Below are positions 1 through 64,000 of a stretch of DNA of 64,000 bases, one piece after another. The position numbers were made by a program, and so were the translations under genes. The notes under the pieces were generated by a model. The model was not told the DNA's origin and did no database searches. It saw only the letters and a list, made by a program, of their open reading frames with translations. This stretch comes from Patescibacteria group bacterium (lineage in GTDB: Bacteria; Patescibacteriota; Minisyncoccia; Phycocordibacterales; SBAW01): contig JAGWOD010000002.1 of the NCBI GenBank assembly GCA_028871115.1, forward strand, positions 2,144 to 66,143. The letters run 5' to 3'. The stretch's first letter is position 1. Every line of letters begins with the position of its first letter.

Positions 1-350
1 GCCGATACCATCAAGGAGGCTGTGAAGCGACAGCGATCCTGCCCGGAGATGGGCTCGTTCGTGTTCTGCCTCACCCGCTTCATGATGATGCCCTTGCAGA
101 ACCAGGAATCGATCGAGGAGAAGGTACAGAAAAAAACCGAGTGCGACAACAAAGGTTATCGTCGATAAGCTATATACCTTACTTCCTAGTTCAAGGGCTT
201 CCGGCAAGAGATCAAAGAATGCAACCGCAACAACAGCGCCAGCACTGAATCCAAGAATCAAATGCAGACTGTCTCGTAAACGCAGCGCCAAAAGCCCCCC
301 AAACATAGTGGCACAAAATGCACCAAATCCTATAAGCAATAAAGCCATAT
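1..350 (-). CDS. ZIP-family (ZupT-like) divalent metal transporter; N-terminal part only, C-terminus lies beyond the window start
   Basis: Minus-strand translation from the ATG at 348-350 gives MALLLIGFGAFCATMFGG...LHLILGFSAGAVVAVAFFDLLPEALELG...QGHHHEAGEAEH...HSLLDGIG. Hydrophobic helices, a His-rich loop and the HSxxDG motif are typical of ZIP transporters. It is absent from the ORF track because it runs off the edge. Confidence 0.6.
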
Positions 351-416
351 CTTTTTAATAATCATATTAACGTAAAAATTCGCCGAAGACACGCTGATGG
401 GTGCTACTATACCTCC

Positions 417-908
417 ATGAAATACGGAGCGAGAGAGCGATATATCCATCGAATTTTCGTCTGGGGGATATTGCTTAAGGCATTCGATGGGATACTAGAA
501 ATCCTCGGAGGTATCGGACTCCTTTTCAGCGGAGTACTTGCCAGTACTGCAATGAGATTGATCCAGAGCGAGCTCATAGAGGACCCCAAGGATTTTCTGG
601 CCACGAACCTACAGCATCTTCTCCCTATCATTCTTGCGAATTCAGGACTATTCCCGACTATATATCTCCTGAGCCACGGCATCATTAAACTTTTTCTTGT
701 TGTGGGCCTCCTGCGCGATAAAGTATGGGCATACCCAAGCGCTATCGTCGTGTTTGGTCTGTTCGTAATGTATCAACTCTATCGATACACATTTACACAT
801 TCGATATGGCTCCTCTTACTGACGGTGCTTGATCTTATAGTTATAGGGCTTACCTGGCACGAATATCGTTTTTTCAAAACATATCGGGTGTTCCCCGACA
901 CACACTAA
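417..908 (+). CDS. small multi-pass membrane protein (DUF2127-like)
   Basis: 163-aa ORF with several hydrophobic helices. The opposite-strand 92-aa ORF is less protein-like. Confidence 0.45.
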   Translation: MKYGARERYIHRIFVWGILLKAFDGILEILGGIGLLFSGVLASTAMRLIQSELIEDPKDFLATNLQHLLPIILANSGLFPTIYLLSHGIIKLFLVVGLLRDKVWAYPSAIVVFGLFVMYQLYRYTFTHSIWLLLLTVLDLIVIGLTWHEYRFFKTYRVFPDTH

Positions 909-915
909 ATCGAAC

Positions 916-2160
916 TCAGGAGAGTTTTTTAAGCAAGTGTTGTCTGTAGGCGCCCTCAAGCCGCTCAAGAGCAAGAGTAAATGCGCCTCGGCGCAAATCA
1001 GTATGGAGCCCTTCGGCCTTCGCGGCCACAAGAGCGCTCTGTTTCTCGAGAATGGTACGAAGTTTCCCGAGAACATCCGTTTCACTCCAATGTTCTCCCG
1101 CGAGATTTTGTTCCCATTCGAATGTGGAGACAATAACACCACCACTATTGGCAAGAATATCCGGCACGACAGGGATTCCCCGCCCCAGAAGCTCGTCATC
1201 CGCTTCCGGCGTCGTCGGACCGTTAGCAAGTTCCACGATCATCTTGGCCTTGATTCGAGAAGCATTGCGCGCCGTTATCTGATCTTCAAGAGCCGCAGGC
1301 AGGAGTACATCAACAGGAAGCTCAAGAAGCTCCTCATTGGATATTTTTTCTCCTCCTTGAAAGGCATCGAGAGAGCCATACTTTTTCTTGTGGTTTTGGA
1401 GAGCTGCGACATCAAGCCCTTTTTCGTTATACACAGCATTTTTGGAATCAGACATCGCGACAATAGGGTGGCCCGCTGAAGCGAAGATCTCCGCTGCATG
1501 GCCGCCGACATTGCCCATGCCCTGCACTGCAACACTAGAAGAGCGCGGAAGCGAGTGCTTGCCCCGCAGCGCTTCAAAGACATACCATCCGCCGATGCTC
1601 GTTGCTCGCTCGCGCCCCTCTGAGCCACCCCGGCTGAGTGGTTTGCCGGTAAAGGTGGCCCCGCTGCGGTCCCCGGTTATAGAAGCGTATTCCTCCTCCA
1701 TCCACGCCATAATTCCGGGTGTTGTATTGACGTCGGGCGCGGGTACATCGATGTGGGGTCCAATGACAGGTGCGAGGGCGCGGACCCATCCCCGGCTGAG
1801 ACGCTCGAGCTCAGCGTGCGAGAGTTTTTTTGGATCAACGGTAATGCCTCCCTTTCCTCCGCCCATAGGTATATCCGCGACGGCCGTCTTGAGCGTCATC
1901 CATAACGCGAGTGCGCGCACTTCATCCATATTGGTCTGGGGATGAAAACGGATTCCCCCTTTATACGGACCGCGCAGGCTTGAATGCTGGACTCGGTAGC
2001 CTTCAAGAAACCGAACCGAACCGTCATCCATACTAAGCGGAATGGAGACACTTATTTCACGCTCAGGCGTGCGAATGCGCTCAAGAAAATCCTTCCCTAC
2101 TGGAGCGAGCGCTGCAGCGCGGGCAATTTGCTGAAGTGCAACAGTAAAAGGATTATCCAT
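916..2160 (-). CDS. gdhA: NAD(P)-specific glutamate dehydrogenase
   Basis: Contains GGGKGG and the Glu/Leu/Phe/Val dehydrogenase signature. I place the start at the internal MDNPFT Met (2160) because the longer ORF-track start overlaps the downstream permease. Confidence 0.9.
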   Translation of the reverse strand: MDNPFTVALQQIARAAALAPVGKDFLERIRTPEREISVSIPLSMDDGSVRFLEGYRVQHSSLRGPYKGGIRFHPQTNMDEVRALALWMTLKTAVADIPMGGGKGGITVDPKKLSHAELERLSRGWVRALAPVIGPHIDVPAPDVNTTPGIMAWMEEEYASITGDRSGATFTGKPLSRGGSEGRERATSIGGWYVFEALRGKHSLPRSSSVAVQGMGNVGGHAAEIFASAGHPIVAMSDSKNAVYNEKGLDVAALQNHKKKYGSLDAFQGGEKISNEELLELPVDVLLPAALEDQITARNASRIKAKMIVELANGPTTPEADDELLGRGIPVVPDILANSGGVIVSTFEWEQNLAGEHWSETDVLGKLRTILEKQSALVAAKAEGLHTDLRRGAFTLALERLEGAYRQHLLKKLS

Positions 2161-2171
2161 AGAACACCTTT

Positions 2172-2948
2172 TTATTGCCGGAGCCCAAATCCCTTCTTGA
2201 GTAGATACCAGTTCATTGCGGCAAGTACTGCGGCGAAAAAGAGCAGCACCCCGAAGCATACCGAAAGCGGAGCGTCAGAGAGTCCGAGGAATCCATATCG
2301 AAAGCCATTGATGATATAGAAGATGGGATCAATCTGCGTCACGATGCCCCACGCTCCGGGAAGCGACGTCACGGAGTAGAACACTCCACCAAGGTAGAGG
2401 AGCGGAGTGAGAATGAAGGTCGGAATGATATTGATGCCATCTATGGAAGTGGCATACACACCGTTGACGAGCCCGCCGAGGGAAAATACAAGGCTCGTGA
2501 GAATAAGAAAGAGGATGATAACGGCGAGATTGAAAATGATGAGATGGGTGAAGAAGAGTGAAACACCGAGGACAAGTGCTCCGATGATGAGGCCGCGGAT
2601 AATGCCTCCCGATACGAATCCGGCAACAAGAATCCAAGGAGGTGTTGGTGAGACAAGAATCTCGTCAATGCTGCGAGCGAAGAATTTTGAAGCGAACATC
2701 GTGAAGGATGTGTTTGCGTAGGAGTTCATGACGACCGAGAGCATCACAAGCCCGGGAACGACGAACATAACGTAGGGTACGCCACTCACGTTCCCGATGC
2801 GCGAACCAAGAAATGAACCGAAGATGAGAAAGTAGAGGGTCGACGTGACGATTGAAGGAAGAAAGGTCTGCGGCCAAATTCTGAAGATGCGCACAATATC
2901 CTTGCGCACGATCGTATAAAAAGAAATCCATTGTTCGTAGGGAGTCAT
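2172..2948 (-). CDS. ABC-2 type transporter permease
   Basis: 258 aa with six predicted TM helices and an ABC-2 permease profile. Its stop overlaps the ATG of the upstream ATPase (ATGA). Confidence 0.8.
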   Translation of the reverse strand: MTPYEQWISFYTIVRKDIVRIFRIWPQTFLPSIVTSTLYFLIFGSFLGSRIGNVSGVPYVMFVVPGLVMLSVVMNSYANTSFTMFASKFFARSIDEILVSPTPPWILVAGFVSGGIIRGLIIGALVLGVSLFFTHLIIFNLAVIILFLILTSLVFSLGGLVNGVYATSIDGINIIPTFILTPLLYLGGVFYSVTSLPGAWGIVTQIDPIFYIINGFRYGFLGLSDAPLSVCFGVLLFFAAVLAAMNWYLLKKGFGLRQ

Positions 2949-3697
2949 GATTGGGTGAGTTGTAGAAACACTTCTTCAAGACGTCCGCCCCGCAGTTTTC
3001 CTGTGTGGGCTGATTCATCGTGCAGCGCGAGAATTTCCTCCATGGAGCCCTGCGCCACGATGCTGCCTTTGTTGATGATGGCTACATGTTTAGCGAGGCG
3101 CTCGGCCTCTTCAAGATAATGAGTGGTAAGGAGTATTGTAATCCCCTGCTGCGTGAGTCCCGTCAGATACCCCCACATACTTCGGCGCAGCTCCACATCG
3201 ACGCCTGCTGTCGGCTCATCGAGAATAAGAAAGCGCGGCTCATGGATGAGGGCGCGGGCAATCATAAGCCGGCGCTGCATGCCGCCGGAGAGACGCTGCG
3301 CGGGCTCATAGCGCTTCTCATACAGATTAAGGTCGGCAAGAATTTTCTCCGCTCGTGGAAGCGCCCGTGAGCGCGGAACGCCATAGTACCCGGCCTGATT
3401 GACGACAATGTCGATGACTTTCTCGAAAATATTAATGTTGAGATTTTGAGGAACAACGCCGATGTAGGTGCGGGCCTGCTCAGGCTCTCGGTCGATGTTC
3501 GCTCCAAATACCTCTACCTCCCCCGCACTCTTATTGACGAGTCCCGTGACAATCCCGATGAGCGTCGTCTTACCTGCGCCGTTGGGACCGAGAAGCGCGA
3601 AGAAATCCCCGGGAGGCATCTCAAGGGACACACCATCGAGCGCTCGGGTGCCACCCGCGTAGGTCTTCTCAAGATTTTTTATTGAAAGCGCGTTCAC
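2945..3697 (-). CDS. ABC transporter ATP-binding protein
   Basis: Walker A GPNGAGKTT, the LSGGMQRR signature, Walker B ILDEPT and an H-loop are present. Confidence 0.9.
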   Translation of the reverse strand: MNALSIKNLEKTYAGGTRALDGVSLEMPPGDFFALLGPNGAGKTTLIGIVTGLVNKSAGEVEVFGANIDREPEQARTYIGVVPQNLNINIFEKVIDIVVNQAGYYGVPRSRALPRAEKILADLNLYEKRYEPAQRLSGGMQRRLMIARALIHEPRFLILDEPTAGVDVELRRSMWGYLTGLTQQGITILLTTHYLEEAERLAKHVAIINKGSIVAQGSMEEILALHDESAHTGKLRGGRLEEVFLQLTQS

Positions 3698-3751
3698 AAA
3701 ATTTTCCGTGGATGGGTAAACCCCGTGCGGGAGTATTGTATCAAAATCTGC

Positions 3752-4951
3752 TCAGTGGAGCTTCGGCAAAAGACTCCAGAGACGGGGATCTTCCCGACCA
3801 TCGATTTTGAAGATTGCGACACCTCGCACGCCCAAGGTCTCTGCGAGATAGAGCTTATCGCCAATTGCACCTGCATCGCTCCACCAGACGATATTGAAAG
3901 ATGAAGCCGTGGAAGCAGTTGAGGAAGTGTTGGAGTATGTCGTTGTCGCATTCTGAAGCGAGGTGGTTGGGGTGATATCAGGAGTAGTGTCGGTCATAGA
4001 CGTCGGGGTATAGGTAAAGCTCAACTCTCCTGCGGAATTGCGTGTCGGAGTTATCCCGAGAGATTGAGCGAGCGCTGTTGCGTAATCCGGATCGAAGGCC
4101 CATTGTAGATTGTATTGGTAGCCCTCTTGGAGCGGAACCACTTGATATTCGTAGCCGTAGGTTGCGACACCGATCTCAATTTTTCGCCTCGAAATACTCT
4201 GCGCGGCGAGATTTACGACCGCGCTTACCCATTGTGGATCGGCAATAGGCATATACAGGCCCTGCTGCGCTTCGTTGAGTTTGACGTCCACAGTGTCTTG
4301 ATCGTAGGTCATGAGGCTAACCCGGTCACAGTACTTATTAATGGCAGTGAAATCATTGGCATACTCTGTGGCATCGGCAGGTGGAGTTCCATCATAGCGG
4401 TCTGAGACCGGGGTGCGTGCCTCGATAGTACACACTACCCATTTATTGCCCATACGAGCATAGAGGCCTTTGAGAAAGAGGGAGAAGTAGTTCTTGTCCT
4501 GAGCCTCTTTACCCTCAAAATCAATATCAATGCCGTTGAAGTTTTGTTGAAACGCGAGGGTGGCGATAGTTTTCTCGAGCGCGATGCGCGAGGTGGTATT
4601 GCTGAGGATATTGTTGATGGCCGTGGTGTCGCTCCACATGACGGTCGGCACCACGAGTACACCTTTCGCCTTAGCAGCCGCTATGAGCGTCGACCAGGGC
4701 GGAGAGTCAATGCCCATAGGATCGTAGAGCGTACCATCCGGCTGCACAATATATCCGAATGGGTTTATCTCGGAGAGATAATTGAGGTGCGCGAGTGCGT
4801 CCGCAGTGCCGGTTGCAGAGCTCCAATACGGGATCCATGCGGAAACCTCAAGCGCGGGAGATTTGCTGACACTCGCGGCCTGAGATATCGCAGGCGCTAG
4901 AAACATTACAAGAGCAGCAAATGAAAAGAGAGCAGCCAAGAGAGAGCGCAT
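3752..4951 (-). CDS. secreted glycoside hydrolase family 18-like protein with Ser/Thr-rich linker
   Basis: Signal peptide MRSLLAALFSFAALVMFLAPAISQA. NGIDIDFEG matches the GH18 DGxDxDWE catalytic motif (with N and F substitutions). A Thr/Ser-rich insert lies near the C-terminus. Confidence 0.6.
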   Translation of the reverse strand: MRSLLAALFSFAALVMFLAPAISQAASVSKSPALEVSAWIPYWSSATGTADALAHLNYLSEINPFGYIVQPDGTLYDPMGIDSPPWSTLIAAAKAKGVLVVPTVMWSDTTAINNILSNTTSRIALEKTIATLAFQQNFNGIDIDFEGKEAQDKNYFSLFLKGLYARMGNKWVVCTIEARTPVSDRYDGTPPADATEYANDFTAINKYCDRVSLMTYDQDTVDVKLNEAQQGLYMPIADPQWVSAVVNLAAQSISRRKIEIGVATYGYEYQVVPLQEGYQYNLQWAFDPDYATALAQSLGITPTRNSAGELSFTYTPTSMTDTTPDITPTTSLQNATTTYSNTSSTASTASSFNIVWWSDAGAIGDKLYLAETLGVRGVAIFKIDGREDPRLWSLLPKLH

Positions 4952-5070
4952 GCATGTATTGTACGCGTCAGGGCCTTCCTATACTAGTTTTCAGCGTCGC
5001 TATTTAGTCTCACAATGTCTTTCTATGCTCATCGCGTATAATAAAGCTGTTCTTGCGAGCCCCATAAAGC

Positions 5071-5712
5071 ATGTCCGACCCCGTCATCGCCCATGCATAC
5101 CTCATCCTCATTCCTCTCGCCATTCTCGAGGGACCGCTCCTTGCTATTGCCTGCGGCGTGGGCGCAGGGCTAGGGTACCTCAATCCCCTCCTCGCTTACG
5201 GAATCTTAATCCTAGGCGATGTGATACCGGACAACATGTATTACTGGATCGGCCGGTATGGAGCGACCCTCACCTGGGTTCGCCGCACCGCCGCACGTAC
5301 ACATCTCATCCGCAGGCACTTCATCTCTCTTGAGCGTTTGTGGCGAGAGCGGCCTCTTACGACGCTCTCCGCAGCAAAACTCTCCTACGGCCTTACTCCC
5401 CCTCTTGTTGTGAGTGCGGGACTAAGTGGGGTCCCCTACTCTCGTTTCGCTTCAGCCTCCCTTTTCATCGGAGCGATATATCTCGGGATGCTCGGCGCAG
5501 TAGGGTACGTGCTCTCACACGCATACGGCTACATTAACGTATCAACGGGAAACGCCGGATTCTATGTCGGCATAGCAGGCTTCGCCTGTTTCTGTTTTTT
5601 ACTATCGGTGATGTATCATGCCCACCGACATATTTCGCGCGAAAGTCGCGAGCAAGGCATTGCGGAAAGTTACCTTATCTCAAAAGAAGATATTCCCAAG
5701 GGAGCAGACTAA
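5071..5712 (+). CDS. DedA/SNARE-associated (VTT domain) membrane protein
   Basis: LEGPLL...G...D...YxxGRxG pattern plus multiple TM helices. Confidence 0.7.
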   Translation: MSDPVIAHAYLILIPLAILEGPLLAIACGVGAGLGYLNPLLAYGILILGDVIPDNMYYWIGRYGATLTWVRRTAARTHLIRRHFISLERLWRERPLTTLSAAKLSYGLTPPLVVSAGLSGVPYSRFASASLFIGAIYLGMLGAVGYVLSHAYGYINVSTGNAGFYVGIAGFACFCFLLSVMYHAHRHISRESREQGIAESYLISKEDIPKGAD

Positions 5713-5775
5713 CCTCTCTTTGAAATAGCCCGTTTGCTATACTGAGAGTACTTACTAGCTAGTGCCTTTTTATAC

Positions 5776-6258
5776 ATGAAAGCATCTACATGGGTTTGGA
5801 TAGTCATCGTTATTCTCATTATCGCGGGAGGAGTTTGGTGGTGGTTGAGCTCTCAGAATCCTGCCACTGCCCCTTACTCAAACACCTCGCAGAGTACCTC
5901 AACTTCAAGTGGTAATGGGGGTAATGTAGCGCTTGGGGAGAATACCAGCGCCTCGGTCGGAACCTATCTCATCGCAAGCAACGGCATGACACTCTACACG
6001 TATGCCGATGATTCAACGGGAGTTTCCAATTGCGCGGGAGCGTGCGCACAGAAGTGGCCTCCCTATACTGTCACGTCGGCTACAAGCCTCGTCGCAGAGT
6101 CACCGATAGGAGGAATGCTCGGTACCATAGTGCGAGCCGACGGAAGTCTCCAGGTCACCTATAACGGAATGCCCCTCTACTTTTATACAGGAGATACATC
6201 ACCCGGAAATACCAACGGTGAAGGTATAGGAAACCTCTGGTACGTCGCTAAACCCTAG
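5776..6258 (+). CDS. secreted lipoprotein-like protein with Yx(FWY)xxD repeats (COG4315 type)
   Basis: N-terminal TM/signal segment, then two LYTYADD / LYFYTGD repeats and a CAGAC motif. Confidence 0.6.
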   Translation: MKASTWVWIVIVILIIAGGVWWWLSSQNPATAPYSNTSQSTSTSSGNGGNVALGENTSASVGTYLIASNGMTLYTYADDSTGVSNCAGACAQKWPPYTVTSATSLVAESPIGGMLGTIVRADGSLQVTYNGMPLYFYTGDTSPGNTNGEGIGNLWYVAKP

Positions 6259-6259
6259 G

Positions 6260-6877
6260 CTAGAGAATGAACGGAATAAATCGCTTAGTCCTAGCAACAT
6301 AGGCGGGATAGTCATTCGGGAACTGCGCAAGCATAATCCGCTCCTCTACCGTGCTGCTATAAATGAAATAGAGTGCGAAGAAGCCACCAATGATGAGCCA
6401 GTACGCGGTAGTTGCAAAAGCCGATCCAAGAACGGCAAGAATAAAACCGGTATAGATGGGATGCCGCACGAAGGTGTAGGGACCTGACGTGACGAGTTCA
6501 GGATCTTTTTTGAGTGACATGGGCATGCCCCAGTTGCGGCCCAGATATATGCGCGCCCAAATGGCAAAGGCTATACCTGCCATAGCAATGAAGAGGCCGA
6601 GAGTTTCAAACGCTATATTCGGGAACAGTGGTCCCACGGCAAATACTCTCACTGATTTTATCTGGAAGAGAAGAACAATCACAATAATCATGAGGACACG
6701 CTCTCCCCATCCTGCGGCACTTCTGCGCGCGTAGCTTTTAGAGCTAAACGATGAGACGAACCAATAGATTAAGAATGCAAACCACAAGAAATCGATAATA
6801 AGTTCGATGATGTTCATATACCAGCATAGTTTAGCATTCTTGCTATTTCTCCACAGCGGAAAAATAACCTTGGACAA
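6260..6877 (-). CDS. isoprenylcysteine carboxyl methyltransferase / phospholipid methyltransferase family membrane protein
   Basis: GPYTFVRHPIYTGFIL (RHPxY) motif with multiple TM helices. The true start may be the internal MNIIEL Met near 6817. Confidence 0.7.
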   Translation of the reverse strand: MSKVIFPLWRNSKNAKLCWYMNIIELIIDFLWFAFLIYWFVSSFSSKSYARRSAAGWGERVLMIIVIVLLFQIKSVRVFAVGPLFPNIAFETLGLFIAMAGIAFAIWARIYLGRNWGMPMSLKKDPELVTSGPYTFVRHPIYTGFILAVLGSAFATTAYWLIIGGFFALYFIYSSTVEERIMLAQFPNDYPAYVARTKRFIPFIL

Positions 6878-6917
6878 AAGAGCGTATCATGGATGTATTA
6901 CTCTTTAACATTTTTGC

Positions 6918-7340
6918 ATGTCATATCGTGGTCTCCGCGAAGCAGCTAAATTTTGTGCCGGAATCGTAACGGCTGATCTGCTTACCGTCCTGTGGATGTG
7001 GTCCAATAATCTCTTTCCCTTCCAAATATGGGGAGTCACCTGGACAAGCAGTGTGGTACTGCCCGGTGTCATATTCGATCTCGCGGTCATTATCTTTCTT
7101 GTCCATTATGGGTGGCACCTTGGCAAAATACCCCGCCCACGCGAGCGCACCTATCTCCTTGTTGCAGGAGTGATTTTCACGATCATCGCCCTGGCACACC
7201 TCACCCGGATCTTCACGCAAGGAAGCCTCGTTATCTTCAACTGGAGCGTGCCGCTGTGGCTCTCTTGGATCGGAACAATCGTCACTGCCTATCTTGCCTA
7301 CGCAAGCTTCCACTTCGCTACCACGCGATCGAGACGATAA
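6918..7340 (+). CDS. hypothetical multi-pass membrane protein
   Basis: The 140-aa hydrophobic ORF is more protein-like than the antisense ORF 6921..7313. Confidence 0.35.
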   Translation: MSYRGLREAAKFCAGIVTADLLTVLWMWSNNLFPFQIWGVTWTSSVVLPGVIFDLAVIIFLVHYGWHLGKIPRPRERTYLLVAGVIFTIIALAHLTRIFTQGSLVIFNWSVPLWLSWIGTIVTAYLAYASFHFATTRSRR

Positions 7341-7348
7341 AGGGAGTC

Positions 7349-9133
7349 CTACGCATTTCGGTCGCGCATATTCTTAGTGAGTATTTGTTTACGCAGACGC
7401 ACGGACTTCGGCGTGATTTCGAGGTATTCATCTTCATTCATCACCTCGAGCCCGCGCTCTATCGTGAGTAAAAATGGCGGCACAAGCTGTATAGACTCGT
7501 CGGAGCCCGACGCACGCATGTTCGTGAGCTGCTTCCCTTTTGTCGGATTGACATACATTTCCTCGCCCTTGGAGGTATTGCCAATAACCATTCCTTCATA
7601 GATTTCAGTACCGGGGCCGATGTAGAGCACGCCGCGCTCTTGCAAATTCCACAGGGCAAACCCTAAAGCCTTACCATTCATCATGGAAACCATAGATCCC
7701 ACTGCGCGTCGTGTGATATCCCCCGCGTAGGGGCGAAACTCAATAAAGCGCGAAGAAAAAATACCTTCGCCTTTGGTATCAAGAACAAATTGGCTCCGAT
7801 ACCCCAAGAGTCCGCGAGAAGGTCCTTCTAATGTGAGCCGCAGGGACCCATCATGGTGTTTAATATCTTTCAGTACTATTTTTCGCGATCCGAGGCGCTC
7901 GATGATGGCACCCTGGTAGGCGCTCGGGATATCGATAATAACTTCTTCAAACGGCTCAAGTCGCTCGCCGTTCTCTCCGCTATGAAAAATAACCTGCGGT
8001 TGCGAAACCTGGCACTCATACCCTTCACGACGCATATGCTCAAGCAAAATCGAAATATGAAGCTCTCCACGGCCGCTTACCTTGAAGGCTTCGGCTTGGG
8101 AGAAATCTATTTTAAGACCGACATTGACCTGAAGTTCGCGCTCAAGTCGCTCGCGCAGCTGGCGTGAAGTGACAAACTTTCCTTCACGACCGGCAAAGGG
8201 AGAACTGTTCACCAAAAAATTAAGGGTAATCGTCGGTTCATCTACCGCAATGGCAGGCAATAATGTAACCTCGGCGCTCCTTGCTATGGTGTCACCAATG
8301 TCAATGTCACCGAGTCCCGCTATGAGCACAATGTCTCCAGCAACCGCTTCAGAGACTTCCACACGCTCAAGCCCCAAGAACGAAAATAGTTTTGTCACCT
8401 TCGCGCGACGCGGCTCATGGGTGGTACTCATAACAAACACCTGCTCACCCGTTGCAATTTTTCCTTCATACAAACGCGCCACCGCGAGACGGCCAAGAAA
8501 ATTATCGTACCCAAGATTAAACGGCTGCGCGCGCAGGAGCTTCTTCTCCAACTCTGGAGAAGACGCAGAAGGGACATGCTCGTAAATCGTCTCAAGAAGC
8601 GGTGTCAGATCCTTCGAAGCATCTTCGAGCCGTCGCTTGGCAATGCCTTCGCGGCCAATCGCGTAGACAACCGGAAAATTACTTTGCTCGTCGTTAGCAC
8701 CAAGCTCCAAAAAAAGCTCAAGCACCTGTTCCTCGCAGCGCTTAGGATCGGCCGCAGGCTTGTCTATTTTATTGATAATAACGATAGGACGAAGCCCAAG
8801 CTCCAAGGACTTCTTTAAGACGAAACGCGTCTGCGGCATCGGACCCTCTTGGGCATCGACAACAAGGAGCACGCAGTCAATAGAGCGCAGTACCCGCTCG
8901 ACTTCAGAGCCGAAGTCGGCATGACCGGGCGTATCAACGATGTTTATCTTTGTATTGCGATACTCAACTGCCGCATTTTTCGCATAAATCGTAATACCAC
9001 GCTCACGTTCAAGATCATTTGAATCCATCGAGACGCCTTCCTTCGTGACGCCACACTGGCGCAAGAGCGCATCAGTAAGGGTCGTCTTACCGTGGTCGAC
9101 GTGGGCGATAATAGCGATATTCCGTATCTCCAT
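7349..9133 (-). CDS. typA: translational GTPase TypA/BipA
   Basis: AHVDHGKTTL G1 motif, DTPGHADF and NKIDK motifs. Length is 594 aa with EF-G-like C-terminal domains. Confidence 0.95.
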   Translation of the reverse strand: MEIRNIAIIAHVDHGKTTLTDALLRQCGVTKEGVSMDSNDLERERGITIYAKNAAVEYRNTKINIVDTPGHADFGSEVERVLRSIDCVLLVVDAQEGPMPQTRFVLKKSLELGLRPIVIINKIDKPAADPKRCEEQVLELFLELGANDEQSNFPVVYAIGREGIAKRRLEDASKDLTPLLETIYEHVPSASSPELEKKLLRAQPFNLGYDNFLGRLAVARLYEGKIATGEQVFVMSTTHEPRRAKVTKLFSFLGLERVEVSEAVAGDIVLIAGLGDIDIGDTIARSAEVTLLPAIAVDEPTITLNFLVNSSPFAGREGKFVTSRQLRERLERELQVNVGLKIDFSQAEAFKVSGRGELHISILLEHMRREGYECQVSQPQVIFHSGENGERLEPFEEVIIDIPSAYQGAIIERLGSRKIVLKDIKHHDGSLRLTLEGPSRGLLGYRSQFVLDTKGEGIFSSRFIEFRPYAGDITRRAVGSMVSMMNGKALGFALWNLQERGVLYIGPGTEIYEGMVIGNTSKGEEMYVNPTKGKQLTNMRASGSDESIQLVPPFLLTIERGLEVMNEDEYLEITPKSVRLRKQILTKNMRDRNA

Positions 9134-9196
9134 AATAAAAAGGCCCGGCTGGCCTTAGAAGCCAAGCATATCATTTTTCAGCCCAAAAAGAAATTA

Positions 9197-9214
9197 TCAT
9201 CCTCTTCTTAAGAA
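9197..9214. terminator. perfect 18-nt palindrome CCTCTTCTTAAGAAGAGG within a larger AGCCCAAA...TTTGGGCT inverted repeat
   Basis: Seen directly in the sequence. It lies between the ABC operon end (9268) and the typA start (9133). It may be a terminator or an operator. Confidence 0.4.
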
Positions 9215-9267
9215 GAGGTTTGGGCTGCGCAGTGAGACTTCTCAGCAGTATTTTCGTATTGGCCCGA

Positions 9268-10380
9268 CTAGGACCAGCGAAAAACACGGAACGCTATGAC
9301 GTAGATAACTACCGTCCATACGAGTAGCAACCCGAGCTGCGGGCCGATATCGGTGAGATGTTTCCCTTGTGTAGCTATCATGCGCAAGCCATCGATGATG
9401 GGCGTGAGCGGAAAATAGGTCGAGATGCCCTGAAGCCACCCCGGCATGAGAAAGCGCGGGAAGAATGTCCCGGAGAGAAACATCATTGGAAAGACGATGA
9501 TGTTTGAGAGCGGCGCAGCCTGGCTTTGATCTTTTGCCCAGCCGCCGACCGCAAGCCCTATCCCCAACATCGTGATGATGGAAAGAATGAGATAGACAAA
9601 CAGCTCAAAATAATTACCCACCACTTGTAAATGGAAAATTAATATCGCACATAAAAACATTGCTGCGATAGTGAGAAGCCCCACTGCGCACTGCGAGAGC
9701 GCGGTAGCCACAAAATATTGCCAGACCTTAAGCGGGGTGGTCTCGAGCCGGCGCAAGACCCCCTGTTTTTTTAGCTCAGGGAAAATATTGACCGGTCCGA
9801 ATATGCCAATGCCTAAGAGCGCAAAACCAAGTAGCCCAGCAAACGTGTAGTCAAAAGAGGTAAGTCCCTGGGTGCCTGTCTCTTGCACCGAGACACCAAA
9901 GGGCATTGCGGTCGTGACGAATTGCCCATTAAGGGGCTGTAGCGCCGCCTGAATCACTGACTCAAGGGCTTGGGCCTCCTGTGCATTGGTGTAGGGATAA
10001 TAAATGACCGCTGCTCCGCTGGGGGTTGAAGAACCTGCGGCAGTTTGCCCGAAGCTTGCGGGCAACACTACCGCGGCATCGAGAGTGCCGTTGGCCATCT
10101 GTACTTGAGCATCGCTGAGCGTCGTTATCTTCGTATTTATTTTAAAGACGCTGACGCTAGCGAGATTTGTGCTCATCTGTGCAGCTATAGGACTTTGAGA
10201 TTCGTTTATAAGCGCAATGTTGAAGGATATGTTGTTACCGGCGTTGCCAAAGATACCCCCGAGCACAAACAGAATGATGAGGGGAAACAGCAGACCAAAG
10301 AAAATCGCCACGCGATTGCGAAAAAAACGTTTCGTATTGACATAGGCGAATACAAAAACAGTGTATAGAGATTGTTTCAT
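9268..10380 (-). CDS. ABC-2 type transporter permease
   Basis: 370 aa with an N-terminal TM, a large extracytoplasmic loop and five C-terminal TMs. It sits directly downstream of an ABC ATPase. Confidence 0.75.
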   Translation of the reverse strand: MKQSLYTVFVFAYVNTKRFFRNRVAIFFGLLFPLIILFVLGGIFGNAGNNISFNIALINESQSPIAAQMSTNLASVSVFKINTKITTLSDAQVQMANGTLDAAVVLPASFGQTAAGSSTPSGAAVIYYPYTNAQEAQALESVIQAALQPLNGQFVTTAMPFGVSVQETGTQGLTSFDYTFAGLLGFALLGIGIFGPVNIFPELKKQGVLRRLETTPLKVWQYFVATALSQCAVGLLTIAAMFLCAILIFHLQVVGNYFELFVYLILSIITMLGIGLAVGGWAKDQSQAAPLSNIIVFPMMFLSGTFFPRFLMPGWLQGISTYFPLTPIIDGLRMIATQGKHLTDIGPQLGLLLVWTVVIYVIAFRVFRWS

Positions 10381-10385
10381 ATAAA

Positions 10386-11150
10386 TTATTCGCGCAGCTC
10401 TTTGCCAGTAAGATCAATAAACACGTCTTCAAGGTTTGCCTGTTCGACATGCTGCTCTTTTTTAAATCCACGACCGAGCAGCTGTTGTATAAGATTCTTT
10501 GGCGTGTCGAGCGCGATAATTTTACCTTCATCCATTATGGCAATCCGGTCGCACAAGACATGCGCTTCATCCATATAGTGCGTAGTCATAATGACGGTGA
10601 CTCCCCGCTTTCGTACTGTCTCAACAAGCTCCCAAAGATTGCGCCTTGCCTGTGGGTCGAGTCCCGTAGTTGGTTCATCCATAAATAGGATCCTCGGATC
10701 ATGTACAAGAGCAACCGCGATCGAAAATCGCTGACGCTGGCCTCCAGAGAGTTCTTCAACATAAGAATTCACCTTATCGGCGAGCCCAACCTCCTCAAGC
10801 GAGCGCACTGGGTCGGCGAGCGTCCCATAGGCTGCAGCAAACATCTCGAGCACTTCACGTAGTTTTGTCCGATCCTGAAAACCAGGCGCCTGTGGTTGAA
10901 CACCGATGAGTTTTTTTATTTCCTGGGGCTGCTCTGCCACATCGACACCAAAGAGTGTAATACTTCCCGCAGTTATAGAATTGAGCGTCTCTATCATCTC
11001 AAGCGTCGTGGTTTTGCCTGCGCCATTGGGTCCGAGAATGCCGAATATTTCCCCCTCACGTACGTCGAACGAGACGCCGCGTACGGCCTCCGTCCCGTTA
11101 TCGTAGCGCTTCTCTACGTCGCGCAATGTAAGTACGGCCTTATTTGGCAT
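10386..11150 (-). CDS. ABC transporter ATP-binding protein
   Basis: GPNGAGKTTT Walker A, LSGGQRQR signature and FMDEPTTGLD Walker B. Confidence 0.9.
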   Translation of the reverse strand: MPNKAVLTLRDVEKRYDNGTEAVRGVSFDVREGEIFGILGPNGAGKTTTLEMIETLNSITAGSITLFGVDVAEQPQEIKKLIGVQPQAPGFQDRTKLREVLEMFAAAYGTLADPVRSLEEVGLADKVNSYVEELSGGQRQRFSIAVALVHDPRILFMDEPTTGLDPQARRNLWELVETVRKRGVTVIMTTHYMDEAHVLCDRIAIMDEGKIIALDTPKNLIQQLLGRGFKKEQHVEQANLEDVFIDLTGKELRE

Positions 11151-11319
11151 GGAAGCATCAGTATATCAAAGTGGAGGTTTTGAACATGGCCCCGGCGGAA
11201 CAACACCTGCCAGCCTGTGAGGATGTCGGGACCATCGAGGAATATTAGCGCCTCTATTCTCTGCTTTTAAATATAAACCTGCTGTATCCGAAATCGATTC
11301 TCGTCCTGAAAAGGTTTGT

Positions 11320-12006
11320 CTACTCTGCCGGGTATCCCGGAAAATCGTCCAACTTTATGCGATCGGCAGTAACACCCATGCCCCTTATGACTTCAGCTAA
11401 ACTTTTAACCATAGGCTCAGGGCCAGAAATATAGAACGTGGGCTTGGTGAGATCTGGTACAAGTTTCTTGATTTGATTTTCATCAATGCGCTCCGGCGCA
11501 GTGACGTAATGCACGACAAGGTCAGAGTTATTTTTCTGGAATGCATCTAACTCCTTTTTGTAGGGCACGTTTGCATCTCGGTTTGCGTACAGAAGCGTAG
11601 CGCGGAGATGCACTCCGGCATGATCAGCTTCTTTAAGGATCGAGTGAAATGGCGTAATACCGATGCCACCCGCTATGAAAACATATTCCCCTGCTGAATT
11701 GTCGACTACAAAATCGCCTTCAACTGCGGATATTTCGATCGAATCGCCAATTTGAAGCGCCATAAGCGCAGCCTTAAAACTGCTCCCCTTTTCAGCTGCA
11801 ATTCTGGTGGTAATCATCACTTCCTCTTCAAACGGAGCGGAAGCTACCGTGAACCAACGATCAGAACCACGATTATCCGTTGGCTCGTGATGGAGCACGT
11901 AATGCAAGTACTGTCCGGCTTTCCACGTGAGTGGTTCTTCGGGCTTGAAGATAAAGGATTCCACACCAGGGATCTCAGTTCTTTTTCGAGTAAGCTGTAA
12001 TTTCAT
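11320..12006 (-). CDS. FAD/NAD(P)-binding oxidoreductase (ferredoxin-NADP reductase-like)
   Basis: RWFTVAS flavin-binding region and GGIGITP NAD(P)-binding motif. It is the last gene of the doxX-arsR operon. Confidence 0.75.
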   Translation of the reverse strand: MKLQLTRKRTEIPGVESFIFKPEEPLTWKAGQYLHYVLHHEPTDNRGSDRWFTVASAPFEEEVMITTRIAAEKGSSFKAALMALQIGDSIEISAVEGDFVVDNSAGEYVFIAGGIGITPFHSILKEADHAGVHLRATLLYANRDANVPYKKELDAFQKNNSDLVVHYVTAPERIDENQIKKLVPDLTKPTFYISGPEPMVKSLAEVIRGMGVTADRIKLDDFPGYPAE

Positions 12007-12010
12007 ATAT

Positions 12011-12322
12011 TTATTGAACTGCTTTGATAACCGTCCGCACTAATTCATCTTGAACATTGGGTCTAAAGTATACAGTCCTACCTTCTTTCTCACGTATAAC
12101 CAATTTTGTGACCTCAAGTATTTTGAGATGCTGCGAAGCAAGAGACATGGAGATACCAAATGTGCGCGAGACGTCACTGACACAGAGTCGATCGCGCTTA
12201 AGGAAGCTGCGGAATATCTTGCAGCGACGCGGGTCACCCAAAGCACTGAAGACAATCGGCAGACGATGGTCTTCGCGCTTTAAAAGTGACTGCAATTTTT
12301 GTATTTCCTTAGGATTCAGCAT
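12011..12322 (-). CDS. ArsR/SmtB family transcriptional regulator
   Basis: HTH region VSDVSRTFGISMSLASQHLKILEVTKLV and the typical 103-aa length. Confidence 0.8.
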   Translation of the reverse strand: MLNPKEIQKLQSLLKREDHRLPIVFSALGDPRRCKIFRSFLKRDRLCVSDVSRTFGISMSLASQHLKILEVTKLVIREKEGRTVYFRPNVQDELVRTVIKAVQ

Positions 12323-12333
12323 TACCTCTTATC

Positions 12334-12756
12334 TTACATGCTCTCTTTAACAAGTTTTAGCTGTTCTACGGCAACAGTGAGTTCCGCGAGTGCTAGGGCT
12401 CCAACGGCAAGCAATAGATCTCGTATAGCAATATCGATATAGCCGAGCATCAGAAGATTAATCGCTATAAGGACCAACCATACGACAGAAAGATACCCGC
12501 CAATGCGTGGCCATTTAGTAACTAACATAATAGCTACTACTATCTCGACCACACCCATAGCACCCAAAAAGACACCAGTACTTACTGGTAAGTAACTCGC
12601 GACCAAGGGGCTAATATATTTTGGCCAGAACACAATAAAGTCTGTACCCAAGAGCTTATCTAGCCCTGCCAATAGGAGCACTGCGCCATATGCATAGCGA
12701 AGTACGTTCCATGAAAACACTACCCTCTTTGTTCCTTCCATACAATTTAAATACAT
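12334..12756 (-). CDS. DoxX family membrane protein
   Basis: 140 aa with four TM helices and an LAGLDKLLG start typical of DoxX. Confidence 0.7.
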   Translation of the reverse strand: MYLNCMEGTKRVVFSWNVLRYAYGAVLLLAGLDKLLGTDFIVFWPKYISPLVASYLPVSTGVFLGAMGVVEIVVAIMLVTKWPRIGGYLSVVWLVLIAINLLMLGYIDIAIRDLLLAVGALALAELTVAVEQLKLVKESM

Positions 12757-12761
12757 TAAAT

Positions 12762-12781
12762 ACTTTAATAACTATTAAAGT
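12762..12781. promoter_or_regulatory. inverted repeat ACTTTAATA-ac-TATTAAAGT immediately upstream of the doxX-arsR-reductase operon; candidate ArsR operator
   Basis: The palindrome is seen in the AT-rich promoter region 6 nt upstream of the doxX start. ArsR/SmtB repressors bind imperfect 12-2-12-type inverted repeats in their own promoters. Confidence 0.35.
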
Positions 12782-12893
12782 ATAGTAAATGCACTTATAA
12801 CCGTCAAGCCTCTGCTTAGTTCTTTGTCCTTATCAGATCCTTAGTGGAATCAATACACAGCGAGAGGCGGCCCTGTGTTAGGGCCGCCTCGTG

Positions 12894-13313
12894 TCAGCTA
12901 ATCGTACTCTCGAGAGGCCGCCGCTTTTCTCTAGCCTCACACCAGCTAGACAAGTGGTCAACCTGGAGGCCACAACCTTGAGCCTCTTCAAAAATCGCAT
13001 GATGGAACTCATGCATCGAGTCGAGGGCCCAGCCGAACGTCTCGGGAAGGAATGCGTCGCTGTTGTATCTTTCAGTCAGATTCCTAAGACCTTTCTTAGT
13101 CATTGCCGCACAGAAGTCGAACAAGTTGGTGTACGACAACTCTTGGTCAGCGAGCGCTTTCCAACCAGGATCTTCCCTGCCGAAGTAGATCACACGCGAG
13201 GTACAATGCGCGTCTTTGTAACGATCCATGTAACCGCAGGCCGAATCTGTCCTTCCCGTCCGTTCGATACGGCGGCGGAGCTTTTCGAAAAACTCTCCAA
13301 AGGTGGAGACCAT
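12894..13313 (-). CDS. hypothetical protein with HEXXH-type motif (HEFHH)
   Basis: 139-aa ORF whose composition is more protein-like than the overlapping + strand ORF 12891..13358. An HEXXH motif sits near the C-terminus. A strong GC hairpin follows the stop directly. Confidence 0.35.
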   Translation of the reverse strand: MVSTFGEFFEKLRRRIERTGRTDSACGYMDRYKDAHCTSRVIYFGREDPGWKALADQELSYTNLFDFCAAMTKKGLRNLTERYNSDAFLPETFGWALDSMHEFHHAIFEEAQGCGLQVDHLSSWCEAREKRRPLESTIS

Positions 13314-13465
13314 GTAAACGTACTCCTTGGTTATTTCTATTTTGACTGTACCATATAGAAACTAAAAACGATTGTTGGCCTCCTCGGTCTCGTACTTTTC
13401 CCAGTGCAACCCTGTAAGGCTTTTCTGATGCTTTTAATCTATCATTTCAACGCTTCTCGGAATAG

Positions 13466-13945
13466 TCACGGATTGTAAGAAAATAAATTTCCTGGGTCAG
13501 TAATTGCTTTTGTTGAAAAGCAAACAAAATTTCCAAAACTTTCTAACATACCTGTATTATCAACTTCTTGAGCCCACCCTGAATATAGGGTGCATGAAGA
13601 AAATATGTTGTTTTTCCACTCTATAGAACCTGTAATTTGAGTTGCTGGAGCGTGCGTAATAACAAAATTAAAAGAAGATTTATATGGAGATCCTTCAGGA
13701 GTTAAAGGTAAGCCTGTGCTAGTTGAATTGAGAAAGGATACGGAATAATTAAAAGAAGGGGCTGGAAATTGATTTGCGTTTACGATATTTCCGTTCCCTT
13801 GGATTTGTACTGCGCCAGGAGAATCTTTTAAGTTTTGCGGGGCATATTTGGTGCCGCTCACAAATATCCAACCCCCTACAGTCAGAAGTACCGTTACAAC
13901 TATTCCAACTATGGTAATCTTTTGATTCTTTGAAAAGCTTATCAT
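13466..13945 (-). CDS. hypothetical membrane-anchored extracytoplasmic protein (low-GC island)
   Basis: N-terminal TM (ITIVGIVVTVLLTVGGWIFV), then an Asn/Ser-rich soluble domain. The DNA is AT-rich relative to its flanks. Confidence 0.45.
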   Translation of the reverse strand: MISFSKNQKITIVGIVVTVLLTVGGWIFVSGTKYAPQNLKDSPGAVQIQGNGNIVNANQFPAPSFNYSVSFLNSTSTGLPLTPEGSPYKSSFNFVITHAPATQITGSIEWKNNIFSSCTLYSGWAQEVDNTGMLESFGNFVCFSTKAITDPGNLFSYNP

Positions 13946-13982
13946 GCTCCTCGAAGTTCGAACCTATCTCAAACTGGCTGGC

Positions 13983-13993
13983 CGTCTCGAGAC
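13983..13993. repeat. partial third copy (CGTCTCGAG) embedded in the perfect palindrome GTCTCGAGAC
   Basis: Seen in the sequence, in the same intergenic region as copy A. Confidence 0.5.
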
Positions 13994-14050
13994 CGAACCA
14001 TCGTCAACTTTACCCTACTTGATGGAATAGCTACATTTTACACTTTCCAA

Positions 14051-14067
14051 ACGACGCGTCTCGAGCG
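14051..14067. repeat. 17-bp direct repeat copy A (ACGACGCGTCTCGAGCG), 7 nt downstream of the membrane-protein gene
   Basis: Matches 15491..15507 at 16 of 17 positions. It contains an ACGCGT and a CTCGAG palindrome. Confidence 0.7.
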
Positions 14068-14073
14068 CAGATT

Positions 14074-14805
14074 TTATTGACTTGTTCCAAATTTTTTGAA
14101 ATTTACTCCAGTCTCTTGCTTCATTTTTTCAACTCCTTTATTTAGCTCGATTATTTCTCCCTGTATCTCATCTTCAGAGATTGTGAAATCCCAATCAGTA
14201 CAAAAGAGAGTGCAGAGGATACGATTCTGTCCATCAATTTTTCTCAAGTAGATTCTTGTCGTTGCAAGCAATCGCAACATCCAAGTATCTATACGTCCTT
14301 CAATTGCAGCAGAAATCTCTCCTAAAGAACGAGCTAAATAGTCGATACTCTCTGGAGCAAGCGTTCGATTTGCAAGTTTTGCATCCTCAAATCTAGTCAG
14401 CGCACGATTTTTGGCGGCGAAATCCTCATTCAGACGAGTAATAGAACGACTATAGAAATTATATTTATTGATAATATCTATACTTGCCAATTCCATCAAA
14501 ATATCCGTATCCAATCTGAGTAATTTAAATCTATAATCCGTTACTGCATTTGCTTCCACGATTTTTTTCGTATCGTCCGCGTGTATTTTCGCAATGAGCA
14601 GCTCGTCGGCATGCTCATGCATAAGACGTTCCAGTTTTATTAATGCATTGCGATGCCTGACAAATTTCTCCCGCTTCTTTGTGTAATAAAAAGTTATAAG
14701 TCCAAATATAAAAGCAAAGAATGCTCCAAGAAACGGACCCCAGAATAAGGAGCTAGTCGTGGCACTCCCATCTACTTGTACAAAATGATGGAAATGTGAG
14801 TACAT
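14074..14805 (-). CDS. hypothetical single-pass membrane protein with cytoplasmic alpha-helical domain (partner of the GIY-YIG gene)
   Basis: TM at residues about 20-42 (FWGPFLGAFFAFIFGLITFYY), then a charged helical domain. The DNA is low GC. The stop lies 3 nt before the start region of the upstream gene, implying an operon. Confidence 0.5.
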   Translation of the reverse strand: MYSHFHHFVQVDGSATTSSLFWGPFLGAFFAFIFGLITFYYTKKREKFVRHRNALIKLERLMHEHADELLIAKIHADDTKKIVEANAVTDYRFKLLRLDTDILMELASIDIINKYNFYSRSITRLNEDFAAKNRALTRFEDAKLANRTLAPESIDYLARSLGEISAAIEGRIDTWMLRLLATTRIYLRKIDGQNRILCTLFCTDWDFTISEDEIQGEIIELNKGVEKMKQETGVNFKKFGTSQ

Positions 14806-14808
14806 AAT

Positions 14809-15456
14809 TTATTTAACCTTCGGATTATCTAGTACGTCACCCTCCTCAAGACGTATACGACGGTCGTCCAAAATCTCTCCATGGTATTTCCAATAGGCAG
14901 GACCTTGCTCTAACCACTTACTCCCGAGTGCAATCTGGGCAGCCCTCGAAAGGGACATGGTTTCGTCTTGAAATTCAACATGCTTAAAATCTGGTGCTAC
15001 GCGGCAAGTAACATTTTCGTCACGCGTAAATGTAAGTATTGCTCCGGGTGAAATATCAACCATCTTAAAATTGAAAGCGGCTCGTCTTTCTCGTGCTTCT
15101 TTTATAGCAGCTGCATCCTCCTTAGATTCAATTCCGGCATCACGTGACGGGGTGACTTCTTCCAGACCGATGTATTTTAAAAACGCGATTGCACGCTCTG
15201 GGGCGAGAATAAAAAATTCTCTTTTGGGATTTTTCCTATGGTCATCAAAGGCTTCGTGAAGCGCTTTCTCTGCGGCATCCATGTCAGCGACGCGCACGGC
15301 ATAGACGCATTCGAATGGCAGCGGCACCGAAGTCGTTCGCGATAACTCCAAGACTCTTTGTTCCACTGAGGTAGTTGTCTTTCCAATTTTTATATACCCT
15401 GGCATCGCCTCATTTACGAGGACATATATGATGCCTTGATTTTTTATGTCTGCCAT
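14809..15456 (-). CDS. GIY-YIG / T5orf172-domain nuclease-like protein with C-terminal DUF4357
   Basis: The N-terminus GIIYVLVNEAMPGYIKIGKTT...VEQRVLEL...PFECVY...REFF fits the T5orf172/GIY-YIG core. The C-terminal FNFKMVDISPGAILTF...GPAYWKYHG resembles DUF4357. Start is set at MADIKNQ (15456) because the longer ORF-track start runs through tRNA-Gln. Confidence 0.7.
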   Translation of the reverse strand: MADIKNQGIIYVLVNEAMPGYIKIGKTTTSVEQRVLELSRTTSVPLPFECVYAVRVADMDAAEKALHEAFDDHRKNPKREFFILAPERAIAFLKYIGLEEVTPSRDAGIESKEDAAAIKEARERRAAFNFKMVDISPGAILTFTRDENVTCRVAPDFKHVEFQDETMSLSRAAQIALGSKWLEQGPAYWKYHGEILDDRRIRLEEGDVLDNPKVK

Positions 15457-15490
15457 AATTGGATCGTATCGCTTGGTAATAGCATTGTAG

Positions 15491-15507
15491 ACAACGCGTC
15501 TCGAGCG
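15491..15507. repeat. 17-bp direct repeat copy B (ACAACGCGTCTCGAGCG) between the GIY-YIG gene start and tRNA-Gln
   Basis: Its 14-nt core ACGCGTCTCGAGCG is identical to 14054..14067. Together with copy A it brackets the two-gene module. Confidence 0.7.
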
Positions 15508-15528
15508 GGATAACCTATCACGACTTGG

Positions 15529-15599
15529 CTGCCGGGCTTGGACTCGAACCAAGATAAACGGATCCAGAGTCCGTTGTCCTACCATTAGACGACCCGGCA
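15529..15599 (-). tRNA. tRNA-Gln (anticodon CTG)
   Basis: Manual fold gives acceptor TGCCGGG/CCCGGCA with U1-A72, D-stem GTCT/GGAC, anticodon stem ACGGA/TCCGT with loop CTCTGGA, and T-arm CTTGG-TTCGAGT-CCAAG. Confidence 0.8.
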
Positions 15600-15641
15600 A
15601 TACAGGGAAACGATAGCTGAAATCACCTAAAATCTCAACTA

Positions 15642-16088
15642 TTAGCCGGTGATAGAATCAAAATCTTTGAGTATCTGCGGAGCGTGAACAGCCGGATCAA
15701 CCTTTGGATATGTTTTTTGTATAACTCCTTTGGAGTCAATAAGGAAGGAAATGCGTTTAGTGAAAAGTCCTCCTGCAGCGCCATAGGCTTTGACTACCTT
15801 CCCTTCCGGATCAGCCAGAAGCGTGAATGGAAGGTTATATTTCTCCTCAAATTTTTTATGACTCTCAACCGAGTCCTTACTCACGCCAAAGACCGTGATG
15901 CCTCGCTTCTTGTATTCGTCCCACGCGTCGCGTATGCCGCAGGCTTCCTTAGTGCAGCCCGAAGTATCATCCTTGGGATAGAAATAGAGGAGAACAAAAC
16001 GCCCTCGCTCGCTCGAGAGCGAGTGCAACGCGCCGTTTTGATCAGGCAGCGAGAAATCGGGTGCTTCTTCTCCTTCTTTAACCATCAT
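15642..16088 (-). CDS. bcp: peroxiredoxin Bcp (thiol peroxidase, AhpC/TSA family)
   Basis: FYPKDDTSGCTKEAC peroxidatic-Cys motif; 148 aa. Confidence 0.9.
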   Translation of the reverse strand: MMVKEGEEAPDFSLPDQNGALHSLSSERGRFVLLYFYPKDDTSGCTKEACGIRDAWDEYKKRGITVFGVSKDSVESHKKFEEKYNLPFTLLADPEGKVVKAYGAAGGLFTKRISFLIDSKGVIQKTYPKVDPAVHAPQILKDFDSITG

Positions 16089-16094
16089 GTAAAG

Positions 16095-17774
16095 CTAGCG
16101 CTGCGCAGCTGAAGCTTCCGTTAACGATACGGAGTGTATAGAGGCTTTTTCCTCTGCCGCACGCATAAATCCGACAAAGAGCGGGTGCGGCGAGAGTGGC
16201 CGGGCAAGGAATTCTGGATGGAACTGAGTCCCGAGAAAGAACGGATGAACGTCTTTGGGAAGTTCTGCTATTTCCATAAGCACTCCATCAGGAGAGGTAC
16301 CTGAGAAGACAAGGCCGGCTTTTTGAATCTGCGGCATGAAGCGCGGATTCACTTCGTAGCGATGACGATGGCGTTCCGAAATTTCCTTTTTCCCGTAAGC
16401 CTTCCCCGCAATACTCCCCTCTTTGAGAACACACGGATAGGAACCCAGACGCATCGTTCCACCGTAGCGGCTCTCCGCGACATTTTTTCTCTGACTCTCC
16501 ATGATAGCGATGACAGGATAGGAAGTTTTTTCATCAATCTCGGTTGTATGAGCGCCCGAGAGTCCAGCAACGTTGCGCGCATATTCAACAACCATAAGTT
16601 GCATACCATAGCAGAGGCCGAAATAGGGAATCTTATTTTCTCGCGCATAGCGGATGACTTTGAGCTTCCCTTCGATGCCCGTCTCGCCAAATCCTCCGGG
16701 GATAAGAATGCCCCCGTAGGCATCAAGCGTCGAGAGCGGAAGCTTCCCCGATTCGAAATCCTTGGAATTAAGGTACGTGAGCCGAGGCTTGGCATTGAGG
16801 TGGTACGCCGCGCCCTTGAGCGCTTCAAGGACTGAGATATAGACATCGGAGAGAACAAAGCTCCCCGAATCAAAGTACTTCCCTACGATGGCAATATCGA
16901 TGACTGAAGCGCCGTTGTGGGAGCGCTCTGCAAAGGCTTCCCAGTCGGAGAGTTCCGCGCTGCGCTTTGGGAGGTCGAGTACTTTTTCAAGGATATCGCC
17001 AAGCCCATCTTTCTCGTAATTGAGCGGCACATCGTAAATACTTTCAACATCCGGCGCCGAGATAACCCGCTCGGGCAAGATATTACAAAAGACCGCTATC
17101 TTTTCCTTTCGTTTGGTGTCAATCGGCACTGTGGCGCGTGCAAGAATAATATCTGCCTGGAGTCCCACAGAGTTGAGTGTGCGTGCCGCATACTGCGTGG
17201 GTTTGGTCTTCATCTCCCCAATGTTGTGGGGAATAGGCACGTAGGAGACCATGACAACCGCTACATCGCGCGGGAACTCTTGCTTGAGCATGCGAGCGGC
17301 TTCAAGAAATATGATGTTCTGATATTCACCAATCGTCCCCCCTATCTCGATGAGGGTCACATCGGCCTTTGAAGCGGCCTGAGCAGCAGTGATGCGGCGC
17401 AGGACCTCAAGCGGAATATCGGGAACCACTTCGACGTTCTTGCCTTTGTATTCGAGATTGCGCTCGCGCTCGATGACGCTGAGATACACGCGTCCTGTGG
17501 TCATGTAATTGATCTCGGGGAGCGACTCATCGAGGAAGCGCTCGTAGTTGCCCATATCCTGATCCGTCTCGTATCCATCCTCGAGTACGAAGACTTCCCC
17601 GTGCTCCGTCGGGTTCATAGTTCCCGCGTCGACGTTGATATAAGGATCTATCTTTATGGCCGTTACCCTGAGGCCTTTGGATTTGAGGATTCGTCCGATG
17701 GCCGAGGTGGCGATACCTTTGCCGATGCCACTCATGACCCCGCCTACGACGAATATGTATTTGGGCTGCGCCAT
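16095..17774 (-). CDS. pyrG: CTP synthase
   Basis: N-terminal synthetase domain MAQPKYIFVVGGVMSGIGKG and C-terminal glutamine amidotransferase domain (GLCYGMQ). Confidence 0.95.
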   Translation of the reverse strand: MAQPKYIFVVGGVMSGIGKGIATSAIGRILKSKGLRVTAIKIDPYINVDAGTMNPTEHGEVFVLEDGYETDQDMGNYERFLDESLPEINYMTTGRVYLSVIERERNLEYKGKNVEVVPDIPLEVLRRITAAQAASKADVTLIEIGGTIGEYQNIIFLEAARMLKQEFPRDVAVVMVSYVPIPHNIGEMKTKPTQYAARTLNSVGLQADIILARATVPIDTKRKEKIAVFCNILPERVISAPDVESIYDVPLNYEKDGLGDILEKVLDLPKRSAELSDWEAFAERSHNGASVIDIAIVGKYFDSGSFVLSDVYISVLEALKGAAYHLNAKPRLTYLNSKDFESGKLPLSTLDAYGGILIPGGFGETGIEGKLKVIRYARENKIPYFGLCYGMQLMVVEYARNVAGLSGAHTTEIDEKTSYPVIAIMESQRKNVAESRYGGTMRLGSYPCVLKEGSIAGKAYGKKEISERHRHRYEVNPRFMPQIQKAGLVFSGTSPDGVLMEIAELPKDVHPFFLGTQFHPEFLARPLSPHPLFVGFMRAAEEKASIHSVSLTEASAAQR

Positions 17775-17783
17775 TGGAATATA

Positions 17784-18737
17784 TTACAGCTTAAGGTAGC
17801 GCCTTGTCGCAAGGTAGCTTGCCACCGCCCCGAGAAGCACTCCCGCGCCGATAATAAGCAGGAAGAAAAGCCCAAAATGAGAAATATAGTAACTGAAGAC
17901 ATTGATGCCACCGAAGAAATTCTCCGTGGCTTGCCCAAGCCAGTACGTAAGAGGATAGTACAGAATGAGCGTCACGATACCCGAGACGAGCCCGTAGAGC
18001 ATGGCTTCAACGAGGAACGGCGCCCTAATGTAGCTGCGCGGGGCTCCCACGAGCTGCATTACCGATATCTCATCTCTGCTCGTGTAGATGGCGAGGCGCA
18101 CCGTATTAAACGAGATAGCTATCGTCACGAGGGCGAGGATGACGATGATGACAAGACCAAGCTTTTCGGCGGAGTCCGTCACGTTCTGGAGCGTGGTTAT
18201 CGCCTCTTGATGGGCGGTATCAAAGTAATTGACCTTGTCGATAATGGAGGAGGATGAAGAATTAGTACCCCCGAGCGCTTCCTGCTGTTGAAGATACTGC
18301 GCGATAGCGCCGTACTCGGAGATATCTTTTGCCTTTATGGTAAGCACTGCGCCGAGCGGATTGGAACCAAGCTCCGAGAGTGCCTGGAGAGTCAGCTGGT
18401 CGTTCTGATGACGCTCCTCAAAAGCTGCGAGCTCATCGGTTGCAGAGGTATAAGTAGTTGTCGCCACTTCAGGGAGAGTATTTATCTGCTGCTGGAGAGA
18501 CATAATCTGATCCACAGGAGCATCGGTGGTGAAATAGATGCTGATGTCGGCTTTGTCCTGAAGACTCTGCAGCGTCTCGTTGAGAATGATCCCCGTGAAA
18601 ACAACGAGGCCCAAGACAAAGAGCGTGAGCGTCATCATAAGGATAGAAGAGAGCGTAACGAACCCGTTGCGCCAGAAGCTCAAGAAGCCTGAGCGAAAGA
18701 CGCGCTTCGTATTGGTCCAGAATGATGAGCTCCTCAT
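17784..18737 (-). CDS. ftsX: cell division permease FtsX
   Basis: FtsX-like fold with four TM helices and a large periplasmic loop. Start is set at MRSSSFW (18737), 10 nt after the ftsE stop. Confidence 0.8.
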   Translation of the reverse strand: MRSSSFWTNTKRVFRSGFLSFWRNGFVTLSSILMMTLTLFVLGLVVFTGIILNETLQSLQDKADISIYFTTDAPVDQIMSLQQQINTLPEVATTTYTSATDELAAFEERHQNDQLTLQALSELGSNPLGAVLTIKAKDISEYGAIAQYLQQQEALGGTNSSSSSIIDKVNYFDTAHQEAITTLQNVTDSAEKLGLVIIVILALVTIAISFNTVRLAIYTSRDEISVMQLVGAPRSYIRAPFLVEAMLYGLVSGIVTLILYYPLTYWLGQATENFFGGINVFSYYISHFGLFFLLIIGAGVLLGAVASYLATRRYLKL

Positions 18738-18747
18738 AGTGTTTAGT

Positions 18748-19425
18748 TTACAATACGTACTTACCTTCCTTATCGTCTCGGATGACCTTTCCACGGTCCA
18801 TAGTGATGACTCGCTTCTTGAGACTGTCGATAACTCCTTTATTGTGGGTAGTAAGCATAACGGTCGTGCCAAGGTCGTTTATTTTCTTCAGAATCTGCAC
18901 CACCTCAAAGGTATTCACAGGGTCGAGGTTGCCTGTGGGCTCATCCGCAACAATCACATCCGGCTGATTGACGATGGCACGAGCTATAGCGACACGCTGC
19001 TGCTCGCCTCCCGAGAGCTGATGGGGGAAATGCCGCATCTTATCGCCAAGATCAACAAGCTCAAGTACGTGGGGAACATCTGAGGCAATCTCCTCTTCTG
19101 AGCGACCTGCTGCTTCCATGGCGAAGGCAATATTTTCATAGGCCGTCTTATCAGGTAGAAGGCGGAAATCTTGAAATACCGTCCCTATCTTGCGGCGCAC
19201 GGCGAATAACTGCCGTGGGGGCATTTCATGGATATTTTCCGACTGGAAAAAGACAGAGCCCGAGGTAGGGCGCTCTTCCGCAAGGAGCATCTTCATGAGT
19301 GTCGTCTTTCCTGCCCCACTGTGTCCCACGATGGAGAGAAATTCACCGGGTTCGACAGAGAAGCTGACATCCTCAAGCGCCGCTTCTCCTTTGTAGATCT
19401 TGGTGACTTTATCGTAATAGATCAT
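18748..19425 (-). CDS. ftsE: cell division ATP-binding protein FtsE
   Basis: GHSGAGKTTL Walker A, LSGGEQQRVAIARA signature and VADEPTGNLD Walker B. Confidence 0.9.
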   Translation of the reverse strand: MIYYDKVTKIYKGEAALEDVSFSVEPGEFLSIVGHSGAGKTTLMKMLLAEERPTSGSVFFQSENIHEMPPRQLFAVRRKIGTVFQDFRLLPDKTAYENIAFAMEAAGRSEEEIASDVPHVLELVDLGDKMRHFPHQLSGGEQQRVAIARAIVNQPDVIVADEPTGNLDPVNTFEVVQILKKINDLGTTVMLTTHNKGVIDSLKKRVITMDRGKVIRDDKEGKYVL

Positions 19426-19533
19426 CCTGTGAAGCCTTCAAAACGACAATGGCGGACACGCCGCCGTTACACACTCCATGATACCGCGCACAGGAGTAAG
19501 TGCAAAATTGGAAGGTCTATACTCAAAAATTTA

Positions 19534-20418
19534 TTATGGGGAGAGCTTCGACTCCGCGTCAAGGAATTCATCGATATCGCCCCCGAGTACCCGATCAGTA
19601 TCGCGCACCTCTACATTGGTGCGATGATCTTTAACGAGTTTATAAGGATGAAGCACATAAGAGCGTATCTGATTGCCCCACTCGATCGAAGTCGCCTTCG
19701 TCGGAGCAAGCCCCTGCTCCTCTTTCTGTCGATCCGCTTCCTGTTTCCGGTACAATTTGCCGCGCAGAAGTTCCATTGCCTTCTCCCGATTGGCGTGCTG
19801 GCTGCGCTCGGAATCAACATGGACCGCGATGCCCGTGGGTGGGTGTACAATTCGCACCGCTGTTTCGCGTTTATTAACATTCTGCCCTCCCGGGCCGCTC
19901 GAGCGAGCGAACTGGATTTCTATTTCTTCAGGAGGAATTTCGAGGTCCTTAGCTTCGGGAAGCTCCGGCACTATTTCAACGAGCACAAAAGAGGTTTGCC
20001 GCAGACTCTTGGCATTAAAGGGAGACTGCCTCACAAGACGATGTACACCAGATTCGTTCTTTAAGATTCCGTATACCCCCTTGCCAGAGATCTCGGCCGA
20101 GAGATTGCGATATCCGCCGTGATCATTTTCATTTTTATGGAGCACGCGCATCCCCCAGCCGCGTCTCTGTGCAAGGCGGGTGTACATCTCAAAAAGCATC
20201 CGAGCAAAATCCTCGGCGTCATCCCCGCCAGCACCCGCAACAACAGAAAAAATTGCATTCCCCTTGTCGTATTTCCCTGCGCCAGAGGCTTCGCTTTTGA
20301 GTTCTTGAAGCTCCTTGATAAGAGAGTGAGCATTTCCTTTGTTACTCCAAAAATCCGCCTGCTGCATGGCGATCTCTATTTCAGCGATACGGCTCTCTCT
20401 CTTCTCTTTGGCGTCCAT
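19534..20418 (-). CDS. prfB: peptide chain release factor 2 (N-terminally compact)
   Basis: The SPF tripeptide motif (SPFNA), GGQ motif (GPGGQNVNK) and RF core are present. Length is 294 aa. No in-frame UGA or CUU-UGA frameshift site was found upstream. Confidence 0.85.
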   Translation of the reverse strand: MDAKEKRESRIAEIEIAMQQADFWSNKGNAHSLIKELQELKSEASGAGKYDKGNAIFSVVAGAGGDDAEDFARMLFEMYTRLAQRRGWGMRVLHKNENDHGGYRNLSAEISGKGVYGILKNESGVHRLVRQSPFNAKSLRQTSFVLVEIVPELPEAKDLEIPPEEIEIQFARSSGPGGQNVNKRETAVRIVHPPTGIAVHVDSERSQHANREKAMELLRGKLYRKQEADRQKEEQGLAPTKATSIEWGNQIRSYVLHPYKLVKDHRTNVEVRDTDRVLGGDIDEFLDAESKLSP

Positions 20419-20433
20419 GAAGGCGAGTATAGC

Positions 20434-21072
20434 ATGATCGTTGACTTTTTATTTAAAATCAGTATCGTGCACGGCAGACGCTATAAAGAGAAACAGGGGG
20501 TGGCTGTGCTTCAAAGCATCCATAAAAACGACTGGAGCGATTTTCCGTGGAACGTGGAAAAAAAATTCTGGAAGGTGCGAATCTTCGTTGAGGTCTTCTC
20601 GGTTGAGTATAAAACTCCCGCGGAACGCAACGGGGAGTATGCGGGACCACGCGGACCTCTTGGATATCTGCTCGTCAAAAATCTCTATCATTCCGACCCG
20701 AAGTGGCAGTTGCCAGGAGGTCGTAAGTGCAAGGAAGAAAAAACCCCGCTTGAAACTGCGGTCCGGAAAGTGCTTGAGGAGACCGGCATTGGAGCTCCAG
20801 CAGAAAGCTTCTGTCTGGCGAGTTCTGGCGAGTGCGGCGGCAGCAAGCCCTTCCTCTTCACTCTCGGCATGCGGACAGACAATCCACACAGTTTGGGAAG
20901 GGCTGACCTCCCGGAGAGCGTGACGGTGTTCTTTTCCTCAGCACGCTTCTATGACCTGATACGCGAAGGGCAATTCCCCTACACCCATTTTCAAGCGCTG
21001 ATAGATACTGCGACCATTATTCCTCTTGGGGATCCGTGGTCGCAGAAGAAACTTCGACACGCGGCTCTCTAA
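20434..21072 (+). CDS. NUDIX hydrolase
   Basis: GGRKCKEEKTPLETAVRKVLEETGI approximates the Nudix box. The start is taken at MIVDF because the longer ORF-track start overlaps prfB on the opposite strand. Confidence 0.6.
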   Translation: MIVDFLFKISIVHGRRYKEKQGVAVLQSIHKNDWSDFPWNVEKKFWKVRIFVEVFSVEYKTPAERNGEYAGPRGPLGYLLVKNLYHSDPKWQLPGGRKCKEEKTPLETAVRKVLEETGIGAPAESFCLASSGECGGSKPFLFTLGMRTDNPHSLGRADLPESVTVFFSSARFYDLIREGQFPYTHFQALIDTATIIPLGDPWSQKKLRHAAL

Positions 21073-21085
21073 GAGCCGCGTTTTT

Positions 21086-21157
21086 CTTTGCTTGAGCCAG
21101 AGGCCGGGTTCGAACCGGCGACCTGCGGTTTACGATACCGCTGCTCTACCAACTGAG
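21086..21157 (-). tRNA. tRNA-Thr (anticodon CGT)
   Basis: Fold gives acceptor GCCAGAG/CTCTGGC, D-arm GCTC-AGTTGGTA-GAGC, anticodon loop ATCGTAA and T-arm GCCGG-TTCGAAC-CCGGC. No encoded CCA. Confidence 0.8.
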
Positions 21158-21357
21158 CTACTCTGGCGGAGTCGACCCATGGTAGCGGAGTCAGACCCTT
21201 TTTTCAAACTAAATCCTAACAGCCTGAGCTATGTCGCACATATTTCATGGAATAGAAAGAGATAGACGTCAATTCATGAATCGTTAATGTAAGTTCTGCA
21301 TACTTATAGCGTCAGTATCAGTGTTCAGGGCGCATTAATAAGCTAACAACTTATAGT

Positions 21358-22032
21358 ATGCATCTACTTATCGTCGAAGATGAAGAGGGTCTTGCCCAAG
21401 CACTCAAGCGGGGGTTAGAGCTCAAAGGGTATGCGGTCGACTGGCTCTCCAATCCAGAGAAGGCTCGAACCCGTATTCTTCTCTATCGCAATGAATATGA
21501 TCTCGTAATACTTGATCTTATGCTCCCCGGGATTGACGGAGCGACCATTACCAAGACGGTTCGGGAAGAGAACGTAACGACCCCCATTATCATCCTGACC
21601 GCTCGGAACGAGACCGAATATAAGGTGGACCTCCTCAACGCAGGAGCTGACGATTACGTAGTGAAGCCATTCTCTTTCGAGGAGTTGCTCGCGCGCATAG
21701 CCTCCGTTTTGCGCCGGCCGACACTCTCTCAGCCTCTCGTGCTCTCCGCAGGGATCCTTGAAATGGACACTGCAACCCGCACGGTAAAAGCAAAAGGAGT
21801 GTCGATACCTCTTACCCTCAAGGAATACTCTCTTCTTGAGTGTTTTCTCCGCCGACCGAACGAAGTCCTGACGCGGGAAGAACTCTTCAACCGAGTATGG
21901 GATTTCAATTCCCTCTCTTGGAGCAATGTACTCGATGTCCACATGAAAAATCTTCGTAAAAAACTAGGTACCGAACATCATGACGCCCATTTCGAAACAG
22001 TTCGTGGCGTGGGTTACCGGCTGGCGGTCTAG
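21358..22032 (+). CDS. OmpR-family response regulator (REC + winged helix)
   Basis: The N-terminus MHLLIVEDEEGL and DLMLPGIDG carry the phospho-acceptor Asp. The C-terminus has the wHTH with the LTLKEYSLLECF pattern. Confidence 0.9.
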   Translation: MHLLIVEDEEGLAQALKRGLELKGYAVDWLSNPEKARTRILLYRNEYDLVILDLMLPGIDGATITKTVREENVTTPIIILTARNETEYKVDLLNAGADDYVVKPFSFEELLARIASVLRRPTLSQPLVLSAGILEMDTATRTVKAKGVSIPLTLKEYSLLECFLRRPNEVLTREELFNRVWDFNSLSWSNVLDVHMKNLRKKLGTEHHDAHFETVRGVGYRLAV

Positions 22033-23116
22033 CTACGCGGGTCTCTACCGGGATAATATATTCCTGAGAACTGCGCTCTATGTCGTGGCGCTTCAGGTAG
22101 CCCTGGTTATTGTCTCCGTGGCCGCCTTCTCGGTTGCACTCCACTACACCAACCAGCAGATCATCAATGCGGTCATCGCCCACGCACCCTCCTCCTTCGT
22201 GGGTTCGCAGGCACAAAGCCTTCCCGACTCGATAAATGCCATACAGCAGCAGACCGTGCGCTACGTCTTCGCAGGCGTAGTGACCGTCGCGGCGCTCTTC
22301 GGGGCACTTCTCGCCTATGTAACCTTACGCCCGGCGCGCACGAGCCTTCATTATCAAAAGCTCTTCATCAGCAATGTCGCCCATGAGCTGCGCACACCGC
22401 TCTCAACGATAAAGACCTCGGCCGAGGTCGGGCTTCTTGATACCACACTCTCCCCCTCCGCACGTAAAGCCCTCACCGACACTGTGAGCGAGCTCGATCG
22501 CATCTCGGAGATCATAAACAACCTTCTCTCTCTTAACCGCCTCCTGCGTCCTGAGCGTATGGAGTTCCAGAACGTTGACCTCGGTCCCCTCATCGATAGG
22601 GTCGTCGGTCGGCTCTCTGCCCTCGCAAACGAACGAGGTGTCGAAGTAATCGTGCGCAAAAACGACTACGGCACCGTCTGGGGCAACCCTGGAGCGCTTG
22701 AGCAGGTGCTCACCAATATCCTCAAGAATGCTGTAAGCTACACACCAAAGGATCGGGGCGGGCTCGTGACCGTTTCATTAGCGCCCAATTACCGGGGAGC
22801 GGTCGTATTCTCGGTTGCCGATAATGGCATTGGCATCTCTCAGCATGACCTCTTTCATATTTTTGAACCGTTCTACCGGGCGGACCTCTCCCGGACACGT
22901 AACATCAAGAAAAGCGGCTCGGGATTGGGGCTTGCTATCGTCAACGAGATTGTACGGGTACACCGTGGAAAAATACATATTCAAAGCGCCCCTAGCAAAG
23001 GAACCACGGTGTCGGTCATATTGCCGACAGGCACCACACCCTCAGGAGAACTCGAGGCCCGGGGTCCCAAAGAGAATTTAAGTGAGGTATCTATAGATTT
23101 CTCAAGAGGGTTATAG
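21980..23116 (+). CDS. sensor histidine kinase (HisKA + HATPase_c)
   Basis: H-box SNVAHELRTPL, N-box LTNILKNAV, and G-boxes DNGIGI and GSGLGLAIV, with two N-terminal TM helices. It overlaps the response-regulator gene by 53 nt. Confidence 0.85.
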   Translation: MTPISKQFVAWVTGWRSSYAGLYRDNIFLRTALYVVALQVALVIVSVAAFSVALHYTNQQIINAVIAHAPSSFVGSQAQSLPDSINAIQQQTVRYVFAGVVTVAALFGALLAYVTLRPARTSLHYQKLFISNVAHELRTPLSTIKTSAEVGLLDTTLSPSARKALTDTVSELDRISEIINNLLSLNRLLRPERMEFQNVDLGPLIDRVVGRLSALANERGVEVIVRKNDYGTVWGNPGALEQVLTNILKNAVSYTPKDRGGLVTVSLAPNYRGAVVFSVADNGIGISQHDLFHIFEPFYRADLSRTRNIKKSGSGLGLAIVNEIVRVHRGKIHIQSAPSKGTTVSVILPTGTTPSGELEARGPKENLSEVSIDFSRGL

Positions 23117-23417
23117 TTTTGCGTTCACAAAAGCTTCAGCACGGACCAGGTAGAGTGGACACCGTCAGCGCACATGCGCGGCATGCGGCAAAAAGGAGCG
23201 CAATGCGCCGCCGCCTCTGCACAGGGAGAGCTAGTCACTCTCGCGCTGGACGTCACACGAGAGTGCCTCGCACACGGTCCATTATCCGCTCTTAAGCAAG
23301 GACACTATGCGAGAAAAGATGGTTTAGCCGAGGAGGCCGTAGCGCTTAACAACAACAAGCGAACGGCCTCCTCGGCGTACAGACCCCTCAAATTTGAAAC
23401 AGACCCTGTTAAATTTG

Positions 23418-23490
23418 AGCCGATGGACGGAATCGAACCGTCGACCTACGCCTTACCATGGCGTTGCTCTACCATCTGAGCTACATCGGC
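23418..23490 (-). tRNA. tRNA-Thr (anticodon GGT)
   Basis: Fold gives acceptor GCCGATG/CATCGGC, D-arm GCTC-AGATGGTA-GAGC, anticodon stem ACGCC/GGCGT with loop ATGGTAA, and T-arm GACGG-TTCGATT-CCGTC. Confidence 0.8.
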
Positions 23491-23591
23491 ACTACGTATT
23501 CGTAACTTACACAAAGTACAACAAAACGTTCAAAAATAAAACCTGCCGATCATTATGCCGGCAGGTTTTTACATATCGATTTAAAAGTAGA

Positions 23592-24335
23592 TCAGCTTGA
23601 AGTGGTTGCGCTTGTTTGCGCTGTCGTCGAGGCGGTGACTGCTGCAATGAGATTCTCTTGCATTACGGTGCGCATCGCGGCGAGGAGAATTGCCTGCTCA
23701 TGGGCTGAGAGCTCTGTGCTGCTTGATAACTCAGTGCCGAGAACGGTATGCGCAGTTGCTGCAAGCTGAAGTCCTAGAGCCGATTGGTTTGTAGCAAGAA
23801 GAAAGCTGTACCAGGGATAACGCACATTGACTGCGCCGCTCTCTGAGACCGTGGCATAGGCAGGCACGGTGACCGGAATGAATCCGAGAAAATAGGCAGG
23901 TTGATCATAGTCGATCGAAACAGAGCTTGTGCTGAGCTGTGCTGCGCCCATGTGTTCATCCTTGGTAATAAGTCCACTCGCATATGCGCTGAGCGCCTCT
24001 TCGGAAGTCACTGACGCGAGAGGAACCGAAGCGGTTGACGTGCTTGTGCTCGCAGTAAGGCTTGAGCGAGTAATTAAAATGAGAGGATTGTCGGCGCTTG
24101 ACCCTGAAGAGACAGAGACACCCGCCGAGGTGTTCACTGCAGCATTTGAGGTACTGTTTAGAGCGATTGCCCCGCCATCTCCACTACCTACAACACTCAC
24201 CGTCATAGATCCACTGGTTACGTCGGTAAGTCCTAGACCATATTCAGATTGGGCATAGGCCGGTATGGCCGGGAGAAGTCCCAAGAGTAGTACAATGCCG
24301 ATCCAAAAATATTCAAACTGTGAATGCGTCTTCAT
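23592..24335 (-). CDS. secreted Ser/Thr/Ala-rich hypothetical protein
   Basis: Signal peptide MKTHSQFEYFWIGIVLLLGLLPAIPAYA taken as the start. The remainder has long low-complexity S/T/A tracts. Confidence 0.45.
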   Translation of the reverse strand: MKTHSQFEYFWIGIVLLLGLLPAIPAYAQSEYGLGLTDVTSGSMTVSVVGSGDGGAIALNSTSNAAVNTSAGVSVSSGSSADNPLILITRSSLTASTSTSTASVPLASVTSEEALSAYASGLITKDEHMGAAQLSTSSVSIDYDQPAYFLGFIPVTVPAYATVSESGAVNVRYPWYSFLLATNQSALGLQLAATAHTVLGTELSSSTELSAHEQAILLAAMRTVMQENLIAAVTASTTAQTSATTSS

Positions 24336-24527
24336 AACCAAAATTGCCCTTACTATTGCTCGATATTGTATTGCTCCTGAGCGTATATCGAGATAAGTAT
24401 GTAGACGTGGGGTCTTCTCCTTTCTTACGGGTTTCTTCAGGTAGCTAAGTAAGTCATGAATGAATGAGACGTCTTCTCCTGTGTGCGAGGTCGATATTAT
24501 CAACATGCAAAGAGCATCTCAAAATTT

Positions 24528-25169
24528 ATGAAAACGCGAATTGTTCTTTCAGGCCTTACGGCGCTCGCCATGACTCTTGTAGTCGCAGGCACCGCATCGG
24601 CAGCAACGCTAACGAATCAGCTCGACATCGGTTCACAGGGCAGTGACGTTATCGCGCTGCAGCAGTATCTCGCGCAATATCCCAACATCTACCCACAGGG
24701 ACTTGTAACGGGCTACTATGGTTCGCTCACCGCACAAGCGGTTGCGAACTGGCAGCAAGCGAACGGCCTTCCTTCGGTCGGTCGGGTGGGTCCGCTCACT
24801 CTCGCCGCTCTCAATACGGCGATGGCGAGTTTCGTTTCTACCGATAATCTGACATCGACGGGCTCGCTTTCGCTTGCAAATGTCTCCGCTCCCGTTATGA
24901 GCCCGGAGGCAGTTGCGACGACCAGCACGTCGGCGACCATTTCCTGGACGACCGATAAGCCGGCCCATGATCGCGTCATGTACGGCACTGTGTGGCCCTT
25001 CCTCTATGCCACCGCGCCGAGTACCTCCAACCCTTCCTTCGGCACAACAGCGAACGTGACGATAACAGGTCTTCAGCCGAATACACTCTACTATTACGTA
25101 CGTGAGTCGGTTGATGCCTTCGGGAACGTGCAGTGGACGGTAGTACATACCTTTACCACAGCTTCCTAA
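24528..25169 (+). CDS. secreted protein with peptidoglycan-binding (PG_binding_1-like) domain and fibronectin type III-like domain
   Basis: Signal peptide MKTRIVLSGLTALAMTLVVAGTASA. GSQGSDVIALQQYLAQ...GYYGSLTAQAVANWQQANGL is the PG-binding repeat. TISWTTDKPA...TITGLQPNTLYYY is FN3-like. Confidence 0.6.
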   Translation: MKTRIVLSGLTALAMTLVVAGTASAATLTNQLDIGSQGSDVIALQQYLAQYPNIYPQGLVTGYYGSLTAQAVANWQQANGLPSVGRVGPLTLAALNTAMASFVSTDNLTSTGSLSLANVSAPVMSPEAVATTSTSATISWTTDKPAHDRVMYGTVWPFLYATAPSTSNPSFGTTANVTITGLQPNTLYYYVRESVDAFGNVQWTVVHTFTTAS

Positions 25170-25241
25170 GCCAGGAGATACCACAGATGTAAAATGCCGT
25201 CCCATAAAGGACGGCATTTTACTGGAGTACTTTTACAAACC

Positions 25242-26768
25242 CTAAAGAGAGATGGAGGAGTGGCCAACTGGAACAGTGATAGAGGGAAGAATACTGCTTC
25301 CGCCGCTACTTTGAGAAGAGCTCCCTCCCCCTGAGGAAGAGTCACCAACAGAAGAAGGGCTTACTGGAGTAGTGACAGAGGGGCCAGTACTACCTGAAAC
25401 AGCACTATCCGAAGAGGTCGATTCATTCTTATTTGGCAGAGAGGTAGTGCTTGAGCTAGAGGCAACGGAAGAAACATTTATTATTTGAAGCGAAGAAGAA
25501 CTCTCAATGGTGGGGGTGAGATAGAGTGGTGTACTAGTGCTACCTAAGGGGCCCTCATCTCCATACTCAGAAGATGAGGAAGCGGTAGGAGTAGAGGTAG
25601 ATACCGGTATACTCCTGTTAAATTCTCGACCATTTTTACTTCTGCGAGTACCGCTGACAGAGTTACTAGTGGTGGAGGTACTTTCTTGTTCCCCGGTGAT
25701 AATATCCCCAAGAAGAGATGGCAAAAGTTTAGCATTTGGAAATTGTTCATCGGCCTTAAAGAACGTACCGAGCTCTACCCCGGTCGCAAGTGCTTGCTGA
25801 TAGTGTATGAGTGCCTCTGTAGTGGAGCCTGAAGCGGCAGCATTGTTTCCGGCAGAGAGATTTTGCTCTGCTTCAGAGAGGTAGGTAGTGATCTGGGCGC
25901 TTGTTGAAGCATCGAAATACGTTTGCACTTTGTCATACTCATTTTGAGCAGCGTCGACATTCTCTTGTGCCTGGTCCCTCAAATCACTGGCGGCTTCTGC
26001 GTCAATCGTAGTGGAGGAGGTGGAACTTGTGGTGCTAGTGCTCAATGTACTCTCCTTAGTGGTGCTTGAAGCATGCATCGCTGCAGAAAAAACATTTGTA
26101 CCAATATCCTGAAGCGAGAGGTGGAGCGCTAGATCAGCGCTATCCCGCGCATGGGCGGCCAGAGCATCCGAATTTTCCTTGGTCGATTGATTGCCTTGAT
26201 CCTCCCCTATCTGAGTGAGTACTTCACCTTCCGCGCGCAATGAGACTCCGAGAGTCGAAGAAAGCCCTGCGGCAGAAGGGTCACCGCTTGCTTGCAATTG
26301 CTGGGTAATAGCAATCGCTTGATTCATATGTGTATCAAAATTGTCAGCAAGCTCCCCTTCTGTTGAAGTACTAAGCCTTCCTTGAGACGCGAGTTCTTGG
26401 GCCTCCTGCAGCCGCTCCTGTGCTACTTCCGCGTTCCATTGCGCCTTAGCTGTAGGAGTAACCGCGAAGGCTCCGCGTACTGGCTCATCCACATGTATCT
26501 TTACCGGGTAGAGCAAATCTCCGGGAAGCGATCCTTGCGCCGCGTAGGCAGTACCTCCCATGAGCAATATTGCCGCGAGCGCACCTGAGGAAAGTGCCGT
26601 TGCCCGAGGAAAGCGGCGTATAAAAATTGAGTAAGGTGAGGGGGTTGCAGCATATGTGGGCACAGGACTTATTGCCGCCTCAAGCGCGCTACGCATAGCT
26701 CCCTTCTCCCCTCTAGTAAGGCGGAATTTTGAAGCTTCGTTTTTCAAATGTCGTTGTAGACGGTTCAT
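25242..26768 (-). CDS. DUF5667-domain anti-sigma-factor-like membrane protein with Ser/Gly/Thr-rich C-terminus
   Basis: Single TM, then LPGDLLYPVK, the hallmark of DUF5667. It lies 11 nt downstream of an ECF sigma gene. The last roughly 120 aa are low-complexity S/T/G. Confidence 0.6.
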   Translation of the reverse strand: MNRLQRHLKNEASKFRLTRGEKGAMRSALEAAISPVPTYAATPSPYSIFIRRFPRATALSSGALAAILLMGGTAYAAQGSLPGDLLYPVKIHVDEPVRGAFAVTPTAKAQWNAEVAQERLQEAQELASQGRLSTSTEGELADNFDTHMNQAIAITQQLQASGDPSAAGLSSTLGVSLRAEGEVLTQIGEDQGNQSTKENSDALAAHARDSADLALHLSLQDIGTNVFSAAMHASSTTKESTLSTSTTSSTSSTTIDAEAASDLRDQAQENVDAAQNEYDKVQTYFDASTSAQITTYLSEAEQNLSAGNNAAASGSTTEALIHYQQALATGVELGTFFKADEQFPNAKLLPSLLGDIITGEQESTSTTSNSVSGTRRSKNGREFNRSIPVSTSTPTASSSSEYGDEGPLGSTSTPLYLTPTIESSSSLQIINVSSVASSSSTTSLPNKNESTSSDSAVSGSTGPSVTTPVSPSSVGDSSSGGGSSSQSSGGSSILPSITVPVGHSSISL

Positions 26769-26779
26769 AGTAGTGTAGA

Positions 26780-27310
26780 TTATTGCTCGAGCATCTCTCT
26801 CAATTTTTTGAGCCCCCGGTGGATACGGACGGATACGGTATTTTCACTTTCGTTGATGTGCCCCGCAATCTCCTGAGGAGAAAGACCATCGATGTAGCGC
26901 AGGGTAATAACCGTGCGGTAATTGTCTGGCAGCTGCCGCAAAGCGGCAACCGCGCGTGAGGCATCGAAACGTATCATGGCTTCCTCTAGTCCATCAGAGT
27001 CATCGCGCAGAAGTATACCTTCAAGCTGGACGCCGCTCTCATCGCTCTCAAGAAGTGCATCGAGCGACTGCGATTTCTGTTTACGATATTCGTCCACAAT
27101 AAGGTTGTTGAGAGTGCGGTAGAGGAATGAACGATACTGGCGAATCTCCTCTCCCCGAGACACATACTCCCATGCGCGCAGAAAGGCCTCCTGGGTAAGT
27201 TCGAGTGCCCGTTCACGCTCAGAAATGCGCATGAGGCAATGTCGAAAGAGCTCATCCGAATGCTTTTCGAATACTTCCTGGAACTCTCGTTTCAGGTCGT
27301 TATGCTCCAT
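26780..27310 (-). CDS. ECF-subfamily RNA polymerase sigma-70 factor
   Basis: Region 2 (FLRAWEYV...YRSFLYRTLNNLIVDEYR) and region 4 (LPDNYRTVITLRYIDGLSPQEIAGHINESENTVSVRIHRGLKKLR). Confidence 0.8.
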   Translation of the reverse strand: MEHNDLKREFQEVFEKHSDELFRHCLMRISERERALELTQEAFLRAWEYVSRGEEIRQYRSFLYRTLNNLIVDEYRKQKSQSLDALLESDESGVQLEGILLRDDSDGLEEAMIRFDASRAVAALRQLPDNYRTVITLRYIDGLSPQEIAGHINESENTVSVRIHRGLKKLREMLEQ

Positions 27311-27429
27311 AGGGGTTGACGGGTGACGATACGTATTCTTGCATACGTACCAGGCACCCCGCTAGGGCTCAGTATATACCGCCTGAAGGGAATGAGGCGA
27401 CCTAATTGGCGACAGTTCTATAAGGGAGA

Positions 27430-28425
27430 TTAGTGACTCAAAGTCACAAAATCATTGGCAGTTACACTGTTGAAATTGCATGGATTTGCGTCACGGTAGG
27501 CCTTCGTAAGGATCATGTCTCCAGGAGTTGCACCGTACTGAGCAAAAGTTTCGAGTACATTCGCAGACATATGATTGAATATTGAATCAAGTTCCATATT
27601 GTAGATTCCATTCGATCCAACATATTTTTCAAGTCCGATATCAAATGTTTGCAGCGGCGGCTCAATATCGGCATATCCTATTAAATCTCCTGCATGAACA
27701 TGAGTCCCAACGGCGATAGATGGAAGTGGGTTCAAATGGAAGAAAATAATATTCCATACGTTGGGCGGTGGGTTGCCGCCGTACCCTGGATCAGAAGAAT
27801 CATCTATCCACACTTGTTGTCCTATAGGAGTCTGCTCGGTAAACATTTTTACTACCGTGCCATCGAACGGTGCATATTCTGCAATCTGATCCTTGGTACC
27901 ACCATAGGCAGGCAGTGGCATAAAATAGTGCTTCATTGAACGATTTGTTTCCATTACACCCTGCACATCAAGGCCACTATAGTCATGACCCGCACAGCTA
28001 CGGAATGTGCTGATCGAAGAAATCTTAGATAAATCGACCGGTGTAACAACGATAAAGTCCTCATTTAATGAGGCGGAAGGTGCCTGGGTTTGCGTTTGTG
28101 TCGTTTGTTGCGATTGTACCTGTTGATTTGGTTTTGTTTGTTGCACTGACATGAGTGTTTGAAGCTCCACACATGCAGGAGGCATCCCCGAATTGCTGCA
28201 GGCTGAAACACATGATGCCATATCACTGCAACCAATTTGTTGCATGAGTTCGGCAACGGAAGAGCTTGGTGTCGCTTGGGTTGAGGGTGTCGTGTTTGGT
28301 AATGTGGTTGTCGAGGACTGCACACTACTTTGAGTGATGGGTGGAATATTTTGGGGTTGGTGAAAACCAAATAATCCTGCAAAAAATATACCTATAGATA
28401 CAACAACACTTCCAAACCAGGACAT
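27430..28425 (-). CDS. secreted hypothetical protein with Gln/Thr-rich linker
   Basis: N-terminal TM/signal, a Cys-containing segment, a QTTQTQTQ linker and a C-terminal globular domain. No confident family assignment. Confidence 0.5.
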   Translation of the reverse strand: MSWFGSVVVSIGIFFAGLFGFHQPQNIPPITQSSVQSSTTTLPNTTPSTQATPSSSVAELMQQIGCSDMASCVSACSNSGMPPACVELQTLMSVQQTKPNQQVQSQQTTQTQTQAPSASLNEDFIVVTPVDLSKISSISTFRSCAGHDYSGLDVQGVMETNRSMKHYFMPLPAYGGTKDQIAEYAPFDGTVVKMFTEQTPIGQQVWIDDSSDPGYGGNPPPNVWNIIFFHLNPLPSIAVGTHVHAGDLIGYADIEPPLQTFDIGLEKYVGSNGIYNMELDSIFNHMSANVLETFAQYGATPGDMILTKAYRDANPCNFNSVTANDFVTLSH

Positions 28426-28509
28426 ACAGAAATTGTAGCATCCCTTAGCTCAACCTAGTGGACAATGTTGGAAACAAGGCCTGAAAAAACAGAACCACTT
28501 TCCACATCC

Positions 28510-28815
28510 CTATCCTTTTTCCCCCTTGAGAATAATTCTCTTTTCAAAACCGCCTCGTTCGTCCCTTTTCTTTTGCTGCAGGGCAACTACACCTCGGTAA
28601 TCAGATAGTTTCTGCAAAGCCTCTATTACTTCCAATATATCGGCAAATTCTTCGGGACTACCCGCTTCAGCAAATTCAACGATTTCCTCTTGAAGTTTTT
28701 TAATTAACTCCACCTTATATTCATCGGGTGAAGCGATATACTTTTCGTATGCAATTCCTTTACTGTCCAGAAGTTCGGGAATTTTATCCCGCACTAACTT
28801 TTTGTAACTGGACAT
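28510..28815 (-). CDS. MazG-like nucleotide pyrophosphohydrolase family protein
   Basis: 101 aa; KLVRDKIPE...EEIVEF...ADILEVIEAL matches the all-alpha NTP-pyrophosphatase (MazG/YpjD-like) pattern. Confidence 0.6.
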   Translation of the reverse strand: MSSYKKLVRDKIPELLDSKGIAYEKYIASPDEYKVELIKKLQEEIVEFAEAGSPEEFADILEVIEALQKLSDYRGVVALQQKKRDERGGFEKRIILKGEKG

Positions 28816-28881
28816 AGAAAAAGTATACCAATTCTAACATTCCACAGGCCGCAGAAAACCATCCTTATGTAACAACCCTAG

Positions 28882-28956
28882 CGCAGCGGACGGGACTTGA
28901 ACCCGCAACCTCGCGCGTGACAGGCGCGTGCTCTAACCAAGTTGAGCTACCGCTGC
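28882..28956 (-). tRNA. tRNA-Asp (anticodon GTC)
   Basis: Fold gives acceptor GCAGCGG/CCGCTGC, D-arm GCTC...GAGC, anticodon stem CGCGC/GCGCG with loop CTGTCAC, and T-arm GCGGG-TTCAAGT-CCCGT. Confidence 0.8.
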
Positions 28957-29014
28957 AGACAGAGACCAGAGTACCTGAGAGTGGAGGTTTTTTCAATCGA
29001 GTTTTTGGATCGAG

Positions 29015-29088
29015 TGTCGGGGGGCGGAATCGAACCGCCGACCTTGGGTTTATGAGTCCCATGCTCTAACCGTCTGAGCTACCCCGAC
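29015..29088 (-). tRNA. tRNA-Met (anticodon CAT; elongator Met or possibly Ile-CAT)
   Basis: Fold gives acceptor GTCGGGG/CCCCGAC, D-arm GCTC-AGACGGTTA-GAGC, anticodon loop CTCATAA and T-arm GGCGG-TTCGATT-CCGCC. There is one A-A mismatch at the base of the anticodon stem. Confidence 0.65.
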
Positions 29089-29133
29089 GCACCTGACACA
29101 GTAGCATCAGCGCGACTCCTCTTCAATTGAGAA

Positions 29134-29826
29134 TTACCCTGCTCGCTCGAGCAGTTTGAGATACACGTGCGCGGCAGCAAGCATGCTGACAGGAATAGTG
29201 ACAAGAAGACCGACGATGAGCGCTACCGCTCCAAGAATATTGAGACAAATGATGACAATAAGAAATCCAAGGAGGCGCCATTTTACTCCACGGGTGATGT
29301 GGGTGCTTTGGCGCAATATCTCTCCTATGCGGTGTACGCCATCAACTGCGCCGAATTTCACCATAGAATAACGGAGAATAAGATACACGCCGAGGATAAT
29401 ACCGACGGCCACCAGGAATCCTCCAACGACACTCGAGAAAGGAGCGGGAAGATACAATGCAGCACTACCAAGAAGTATCGGAATGAGGAATCCGAGGAGC
29501 ACAATCACTCCCGCTGCGATGGAGGCGAGTATGTACCGAATTCCCGTCGATACCGAAGGGATGATATCGCGGTAGGATGCAGGCTCTCCCCGAGCAAGTC
29601 TCAAGGAAATGACCGTAGCACCAATGCCGAAGATCAATTCAATGATCGTAATAAGAATGGCAAGCGCAATATTTGCAGGAGCGTTTTGTACAAGCGCCTG
29701 GAAGAGTCCCCGAAGAAGGGCGAGTCCCACAAGGGTCAGTACCACCTTAAGGAGGAGGCTATTGTGCAAGCGCATGGTCCTCCATCCGAAGCGCAGGGAC
29801 TCTCCGATAAAAAATGGCGGCATCAT
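29134..29826 (-). CDS. hypothetical multi-pass membrane protein
   Basis: Start taken at MMPPFF (29826) because the longer ORF runs through the initiator tRNA. It has six or more TM helices. Confidence 0.5.
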   Translation of the reverse strand: MMPPFFIGESLRFGWRTMRLHNSLLLKVVLTLVGLALLRGLFQALVQNAPANIALAILITIIELIFGIGATVISLRLARGEPASYRDIIPSVSTGIRYILASIAAGVIVLLGFLIPILLGSAALYLPAPFSSVVGGFLVAVGIILGVYLILRYSMVKFGAVDGVHRIGEILRQSTHITRGVKWRLLGFLIVIICLNILGAVALIVGLLVTIPVSMLAAAHVYLKLLERAG

Positions 29827-29849
29827 GAAATCTATTGTACTTGAAATTC

Positions 29850-29924
29850 TGGTTGCGGGGGCAGGATTTGCACCTGCGACCTTCAGGTTATGAGCCTGAC
29901 GAGCTACTACTGCTCCACCCCGCT
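29850..29924 (-). tRNA. initiator tRNA-Met (anticodon CAT) with genomically encoded CCA
   Basis: Near-identical in layout to E. coli tRNA-fMet (xGCGGGG-TG-GAGC...CTCATAA...GCAGG-TGCAAAT-CCTGC-CCCCGCA-A-CCA). The 1-72 pair is a mismatch (A-A) and the anticodon stem has two G-C pairs. Confidence 0.75.
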
Positions 29925-29994
29925 GCATTGACCCGTTGAGGGGTTAGTGTTCCTGAATGGTACAAGAAATCACTCGTTTTGACAAGAAAATGTC

Positions 29995-30729
29995 TCAGAT
30001 GCGCTCGAGAAGTGTGTGCACTTCTTTCTCACAACGCTCGAAGCGCTCCAGTACATCTTCGCAGTACGGGTTGAAGTGGTAGACGTCTTTAAAGAGCTCG
30101 GTGTCATGTCGAACACTCTCGACGGCATCCATGAGAAATCCGAATGAGACAGTATCGATTGCGGTCCGGTCAAATTCTCCCCGCGCGATGGTCTGTCCGA
30201 TAAAGTGGGTGAGAAAGAGGGTCTCTGCAAGATGTTTATCGTGCTTGTGTGCGTCCATTTCGATAACCGAAAATCCCCACCCCGCAAGAAGATTCTTGAG
30301 TGAAGCGTACTCTCTCTCCGAGAGGGTGTGATCGGCGATGACGATTTTGAAGCCCCCCACTTCCCCGCCGCGCTTGGAATAGCTCTCGGGCCCGAACATC
30401 GGATGGGACGCTACGTAGTGGGTCTTTTGCGCGATGCGTCGAAGAACTTCAGTGGTATGAAGTTTGACCGTAGCAACATCAACAAGAATGGTGTTCTCAC
30501 TCACAAGCGGAAGAACCTTCTGAAGAGTTTCCTCGAACGCCCGAATGGGAACGGCGAGTATGAGGACGTCACAGGAAGCTGCTTCGGAGAGCGAGAAGAA
30601 TCGCTTTCCGTCGGGATTCACTCGTGAGGAGTAAATCTTGACCATAAGCTCCGGAGCAAAACGCTTGGTCAGAAGCTCCACGAACGCTCCAAAGCTGCCG
30701 TGGCCTACGATACCGACCGAGGATATCAT
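29995..30729 (-). CDS. tyrA: prephenate/arogenate dehydrogenase
   Basis: Rossmann N-terminus VGIVGHGSFG and the HPMFGPE active-site region. It overlaps the secF stop by 4 nt. Confidence 0.75.
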   Translation of the reverse strand: MISSVGIVGHGSFGAFVELLTKRFAPELMVKIYSSRVNPDGKRFFSLSEAASCDVLILAVPIRAFEETLQKVLPLVSENTILVDVATVKLHTTEVLRRIAQKTHYVASHPMFGPESYSKRGGEVGGFKIVIADHTLSEREYASLKNLLAGWGFSVIEMDAHKHDKHLAETLFLTHFIGQTIARGEFDRTAIDTVSFGFLMDAVESVRHDTELFKDVYHFNPYCEDVLERFERCEKEVHTLLERI

Positions 30730-31640
30730 GCGCGGCGCTTTTGTTTTGTTCCACTCGCTTTCTCCCAGATAAGGAGAAGCGGAGAAGCAAGGAAGATCGA
30801 TGAGTAGGCTCCAGCAATCATACCGGTGAGCATGGTGAGAGCAAAATTCTGCGTGGTGGTCGGTCCAAAGAAGTAGAGGGCAAGAAGGACAATGACCACA
30901 GTGGAAGAGGTATTGATGGAGCGGGAGAGCGTCTGCATGATGCTACGGCCAACAACAGGCGGAAAATCCTCTCGCCGATGTGCGTCCGCATTGCGGCGAA
31001 GATTCTCGCGAATTCGATCAAAGACAACGATAGTATTGTTAATCGATATACCAAGGATAGTGAGAAGCGCGACAATAAAGAGCGAGTCCACTTGAGCTCC
31101 TGCGAAATGCCCGAGCACCGCGAAGAGACCGGCCGGAATGAGCATGTCGTGGGCAAGCGTGATGATGGCAACAATGCCGTATTTCCAAGAAGCGACCGGT
31201 TCGGATACCTTCCGGAATGCGAAGGCAATAAAGAGGATGATACAGATAATAACGAGCCCCATGGCGAGATACCCCTTATTGAGAACTTCCGCTCCGATGC
31301 TTGGACTTATAGATGTGAACTGTTGTTCCTGAACGGGTCCGAGTGTCTCTAGACTTTGTTCGACTGTGTTTTTCTGAGTGTTAGTAAGCGCGCTTGAGCT
31401 TATGACATAGGCTGAGACACCTGTCGCTTGGATACGAGTTTCGCCAAGATGAAGTGGGGTGAGCACCCCTTCTACCACTTGTACGCTCGGACGACCCTGC
31501 GGAAAATTTATTTGCAGAAGCGATCCACCCGCAAGGTCCAAGCTCGGCGTAAGTCCCCAGAGAAGAAGGGCTGCCAGTGCTATAAGGGAAACCACCGCGG
31601 GGAGCACTAGAAACGTTTTGTAATATTTGCTGAAAAACAT
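30726..31640 (-). CDS. secF: protein-export membrane protein SecF
   Basis: SecF signature with six TM helices. Start set at MFFSKYY, 4 nt after the secD stop. Confidence 0.85.
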   Translation of the reverse strand: MFFSKYYKTFLVLPAVVSLIALAALLLWGLTPSLDLAGGSLLQINFPQGRPSVQVVEGVLTPLHLGETRIQATGVSAYVISSSALTNTQKNTVEQSLETLGPVQEQQFTSISPSIGAEVLNKGYLAMGLVIICIILFIAFAFRKVSEPVASWKYGIVAIITLAHDMLIPAGLFAVLGHFAGAQVDSLFIVALLTILGISINNTIVVFDRIRENLRRNADAHRREDFPPVVGRSIMQTLSRSINTSSTVVIVLLALYFFGPTTTQNFALTMLTGMIAGAYSSIFLASPLLLIWEKASGTKQKRRA

Positions 31641-31644
31641 AGTC

Positions 31645-33006
31645 TTAGTTGCTAAAGCCCGAACCCATGAAAAATCGACCCATGCCGTCTTTTGCTTTAA
31701 TACCAAGAGCAAGGAGGAAGGTGCGGGAAATGCTTATGGCCGAGAGCATAGAGACAATAACCCCAAGACCGAATACCAGAGCAAAGCCTTTGATGACGTC
31801 GGTGCCAATCCAGAAGAGGATGACTGCGGCAATGATGTGGGCAATGTTTGAATCGCGGATAGCACTCCAGGCTCTTGTAAATCCTTCTCGTATAGCCTGC
31901 TCGGCCTCTTTACCTGCCCGCAGCTCTTCCTTCACACGCTCAGCAATAAGAATATTCGCATCGACCGCAAGTCCAACCGACAATATGAAGCCTGCAATAC
32001 CCGCCGCGGTGAGCACTACGGGGATAAGTGCGAAGAGGGTGAGCATAAGAACTACATAAATGAGAAGCGCTACGACCGCCACTATGCCGGGAAGACGATA
32101 CCAGAGGACCATAAATATAGAAAGCGCAATAAAGCCAATGAGTGCCGCAAGTATGCCCGCCGATACTGCCTGGCTGCCGAGTGTGGCTCCGATAGTTTCC
32201 GTCGTTGAGAGCGTTATGGGAACTGGTAGTGCCCCAAGATTAAGGTTGGTAGCAAGTTCTTTGGCAGTTTCTGCGCTGAAATTTCCAGAAATAATGGCAG
32301 TTCCGTTGGTTATAGGAGTCTGAATGACTGGTGCGGAGAGAAGCTGTCCGTCGAGGAATATAGCGAGTTCGCTGCCTACATTTTGAGTGGTGATCTGAGA
32401 AAAAAGCTGTGCGCCCTGAGAATCAAAATTGACTTCTACGACCGGCTCAGAGCCGAGGGCTCCCTGTCCGTTGCCAAACTGAAGCGAGGCTCCAGTGAGA
32501 TAGGTTCCGGTAAGGCCTGTCGTCGCAAACGCCGCGGGATTCGGAGTCCCCGAGGCAGTAGTGAGATTACTTTCATAGCCATGTTTGACGAGCTCAAAGG
32601 CAAGCGTGGGCGTCTGCCCTATCATCGTTTCGGCTTGCGTTACGTTGGTGACGCCCGGCAACTCTACAACAAGACGGTAATCGCCCTCGCCAAGGAGGCC
32701 TCCCCGTTCTGTTTCCACCACAGGCTCACCCACACCAAATGCATTCACGCGACGCTCAATAACCGCCTGAAGGGCTGATAGAGAATCAGCTACCTGGCTT
32801 GCGGGAACATTGCTCGTGTCGGCCGTATATTCAAGTTCAGTACCCCCGGAGAGATCAAGCCCAAGCTTGAATGCGAAAGGACCCTGCACCGTCTGCTCGT
32901 GCCATACAAAAAAAGCGAGGAGCGCCGCGACAATAAGAATGATGACTGAAAAATAGCGTATTTTGAACACGCAGGGCAGTATAGCGGCTAGATCCTTTTT
33001 AGACAA
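31645..33006 (-). CDS. secD: protein-export membrane protein SecD
   Basis: N-terminal TM, LGLDLSGG, a large periplasmic domain and a C-terminal six-TM SecD/SecF core. Confidence 0.9.
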   Translation of the reverse strand: MSKKDLAAILPCVFKIRYFSVIILIVAALLAFFVWHEQTVQGPFAFKLGLDLSGGTELEYTADTSNVPASQVADSLSALQAVIERRVNAFGVGEPVVETERGGLLGEGDYRLVVELPGVTNVTQAETMIGQTPTLAFELVKHGYESNLTTASGTPNPAAFATTGLTGTYLTGASLQFGNGQGALGSEPVVEVNFDSQGAQLFSQITTQNVGSELAIFLDGQLLSAPVIQTPITNGTAIISGNFSAETAKELATNLNLGALPVPITLSTTETIGATLGSQAVSAGILAALIGFIALSIFMVLWYRLPGIVAVVALLIYVVLMLTLFALIPVVLTAAGIAGFILSVGLAVDANILIAERVKEELRAGKEAEQAIREGFTRAWSAIRDSNIAHIIAAVILFWIGTDVIKGFALVFGLGVIVSMLSAISISRTFLLALGIKAKDGMGRFFMGSGFSN

Positions 33007-33110
33007 TTCCTCACTCAGGAGAGAAAAAATTGATAAAAAATAAGATTTGAAAGGACCTGCAGCTCTGGTAAAGTACGAGACAGACGGACTGCAAGAAATT
33101 AGGAGGTCCC

Positions 33111-34058
33111 ATGCTGGGAAAGTCTGGCGTCATGGCTGCGCCGCGCTACGGGTTGCTCCCTAGAGCAACTACGCTTGCGGACGCCGCCGAGCAGTTACTA
33201 GAGCAGGGATGTACGCGGCTCATGAACGATCGTTTGCCGGCATATTTTCCGAATCTCATCAGGGACTACGTTACCCTTTTGGAGGATCCGGAACATCACG
33301 TATTGCGGATCGATCATCCGCGTGAACTTCATGCTGACGGCGAGCCTGATCTTGGTTTGCGGGAAGTCCTTCGGGGTGAGCGCAAAAAGAATCCCAGGTC
33401 TGACGAAATCAAGGAAGGACGCCTCTACTACGATGAGAGCAAGGCGGTGTTCCATTACAACCAGCGTGCGATGGGGTACTACGCTCCACAGCAAGAGTTG
33501 GTATCGCGGCACGGCGAATTTTTCCGAGACCTCGCCATGCTCCAAGGCGAGTGTATGCTCCTCGGATATGAACTCGCCCACCACCTCGACGAAAAATTAC
33601 CTGGGTTCCGCTTCGAAAAACGCATGACGGAGAGTGAACATCTCATGCGGTTGCGTCTGCTCCACTATCTCTGTGACGGCAACAAACCCAACATTGCGCA
33701 GCGGCACCGAGACCAGAACTTTCTCACGATCCAGGTCCGCTCCGATGCCCCCGGGTTGTGGCTTGCGGACAAGCGCCAATCAATCATCGCTGACACAGAG
33801 GAGACGCGCCATGATTCCGTGCTTATCTTCTGGGGACGGAAGGCCTGGGAAATAACTCAAGGGAGAGTCGAAGGGGCTTTACATGGTGTGAACGATACAC
33901 GCTTCAATGGTCCTGGGGCACGGACTCCTCGTCATACGATTGTTGCCTTCCTTCACGCGAGCGTTTCCCCGGAGGAGAGCGCTTGGGCCCTGGAACACAT
34001 GGAGGAATTGGCAATACCCTCAGAAATCTCAAACTATGGGCTCCAAACTTTGGCCTAA
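33111..34058 (+). CDS. 2-oxoglutarate/Fe(II)-dependent oxygenase superfamily protein
   Basis: HRD...(LTIQ)...GLWL then ALHGV and RHTIVAFL give the HxD...H / RxS facial-triad pattern of 2OG oxygenases. Confidence 0.5.
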   Translation: MLGKSGVMAAPRYGLLPRATTLADAAEQLLEQGCTRLMNDRLPAYFPNLIRDYVTLLEDPEHHVLRIDHPRELHADGEPDLGLREVLRGERKKNPRSDEIKEGRLYYDESKAVFHYNQRAMGYYAPQQELVSRHGEFFRDLAMLQGECMLLGYELAHHLDEKLPGFRFEKRMTESEHLMRLRLLHYLCDGNKPNIAQRHRDQNFLTIQVRSDAPGLWLADKRQSIIADTEETRHDSVLIFWGRKAWEITQGRVEGALHGVNDTRFNGPGARTPRHTIVAFLHASVSPEESAWALEHMEELAIPSEISNYGLQTLA

Positions 34059-34864
34059 CCCCGGCTCTCGCTGGGGTTTTCTTTTTGCATAAGGAGAAAA
34101 AGATTCTTGAATATCATCGAGACAGCTATGGGGCCAATACCGCCCGGAACCGGAGTGAAAATGAGAGCTTCTTCCGCACAGCGCGGGTCAGCATCTCCAC
34201 GCACCTCTCCCCCCTCCTCAGAAGTCCCCGCATCGAGAATAACAGAGCCCTTCTTTACCATATCCGGTGTAAGAAGTCCGGGGGCACCCGCACCAAGCAC
34301 GATAATGTCCGCTCTACGCGCGGCAGAGACCAGACCTTTTTCATCTTTTGCGAGTATCGTCGTATGAGCTCCTTCAGAGGCTAACCACTTTGCCGCTGGC
34401 CCTCCAACCAAACGCCCCCTTCCAACTATCAACGCGTCTTTTCCTGCAATACCAATGCGGTTCAACTTGAGTATCTCTTTCATCGCCTCGATTACGGGCG
34501 GAAAAACTCGGGGGGTTTTCCCAATGCCATCAATATCTTTTTCCGCAGGAATTGCTTCGACAACTAGACTCGATTCTATGGAGGCAGGGAGAGGCAACTG
34601 TACGATCACGCCGTCACTGCATTTGCAGAGTCGGGCAAGTCCGTCGAGTGCATCTTCGGTCGTCGAACTGCTCGAGAGCCACTGACGCACCAGGGTGACG
34701 CCGATGTCGTGTGCCGTTCTCTCTTTTATGCGCACAAATTGGTCGACAACACGGTCACCCTCTCCCATGAGCACTCCAAGAACCGGGGTGCGTAGAAACT
34801 GCGCATGCTCTCCTCTGAGGGCCGCGCGGATATCGCGCGCTATGTTTCGTCCATCGATGAGCAT
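34055..34864 (-). CDS. folD: bifunctional methylenetetrahydrofolate dehydrogenase / methenyl-THF cyclohydrolase
   Basis: FolD layout with GRGRLVG(G)P NAD(P)-binding and the C-terminal PVPGGIGP motif. Confidence 0.9.
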   Translation of the reverse strand: MLIDGRNIARDIRAALRGEHAQFLRTPVLGVLMGEGDRVVDQFVRIKERTAHDIGVTLVRQWLSSSSTTEDALDGLARLCKCSDGVIVQLPLPASIESSLVVEAIPAEKDIDGIGKTPRVFPPVIEAMKEILKLNRIGIAGKDALIVGRGRLVGGPAAKWLASEGAHTTILAKDEKGLVSAARRADIIVLGAGAPGLLTPDMVKKGSVILDAGTSEEGGEVRGDADPRCAEEALIFTPVPGGIGPIAVSMIFKNLFLLMQKENPSESRG

Positions 34865-34865
34865 C

Positions 34866-35780
34866 TTAGTTGAGGTCTACTCCCCTCTTGAGTTCCTCAA
34901 TACCGTCTCTGAGAGAAATTGTGGGCTGCCATGCAAGGAGTTTGCGTGCGAGGGAGGGATCGGCGAGCGAGCGGCGGGGCTCAAGACGCGCCGGGACATG
35001 CTCCACCTTGCCCCCGATAAGAGCGGCTATCTCATTGACCGACGTTGCAGCGCCAGAGCCAATGTTGATCGCTTCGCCGTGCCCCACCATAGAACTCTCT
35101 GCAGCTAGAAGATTCGCGGCAACCACGTCGCGCACATGGATAAAATCGCGCGTTTGTTTTCCATCGCCTGTTACGGTAAGGGGTCTACCCTCCGCCTGTT
35201 GTTTGAGAAAAAGTGCAATGAGAGGAGCGTACGGACCCGAAGTCCTGGCACCTTCGCCGTACACATTAAAATACCGCAGCGATACGCTCCCGAGACCATA
35301 GGCCTCGGCGTAGAGCCTGCAGTACAACTCACCCACATATTTTTGAAGCCCATAGGGGCTTTTGAGGCGGGGAGGAAGATTTTCGTTAAGACGGTCGGCC
35401 TCTTGGTCGCCATAAATGGCGCTTGATCCAGAAAAGACAAACCGGGTCACCCCGGCCTCACGTGCGGTCTGAAGGGCAGCGAGGGTACCATGAACATTGA
35501 TATCATTCGTTTCCTCTGGATGCTCGAGAGAATATTGAACACTCGCATTAGCCGCAAGATGAAACATCGCGGAGGCACCTCGAGAGATATCGAGGAGCTT
35601 CGCTCTATCGCGAACATCAAGGTTGTGAAATGATGCCCCCTTAGGAACTCGCTCGCGTTTTCCACTCGATAAGTCATCGACCACTCTTACTTCGTATCCC
35701 CTCCCGAGAAGCGCCTTGGAGAGATGCGAACCGATAAAGCCCGCCCCGCCAGTAACAACAGCTATGTTTCTTTGTTGCAT
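34866..35780 (-). CDS. NAD-dependent nucleotide-sugar epimerase/dehydratase
   Basis: VTGGAGFIGSHL Rossmann motif and a YxxxK catalytic region; 304 aa. Confidence 0.85.
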   Translation of the reverse strand: MQQRNIAVVTGGAGFIGSHLSKALLGRGYEVRVVDDLSSGKRERVPKGASFHNLDVRDRAKLLDISRGASAMFHLAANASVQYSLEHPEETNDINVHGTLAALQTAREAGVTRFVFSGSSAIYGDQEADRLNENLPPRLKSPYGLQKYVGELYCRLYAEAYGLGSVSLRYFNVYGEGARTSGPYAPLIALFLKQQAEGRPLTVTGDGKQTRDFIHVRDVVAANLLAAESSMVGHGEAINIGSGAATSVNEIAALIGGKVEHVPARLEPRRSLADPSLARKLLAWQPTISLRDGIEELKRGVDLN

Positions 35781-35782
35781 AT

Positions 35783-37126
35783 CTATACGCCACTTCGGGT
35801 GAGCATCTTCGCGATCGTCTTGAGCGCTATTAATATATCAAGGATGAGTGACCGGTGTTGAAGGTAGTAGAGATCGTAGGAGAGTTTTTCCCGAGTGGCT
35901 TCCACGTCCGTACCGTGGTGGGGATGATTGTCATGATATAGCTGCGCCCACCCTGAGAGGCCCGGCCGGATGAGATGCCGCAAGCCGTAGTAGGGTATCA
36001 CTTTCTCATACTGAGCGACCAACGAAGGGAGTTCTGGACGCGGGCCAATGAGAGAGAGATCGCCAAAAAGAATGTTCCAAAGCTGCGGCAATTCATCCAG
36101 TCGTGTAGCGCGTAGCAGAGTGCCCACCTTCGTTACCTCAAGAGAGGTTTTACCTCCTCCGTATTTTCCATCATCATTACCGTTCATCGTGCGGAATTTA
36201 TACAGACGAACTACCCGGTCGCCCTCTCCTACGCGCTCCTGCACGATGAAAAAAGGACGCCCGCTTTCGAAAAAAATAGCGAGCATTATGAACGGATAGA
36301 GTATCAGAGATACGATTCCGAGAAAGAGCGCTCCTATAATATCGACAGCACGCTTGAGGGGATCGTAGAGTACATGAACATGCCGCGAGACATTGCGGGC
36401 AATCCAGGGATCATTCACCCGAGCGAGTGGAACTCGGCCAAACACCTCTTCATACAAAGAACGAGCGTCGATGAAACGCACCCCGCGGGTAAGCAAGTTG
36501 TAGAGATCGGGAAGTGTGGCTTCGACGCCCGAGGATTCGAAATCCGCAATGACAAACGTGGGAAGGTTCTTCTGAAGAGCCTCTTCAACATCCTCTTTAT
36601 GCGCTCCTCCCGGGGCAATCACTGCCTCTATAGAAACCGGAGCAAGCGGTGCATTCTCAAGAGCCCTGACTAACTCGTCTATCTCCCTCCCCGCTCCGAT
36701 AATGAGTGCCGTATCCCTCTTCTGCAGACCAAGAAGAGGAAATAGAAAAGCTCTCCAGAAAAGAATGAGAAGAAAGGAAACTATCAGATAGATAGCGAGA
36801 ACGGTTTTAGGAGAGATGCCGAACGTAGGGACGAGGAAAAAGAAGAGAGCCGCAATAATGACATTGGCGATTTGTGCATTGAGAAGTGTGGTTGAAAGTG
36901 CCCGACGCGCAAGAATAATACGCCGCCCTTCATAGAGCCCGGCGATAAGGAAGATCAACACCCAGAGGAAGAAAAGAGGGGTAAAAGCGAGAAGGTGGGC
37001 TTCGAAGAGCGCACCCGAAGGAGGGGCAAATGCACGTAAAAATAGGCTCAGCCAGAGAGCTGCGATGAAAAAAATGATGTCGCCAATGAACAGAGCGAGC
37101 GCCGAAGGTCTGAGCGCTGAGGTCAT
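35783..37126 (-). CDS. polyprenyl-phosphate glycosyl-1-phosphate transferase (bacterial sugar transferase, WbaP/CpsE-like)
   Basis: N-terminal TM bundle, then the C-terminal bacterial sugar transferase domain (SGRPFFIVQERVG...KFRTM...LDELPQLWNIL...GPRPE). Confidence 0.85.
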   Translation of the reverse strand: MTSALRPSALALFIGDIIFFIAALWLSLFLRAFAPPSGALFEAHLLAFTPLFFLWVLIFLIAGLYEGRRIILARRALSTTLLNAQIANVIIAALFFFLVPTFGISPKTVLAIYLIVSFLLILFWRAFLFPLLGLQKRDTALIIGAGREIDELVRALENAPLAPVSIEAVIAPGGAHKEDVEEALQKNLPTFVIADFESSGVEATLPDLYNLLTRGVRFIDARSLYEEVFGRVPLARVNDPWIARNVSRHVHVLYDPLKRAVDIIGALFLGIVSLILYPFIMLAIFFESGRPFFIVQERVGEGDRVVRLYKFRTMNGNDDGKYGGGKTSLEVTKVGTLLRATRLDELPQLWNILFGDLSLIGPRPELPSLVAQYEKVIPYYGLRHLIRPGLSGWAQLYHDNHPHHGTDVEATREKLSYDLYYLQHRSLILDILIALKTIAKMLTRSGV

Positions 37127-37197
37127 ATTTTTTGAATGGTTGTTATACTATAACACTAGAGACATTTCTCAAGTTCCCTCTTCCATCAAGCGTTTGC

Positions 37198-38352
37198 ATG
37201 AAAAAAAAGATACTATTTCTCATCACAAAATCAAATTGGGGTGGCGCACAGCGGTATGTCTTTGACCTTGCAACCACCCTTCCGCGTGAGACATTCGAAG
37301 TCACTGTAGCCCTCGGTGGCACGGGTCTTCCGGGGGCAGCTGTCGGTGCACTTGCCAAAGAACTAGAGAAGCGTGCGGTACGTGTGGTCTTTGTGCATGC
37401 ACTCTCACGAGATGTTTCTATCAGTGGTGATTTGCGCGCACTCCTTGAAGTGCGGCGCATGCTGCACAAAGAGCGACCTGATGTTCTCCACCTCAACAGT
37501 TCGAAGGCAGGTGGCCTAGGAGCTTTCGCCGCTCGTCTTTCGGGGGTGGGCTCTATTATCTTCACCATCCATGGTCTCCCCTACGATGAGGATCGGAATC
37601 CTTTTGCTCGTGCCGCAATCTTTTTTGCCACCTGGATAACTCTGCTTCTGTCTACGAGCGTGATCTGCGTTTCGCGAGATAATTTTGAGCGCGTCAAAAA
37701 GATTCCTGGCTGCAAGCATAAAACTTCCCTTATTCATAACGGGCTGCCTCCGCTTCCTTTCGATGAACGCGCGCTAGCACGCAAGAGACTCGTTGAAGAG
37801 ACTCACCTCGCCTCTGAATATGAGCCTCTATGGATCGGGGCCGTGGGGGAACTCACCCGCAATAAAGGATTCTCCTATCTCATTACGGCAGCAGGCGCAC
37901 TCGCACGAGCTGGAAAGCGGTTTCATCTCTTTATCCTGGGCGATGGAGAAGAGCGCGGGGAACTTGAGCAACAGATCAAAGAACATAGTTTATCTTCTTG
38001 CATACACCTTGTCGGATTCGTGCCAGATGCTTGGAAGCTGATGCGGGCATTCGACGTTTTTGTTCTCTCCTCGGTGAAAGAGGGCCTTCCCTACGTACTC
38101 CTTGAGGCAGGACAAGCAAAAAATAGTGTTATAGCAAGCCATATTTCCGGTGTCACCGACATTATAGAAGACGGAGTGACCGGCCTTCTTGTAAAGCCCA
38201 AAAACAGCGAGGACATTGAAGACAAACTCAAAACGTTGATTGAGAACGCATCGCTACGCGAGAGGCTGAGCGAGAAGCTCTACACCTGGGTATTGCGACA
38301 GTTTTCAGTCGAGCGAATGACGCAAGCTACTGCAGAGATTTACCGATCGTAG
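37198..38352 (+). CDS. glycosyltransferase family 4 (GT-B, RfaG-like)
   Basis: Start at the ATG of MKKKILFLITKSNWGGAQRYV; the ORF-track start is a TTG. The C-terminal EG(L/F)P motif region is VLSSVKEGLPYVLLEA. Confidence 0.8.
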   Translation: MKKKILFLITKSNWGGAQRYVFDLATTLPRETFEVTVALGGTGLPGAAVGALAKELEKRAVRVVFVHALSRDVSISGDLRALLEVRRMLHKERPDVLHLNSSKAGGLGAFAARLSGVGSIIFTIHGLPYDEDRNPFARAAIFFATWITLLLSTSVICVSRDNFERVKKIPGCKHKTSLIHNGLPPLPFDERALARKRLVEETHLASEYEPLWIGAVGELTRNKGFSYLITAAGALARAGKRFHLFILGDGEERGELEQQIKEHSLSSCIHLVGFVPDAWKLMRAFDVFVLSSVKEGLPYVLLEAGQAKNSVIASHISGVTDIIEDGVTGLLVKPKNSEDIEDKLKTLIENASLRERLSEKLYTWVLRQFSVERMTQATAEIYRS

Positions 38353-39482
38353 CCTCCAGAAAATTCCTTATCGAGCTCTTCCCGATGCGCCGCGCGTGCA
38401 TAGCCACGCATGCCGTCGACAATACCAAGCGCCAAGAATTCAATAACAAGATGTGAGCCACCATAACTCATAAACGGTATGGTGGTACCAGTCACCGGTA
38501 GAAGTCCCATATTGATTCCAACATGGAGAACAAAGTGCGCGGCCAGATAGAAAAGAACCCCAAGAGTAAAGAGCGTCTCGAAATTGGTGGCCCCACGAGA
38601 GGAAGCAGCAAGCAATCTAAAAAAAAGCACTCCGTAGAGTATAAAAAGAAGCACCACTCCTAAGAATCCCCATTCTTCAGCAAATGCTGCGAACATAAAA
38701 TCAGTTTGATACTCCGGCAAGAACCGTAGGGTCGATTGCGTCCCGTACCCTATACCCTTCCCCAAAAGCTCCCCGGATCCTACCGCTATCGTTGCTTGAT
38801 AGGCTTGATAACCTACCCCTTGGCTTGATGCAAGTGGATGAATAAAAGCCAGAATCCGTTCTCGCTGGTAGGCATGAAATCCGAACGTCCACAGACCGGC
38901 GAAGGCAAGAACTCCTATCGCTATGACCGCAAGAAGATGCTTGCGCGAGAGACCGGAGACCAGCACCATAGAAAACCATATCGCAACCACGATGATGGCG
39001 CCTCCGAAGTTCGGCTGCAGGGCAACCGCGATTGCGAGGATGAGTGCATACGCGCCGGAGACAATGATATGTCTAAGGTTTCCTATCTCCACATGCCGAC
39101 GGGAGAAATATTTTGCAAGTACAACAATGAGAGCGAGATTGGCAAGTTCCGCTGGCTCAAAAGAAAATGCACCAAACGAGAACCAGCTCTGAGCACCGCG
39201 GGATACGTGTCCGAGCACAAACAGTAAGATAAGCAGAGCGGTAGCGAGCCCATAGAGTGCAACGGCGATATTCGTGCGGCGTAGAATTCTCCAATCAAAG
39301 CGGCGGGCAAGAAAGAAAATTCCAACCGCGATGCAAAGCCATATAATCTGCCTTACAAAGTAAGGATTTTGCGCCTCGAAGGAATCCATCGTGAGAAGCC
39401 CTAGGACAGAGAGGGTGAAGGCACATCCGAAAGCAATCCAGTCGGTGCGCCACGTGGATGGTATAAGGGACTCTCCGGCCAT
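38340..39482 (-). CDS. SEDS-family peptidoglycan glycosyltransferase (RodA/FtsW)
   Basis: About 10 TM helices with the conserved FtsW/RodA/SpoVE C-terminal block PVTGTTIPFMSYGGSHLV. Confidence 0.85.
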   Translation of the reverse strand: MAGESLIPSTWRTDWIAFGCAFTLSVLGLLTMDSFEAQNPYFVRQIIWLCIAVGIFFLARRFDWRILRRTNIAVALYGLATALLILLFVLGHVSRGAQSWFSFGAFSFEPAELANLALIVVLAKYFSRRHVEIGNLRHIIVSGAYALILAIAVALQPNFGGAIIVVAIWFSMVLVSGLSRKHLLAVIAIGVLAFAGLWTFGFHAYQRERILAFIHPLASSQGVGYQAYQATIAVGSGELLGKGIGYGTQSTLRFLPEYQTDFMFAAFAEEWGFLGVVLLFILYGVLFFRLLAASSRGATNFETLFTLGVLFYLAAHFVLHVGINMGLLPVTGTTIPFMSYGGSHLVIEFLALGIVDGMRGYARAAHREELDKEFSGGYDR

Positions 39483-39485
39483 CGA

Positions 39486-40256
39486 TTAGGACTGCGCCGG
39501 CAGAGCAGGCAGTGGGGTTATTTCAGCGCGGATAACATTGGGGACTCCCGAGGGCCAGGTGAAAACAACATTCTGGGATGAGCCTGGAGCAATAGGTTGA
39601 AGAAGACTCTCTGAAGCAGCTTGTGCAGTCGAACTCGCGTCAAAAAGTACTGCAGCGAGAGTCAGATTACTTATTGCGCTATCGCCTGCGTTAACGATTG
39701 AAACAGAGAGTGAGCTCCCATCCGAAGAAAGATTCTCCCCTTCTACCTCAATTGAGGGCAAAGAACTTTGAGGAATCTTTGTCCACTGGATAGCATTAGT
39801 CGAAAACTCAAAGAAGGTATGCGCTACAGTTCTTGTGCCAGTCGGTATATTAGCTTCGATCACCGGTACGACCTGTTGTGGCTCGATATCCATGACCCCA
39901 TCGCGCTCTACAATGAGCACGTTGTTACTATCAAAGAGACGAAATGCGTATGGAACGCTATACGCACCAGCGTTTTGTGCACTGTTTGGGTTCTCTACGT
40001 ATGCTGCAGCCGTATAGACCCCGGGAGCAGTTTGAAATGCTCGCGACCACAGGACAACCGGCGCGCGTGCTTCATCTGAGCAAATGCGAGCGCAAGGACC
40101 ACCACAATCGATTCCTGTTTCTCCTTGATCCTGCTTTCCATCAAAACAAGAAGGAGCAGTTGCAAAAAAATGAAAGCCAATCCAAAGGATAATAATGAGT
40201 GCCACGAGCGCTGTAACGCCTCCATAAAGCAACTTTCGTCTCATCGCCCATGACAT
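39486..40256 (-). CDS. hypothetical membrane-anchored Cys-rich extracytoplasmic protein
   Basis: N-terminal TM, then CFDGKQDQGETGIDCGGPCARIC and a Ser-rich soluble domain. No family call. Confidence 0.4.
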   Translation of the reverse strand: MSWAMRRKLLYGGVTALVALIIILWIGFHFFATAPSCFDGKQDQGETGIDCGGPCARICSDEARAPVVLWSRAFQTAPGVYTAAAYVENPNSAQNAGAYSVPYAFRLFDSNNVLIVERDGVMDIEPQQVVPVIEANIPTGTRTVAHTFFEFSTNAIQWTKIPQSSLPSIEVEGENLSSDGSSLSVSIVNAGDSAISNLTLAAVLFDASSTAQAASESLLQPIAPGSSQNVVFTWPSGVPNVIRAEITPLPALPAQS

Positions 40257-40287
40257 AGAAGAGATTGTACCGTGAAGCAGTCCGCAT

Positions 40288-40318
40288 CACAAAAACGCGC
40301 CCTATTTTAGCGCGTTTG
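40288..40318 (-). terminator. rho-independent terminator downstream of 5S rRNA
   Basis: On the minus strand, stem AAACGCGC/GCGCGTTT with a 9-nt loop, followed by a UUUUUGUG run. Confidence 0.55.
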
Positions 40319-40334
40319 TATTTTTAGATGCTCT

Positions 40335-40447
40335 GTTCTGGCGGCTAGCTACTCTCTCCCACAAAGTGGAATACCATCGCCGCTAGCGAGCTTAACTTCC
40401 GTGTTCGGAATGAGAACGGGTGTGACCCCGCCGCCAAGCCACCAAAA
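40335..40447 (-). rRNA. rrf: 5S ribosomal RNA
   Basis: The reverse complement contains GGCGGCGGGGTCACACCCGTTCTCATTCCGAACACGGAAGTTAAGCTCGCTAGCGGCGATGGTA, the canonical 5S loop B/C region. Ends are approximate. Confidence 0.75.
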
Positions 40448-40496
40448 CAGAACGTCCAAATGAAAACAACAGATTATTGCGATGCTCAAGCATCCA

Positions 40497-43468
<2,972 letters not shown>

Positions 43469-43660
43469 CTTTGCAAGGAAGCAAAAGGATGCTTGAGAAC
43501 CGCAATAATCTGTTGTTTCCCTTGTATAATTATGCAATTACACAAGGATTGTTGTTGTTGTTTCATTACCTGCCCATCTCCGCCCTCACAAAAAGACCCA
43601 CACGAAGTGAAGAGCGTGATGGAATTGAGTTGTCAACGTTCGAGATACGTCTTCTCTACT

Positions 43661-43682
43661 AAAAAATCCCGCTTTCTGCGGG
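43661..43682 (-). terminator. hairpin CCCGC-AGAAA-GCGGG followed by a U-run on the minus strand
   Basis: Seen in the sequence. It lies between the upstream membrane-protein gene and the 23S 5' end. Confidence 0.45.
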
Positions 43683-43811
43683 ACAAGCGAGCACACGAGG
43701 GCTCATGCCTATCTCCGCCGGCAGTCTTTGTTAGTAGTAAACATACCTATACAGAGAGTATAGCTGGCAGGCTATAGAGTGTCAAGAAATAATTTTCTTG
43801 AGGATTCCTAC

Positions 43812-43843
43812 ACAAAAATCCGCCTTTTGGGCGGATTTTTTGC
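43812..43843. terminator. bidirectional rho-independent terminator (ATCCGCC-TTTTG-GGCGGAT flanked by A-run and T-run)
   Basis: Seen in the sequence, about 20 nt downstream of the stop of the 43862..44551 gene. Confidence 0.65.
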
Positions 43844-43861
43844 TTTGATTACAAGGAGAGA

Positions 43862-44551
43862 TTACTTCCCGTGATTCATCTGGCTGCGCATGCGCTCAAG
43901 GAATCGAGCGGCGGCATCCTGGCCGCCAAGACCAAAGGCAAGGCCAAACCCAAGGGAAAGCGCTACTACGATACCTGTAAAGAGTGTTTGAAGGATGCCG
44001 GAGGCAATACCAAGCTGCGAGAGAGCGGCAAGGATGGCAATGATCCATATAAGCCAACGGGCAACAGCACCCACAAAACCAGCGGATACAATGCCTGCCG
44101 CACGGGCTGACCCCGTCACGACATTTTGCACTGCCTCGGCAAGAACCGCACCGAAGAGCAAAATGAGTGCCGCAACGATAACCTGCGGAAGGTAGAAGAG
44201 AACCACTTGGTCGAGGAAGAGCGTTACCTGCGTGAGACCCATAACCTCAAGAGCGGCGAGAAGGAAGACGATGATGATGAACCATCTGACAAGAAAACCG
44301 AGAAATGCCCCTGAATTGAGCGTATAGCCGGCTCGGGAGACAATATCGTCAACACCCGCTGCCTTAAGTGCATGATCCACTTTAAGGGCCTGAATCACCT
44401 GAGCGACGACTCGGCCGAGGACCACCCCGACAATCCACCCAATGATGAAAATAATTACCGCGAACAGGAACGCCGGTATGAAGTTCACCACCCCATAGAA
44501 GAGGTTGACGAACGAATCCTGGAGTACCGTAAGCCACGATTGGACAACCAT
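43862..44551 (-). CDS. multi-pass membrane protein with TM-helix repeats (MscS-associated TM_helix-like)
   Basis: 229 aa, mostly hydrophobic helices with repeated GxxxA/L patterns. The family assignment is tentative. Confidence 0.5.
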   Translation of the reverse strand: MVVQSWLTVLQDSFVNLFYGVVNFIPAFLFAVIIFIIGWIVGVVLGRVVAQVIQALKVDHALKAAGVDDIVSRAGYTLNSGAFLGFLVRWFIIIVFLLAALEVMGLTQVTLFLDQVVLFYLPQVIVAALILLFGAVLAEAVQNVVTGSARAAGIVSAGFVGAVARWLIWIIAILAALSQLGIASGILQTLFTGIVVALSLGFGLAFGLGGQDAAARFLERMRSQMNHGK

Positions 44552-44716
44552 ATTTAAATTCCTTTACAAATAACGGGGCTTTTACCCCGACTGCTGCTAA
44601 TTGGACTTGATAATTCGCCCGTACTTAATTGTAACAAGGCCCTTTTTTCTTAGTGTGCTCCGTGTGGATAGCCAAAAAAGCCCGGATACAAGCAAAAAGA
44701 CTTATTTTCAGGGCTT

Positions 44717-45328
44717 TTATTTAAGCCCGATATCGAGGCGATCAAGCACGATACGGTGCGGATAGTCGAAAATATCGCGTATAAGACGGTCATTCATATT
44801 AAGACGGTAGAGAAAATCAGCGGTCGAGAGAAGGCTGTAGCGCACCTCTTTACCGAGATCAGCTTCAATCCTGCGCATTCTCTCTCGGAGTTTGCGTTCC
44901 TTGATCCGGTCACCAACAAGGAGCATATCGAGACGACCGTCCCACTCCCCCATGAATATTCCAGAGAGCACGATGCATTTCATCGTGCCGCTTGTGCGTA
45001 TTCGCTCCACAATATCCCGCCCGCGCTCTGGAGCATTGAGGAGAAGGCTCTGCAGCCCTGAAAGATATTCAAATTGGGGATTAATGCTCCAGCGGACTCC
45101 TTTCCCACGCCCGCGCTCAATGAGATGCGCCGAGGAGAACAGTGCAATCTCGCGACGAGTGGCCTTATCGGGCACACGCGCTCGAGCCGCTGCCTCCTCA
45201 GGAGAAAAGGAACTACGCGGGTTGAAAAGAAAGAGACGGAGCAGCTTTATTCGTGCGGGAGAGCCGAAGAGTTTGGCAAGCGGGTCGGTCATAATCGGCA
45301 CTTCTGAATATGGCTGTATTGTAGGCAA
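44717..45328 (-). CDS. hypothetical protein with N-terminal winged-helix-like region
   Basis: 203 aa; LLRLFLFNP...PEEAAARARVPDKATRREIALF looks like a wHTH. The overlapping + strand ORF 44892..45884 is rejected. Confidence 0.4.
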   Translation of the reverse strand: MPTIQPYSEVPIMTDPLAKLFGSPARIKLLRLFLFNPRSSFSPEEAAARARVPDKATRREIALFSSAHLIERGRGKGVRWSINPQFEYLSGLQSLLLNAPERGRDIVERIRTSGTMKCIVLSGIFMGEWDGRLDMLLVGDRIKERKLRERMRRIEADLGKEVRYSLLSTADFLYRLNMNDRLIRDIFDYPHRIVLDRLDIGLK

Positions 45329-45362
45329 CTTGTCTCAAGAGCGCAAAGGGGAGAGCGGAATA

Positions 45363-45392
45363 CAAAAACACCCGCCATGGCGGGTGTTTTTG
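45363..45392. terminator. palindromic terminator ACACCCGCCATGGCGGGTGT flanked by A-run and T-run, downstream of rplL
   Basis: Seen in the sequence; typical for a highly expressed r-protein operon end. Confidence 0.65.
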
Positions 45393-45404
45393 TATGTAGA
45401 GAAA

Positions 45405-45815
45405 TTATTTGAGCTCTACTTTTCCTCCTGCGGCTTCAATCGCTTTCTTGAGTTTTTCCGCATCTTCTTTCTTCATTCCCTCCTTAAGAAGGGCGGGTGC
45501 TGCATCGACAAGATCTTTCGCTTCTTTGAGCCCAAGACCAAGGCCTTCCTTCACGGCCTTGATAACTTGGACTTTTTGCGCCCCAGCGTCCGTGAGATGA
45601 ACATTGAAGGCGCTCTTCTCCTCAGCTGGCGCTGCGCCCCCGGCGGGGGCTGCCGTTGCCACTGCCGCGGCGGAGACACCGAATTTCTCCTCGAATACTT
45701 TCACAAGCTCATTGAGCTCAAGCACCGAGAGCGATTCAATAGAATCGACAATCCCTTTGAATTTCGCAGGAACCTCGACGGTAGCTTTTTGTACAACTGC
45801 TGTCTCTTCTGCCAT
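45405..45815 (-). CDS. rplL: 50S ribosomal protein L7/L12
   Basis: N-terminal dimerisation domain, an Ala/Pro/Gly hinge ([18 protein letters not shown]) and the C-terminal domain [24 protein letters not shown]. Confidence 0.95.
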
Positions 45816-45832
45816 ATAAGATTACTAATACG

Positions 45833-46342
45833 TTATGCAGGAAGCTTCTTTGCTCGCTCACTGAGCACAATGGCGAGTTTCTGAAGCGGACTGTTGATAA
45901 TATGGACGAACTGTGCACGAAGCACTTCAAGCGGCGGAATGGACGCGATCGACTTCATTTCGTCGATGCCAACATAGCGGCCACCGAAGACGCCTCCCGC
46001 AAAGAAAAGCTGCTCAGGATACTTTTTAACAAACACGGCGAGCTCTCGCGCGGGGGCGAGCTCATCCGTACCTGATACCAACGCTATCTCCCCCGCCATA
46101 TCAGGCATTGCTCCCTGAATCTTGGATCCCTGGAGAGCTCGTTTAAGGAGAGTTTTCTTGGTGACAGTATACTTCAGACCTTGCGTTTTGAGTGCACGGC
46201 GCATTTCCGTCGCTTGGGCAACGGTAAGACCTTTGAAGTTCGTAAAGACGAGCGTCAAAGAATTTTTGACGATATCTTCTACGTTCTTCAGAATTTCTTC
46301 TTTTTTCTTTCTAGTGATAGCCATATAACCTATTTCGGGCAT
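45833..46342 (-). CDS. rplJ: 50S ribosomal protein L10
   Basis: L10 family with the characteristic rplJ-rplL arrangement. The true start may be the MAITRKKK Met at 46324. Confidence 0.9.
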   Translation of the reverse strand: MPEIGYMAITRKKKEEILKNVEDIVKNSLTLVFTNFKGLTVAQATEMRRALKTQGLKYTVTKKTLLKRALQGSKIQGAMPDMAGEIALVSGTDELAPARELAVFVKKYPEQLFFAGGVFGGRYVGIDEMKSIASIPPLEVLRAQFVHIINSPLQKLAIVLSERAKKLPA

Positions 46343-46462
46343 AAAAAATACCCGGTAAAAGGGCGTCGAGTCGACCTCGGGAGGAAATTACTCGCTTGCT
46401 ACGAAACCCCCTGTCTTCGGCCCTTATGGGGACACTATAGGACCGGAGCGGGTAGGAGTCAA
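46343..46462 (-). promoter_or_regulatory. candidate rplJ (L10) leader / autoregulatory 5' UTR
   Basis: A 120-nt GC-rich structured non-coding stretch directly upstream of rplJ (for example GTCGACTCGACGCCC and CCGGTCC-TATAGTGTCCCC). By analogy with L10-leader elements; not verified by a covariance model. Confidence 0.3.
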
Positions 46463-47038
46463 TCAGATATATTTGAATTCCTCAAAAACCCGCCGATACA
46501 GATCGGCTGTCGCTCGAGCTTCGTGTTCCGTAAGATGGTACTGTTCTCCATCATGGGCGATGCGATTGCGCACATGATGCGCTTGCCAGGCCAATTCCCG
46601 AGTCCCAAAGTGCGCTACGCTTGCCCCGCGCAATTGTTCGCCAATATCCGCGCCCACAAATCCCTTCTCGGTGAGCATGGAGGCGAGCATACTGTCCGCA
46701 TCAATGATTGCCCGTCGCCAGTCTCCCTCAAGAGGTGAATCAAAGAGTGCAAGAATGTCGTGCCAACGAGGATTACCCGGCCGCGTCTCGGCATGTTCTT
46801 TCATTTCAAGTTCGGCATGTAAGCGCTGATGATGCACTCGATGTTCGGCACCTTCAAGTGCAAGGCGCAAATAGATAAGAAGAATGAGAAGCACGACCGA
46901 GACTGCAAGAGCTGCGAGTTCGATATTTTGGATAGCGGTCAGTGTTCCCGATTGGATAGTGGCGCCATTTCCAACGTTGGAAAAAAAACCAAAAAAATTG
47001 GCAAGAATGTAGATGATATTAAATGAGGACAGAGACAT
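46463..47038 (-). CDS. hypothetical membrane-anchored protein
   Basis: N-terminal and second TM helices, then a soluble domain with a VRNRIAH (Rx4H) motif. No secure family call. Confidence 0.4.
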   Translation of the reverse strand: MSLSSFNIIYILANFFGFFSNVGNGATIQSGTLTAIQNIELAALAVSVVLLILLIYLRLALEGAEHRVHHQRLHAELEMKEHAETRPGNPRWHDILALFDSPLEGDWRRAIIDADSMLASMLTEKGFVGADIGEQLRGASVAHFGTRELAWQAHHVRNRIAHDGEQYHLTEHEARATADLYRRVFEEFKYI

Positions 47039-47047
47039 TATTGCTTG

Positions 47048-48478
47048 TTATTCTACCTCGTTGAGCAAATGCTTGCCGATTTTGAAGAGAACATGCTCCC
47101 CTCCGTGGGAGGCCATAAATTGTATGCCGACGGGGAGCTCAGTGCCCTCGCGTTCTACCGTACCCATAGGAAGAGAGATGGCAGGTACACCCGTTAAGTT
47201 TGCGGGGACAGTAAAAATATCTTCAAGATACAGAGAGAGTGGGTCCGATTTCTCCCCAAGAGAGAAAGCCGGTGCTGGCATGGTAGGAGTAGCGATGGCA
47301 TCAATGTACTCAAACGCATTCTGAAATTCATGTCGGAGTTCTTGACGACTCGCTACTGCCCTACCATAGAACGCATCGTAGTAGCCAGCAGAAAGTACAT
47401 AGGTACCGAGCATAATACGTCGTCTCGTCTCAGGGCCAAATCCTTCTGTGCGTGAGCGTCGGTAATCGTCGACAAGAGAGGATCCAGAGCGAGAGAGGCC
47501 ATAGCGCACGCCATCGAATCGAGCGAGGTTCGTCGATACTTCTGCAAAGTTTATGATGTAATAAGCCGCAAGTGCAGAAGTAAGCTGTTTCAGTTCGATA
47601 TCGACGATATCGTAGCCCTCCCCAGCGAGTCTCTTTAGGCTTTCACTGAAGCGCGAGCCGACATCGCCGAGCTCCCCTATAAGATGTCGAGGCACTCCTA
47701 TCCGCCGCATCTCTTTTGAGGAAGAGTAGGTCGTTTCTACAGTTGTAGTGCTATCAAATATATCTGTGCCGCGTATGGCGTTGAAAAGCAATTCTGTATC
47801 GGTGACAGTTTTAGTAATAGGACCCGCCTGATCAAAAGAAGAAACTGCAGCGATAAGGCCGGAGCGTGATACTGCGCCATAGGTCGGTTTGAGACCGACC
47901 ACTCCACAAAAACTCGCTGGATTGCGCACGGAGCCACCGGTGTCGGTCCCCAAGGCAGCGAGAGCCATACCGGCTGCAACCGCCGCCGCTGAGCCGCCGG
48001 AGGTCCCGCCGGCCACACGGGTTTCATCATGAGGATTTCGAGTTGGACCAAAGGCAGAGTTGGTAGTCGATCCGCCGAGTGCAAACTCATCCATATTGGT
48101 TCGTCCGAGAAATACCGCCCCTGCGGCCTTAAGTTTTTTGGTGACGGTCGCATCGTATACGGCGGTATAATCCTCAAGCATTTTCGAGGCGGCCGAGGCC
48201 CTACGACCTTCTATTAAAATATTGTCTTTTATGGCAAGAGGAATTCCCAAGAGTGCGTGATTCTCCCCCCTCGCCCGGCGCAGATCAGCTTCTTTCGATT
48301 GGGCTTCTATATCCTCGAAGACTTCGAGATACGCGTTAATTGCCGAGTTTCTTTCTTCTATTGCGCTCTTGTAAGAGCGCGCAAGCTCAAGAGCGGAAAT
48401 CTCTTTTGACTGTAATTTCTTTGAGGCTTCGACAATTGAAAGTCCCGTCAATGCCTCTGCAGTAGCCTTTTTATTCAT
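47048..48478 (-). CDS. gatA: Glu-tRNA(Gln)/Asp-tRNA(Asn) amidotransferase subunit A
   Basis: Amidase signature GGSSGGSAAAVAAG with Ser-cisSer-Lys triad context. Start at MNKKATAE (48478) overlaps the gatC stop by 8 nt. Confidence 0.9.
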   Translation of the reverse strand: MNKKATAEALTGLSIVEASKKLQSKEISALELARSYKSAIEERNSAINAYLEVFEDIEAQSKEADLRRARGENHALLGIPLAIKDNILIEGRRASAASKMLEDYTAVYDATVTKKLKAAGAVFLGRTNMDEFALGGSTTNSAFGPTRNPHDETRVAGGTSGGSAAAVAAGMALAALGTDTGGSVRNPASFCGVVGLKPTYGAVSRSGLIAAVSSFDQAGPITKTVTDTELLFNAIRGTDIFDSTTTVETTYSSSKEMRRIGVPRHLIGELGDVGSRFSESLKRLAGEGYDIVDIELKQLTSALAAYYIINFAEVSTNLARFDGVRYGLSRSGSSLVDDYRRSRTEGFGPETRRRIMLGTYVLSAGYYDAFYGRAVASRQELRHEFQNAFEYIDAIATPTMPAPAFSLGEKSDPLSLYLEDIFTVPANLTGVPAISLPMGTVEREGTELPVGIQFMASHGGEHVLFKIGKHLLNEVE

Positions 48479-48767
48479 CGCGTTGGATAATCTTCCGCAC
48501 AACGATATATTCCTCTTCGTGTCGAGGCGCTTGTGCAAGGAGTGCCTCGGGAGAGCCGCCTACTGTTACACCCGGAACATCTTCACGCATAACGGTATGC
48601 ACTGAAAGAATCTCTTCGGGGGCATCCACCCTGCCCTGTTGTATCTCTCCTACATAGGCAAGAATCGCGCCAAGGTCCTTTTCAAGGCTCTTCAGTTCTG
48701 CCTCAGTGAGAGAGAGGCGAGAAAGGGCCGCAAGATTTTCTATGTCGCTCCGGGAAATCATGTTCAT
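48471..48767 (-). CDS. gatC: Glu-tRNA(Gln)/Asp-tRNA(Asn) amidotransferase subunit C
   Basis: 98 aa; IENLAALSRLSLTEAELKSLEKDLGAILAYV is the typical GatC sequence. Confidence 0.85.
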   Translation of the reverse strand: MNMISRSDIENLAALSRLSLTEAELKSLEKDLGAILAYVGEIQQGRVDAPEEILSVHTVMREDVPGVTVGGSPEALLAQAPRHEEEYIVVRKIIQRDE

Positions 48768-48777
48768 CGTTATACTA

Positions 48778-50892
<2,115 letters not shown>

Positions 50893-50950
50893 TTACAGGA
50901 CAAGGCCGTGGGTACGGTCACGTGCGGCGTTGCTACTGATATCGTGGTAC

Positions 50951-51991
50951 ATGAAAATAAAAATAAAGAAAAATAATCTGATTGCGTATGGGGCGGGAGG
51001 CGTAATCGGGGTAATTATCCTCGGATATGTCTTAGTGCGCATTGGGCAAGGGCTATCTACTCCGGGCAGTCCCCTTTCAGTGTTGCCATTTCCCCTTCCA
51101 CAGACGTCAACATCGTCATTACCTTCAACAACCTCGACAACTGAGACTCCCGAGGCAACACTCCTCCAAGGAATGCATATGACCTTTGACGACGAATTCA
51201 ATACCTTTAGTCGCTACGTCGATGCAAATGGAAACGTCACCTGCAACCCTGGCGGCAGCGGAACATGGCAGACCGTGTATGATTTTTGTTCACGCACTAA
51301 CTTTGCAAACAGCGAAGCAGAGGTCTACATCGATCCAGCATTTCTTTCGTACCTAAAAGGTGAATCGGCATCTGCGGCGGAAACTGATCCGGATAATCCA
51401 TTCTCCGTTTCAAACGGAGTGCTTGCCATACGTGCCCAACCCGCAAGTACGCAAGTACGCAGCGCAGTGGGCCAATGGGCGCAATACACCTCAGGCATTA
51501 TTACAACTCAATTTTCCTTCTCACAAACGTACGGATATTTTGAGGTTCGAGCCAAGCTTCCCACAGGAGCGGGACTATGGCCGGCATTTTGGCTTCTGCC
51601 CGAGGATAAATCATGGCCGCCGGAAATAGATGCTCTCGAAGCATTCGGTGATCCAAACCCTTTGGACCAAGGAGGTCAAACGCTCATCCATTACGCTTCG
51701 CACGCAACAAACCCCTCACAATCATGCGGTAATTGGTATAACGTCGGAGTGAATATCACGCAGGGATTTCATACGTATGGCGTAGATGTGGAACCCTCGG
51801 GGATAACCTATTACTTCGACGGAGTGCCTTACGCAACCTGTCCTCCTAATGCATCGGTGGGTAAACCCATGTACATGCTTATCAATTTGGCGGTCGGAAG
51901 TAGTGGAAGCTGGCCGGGGAGCCCGAATGGTTCAAACTCCTGGCCGGCGTACCTCTATATTGACTACGTACGTGCGTACCAAAAGAGCTGA
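50951..51991 (+). CDS. secreted glycoside hydrolase family 16 (beta-glucanase/laminarinase-like)
   Basis: Start at MKIKIKK with TM/signal. The GH16 catalytic EIDALE (ExDxxE) is preceded by GLWPAFWLL. Confidence 0.75.
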   Translation: MKIKIKKNNLIAYGAGGVIGVIILGYVLVRIGQGLSTPGSPLSVLPFPLPQTSTSSLPSTTSTTETPEATLLQGMHMTFDDEFNTFSRYVDANGNVTCNPGGSGTWQTVYDFCSRTNFANSEAEVYIDPAFLSYLKGESASAAETDPDNPFSVSNGVLAIRAQPASTQVRSAVGQWAQYTSGIITTQFSFSQTYGYFEVRAKLPTGAGLWPAFWLLPEDKSWPPEIDALEAFGDPNPLDQGGQTLIHYASHATNPSQSCGNWYNVGVNITQGFHTYGVDVEPSGITYYFDGVPYATCPPNASVGKPMYMLINLAVGSSGSWPGSPNGSNSWPAYLYIDYVRAYQKS

Positions 51992-53585
51992 TATATAGAG
52001 TATCCTCATCGGATCCCCACAGGAGCTTCCTGCCAAGGCTCCAGAGGGCGGACTTGTACTCCTCATGTACTGCAAGCCAAAATTGGACTCCAATAAATCC
52101 GGCTGAAAAAAGGTTATAGAAAACCCAGAAGAGAATGAGCCAATACGCTGGATTCCACAAAGTAATTGGAGTTTCTTTAAAAGCAAAAATAACCAGCGCT
52201 CCGTAGAGAATAAAATAAAGCGCAACAAATGCTAGCGTTTCTTGATAAGCGCGGGATATACTCGCTCGACGTGTATTCGTGGGCTCCCATCCAGCACTCT
52301 GCTTAGCAAGGCCAGTAACTACCGCGTGGCAATAGCTGTAGGCGTATGCCGCGCGAGCAAAGAAATTGCCCGACCGCGGAGGAACAATGCGGAAGAGGGG
52401 CATAATGACAAACGCGAGCAAAACACAAGGAAGAAAAAATAAAACGCTCGAAAGATCCGCACTCATGGAAGTCTCAAGAAATAGAAAGAATGTTCCAAAA
52501 GAGAAAAGGATGAGAACAGGGAAGCTCACGTAGTACATAAATCCTGAAAGAAAACAGATCTTCTGCTTGAAGGAAAGCCGAGAGACCCAGAATTCCTTTC
52601 TCATAATGAGACTCACGTTGCCACTGCACCAGCGATGTTGTTGATGGAAAAAAGCGTACAGGTTGTCCGGACATATGCCAATCGCCAATATAATTGGGAG
52701 ATACAGCACTTTCCATCCACGATGCAGGAGGGCAAATCCGGTATGAATATCCTCGCTGTGTTCTATCTGTGCTACTCCTCCAATATCTTCAAGCGCGCTG
52801 CGCCGGTAGAGCGCGTTCGAGCCGCAACACACTGGGGCTCCAAGACGGCTGCGGGCAACTTGAATAAAACGGTAAAAATCTTCTTGCACGCTTGCGGCAC
52901 CATACTCAAGTGCTGAACGATTATGTACAGTGTCGTTTGCTTCGAAATACTGGGGTGATTGGATGATAGCCACGGCAGGATCATCCATATACGGCAGAAG
53001 TTCGCGTATAAAGCCCGGGTGAGGACAAAAATCCGCATCAAAGATCGCGATGAATTTACCTCGTGAGCGATCGAAACCGTACTTAAGGTTCCCCGCCTTC
53101 TTCATATAGCCCTTGTTCCTTCTGCTGAGGTAGGTGAATGAAAATTGGCTTGCAAGAGCCTCGTGAGAAGAAATACCTCGGTCGTCGAGTACATAGACAT
53201 GGATGGGGCCGTACTCTAGCTGTGACACTGCCTTGAACGTACGCGTAAGTATCTCCGTATCCTCGCCGCATATGGGAAGAAATACGTCGACTGAAGGGGG
53301 TTGAGGAGTTTTATTCCAAAATGATGCCACGAGACGCCGGTGCGCTTCGGTGTCCATTGGTTCATAAAAAAAGTTAATGAGATAACTCAAAATAAAGTGA
53401 AGTGTGAGAAACGCTATGAGAGGAACCAGGCTCCACCAATAGATGCTATGGGGTGAGAAAAAACGAGCATACCCCCATACCACGAGAAGCCAGGACACTA
53501 TCGCAAATACATAGATTCCCCGCAGTAATGGCGTCGAAGTTTTCTCTGCGTACAAATATCGTGGTATGTGGCGAGCATTAATCAT
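51882..53585 (-). CDS. processive family-2 glycosyltransferase, cellulose/curdlan synthase-like (membrane)
   Basis: D,D,D,QxxRW architecture (QQHRWCSGN) with N- and C-terminal TM bundles; 567 aa. Confidence 0.75.
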   Translation of the reverse strand: MINARHIPRYLYAEKTSTPLLRGIYVFAIVSWLLVVWGYARFFSPHSIYWWSLVPLIAFLTLHFILSYLINFFYEPMDTEAHRRLVASFWNKTPQPPSVDVFLPICGEDTEILTRTFKAVSQLEYGPIHVYVLDDRGISSHEALASQFSFTYLSRRNKGYMKKAGNLKYGFDRSRGKFIAIFDADFCPHPGFIRELLPYMDDPAVAIIQSPQYFEANDTVHNRSALEYGAASVQEDFYRFIQVARSRLGAPVCCGSNALYRRSALEDIGGVAQIEHSEDIHTGFALLHRGWKVLYLPIILAIGICPDNLYAFFHQQHRWCSGNVSLIMRKEFWVSRLSFKQKICFLSGFMYYVSFPVLILFSFGTFFLFLETSMSADLSSVLFFLPCVLLAFVIMPLFRIVPPRSGNFFARAAYAYSYCHAVVTGLAKQSAGWEPTNTRRASISRAYQETLAFVALYFILYGALVIFAFKETPITLWNPAYWLILFWVFYNLFSAGFIGVQFWLAVHEEYKSALWSLGRKLLWGSDEDTLYISSFGTHVRSQYRGTPARSLNHSGSPASFHYFRPPN

Positions 53586-53606
53586 ATATATATTTGTGTG
53601 AATTCT

Positions 53607-55388
53607 TTAGGGAATACTTTGCCGATTTCGATTTTGTAAGCGCCCTGACCCAAGAAAATAGTCTTCCTGGGAAGGGGTCGGGGGCGGCAGTAATAGGAGC
53701 GCTGTGTATATCGGCCGTCGCAGACGCGCCTGTATGGCATAGATACCTCGTCCCAATGAAGCGAGGTATTCGGGTACCGCCTCCCACAAGAAAAAGCCAC
53801 ACATAAAGAATGTGTTGAGTGCTGCCCAAAAAATCATGGGCCCGGAAGTGTGCCCTAACTTAACACCGATGATAAGATCACACAGCGTTATTGAACCTAA
53901 GATAAGATGCGGAACAAAGAGATCTGGGGTACGAGTGGATAGCTGCTTATCTCCCTTTGGCGTGACCACGTAGGTAAGTCGTTTATTACGCAGGACGCCG
54001 ATAAATGCGAGAAAAAAGATGGGCCATGCAGCGATAAAGAGGAGTCTTCCGCGCAGGAGAAGCCCGCGTTCATTTTTCGGATGCACATTGAACCTCTGAA
54101 GCCATAGTTGGAAGAGTATTTGAAAGGTGATGAGCGGCACATACAAAACGAGCACAGGAAGAAGGACCAGATTTGCTGGTGTAATGCCGAAAAAGAAATA
54201 CAGGGTGAGCAGTACAATGCCTGCGGCTTGTGCAACTCCCCCAAAATAAAATTGCTGCAAAAGTAGATAATTACAGATCCGACGCCAAGACATTTTGGAG
54301 AAAAGCTGTGGGGCATGACGAAATAAAATATCCATGCACCCATAAGCCCACCGCATCTGTTGGCCGAAATAGGCGCTCCACGTAGTCGGACCTTCCCCGA
54401 CAAGAAGTGACTCAGGGACATATACGCTCGTCCATGGGCGCGTATACACCTTCATGCCGGTGAGCATATCTTCGGCAATGTGAGCGGTATATCCACCGAT
54501 ATCCCGCATGGCCTCAGTGCGAAAAAGATGATTTGCCCCAATGAGGAGGGTCATATCGCGGCCGTAGAGTCCCTGCTGGAATGGACCGTAAAATCCCCAC
54601 GTTTGCTCCGCAGCACCGCGAGCAATCCATGACTCACTCAAATTTCCATATATCTGAGGAGTACCCACAAAGGCAACCCGTGGGTCGCTAAAATATCCGA
54701 GTGTCCGCAGAAGAAAATCCTTACGGGGTAAAAAGTCCATGTCATGTTGAGCGATGATGTCATAGGAAGTACCCCAGTAATGGAACCAGGAATTGTAGTT
54801 TCCGCCCTTGGTCTTTGCCATAAACTTTCCGTGCGACGTGTTGAAGGCCCCCTTCCCTTTTCGCGAATAGTGCCGAACCCCCAAGCGTGCACAGATTGAT
54901 TTGGCGAGCGGATCATCACCCTCATCAAGAAGCCACGTATCATGGGGGTAATCGACCCCAACCATTGCCTGTAGGGTCTCTTCAAGAACGCTGTAGGGTT
55001 CTGCGCCAGGGACAAAGGCAGTGAGATATGCGACCCGCAATCCTGGCAGTACCGAGGGACAATGAACCGGGCGGCGTATAGTCTCAGCGATATACCAGGA
55101 GAATGCTTCCATTACGATTTCATGCCAGACGATATAACTCAAAACGGCAAAGAGAATGTAGTCCAAAACGTGGAAGGGTCCTGTAAAATTTTGTGCCATG
55201 TGCTGCGGCTGAAACCACCACACGCCAAAGACAGTAATAAGACCAAGCCCCAGCATCATCGAAAGCACGTAGATACTGCGCTCCTTGCGATCCATTCCAC
55301 CTTTGTAGGTAGGTAGCAGAACTATTTCTTGTGTTTGATTGGAATCTATATTCATTCTGTTTTTGTGCAAAGAAACACATAAAAACAT
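53607..55388 (-). CDS. processive family-2 glycosyltransferase, cellulose synthase (BcsA/CesA)-like (membrane)
   Basis: QQMRWAYGCMD QxxRW motif plus DDG / DxD-type motifs and TM helices before and after the GT domain; 593 aa. A paralog of the adjacent gene. Confidence 0.8.
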   Translation of the reverse strand: MFLCVSLHKNRMNIDSNQTQEIVLLPTYKGGMDRKERSIYVLSMMLGLGLITVFGVWWFQPQHMAQNFTGPFHVLDYILFAVLSYIVWHEIVMEAFSWYIAETIRRPVHCPSVLPGLRVAYLTAFVPGAEPYSVLEETLQAMVGVDYPHDTWLLDEGDDPLAKSICARLGVRHYSRKGKGAFNTSHGKFMAKTKGGNYNSWFHYWGTSYDIIAQHDMDFLPRKDFLLRTLGYFSDPRVAFVGTPQIYGNLSESWIARGAAEQTWGFYGPFQQGLYGRDMTLLIGANHLFRTEAMRDIGGYTAHIAEDMLTGMKVYTRPWTSVYVPESLLVGEGPTTWSAYFGQQMRWAYGCMDILFRHAPQLFSKMSWRRICNYLLLQQFYFGGVAQAAGIVLLTLYFFFGITPANLVLLPVLVLYVPLITFQILFQLWLQRFNVHPKNERGLLLRGRLLFIAAWPIFFLAFIGVLRNKRLTYVVTPKGDKQLSTRTPDLFVPHLILGSITLCDLIIGVKLGHTSGPMIFWAALNTFFMCGFFLWEAVPEYLASLGRGIYAIQARLRRPIYTALLLLPPPTPSQEDYFLGSGRLQNRNRQSIP

Positions 55389-55473
55389 TCGCCGAATGTG
55401 GTTCGGTTATGTGCGACAATGCATGTACGATGACGGACGCACATCGCTTGCGCTTACAAAAATTTTTACTTAA

Positions 55474-55508
55474 AGAAAAAATCATGAAGTTTCCTTCATG
55501 ATTTTTTA
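55474..55508. terminator. bidirectional terminator (ATCATGAA-gtttcc-TTCATGAT flanked by A-run and T-run) separating the pilus operon from the GT2 genes
   Basis: Seen in the sequence. Confidence 0.6.
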
Positions 55509-55548
55509 GAGCGAACAAAAAAATCCTCAGCGGTAGCGTGGTACTGCC

Positions 55549-56064
55549 TCAGTAGTTCGCTTGGAGTGCACGTTCAATTCGATTGGAAGCACTGGAAGCA
55601 CACGTGTTATAGCCTGCAGAAACCACTGTTGTTTGTACCGGACTTCCCGATTTGGCAACAGTCACGATAGAACAATAGGACTCAGGATTAAATGTAATGG
55701 TAAAGGTGGTAGTCGCACTCAAAGGAGATTCATCTATTGTCCAAGGTGCGGCAGCAATATCCTCCCCGTTGCATGACACTCCGGAAGAAGGAGGTGTTGA
55801 TCCGGAGGATGTGGCAAAGACGCTACCGCTGTTGTAATTGGCTGTGCCAGGATACTTGAGGTCCCAATAGAGCGCACATTCTATTCCCGTATCCGCCGCA
55901 TAGAGGGCAAAATTCGAATCGAGCACAACGGTGGAAAAGGAAATCTCCTTGAAGGTGATATCGAAAATAACAAATCCAACTGCAAGGAGAAGGCTCGCGA
56001 TAAGTACCGCAAAAAGAGTAACGAAGCCGCGCGAACATTTTGATTGATAGTGCATCTCTTTCAT
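55549..56064 (-). CDS. pseudopilin-like protein with degenerate prepilin N-terminus
   Basis: SRGFVTLFAVLIASLLL resembles the class III signal but lacks Glu5. It is the last gene of the pilus operon. Confidence 0.45.
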   Translation of the reverse strand: MKEMHYQSKCSRGFVTLFAVLIASLLLAVGFVIFDITFKEISFSTVVLDSNFALYAADTGIECALYWDLKYPGTANYNSGSVFATSSGSTPPSSGVSCNGEDIAAAPWTIDESPLSATTTFTITFNPESYCSIVTVAKSGSPVQTTVVSAGYNTCASSASNRIERALQANY

Positions 56065-56068
56065 ATTT

Positions 56069-56668
56069 TTATTGCCATTGGAAAAGATCTTCGCGCACTG
56101 TGAAAGTATGAGGTAGTTTGCCGTCCTGCCAGCTTACGGTCGACAATACGGACGCCTCGCTTTGATTACATGCAGAGCCCCCAGAAACGCACACCGGAAG
56201 TGTTATAGAGACTGTGCGAATAAACTTTGTCGGCGCATTGGAGGACGTCGGAGGATTGTAGTTATAAAAGCCAGTCGAGGTATCGTAGGAAATATAGGGG
56301 CAAGTGCCACTACACTGTGTCACGTTACCGCTCTGATACGGAGAGATTGTGGAATCGAAATAGCACGTTTTTGAACCATCGGTGCTTCCACAGTTAGCAA
56401 GTCCTGCAAGCCAATTGTTGCCGGAGAGATCGTTGGTATCGCGCACCCAACGGACATACTCTATGCCGTCTTGCGCAAGGAAGAGTGCAGTCGTCTGATC
56501 GCTTGCGATGAGCGCCGAGTAGAGACCTTCTGCAGCGATAGCAAGCGGCGCCACGATAGCGGTAATGAGAATCGTAATGGCAACGAATGTTTCGATGAGT
56601 GTGAATCCTCGCGCCCTTGCGACGATTCGCGCTATGCACTGATGAAGATTTTTGCGTAGGTTATTCAT
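56069..56668 (-). CDS. type IV pilus minor pilin / pseudopilin
   Basis: ARGFTLIETFVAITIL prepilin cleavage/methylation motif. Start taken at MNNLRKNL. Confidence 0.7.
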   Translation of the reverse strand: MNNLRKNLHQCIARIVARARGFTLIETFVAITILITAIVAPLAIAAEGLYSALIASDQTTALFLAQDGIEYVRWVRDTNDLSGNNWLAGLANCGSTDGSKTCYFDSTISPYQSGNVTQCSGTCPYISYDTSTGFYNYNPPTSSNAPTKFIRTVSITLPVCVSGGSACNQSEASVLSTVSWQDGKLPHTFTVREDLFQWQ

Positions 56669-57299
56669 TGTAGACACGCTGGGTGAGAGTGGTCTCAAGA
56701 CGTAGCGTCGTTGGAGAGCCACCGGCAACATTGATATGCGCAGTGAGTTCAATGAGAACCTTTGGCTGCGTTGTATATTGGGGCCACGTCCCTATCGTAG
56801 GTACATAAAAACGCATGGAATCAACGGAAACATCCGGAGAAGTGAGCGGCAGAAATGTCTGACCGCTATCGGTCGATTTTTCGATACATCCTCCAGAGAA
56901 CCCTTCGCAGGAAGAACTGTACCAATAGACTATTCGGTCTGTCTGACTTGATGGATCAGCACCGCTCGGCAAGAGTGCGATGTAGGAGGATCCGTATTCG
57001 GGGCAACCCTGCTGAACGGTGGGATTGCCCATGGCCCCAAGGGTATCACCTGACATATCGGTGCAGTGATACACCGTTCCGGTCCGGACGATACGCGACA
57101 TATCATCGAGCGCAAAATCAAGGTTGTCGACGACCGATTGTATCGATTGCGCTTTTCGGTCGGCATTCGCAATAGCGAGTAGCGCAGTCATCGCAATGAG
57201 CATAACAACGGTAAAAAGCGCTACAGCGACAATGAGTTCAATAAGAGTGAATCCCTTCTCGAAGGACTCGCGTGCTCGTCTTGAAGTGAAGCGTGTCAT
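56661..57299 (-). CDS. type IV pilus minor pilin / pseudopilin
   Basis: KGFTLIELIVAVALF prepilin motif; 212 aa. Confidence 0.75.
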   Translation of the reverse strand: MTRFTSRRARESFEKGFTLIELIVAVALFTVVMLIAMTALLAIANADRKAQSIQSVVDNLDFALDDMSRIVRTGTVYHCTDMSGDTLGAMGNPTVQQGCPEYGSSYIALLPSGADPSSQTDRIVYWYSSSCEGFSGGCIEKSTDSGQTFLPLTSPDVSVDSMRFYVPTIGTWPQYTTQPKVLIELTAHINVAGGSPTTLRLETTLTQRVYNE

Positions 57300-57305
57300 A
57301 TACGA

Positions 57306-57974
57306 TTAGTCACCGATTACGATTTGACCGGTCTCTGAAACTGTTACTTCTCGAGTAGTGCCGTTTTGCGATTGGACGATGACATAGGCTTCCGAATAGG
57401 GGTTAGAGGAAACGTCAGTACGAATGATAGCGTCCGGATCAGGTCGTTTGAACGTCACCGCAAGCCATTGAAGCGGTGTTCCCGTACAAGCGGTAATCCC
57501 CGTAGGAAGCGGAGAGGGACAGGCTTGTGCACACGTGAGTGAACTTCCCTGCGCGGCACAGAGATTCTTTAATGTGAAGCCGTTCTGGATCGTAAAATTT
57601 TCCAGTACTGAACTTGCACCATCGTCAAAGATACCGTTGTCATTGAGATCCTCAAACAGGGGGTAATTTGCATTATCCACTCCGATGATGCTTGCCGGGA
57701 AATATACTCCGTAGGCCGCTCCAAAGTTGTTGGTCCCTGGTGCAGTCTCGCGCACCGCCACGCCGTAGAGTTGCGCTTCTCTGAAAGAAAGACCAACTTC
57801 ATAGGCAAGACTGCGCAGCAGTATTGCGCTGTTAAATCCCTGTGTATTGAAAAGAATAAGTGATGAGATGATCACCACAATACCGATAACGACGAGCAGT
57901 TCGATAAGAGTGAACCCTCGGGTACCCTTCGGCAGACGGTCAGAGGGAGAAAAGTGCTGAGAAAAGATCGACAT
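57306..57974 (-). CDS. type IV pilus minor pilin / pseudopilin
   Basis: TRGFTLIELLVVIGIV prepilin motif. Start taken at MSIFSQ. Confidence 0.7.
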   Translation of the reverse strand: MSIFSQHFSPSDRLPKGTRGFTLIELLVVIGIVVIISSLILFNTQGFNSAILLRSLAYEVGLSFREAQLYGVAVRETAPGTNNFGAAYGVYFPASIIGVDNANYPLFEDLNDNGIFDDGASSVLENFTIQNGFTLKNLCAAQGSSLTCAQACPSPLPTGITACTGTPLQWLAVTFKRPDPDAIIRTDVSSNPYSEAYVIVQSQNGTTREVTVSETGQIVIGD

Positions 57975-58773
57975 GGAAGAAATACGCCACTGCTGCACCG
58001 AGTATAAGGAACGGTGCAAACGGGAGCTCGCTTTTCATTGTAAACCCCGAAGCTCCACCTTGTGCCGTCGAGGCGGGGACAAGTGTACTCATTCTTTTAT
58101 GCGAGAGAGCAATAAGAAGAAGTCCGACGATAGCACCCGACCAAAATCCGATGACAAGTGCACTGAGACCTTCCGTCATGCCAAGAAGCCATCCTAACCC
58201 AAGCTCAAGAAGCCCGTCCCCCCAGCCCATCCATCTGCCACGCGAGACTGCCGAAAGAGCAAGAAGTGGCAGTGCAAGTATAGGTCCGGCAGCTATTGAG
58301 AGAATGCCTGGTAGCGTCCCCTCGCAATATGCGCCAGCACACGAAAGAAATAGGGATAGTAGTCCAAGTGCTCCTGTAACAATGAGTGCAGGAAAGGGCA
58401 AGATAAGAGATTTAAGATCGTAGACAAAAAGAAAGAGAAGCCCCATCCACATAAAAAGACCGAGCACATATGCTACTCCTTGGGGATGCGCAAGGAACAC
58501 TCCTGCCGAGAGAATACCCATAGAGCACTCAACCAAGGGATATTGGGGCGAGATCGCAGCAGCACAATAACGGCATCTCCCGCGCAATAGAAGATAGGAA
58601 AAGACCGGGACAAGATCCCAGGAAGAAAGAGGGTGCCTGCACGTTCGGCAATGGGAACGGCCTCCTATCCCCTCCTTGGTGCCGTAGCGAAAAATAAGGA
58701 CGTTAAGGAAACTTCCGAGTACTAATCCCAGAAGGACAGTCCATATCAGCATAAAGAGAGCGACCGAATCCAT
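57940..58773 (-). CDS. pilD: prepilin peptidase (A24 family, PilD)
   Basis: N-terminal CxxC...CxxC zinc-binding cysteines and multi-TM A24 core with the conserved Asp region. Confidence 0.85.
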   Translation of the reverse strand: MDSVALFMLIWTVLLGLVLGSFLNVLIFRYGTKEGIGGRSHCRTCRHPLSSWDLVPVFSYLLLRGRCRYCAAAISPQYPLVECSMGILSAGVFLAHPQGVAYVLGLFMWMGLLFLFVYDLKSLILPFPALIVTGALGLLSLFLSCAGAYCEGTLPGILSIAAGPILALPLLALSAVSRGRWMGWGDGLLELGLGWLLGMTEGLSALVIGFWSGAIVGLLLIALSHKRMSTLVPASTAQGGASGFTMKSELPFAPFLILGAAVAYFFHVDLFSALFSL

Positions 58774-58799
58774 CGCAAGAAGTATACACCGGCACTACT

Positions 58800-58828
58800 A
58801 AAAACGCGCCTTACGTAGGCGCGTTTTT
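58800..58828. terminator. palindromic terminator AAAACGCGCC-TTACGTA-GGCGCGTTTT downstream of the major pilin gene
   Basis: Seen in the sequence; a perfect 10-bp stem with flanking A and T runs. Confidence 0.7.
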
Positions 58829-58850
58829 AGTTAGTAGTCGGAAAGAAAAA

Positions 58851-59339
58851 CTATGGTCTGATGCAGTAGTAGTAATTAGGACTCTGTGAGCAATCAACGC
58901 CTCCTATTGTTCCCGTCGTTACTGAACCGTTAAGAATAGAAACGTTATCGTTTTCAAGTTGGACACGAAGTACATAGCTTGGGCACGGAGTACTGCTACA
59001 TGTAGAACTAGTCGATGCAACGCTTGCGAGCGCTTGATATGCATAGGCATAGCTGCCGCCCTCCGGATCCGCAGGCATTGCGGCAATGTAGTTAGGAACC
59101 AAATAGGAAGTGAGCGCGGAGTAGGAAGCGACTGCCGGATAGGTAGCAAAATCGTTGTTGTAGAGTTCAAGGGCCGTACGCACTTCCTGAATATCTGAAA
59201 CACGGCGTGCATCGCGGCTTTTGCTGCGAGCGGTGTTGAGGGAGGCGAGAATGATGGACGCGAGAATCGCGATAATAGCGATGACGACGAGCAATTCGAT
59301 GAGGGTGAAACCCCGGGCCTTCTTCATGGCTATGCGCAT
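58851..59339 (-). CDS. pilA: type IV major pilin (PilA-like), copy 1
   Basis: KARGFTLIELLVVIAIIAILASIILASL class III signal and N-terminal helix; 162 aa; C-terminal Cys pair. Confidence 0.8.
   Translation of the reverse strand: MRIAMKKARGFTLIELLVVIAIIAILASIILASLNTARSKSRDARRVSDIQEVRTALELYNNDFATYPAVASYSALTSYLVPNYIAAMPADPEGGSYAYAYQALASVASTSSTCSSTPCPSYVLRVQLENDNVSILNGSVTTGTIGGVDCSQSPNYYYCIRP
59193..59321. repeat. 129-bp exact direct repeat (copy 1) shared between the tandem pilA genes; second copy at 59708..59836
   Basis: The two stretches are identical at the DNA level. They encode the conserved N-terminal pilin helix. Confidence 0.85.
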
Positions 59340-59362
59340 ACTATTTTAGTGAATAAAGAAAC

Positions 59363-59848
59363 TTATGGACGCACACAGTAATAATAATTTCCAGTGCAGG
59401 TGATCCCCGTTACCGTTGTGCTAGCGCTACCCGCAAGAACATTCGCATTATTGTTTTCAAGATCTGTCTGGAGTACGTAACTGGGACACACCCCGCTAGT
59501 ACATAGGCTGGGAGTCACTGAGGAACTGGAGAGCGAAGCGTACAGATACACGTAAGTGCCGCTATTGGTTGGGTCCGAGGGCATTGCGGATATATAGTTG
59601 GGCACCAGGGCGCTCGAGAGCGCGCTGATGTTGCTTGCTGCACTCACGGAAGGATAGCCGTTGTTATCGTTATTGTAGAGCTCAAGCGCGAGGGCTACTT
59701 GTTGGAGATCTGAAACACGGCGTGCATCGCGGCTTTTGCTGCGAGCGGTGTTGAGGGAGGCGAGAATGATGGACGCGAGAATCGCGATAATAGCGATGAC
59801 GACGAGCAATTCGATGAGGGTGAAACCCCGGGCCTTGAAGTTACGCAT
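59363..59848 (-). CDS. pilA: type IV major pilin (PilA-like), copy 2
   Basis: The N-terminal helix is identical to copy 1 and the C-terminal globular domain has diverged; 161 aa. Confidence 0.8.
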   Translation of the reverse strand: MRNFKARGFTLIELLVVIAIIAILASIILASLNTARSKSRDARRVSDLQQVALALELYNNDNNGYPSVSAASNISALSSALVPNYISAMPSDPTNSGTYVYLYASLSSSSVTPSLCTSGVCPSYVLQTDLENNNANVLAGSASTTVTGITCTGNYYYCVRP

Positions 59849-59954
59849 AGAAAGACGGCTGGAGACGTTTGTTTGATGATAATCGGAATTTCACATCCGG
59901 CTACTGAGAATTATACTAGACCCTTTCTTCCCTCCCCGTCCGATGTGGATAACC

Positions 59955-61166
59955 TTAAATGGTGTTGGCGACGTTGTAGATAGGGATAAGAATAGAGGCG
60001 AGAAGAAACCCAACACCTACGGCGAGTACGACGATGAGTGCCGGTTCTATCAAATTGACCAGGGTATCAACCGCGGTATTAACTTCCCGTTGATAGAAGC
60101 GGGCGAGACGCTCAAGTATAGTACCGAGCTCCCCGGTCTCTTCGCCTATCTGAATCATCTGGACAAGAATTGTGGGAATCTCTTTTGGGTGGTGTGAGAG
60201 TGCCGTAGACATAGGGCTGCCGCCTTTCACAGCCGCTACCGCTTCTTCTAGTATTCCTTCATATAAGCGGTTATTAACGACAGAGGAGGTGATTTCAAGT
60301 GCGCGCACCGCAGTGATACCGGAGGAAAGCATTGCGTGCATGTTATCGGCAATGCGAGAGACGTAGAGTTTACGATAAAGATCTCCGATAAAGGGAGTCG
60401 AGATCCTGAAGCGGTCGACTGCGAGACGGCCAGTTTGTGTCCTTGACCAACGATAGAAGAAGAATCCTCCGATAATAAGAAAGATAAGAATAAAGATGCC
60501 GTAGCTCACCAAGAAGTTGGAGGCACTAATGACGATTTGCGTGTAAATGGGAATGTCAGCTCCTGATTCACCGATGACCGAGGAAATCTTGGGAATAACG
60601 AACGTGAGCATGAGGACCATAACGACGAGGAACGTAAAGAGTACGAAGGCCGGATAGATGAGCGCATTACGCGCCTTGGACTCAAGCTCAAAAGAGCGAT
60701 CCATATAATCGGCGAGGAAGAGAAAGGTTTGGTCGAGCTTCCCGGACTCTTCTCCCGCGCGCACCATGTTGACGTAGAACTCCGAGAAAATCTTCGGATG
60801 TTTGGCGAGCGCTTTTGAGAGGCTATCACCACTCTGCAGATCGTCGGCTATCGTCGTGAGTGCCTCTCGCAGTATTGCTTTATCTGCCTGCTCGGCAAGC
60901 AGCTGGAAAACGCGAAGTGCCGAGACCTGTGCTTCAAAGAGTGTGGCAATCTCGCGCGAGAGAAGAACGATGTCGCGATTGGAAACCCAGCCAAAAATCT
61001 TTATCTGCTTGTGGAGAAGGCCGCCACTACTTTGTCCGCCCTGGAGCGACGTTACGGTGAGTCCGCGGCGCTGAAGAGAGGTGATAGCGATATCCTGCGA
61101 TGCCGCATTGATGGAGCCGCTGATACTCTTTCCCGCTGGATCAAGTGCTTCGTACTGAAAAAGCAT
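59955..61166 (-). CDS. pilC: type IV pilus assembly platform protein PilC (GspF family)
   Basis: Two GspF repeats and three TM helices; 403 aa. Confidence 0.9.
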   Translation of the reverse strand: MLFQYEALDPAGKSISGSINAASQDIAITSLQRRGLTVTSLQGGQSSGGLLHKQIKIFGWVSNRDIVLLSREIATLFEAQVSALRVFQLLAEQADKAILREALTTIADDLQSGDSLSKALAKHPKIFSEFYVNMVRAGEESGKLDQTFLFLADYMDRSFELESKARNALIYPAFVLFTFLVVMVLMLTFVIPKISSVIGESGADIPIYTQIVISASNFLVSYGIFILIFLIIGGFFFYRWSRTQTGRLAVDRFRISTPFIGDLYRKLYVSRIADNMHAMLSSGITAVRALEITSSVVNNRLYEGILEEAVAAVKGGSPMSTALSHHPKEIPTILVQMIQIGEETGELGTILERLARFYQREVNTAVDTLVNLIEPALIVVLAVGVGFLLASILIPIYNVANTI

Positions 61167-61169
61167 ATT

Positions 61170-62237
61170 TTATAAGAGACGCTCGAGCGTCTTAGGATCC
61201 CAAGAACGAGCATAGGCAGTTTCAACGCTTATTTCCCCTGTGCGGACGAGCTCAGCAAGCGAACGATTCATATCGAGCATACCCTCTGAACTACCGGTCT
61301 CAATGACCGTCTGAATCTCATGAGTGCGTTTTTCGCGTATGAGATTCCCTACCGCATCGTTGTTGACGAGCAATTCATAGACTGGAATAAGTCCTCCAGC
61401 GATCCGAGGTACCAGGCGCTGTGAAAAAATGCCCGCGAGAGAACTTGCGAGTTGAAGGCGTATCTGTTCTTGCTGTATCGAAGGGAAGGAATCGATGATG
61501 CGGTCGATGGTCTGAGCGGCATTATTGGTATGGAGGGTTGAAAGGACAAGATGTCCGGTTTCGGCCGCCGTGACTGCGGTCGCGATGGTCTCAGGCGTGC
61601 GCATCTCCCCAATCATGACCACGTCTACATCCTGGCGAAATACACCCTGAAGAGCCGTCTGAAAATCAGCGGTGTCGATGCGAACCTCGCGCTGATCAAT
61701 GACCGATTTTTTATTGGTGAAAAGATATTCGATCGGATCCTCGATCGTGATGATATGTTCTGTCCGGGTCGTATTAATAAGCTCAATCATTGAGGCAAGC
61801 GTAGTGGTCTTGCCTTGCCCTACCGGCCCAACGACAATAAAGAATCCCTGCCTGCGGGCAGCGAACGTCTCAAGGACCGAAGGTAGGTTGAGTTCAGCGA
61901 GTGTCTTGATCTGCTGGGGAATGAGGCGGAGCGCAATGCCGATGCGTCCTCGTTCGAAGTAAGCGTTTCCGCGAAAGCGCGCTTTGGCGCCGTAGGTCCA
62001 AGCAAAATCAGCTTCTTTGGTTGCAAGAAATACTTTCTTTTGTTCGGCATTTAGAAGTTCTCCAAGAAGCCCCGAAAGATCGGCGTCAGTAAGCTCTGGC
62101 TCCGAAAGAAGTGTCGTGAGAGAGCCCGCAACTCGAGTAATGGGGCGGCTTCCCGCGATAAGGTGCAGATCGGATGCTCCTTGCGAGAGAACATTTTCAG
62201 TAAGATCAGTGAGTTTTTTTCGATATTCCATATACAA
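61170..62237 (-). CDS. pilT: type IV pilus retraction ATPase PilT
   Basis: Walker A GPVGQGKTT, Asp box, Walker B, His box and the PilT-specific region; 355 aa. Confidence 0.9.
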   Translation of the reverse strand: MYMEYRKKLTDLTENVLSQGASDLHLIAGSRPITRVAGSLTTLLSEPELTDADLSGLLGELLNAEQKKVFLATKEADFAWTYGAKARFRGNAYFERGRIGIALRLIPQQIKTLAELNLPSVLETFAARRQGFFIVVGPVGQGKTTTLASMIELINTTRTEHIITIEDPIEYLFTNKKSVIDQREVRIDTADFQTALQGVFRQDVDVVMIGEMRTPETIATAVTAAETGHLVLSTLHTNNAAQTIDRIIDSFPSIQQEQIRLQLASSLAGIFSQRLVPRIAGGLIPVYELLVNNDAVGNLIREKRTHEIQTVIETGSSEGMLDMNRSLAELVRTGEISVETAYARSWDPKTLERLL

Positions 62238-62238
62238 T

Positions 62239-62643
62239 CTAGAGTGAGGAAGAGCGGTTATTCATAATAGCAAGTACTTGCTCAACAGTCTCGGAGGGAA
62301 TGGCGGAAGCTTTCCCGATACAGGCTTGAGCACCGAGCGATTTCGCGCGTTTGACATCTTCTTCACTAGTCTGATTGGAAAGCGCGATTTTAACTGCACT
62401 TGGGGCCAATCTTTCCTTATTCATGATTTCGAGAAATTCATAGCCGTCGATATGGGGCATCACAATATCGAACACAACCGCCTCCGGGGAGAGACCGTCG
62501 CGTAGTTTTCCAAGCGCTTCATCGGCAGTATCTGCTTTCACGACTGAAAAACCACTCTGCTGAAATTTACGCGCATAGAGATCAAGGAGAAACGCGTCGT
62601 CATCAACCAGGAGCACACTTCGGGATGAAAGATTTTGGGCCAT
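62239..62643 (-). CDS. stand-alone response-regulator receiver (CheY-like) domain protein
   Basis: LLVDDD acidic pocket, FDIVMPHIDG with the phospho-acceptor Asp, and the conserved Lys region. It lies between pilB and pilT. Confidence 0.8.
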   Translation of the reverse strand: MAQNLSSRSVLLVDDDAFLLDLYARKFQQSGFSVVKADTADEALGKLRDGLSPEAVVFDIVMPHIDGYEFLEIMNKERLAPSAVKIALSNQTSEEDVKRAKSLGAQACIGKASAIPSETVEQVLAIMNNRSSSL

Positions 62644-62648
62644 AGAAA

Positions 62649-64000
62649 TCACACTTCAAGTTCGGCGGGCGCTCCGCTCCCCTCTTCCTCACTCGGTGGC
62701 GCGACAGTATCCACCACTTCCTCGGCAAGATCGAATTCACCACCCAGAGTATTCACTTCTTCAAACGGCACCTGCCCTTGTGCAGATTTAATGATGGCAT
62801 CCTCTTTTATCGTCAACATGCCTTCTTTTCGGACTACCGCATACAGTTCGTCTTGGGGCTTACCCGATAGAATAGCTCGCTCAAGTTCCGCGCTCATGCT
62901 GAACATTTCAAAGACCGCTGTGCGGCCACGCGTCCCCGAAGGACACTCGGGCGTAGATTTAAGACGATAGAGGTGATCAAGGGAAGGTACTTCACTCCGA
63001 TATTCTTTCGGAAGATCGGCGAATTGCTTCTCCAGGAGTTCTTTAAGATTAGCGTCCACCTTCTCTTTCTCTCCAGCGTTCGGACAGAGCGTGCGCACCA
63101 AGCGCTGTGCCACGCCCAAAATCAAAGTTGGCGGAATGAGGTACGGATCAACACCCATATCAAGAAGACGCGGCACAATGCCCACGGAATCATTCGTGTG
63201 TATCGTCGAGAACACAAGGTGTCCGGTAAGCGCAGCCTGCACTGCAAGCCCTGCAGTTTCTTTATCGCGAATTTCTCCCACCATGATGACGTTGGGATCT
63301 TGGCGCAAGGTCGTACGAAGCCCGTTGGCGAAGGTATAGCCGATTTCGGGACGAACTTGGGACTGCGAAACGCCGGGGATGGTGTATTCAACTGGGTCTT
63401 CAAGTGAAAGAACATTTTTCTTTTCCGTATCCATCTCTGAGAGAATCGAGTAGAGCGTCGTTGATTTGCCCGACCCTGTGGGTCCCGAGATAAGGATGAG
63501 GCCATAGGGCTTTTGAATAGCGTTTCGCAGGAGACGTAGATTTCGCTCGGAAAGTCCTAGCTTATTAAGCCGCCAATCCGCGGCTTGAATACCAAGAATG
63601 CGCATCTCCATTTTTTCTCCCCAGTACGTAGGAAAAGTCGAAACACGAAAATCTACTTTTTTACCTTTGACTCGGGCGGAGAAACGTCCGTCTTGGGGTT
63701 TGCGTTTTTCGTCAAGGCGCATATTGGAGAGAACTTTGATGCGCGTAACAACCGCCACATGCACCTTAGGAGGCAGCGTGAGGTTTGTAGAAAGTTCTCC
63801 GTCGATGCGGAAGCGCACTCGGGTGCGGTCAGGAAGGGGTTCTACGTGGATGTCAGAAGCTTGCTCCTCGACCGCATGACGCACGATGGTCGCCACTATC
63901 TTTGTGACTGGGGCATCCTCTGTTATTTCGCTAGCGCTCGTCTCCGCGATGATGTCGCCCTCAAGCACAGAGCTCGCAAATGCCTCTCCCTTTTTTACCT
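62649..64000 (-). CDS. pilB: type IV pilus assembly ATPase PilB (GspE family), N-terminus beyond the window end
   Basis: GspE N-domain, Walker A GPTGSGKST, Asp boxes, Walker B and His box. The reading frame stays open through position 64000 upstream of the GTG at 63968. Confidence 0.85.
   Translation of the reverse strand, partial: VKKGEAFASSVLEGDIIAETSASEITEDAPVTKIVATIVRHAVEEQASDIHVEPLPDRTRVRFRIDGELSTNLTLPPKVHVAVVTRIKVLSNMRLDEKRKPQDGRFSARVKGKKVDFRVSTFPTYWGEKMEMRILGIQAADWRLNKLGLSERNLRLLRNAIQKPYGLILISGPTGSGKSTTLYSILSEMDTEKKNVLSLEDPVEYTIPGVSQSQVRPEIGYTFANGLRTTLRQDPNVIMVGEIRDKETAGLAVQAALTGHLVFSTIHTNDSVGIVPRLLDMGVDPYLIPPTLILGVAQRLVRTLCPNAGEKEKVDANLKELLEKQFADLPKEYRSEVPSLDHLYRLKSTPECPSGTRGRTAVFEMFSMSAELERAILSGKPQDELYAVVRKEGMLTIKEDAIIKSAQGQVPFEEVNTLGGEFDLAEEVVDTVAPPSEEEGSGAPAELEV

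Follow-up and report, generated by a model that had tools for sequence, protein, structure and literature searches.

Short direct repeats beside a tRNA-Gln gene as probable attachment-site components of integrase-less cassettes in Patescibacteria

The tRNA-Gln locus

The window (the whole 64,000-nucleotide stretch of DNA analysed here) contains a tRNA-Gln gene followed directly by a segment that carries a GIY-YIG-like gene and two genes for proteins with hydrophobic N-terminal segments (Table 1). Housekeeping genes precede the tRNA, bcp and pyrG here and dnaX, prfB and dus at other loci. The closest genomes share the order ftsE-ftsX-pyrG-tRNA-Gln and nothing downstream of it, the closest pyrG being 76% identical. 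Two of the six tRNA genes in the window encode CCA. An Rfam search of positions 13300–16200 and of seven related loci returned tRNA only and no other structured RNA. The GIY-YIG protein matches Pfam T5orf172 (3e-16) and, over residues 5–205 of 215, the PADLOC family PDC-S57 (PDLC05041; E = 5.5e-70), and is a candidate single-gene phage-defence protein. Exact-protein look-ups for two proteins of the window gave no match.

Table 1. Features of the tRNA-Gln locus, listed in the direction of the minus strand. A conserved unit has R and r as its outer motifs; E2 is the second of two putative elements.
Feature	Position	Strand	Basis
tRNA-Gln(CTG), proposed integration target; 3' end …GGCAGC, then encoded CA	15526..15599	-	ARAGORN; Rfam tRNA 62.6 bits
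CA + D (AGTCGTGATAGGTTATCC), putative element-derived segment right after the proposed crossover	15508..15527	-	D conservation in metagenome copies
R, proximal 17-mer (CGCTCGAGACGCGTTGT on the minus strand), final conserved block before the cargo	15491..15507	-	Sequence and relatives
Cargo gene 1, GIY-YIG-like T5orf172/MUG113, 215 aa, candidate phage-defence PDC-S57	14809..15456	-	Pfam; PADLOC
Cargo gene 2, 243 aa, predicted membrane-anchored, no Pfam family	14074..14805	-	Hydrophobic N-terminal segment in sequence
r (CGCTCGAGACGCGTCGT), first block of the distal attachment arm r-X-ψ	14051..14067	-	Sequence; nhmmer profile
X, conserved non-coding spacer of the arm with -10-like TAAAAT box	14002..14050	-	Alignments
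ψ, 25-nt look-alike of the tRNA-Gln 3' end (ATGGTTCGGTCTCGAGACGGCCAGC), holds the third motif copy	13977..14001	-	Repeat search; 22 aligned units
CA-D'-R'', putative decayed left end of E2; D' = GTTTGAGATAGGTTCGAA, R'' = CTTCGAGGAGCATG	13943..13976	-	Alignment with complete internal units
E2 cargo, 159-aa hypothetical, hydrophobic N-terminal segment, likely membrane-anchored, GC 0.37	13466..13945	-	
r2-X2-ψ2, putative decayed distal attachment arm of E2	13372..13459	-	nhmmer 15.9 bits, E = 3.4e-6 (801-nt search)

The pair formed by the GIY-YIG and 243-aa membrane-protein genes lies between two 17-mers, R (ACAACGCGTCTCGAGCG, 15491–15507) and r (ACGACGCGTCTCGAGCG, 14051–14067), both read directly from the sequence. 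They stand in direct orientation with a spacing of 1440 bp and agree at 16 of 17 positions, including an identical 14-nt core; the single mismatch is at the cargo-side edge, and the motif common to both is C-N-CGAGACG within CGCWCGAGACGCGT. On the minus strand the end of R is followed after 34 nt by the GIY-YIG ATG (15456), and the stop codon of the membrane-protein gene (14074) is followed after 6 nt by the start of r. A partial copy of the motif, CGTCTCGAG, is present within the palindrome GTCTCGAGAC at 13984–13993. The first-pass annotation had described the near-perfect repeats, their close bracketing of the gene pair and this third copy, and the sequence and coordinates agree with it on all three.

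The same annotation held that such a recurrence was unlikely to be due to chance. Within the window this part did not stand, because an exact 14-mer repeated within 2 kb is found in 32% of dinucleotide shuffles of the window and two unrelated 14-mer pairs of similar closeness occur in it (7954/8140 and 23356/24756); the in-window statistics are not compelling and do not carry the claim. The 14-mer has no further occurrence in the 64 kb beyond R and r. It is the comparison with other sequences that makes the repeat real: the 14-mer was found at more than 70 independent loci, and the same motif, kind of position and conserved neighbourhood recur in dozens of independent contigs. Against this recurrence, a functionless chance repeat, as the shuffles and the two other pairs would suggest, has a practically negligible probability.

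Sequence resembling the tRNA 3' end (15528–15552) is found again in ψ. A repeat search gave 70% identity over 40 nt between 13961–14000 and 15512–15551, ψ itself being about 60–70% like the tRNA (~60% over 25 nt), and ψ carries the proposed crossover CA within GGC-CA-GCC. An nhmmer profile of r-X-ψ matches 14067–13971 (E = 1.7e-19). Further downstream, R'' and the start codon of the 159-aa gene overlap, and r2-X2-ψ2 begins 6 nt past the stop codon of that gene and marks the end of a low-GC tract, as seen in the GC profile and in the GC of the individual genes. The window appears to hold two tandem elements, E1 (13977–15527) and the decayed E2 (about 13372–13976), which together match the low-GC tract (13372–15527). 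From this arrangement, the true ends of the newer element would lie at ~15527 and 13977 and not at 15507 and 14051, the outer edges of the repeats.

A conserved unit at tRNA-Gln genes

Comparison with other Patescibacteria places R and r at the outer edges of a conserved unit of ~125 bp, r – X – ψ | CCA – D – R, which is found in ~75 metagenome contigs and several genomes and is tied to tRNA-Gln. The metagenome pattern specified only CAGCCA and R, with D left as N18, and returned 87 stretches, of which ~75 have a strongly conserved D. The 76 copies of D are more than 85% identical at most positions although D was unspecified in the pattern, and a called tRNA-Gln (CTG or TTG) precedes 38 of the 76 units that bear D. 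The conservation of R in these stretches is partly by construction, since R was required exactly; independent support for it comes only from loci L019, L029, L064 and L088 and from the r copies. R stands 18 nt after CAGCCA in L029, L064 and L088, as it does in the ~75 metagenome loci. A D-like trailer occurs only behind tRNA-Gln genes that encode CCA (9 of 13, versus 0 of 19; Fisher p = 2.5e-5), and the element-free tRNA-Gln genes of relatives end in …CAGC, with neither CCA nor D.

The distal arm is likewise recurrent. The r-X-ψ profile gave 27 good matches in 1.9 Mb of Patescibacteria loci, and ψ is conserved in 22 aligned units. The distance from r to R is 111–112 nt in nine internal units, including that of the window (111 nt). 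In terminal units the sequence ends with GGCCAGC, and the AT-rich flank beyond it is unrelated. RNAalifold on the 22 units gave -2.6 kcal/mol with no covariation; r-X-ψ is without a conserved RNA structure and is therefore regarded as a DNA-level site. A pseudoknot between D and R (CTCGTG with CACGAG) was also considered and dropped, the variable base in R not covarying with D.

R and r might instead be regulatory DNA, acting as operators or -35-type promoter elements for the genes downstream, and the first-pass annotation had offered shared operator sites as its second reading. The distances to the next gene starts, 34 nt from R to that of the GIY-YIG gene and ~105 nt from r to that of the 159-aa gene, would suit such a function, as would the promoter-like TCGAGA-18-TAAAAT in r-X (14064–14035), whose TAAAAT is kept in ~70% of X copies, and the palindromes CTCGAG and GACGCGTC in the motifs. 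However, promoter-like matches in the region are at the level of shuffled sequence (5 observed, 5.1 expected), no regulator gene travels with the motif, and the motif occurs neither elsewhere in the window nor upstream of 79 tRNA-Gln genes. The presence of r is set by the end of a cargo and the X-ψ that follows, not by the gene downstream, and terminal units are followed by unrelated flank. A regulatory role is very unlikely on this evidence, and shared operators are probably not what the repeats represent: r usually closes a cargo on its 3' side, and what comes next is the same non-coding X-ψ rather than one common type of gene. The 79 upstream regions also led us to reject r-X as a decayed local tRNA-Gln promoter, as none contains an R-like motif. 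A true tandem pair of tRNA-Gln genes is found in L206–L208 only.

Cargo of the elements

Integrated elements share the order tRNA…CAGC|CA-D-R – cargo – r-X-ψ…CAGC|flank. In all, 17 complete elements were found, often in tandem, with varied cargoes of 249–4951 bp that mostly comprise one to three genes co-oriented with the tRNA. In most of them the first ORF starts 5–65 nt past R, and r begins 0–15 nt past the last stop codon. In arrays, cargoes are always separated by a whole r-X-ψ-CCA-D-R unit and never by a single R. Besides the genes found in the window, the cargo includes restriction-modification-like methylase/ATPase pairs, a cyclodipeptide synthase and copper-resistance operons. No recombinase was detected in the cargo of the 17 elements by motif, by tblastn or by Pfam for those cargo proteins that were scanned; likewise, neither a tyrosine-recombinase motif nor a tblastn match to the large serine recombinase was found in the 64-kb window or in the predicted ORFs of the ~75 D-bearing metagenome loci, those of the cargo among them, and Pfam gave no recombinase in the window. 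The window element, lacking an integrase of its own, appears to be a non-autonomous relative of integrative elements that target tRNA genes.

The two cargo genes of E1 do not form a conserved pair, an idea that was rejected because each occurs elsewhere without the other. In L088 the same R and r surround a 78-aa ORF and an 87%-identical membrane-protein gene; its homology with the window ends at r, and the X sequences belong to different subtypes. In L200 an 85%-identical GIY-YIG gene lies in an array between R and r-X-ψ, preceded only by a small ORF. The 243-aa membrane-protein family has 21 members only, with homologues located in restriction-modification operons of types I and III and beside a large serine recombinase.

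The distribution of the GIY-YIG gene bears on a further explanation, in which its product would act as a free-standing homing endonuclease: it would cut R/X platforms that are empty, and double-strand-break repair would copy the cargo in, as in intron-less homing. Homologues of 70–85% identity lie beside tRNA-Gln or in R/r-X-ψ arrays in four of five further contexts, and conservation within the family is unusually high, with 1328 proteins at E < 1e-20, the best 120 of which are 57–85% identical to the window protein. Cargo-less platforms would serve as substrates and the conserved flanks as homology arms. Homing is nevertheless extremely unlikely, as 15 of the 17 complete elements have no GIY-YIG gene, and the protein matches a defence-candidate family and is also encoded away from any tRNA, between type I restriction-modification and Gabija genes. 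A group I intron in the tRNA was rejected separately: no intron model matched, and the known Patescibacteria introns lie at position 35/36 of tRNA-Asn and tRNA-Asp.

Proposed mechanism and alternatives

We consider it probable that R and r are subterminal attachment-site components of a non-autonomous integrative element of tRNA-Gln, marking the ends of an integrase-less cassette that is moved by a recombinase acting in trans. Insertion would take place where tRNA-Gln ends (3' side), in or close to the CA of …GGCAGC, and would yield tRNA…CAGC|CA-D-R–cargo–r-X-ψ…CAGC|old flank. Tandem arrays would arise by successive insertions, such that E1, with the GIY-YIG gene and the 243-aa protein gene, would be the newest element of the window and E2, with the 159-aa membrane-protein gene, an older and decayed one. 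From the structure of the junctions, the crossover would be at the CA inside the imperfect dyad CTCGAGACGGC-CA-GCCAACTCGTG, which, as read from the alignments, is symmetric at 8 of 11 positions. R and r may be accessory protein-binding sites that delimit the cargo, and expression of the cargo may depend on read-through that starts at the tRNA promoter or at the promoter-like r-X.

The recombinase acting in trans would most likely belong to a large serine recombinase family found at the tRNA-Gln sites of relatives. Members lie downstream of tRNA-Gln in five loci (L117, L137, L177, L188 and L202), and in L202 a …GGCAGCCA remnant borders the 5' end of the recombinase gene, while the element begins with a gene for a 75%-identical GIY-YIG protein. 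This family is a candidate mobiliser of the elements. A transposon is not indicated, neither a transposase nor terminal inverted repeats having been seen. Target-site duplication by a transposon was rejected because one and the same 14-mer stands around different cargoes at more than 70 independent loci; what is duplicated of the target would be the 3' end of tRNA-Gln and not R/r. Of the insertion reading in the first-pass annotation, which had named attachment-site or target-site duplications left by a cassette, the attachment-site cassette at tRNA-Gln is thus retained, with L088 providing the same repeats around partly different cargo, and the target-site duplication is not. An origin from phages or plasmids was also rejected: in three scans, viral contigs yielded nothing beyond chance matches in GC-rich phages, phage BLAST matched only tRNA-Gln, and BLAST against plasmids gave no match.

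Several observations weigh against this model of insertion at the tRNA end. The 64-kb window encodes no recombinase, ψ is only partly like the tRNA 3' end, and CAGC makes a very short shared core. In addition, loci L148 and L169 have tRNA-CCA-D-R fused directly to X-ψ with the cargo absent, and the window minus 1440 bp (the cargo plus one R) aligns with them across the junction. To yield this form, the model needs a secondary deletion between R and r, whereas an integron-like system would explain it directly. Such a system would consist of a platform tRNA-Gln-CCA-D-R-X-ψ with crossover at R and circular cassettes, each a cargo plus one R, moving in trans, so that R and r would be attL and attR. 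L148 and L169 are exactly the empty platform that it predicts. Together with the tRNA-Gln genes of relatives that lack CCA-D-R, these two cargo-less loci would also be indirect support for empty alleles of a tRNA-Gln element. The tight packing of cargo between R and r, resembling that of ORFs between attC sites, also suits it, as do the end of the window–L088 homology at r, with X of different subtypes beyond, and the location of the sole R/r mismatch at the cargo-side edge. On the other hand, the whole units between array cargoes mean that whole-unit integration at the tRNA end would still be needed, no IntI-like gene adjoins the tRNA, the site has no attC-like fold (RNAalifold serving as a proxy for single-strand folding), and deletion between direct repeats of 14–17 bp could also yield the cargo-less form. 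We regard the integron-like reading as possible, though not likely. A related scheme appears rather doubtful: a cassette-capture platform anchored at tRNA-Gln, in which a tRNA-like unit of ~111 bp would supply the 14-bp site R, a serine recombinase in trans would shuffle integrase-less defence and resistance cassettes, and expression would come from tRNA read-through.

Comparison with known systems

The preferred reading, integrase-less elements inserted at tRNA-Gln, has counterparts in other bacteria. Composite islands of ψSCC and SCC at staphylococcal rlmH are non-autonomous, occur in tandem and are moved in trans by the Ccr large serine recombinases, and CIME and ICE accrete at conserved gene ends in streptococci. 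Like these, the present elements use the 3' end of a single conserved gene for insertion, lack a recombinase, are bounded by short conserved direct repeats and form tandem arrays with the newest element beside the target. Defence and resistance cargo is also common to both, and a large serine recombinase is the likely mobiliser (a candidate here). Unlike SCC and CIME, the present target is a tRNA gene, the hosts are Patescibacteria, the elements are much smaller (0.4–5 kb), and the attachment unit is ~125 bp long, tRNA-Gln-like and contains three copies of one motif. At least one account of SCC-type arrays describes defence cargo on them (PMC11470126).

Prochlorococcus tycheposons carry their own integrase and replication hallmark genes and are typically 10–20 kb, a minority using large serine recombinases (bioRxiv 10.1101/2020.12.28.424599). 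As in tycheposons, cargo is placed here at specific tRNA genes, partial tRNA copies are left, tandem insertion is possible and variable islands result; in contrast, the present elements have neither integrase nor replication genes, and their attachment arms consist of a distinct conserved sequence. With integron cassettes they share short, mostly single-operon and co-oriented cargo that has no mobility gene and is packed between recurring sites at one anchor; they differ in having no IntI, attI or attC-like folded palindrome, and in that the units contain a look-alike of the tRNA 3' end and the anchor is a tRNA gene. P4-like tRNA islands and prophages, which use tyrosine integrases, resemble them in the use of the tRNA 3' end, the distal repeat of a tRNA segment and the deviating GC content, but not in the integrase, which is absent here, the junction identity of ~4–6 nt, or the repeated motif carried by both conserved arms.

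Implications

The genomes of Patescibacteria (CPR bacteria) are tiny, and descriptions of mobile elements from these bacteria are few. To our knowledge, the gain and loss of defence and resistance genes in these bacteria is poorly understood. In other Patescibacteria these end sequences recur around many different cargo genes, which looks like widespread swapping of defence genes in the group. The insertion site would be both recognisable and widespread, with tRNA-Gln and CCA-D-R at one end and r-X-ψ at the far end, and would receive very small cassettes that carry no mobility genes. The 125-bp unit may therefore serve as a search handle for cataloguing the flexible genes of Patescibacteria. 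It would also provide defined DNA substrates for the candidate large serine recombinase, and enzymes of this kind with new specificity are useful in genome engineering.

Results and discussion

The tRNA-Gln locus

The DNA derives from a Patescibacteria genome of the Paceibacteria type; its 243-aa membrane protein matches NCBI KGJ34_00435 at every residue, and the top pyrG matches are from Paceibacterota/Adlerbacteria (73-76%). Every gene of the region lies on the minus strand. The first-pass annotation had reported two 17-mers, here R and r, and both were borne out, with 16/17 identity, an identical 14-nt core and a third, partial copy within GTCTCGAGAC at 13984-13993. Its claim that such recurrence is unlikely to be chance fails within the window, where an exact 14-mer repeat at a distance of 2 kb or less arises in 32% of dinucleotide shuffles and two further exact 14-mer pairs of such spacing exist. 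Since these statistics are weak, the argument was built on comparison with other sequences.

Features of the tRNA-Gln region and of a separate repeat-bearing gene pair
Feature	Position	Strand	Remarks
tRNA-Gln(CTG)	15599→15526	minus	
D	between tRNA-Gln and R	minus	18 nt
R	15491-15507	minus	17-mer, after D
T5orf172/GIY-YIG gene	15456→14809	minus	215 aa; Pfam 3e-16; PADLOC PDC-S57 5.5e-70
Membrane-protein gene	14805→14074	minus	243 aa; no Pfam family
r	14051-14067	minus	17-mer, 6 nt past stop codon of the 243-aa membrane protein
X	14002-14050		spacer
ψ	13977-14001		25-nt look-alike of the tRNA-Gln 3' end
E1	15527→13977	minus	well preserved, closest to tRNA
E2	13976→about 13372	minus	older
Paralogous genes	58851-59339 and 59363-59848	minus	hold 129-nt repeat

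A repeat search revealed that 15512-15551, the last 26 nt of tRNA-Gln with 14 nt of trailer, has a 70% copy at 13961-14000, and the third motif copy falls inside the resulting pseudo-3'-end, ψ. GC content, about 0.51 outside, falls to 0.37-0.45 over roughly 13400-15500. Judged from the sequence, the ψ copy and the GC dip are the signature of an insertion at the tRNA gene that reaches beyond r. CCA is encoded by two of the six tRNAs of the window. A relaxed profile search located another r-X-ψ, in decayed form, at 13459-13372, starting 6 nt past the stop of a 159-aa gene, and a decayed CA-D'-R'' directly follows ψ; two elements in tandem, E1 and E2, are therefore present in the window, and their joint extent coincides with the low-GC tract. 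Of the earlier proposal that the repeats are att-type or target-site duplications, R and r stand as subterminal repeats of E1; the target-site duplication reading failed its defining tests and was rejected.

Elsewhere in the window, a 129-nt exact direct repeat (59193-59321 and 59708-59836) within two neighbouring paralogous genes suggests, from its sequence, recent duplication or gene conversion.

Recurrence of the unit

Metagenome contigs were searched for CAGCCA, 18 free bases and CGCNCGAGACGCGT, leaving D unspecified. This pattern returned 87 stretches, 13 of them GC-rich chance matches; the remainder hold 76 units, in which the free 18-nt D is almost invariant (consensus ACTCGTGMTAGGTTATCG). 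A called tRNA-Gln precedes 38 of the 76 (24 CTG, 14 TTG), and other D-R units are preceded by ψ-type ends such as …CGAGACGGCCAGCCA, as in the window. The 14-mer is widespread behind tRNA-Gln or ψ ends in related genomes and metagenomes; it was not found in the viral contigs, phage records or plasmid records searched. Further R-like copies, termed r, precede ψ-type D-R by 111-112 nt in L115, L134, L143, L159 (twice), L166, L191, L197 and the window, and this spacing defines a unit of ~125 bp, r – X – ψ followed by CCA – D – R. Searched with an r-X-ψ profile, 1.9 Mb of Patescibacteria loci yielded 27 good matches, and the window one strong match at 14067-13971 (E=1.7e-19); X-ψ follows r essentially always. 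Array-terminal units end at GGCCAGC, followed by unrelated AT-rich sequence that resembles the trailers of unoccupied tRNA-Gln genes. As r-X-ψ yielded no conserved RNA structure and no Rfam family match, it is treated as a DNA-level site.

Two other arrangements were observed. In L019, a 47-nt direct repeat (9937-9983 and 13347-13393) joins R directly to a tRNA-like GTTCGAGTCCCCGAGAGGGCAG; the copies, each 30-50 nt before a start codon, flank 3.4 kb encoding an HD-domain protein, purD and two other genes, and by sequence this repeat represents the unit in compact form. In L115, L122, L127, L137, L147, L151, L177, L188 and others, the ~125 nt after tRNA-Gln-CCA comprise D-R and a conserved structured stretch. 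Here R caps a hairpin with a covarying lower stem; next comes a smaller hairpin, CTGC-TGAGA-GCAG, and the stretch closes with a rho-independent terminator rich in compensatory changes. It matched no Rfam family and may serve as a trailer of tRNA-Gln or as a small RNA provided by the element.

Occupied and unoccupied tRNA-Gln genes

The order ftsE-ftsX-pyrG then tRNA-Gln is widely kept among related genomes; downstream of tRNA-Gln, nothing is common to the window and the related genomes compared. In these genomes, 19 tRNA-Gln genes stop at …CAGC with CCA not encoded and an unrelated trailer; 13 encode CCA, nine of them with a D-like trailer (Fisher p=2.5e-5). R stands exactly 18 nt from the CCA-encoding tRNA-Gln of L029 and L064, and about 70 nt downstream in L019. 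Along a 1.1-kb contig, L088, the tRNA end and CCA-D-R are succeeded by a 78-aa ORF where the window has the GIY-YIG gene, then by a membrane-protein gene 87% identical to that of the window and by an identical r, beyond which lies a different X subtype.

In four loci (L001 10081-10130, L024, L034, L043), a tRNA-Gln without encoded CCA is followed 24-40 nt later by a partial copy of itself, which starts at the anticodon or T arm and continues to the 3' end. By sequence these look like scars of another element type targeting tRNA-Gln, and tRNA-Gln would therefore be a general hotspot in the lineage. L206-L208 carry a tandem pair of intact tRNA-Gln(TTG) genes (at 2743-2945 in L206, for example), separated by 131 nt and both with D-like trailers, and a 70% identical GIY-YIG gene lies directly behind them; this pair may represent the repeated unit in an ancestral or alternative form.

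Cargo

When every D-R was matched to the r-X-ψ that follows it, 17 complete elements emerged, with cargoes of 249-4951 bp, mostly one to three genes in tRNA orientation. In most, the first ORF begins 5-65 nt past R and r starts 0-15 nt past the last stop codon. Cargo includes GIY-YIG protein, C5 DNA methylase with GHKL ATPase, DUF6602, cyclodipeptide synthase, serine hydrolase, SRPBCC protein and, judged by its sequence, P-type ATPase; at other loci, genes for CsoR- and DUF305-like proteins turn up repeatedly behind D-R. Among the cargo of the elements examined, no recombinase was found.

The first-pass alternative that R and r are shared operators is very improbable: promoter-like matches are at shuffle level, r lies at the 3' ends of cargo and the motif is absent upstream of tRNA-Gln genes. 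On its side, r-X forms TCGAGA-18-TAAAAT, a promoter-like sequence that may drive transcription across the junction. A homing role of the GIY-YIG protein at these sites is less probable still; the family lies beside tRNA-Gln or in such arrays in four of five further contexts, but its gene is missing from 15 of the 17 complete elements and is also seen flanked by type I restriction-modification and Gabija genes.

Metal/copper-type genes (P-type ATPase, CsoR-like, DUF305-like, DsbA/DsbD-like, DoxX-like), identified mostly by eye from sequence and in part scanned against Pfam, recur just past tRNA-Gln-CCA-D-R in many metagenome loci (L116, L126, L165, L115, others). The window flank at 12011-12756 encodes an ArsR-family regulator and a DoxX-like protein at slightly low GC (0.44). 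Just 21 proteins make up the family of the 243-aa membrane protein; homologues (L083, L085, L081) lie within a type III restriction-modification operon, within a type I operon with SMODS/SLATT genes and near a large serine recombinase, and the family may comprise an undescribed defence-associated membrane effector.

Proposed mechanism

Judging by the junctions, we propose that the tRNA-Gln 3' end (…GGCAGC) would recombine with the element site r-X-ψ(…GGCCAGC), CA-D-R, with exchange at or beside the common CAGC. Such an exchange would explain why an occupied tRNA gains encoded CCA and D-R, why ψ and then the old flank stand at the far end, why arrays contain complete internal units and why the best-preserved unit is nearest the tRNA. 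In the alignments, CTCGAGACGGC-CA-GCCAACTCGTG reads as an imperfect dyad (8/11 positions), and C-N-CGAGACG is present in R, r and ψ each. An identical core this short, lying in a dyad, would be more in keeping with a serine than with a tyrosine recombinase. L117, L137, L177 and L188 all have members of one large serine recombinase family downstream of tRNA-Gln-CCA-D-R; a further member lies in a 3.9-kb element of L202, in which a 75% identical GIY-YIG gene comes first and the recombinase gene last, adjoining a …GGCAGCCA remnant. We infer that such an enzyme would move the small elements in trans, with R and r as putative accessory binding sites marking cargo boundaries.

About 20 nt upstream of the L137 recombinase start (near oriented position 7968) lies an R-like TGCACGAGATGCAT, the same R variant as in L200, which hints at a link between motif and recombinase. 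In L188, LOOT RNA (RF03000, 63.8 bits; 4128-4241) adjoins the 5' end of the recombinase gene. L188, L137 and L177 share, past variable cargo, a conserved block of recombinase, two other genes and ParB-methyltransferase. In L202, a ~60-nt direct repeat (CCAACGCTCATCCTCGTCTCGTCCGGGCCACAGCAGCTGGATGCGCTTGACAGGGCAGTGT; 7963-8025 and 8283-8345) lies just outside the tRNA-Gln element, on its recombinase side.

Alternatively, R itself could be the crossover site for integron-like cassette exchange. In L148 and L169, tRNA-CCA-D-R is joined straight to X-ψ without cargo, an arrangement that the window minus 1440 bp (cargo and one R) matches across the junction; R x r deletion could also give this form. 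Consecutive array cargoes are separated by the whole unit, never by a lone R, and this reading, which we regard as unlikely, is therefore ranked second to exchange at CAGC.

Relation to known systems

ψSCC/SCC arrays and CIMEs consist of cassettes that lack a recombinase, accumulate at a single conserved gene end and are mobilised in trans. The tRNA-Gln elements resemble these, and also tycheposon remnants (bioRxiv 10.1101/2020.12.28.424599), in behaviour, and integron cassettes in packing; however, tycheposon hallmark genes are absent, as are IntI and a folded attC, so that the elements fail the defining tests of both systems. A literature search found no description of the r – X – ψ, CCA – D – R unit, which is relevant to the biology of mobile elements and of Patescibacteria.
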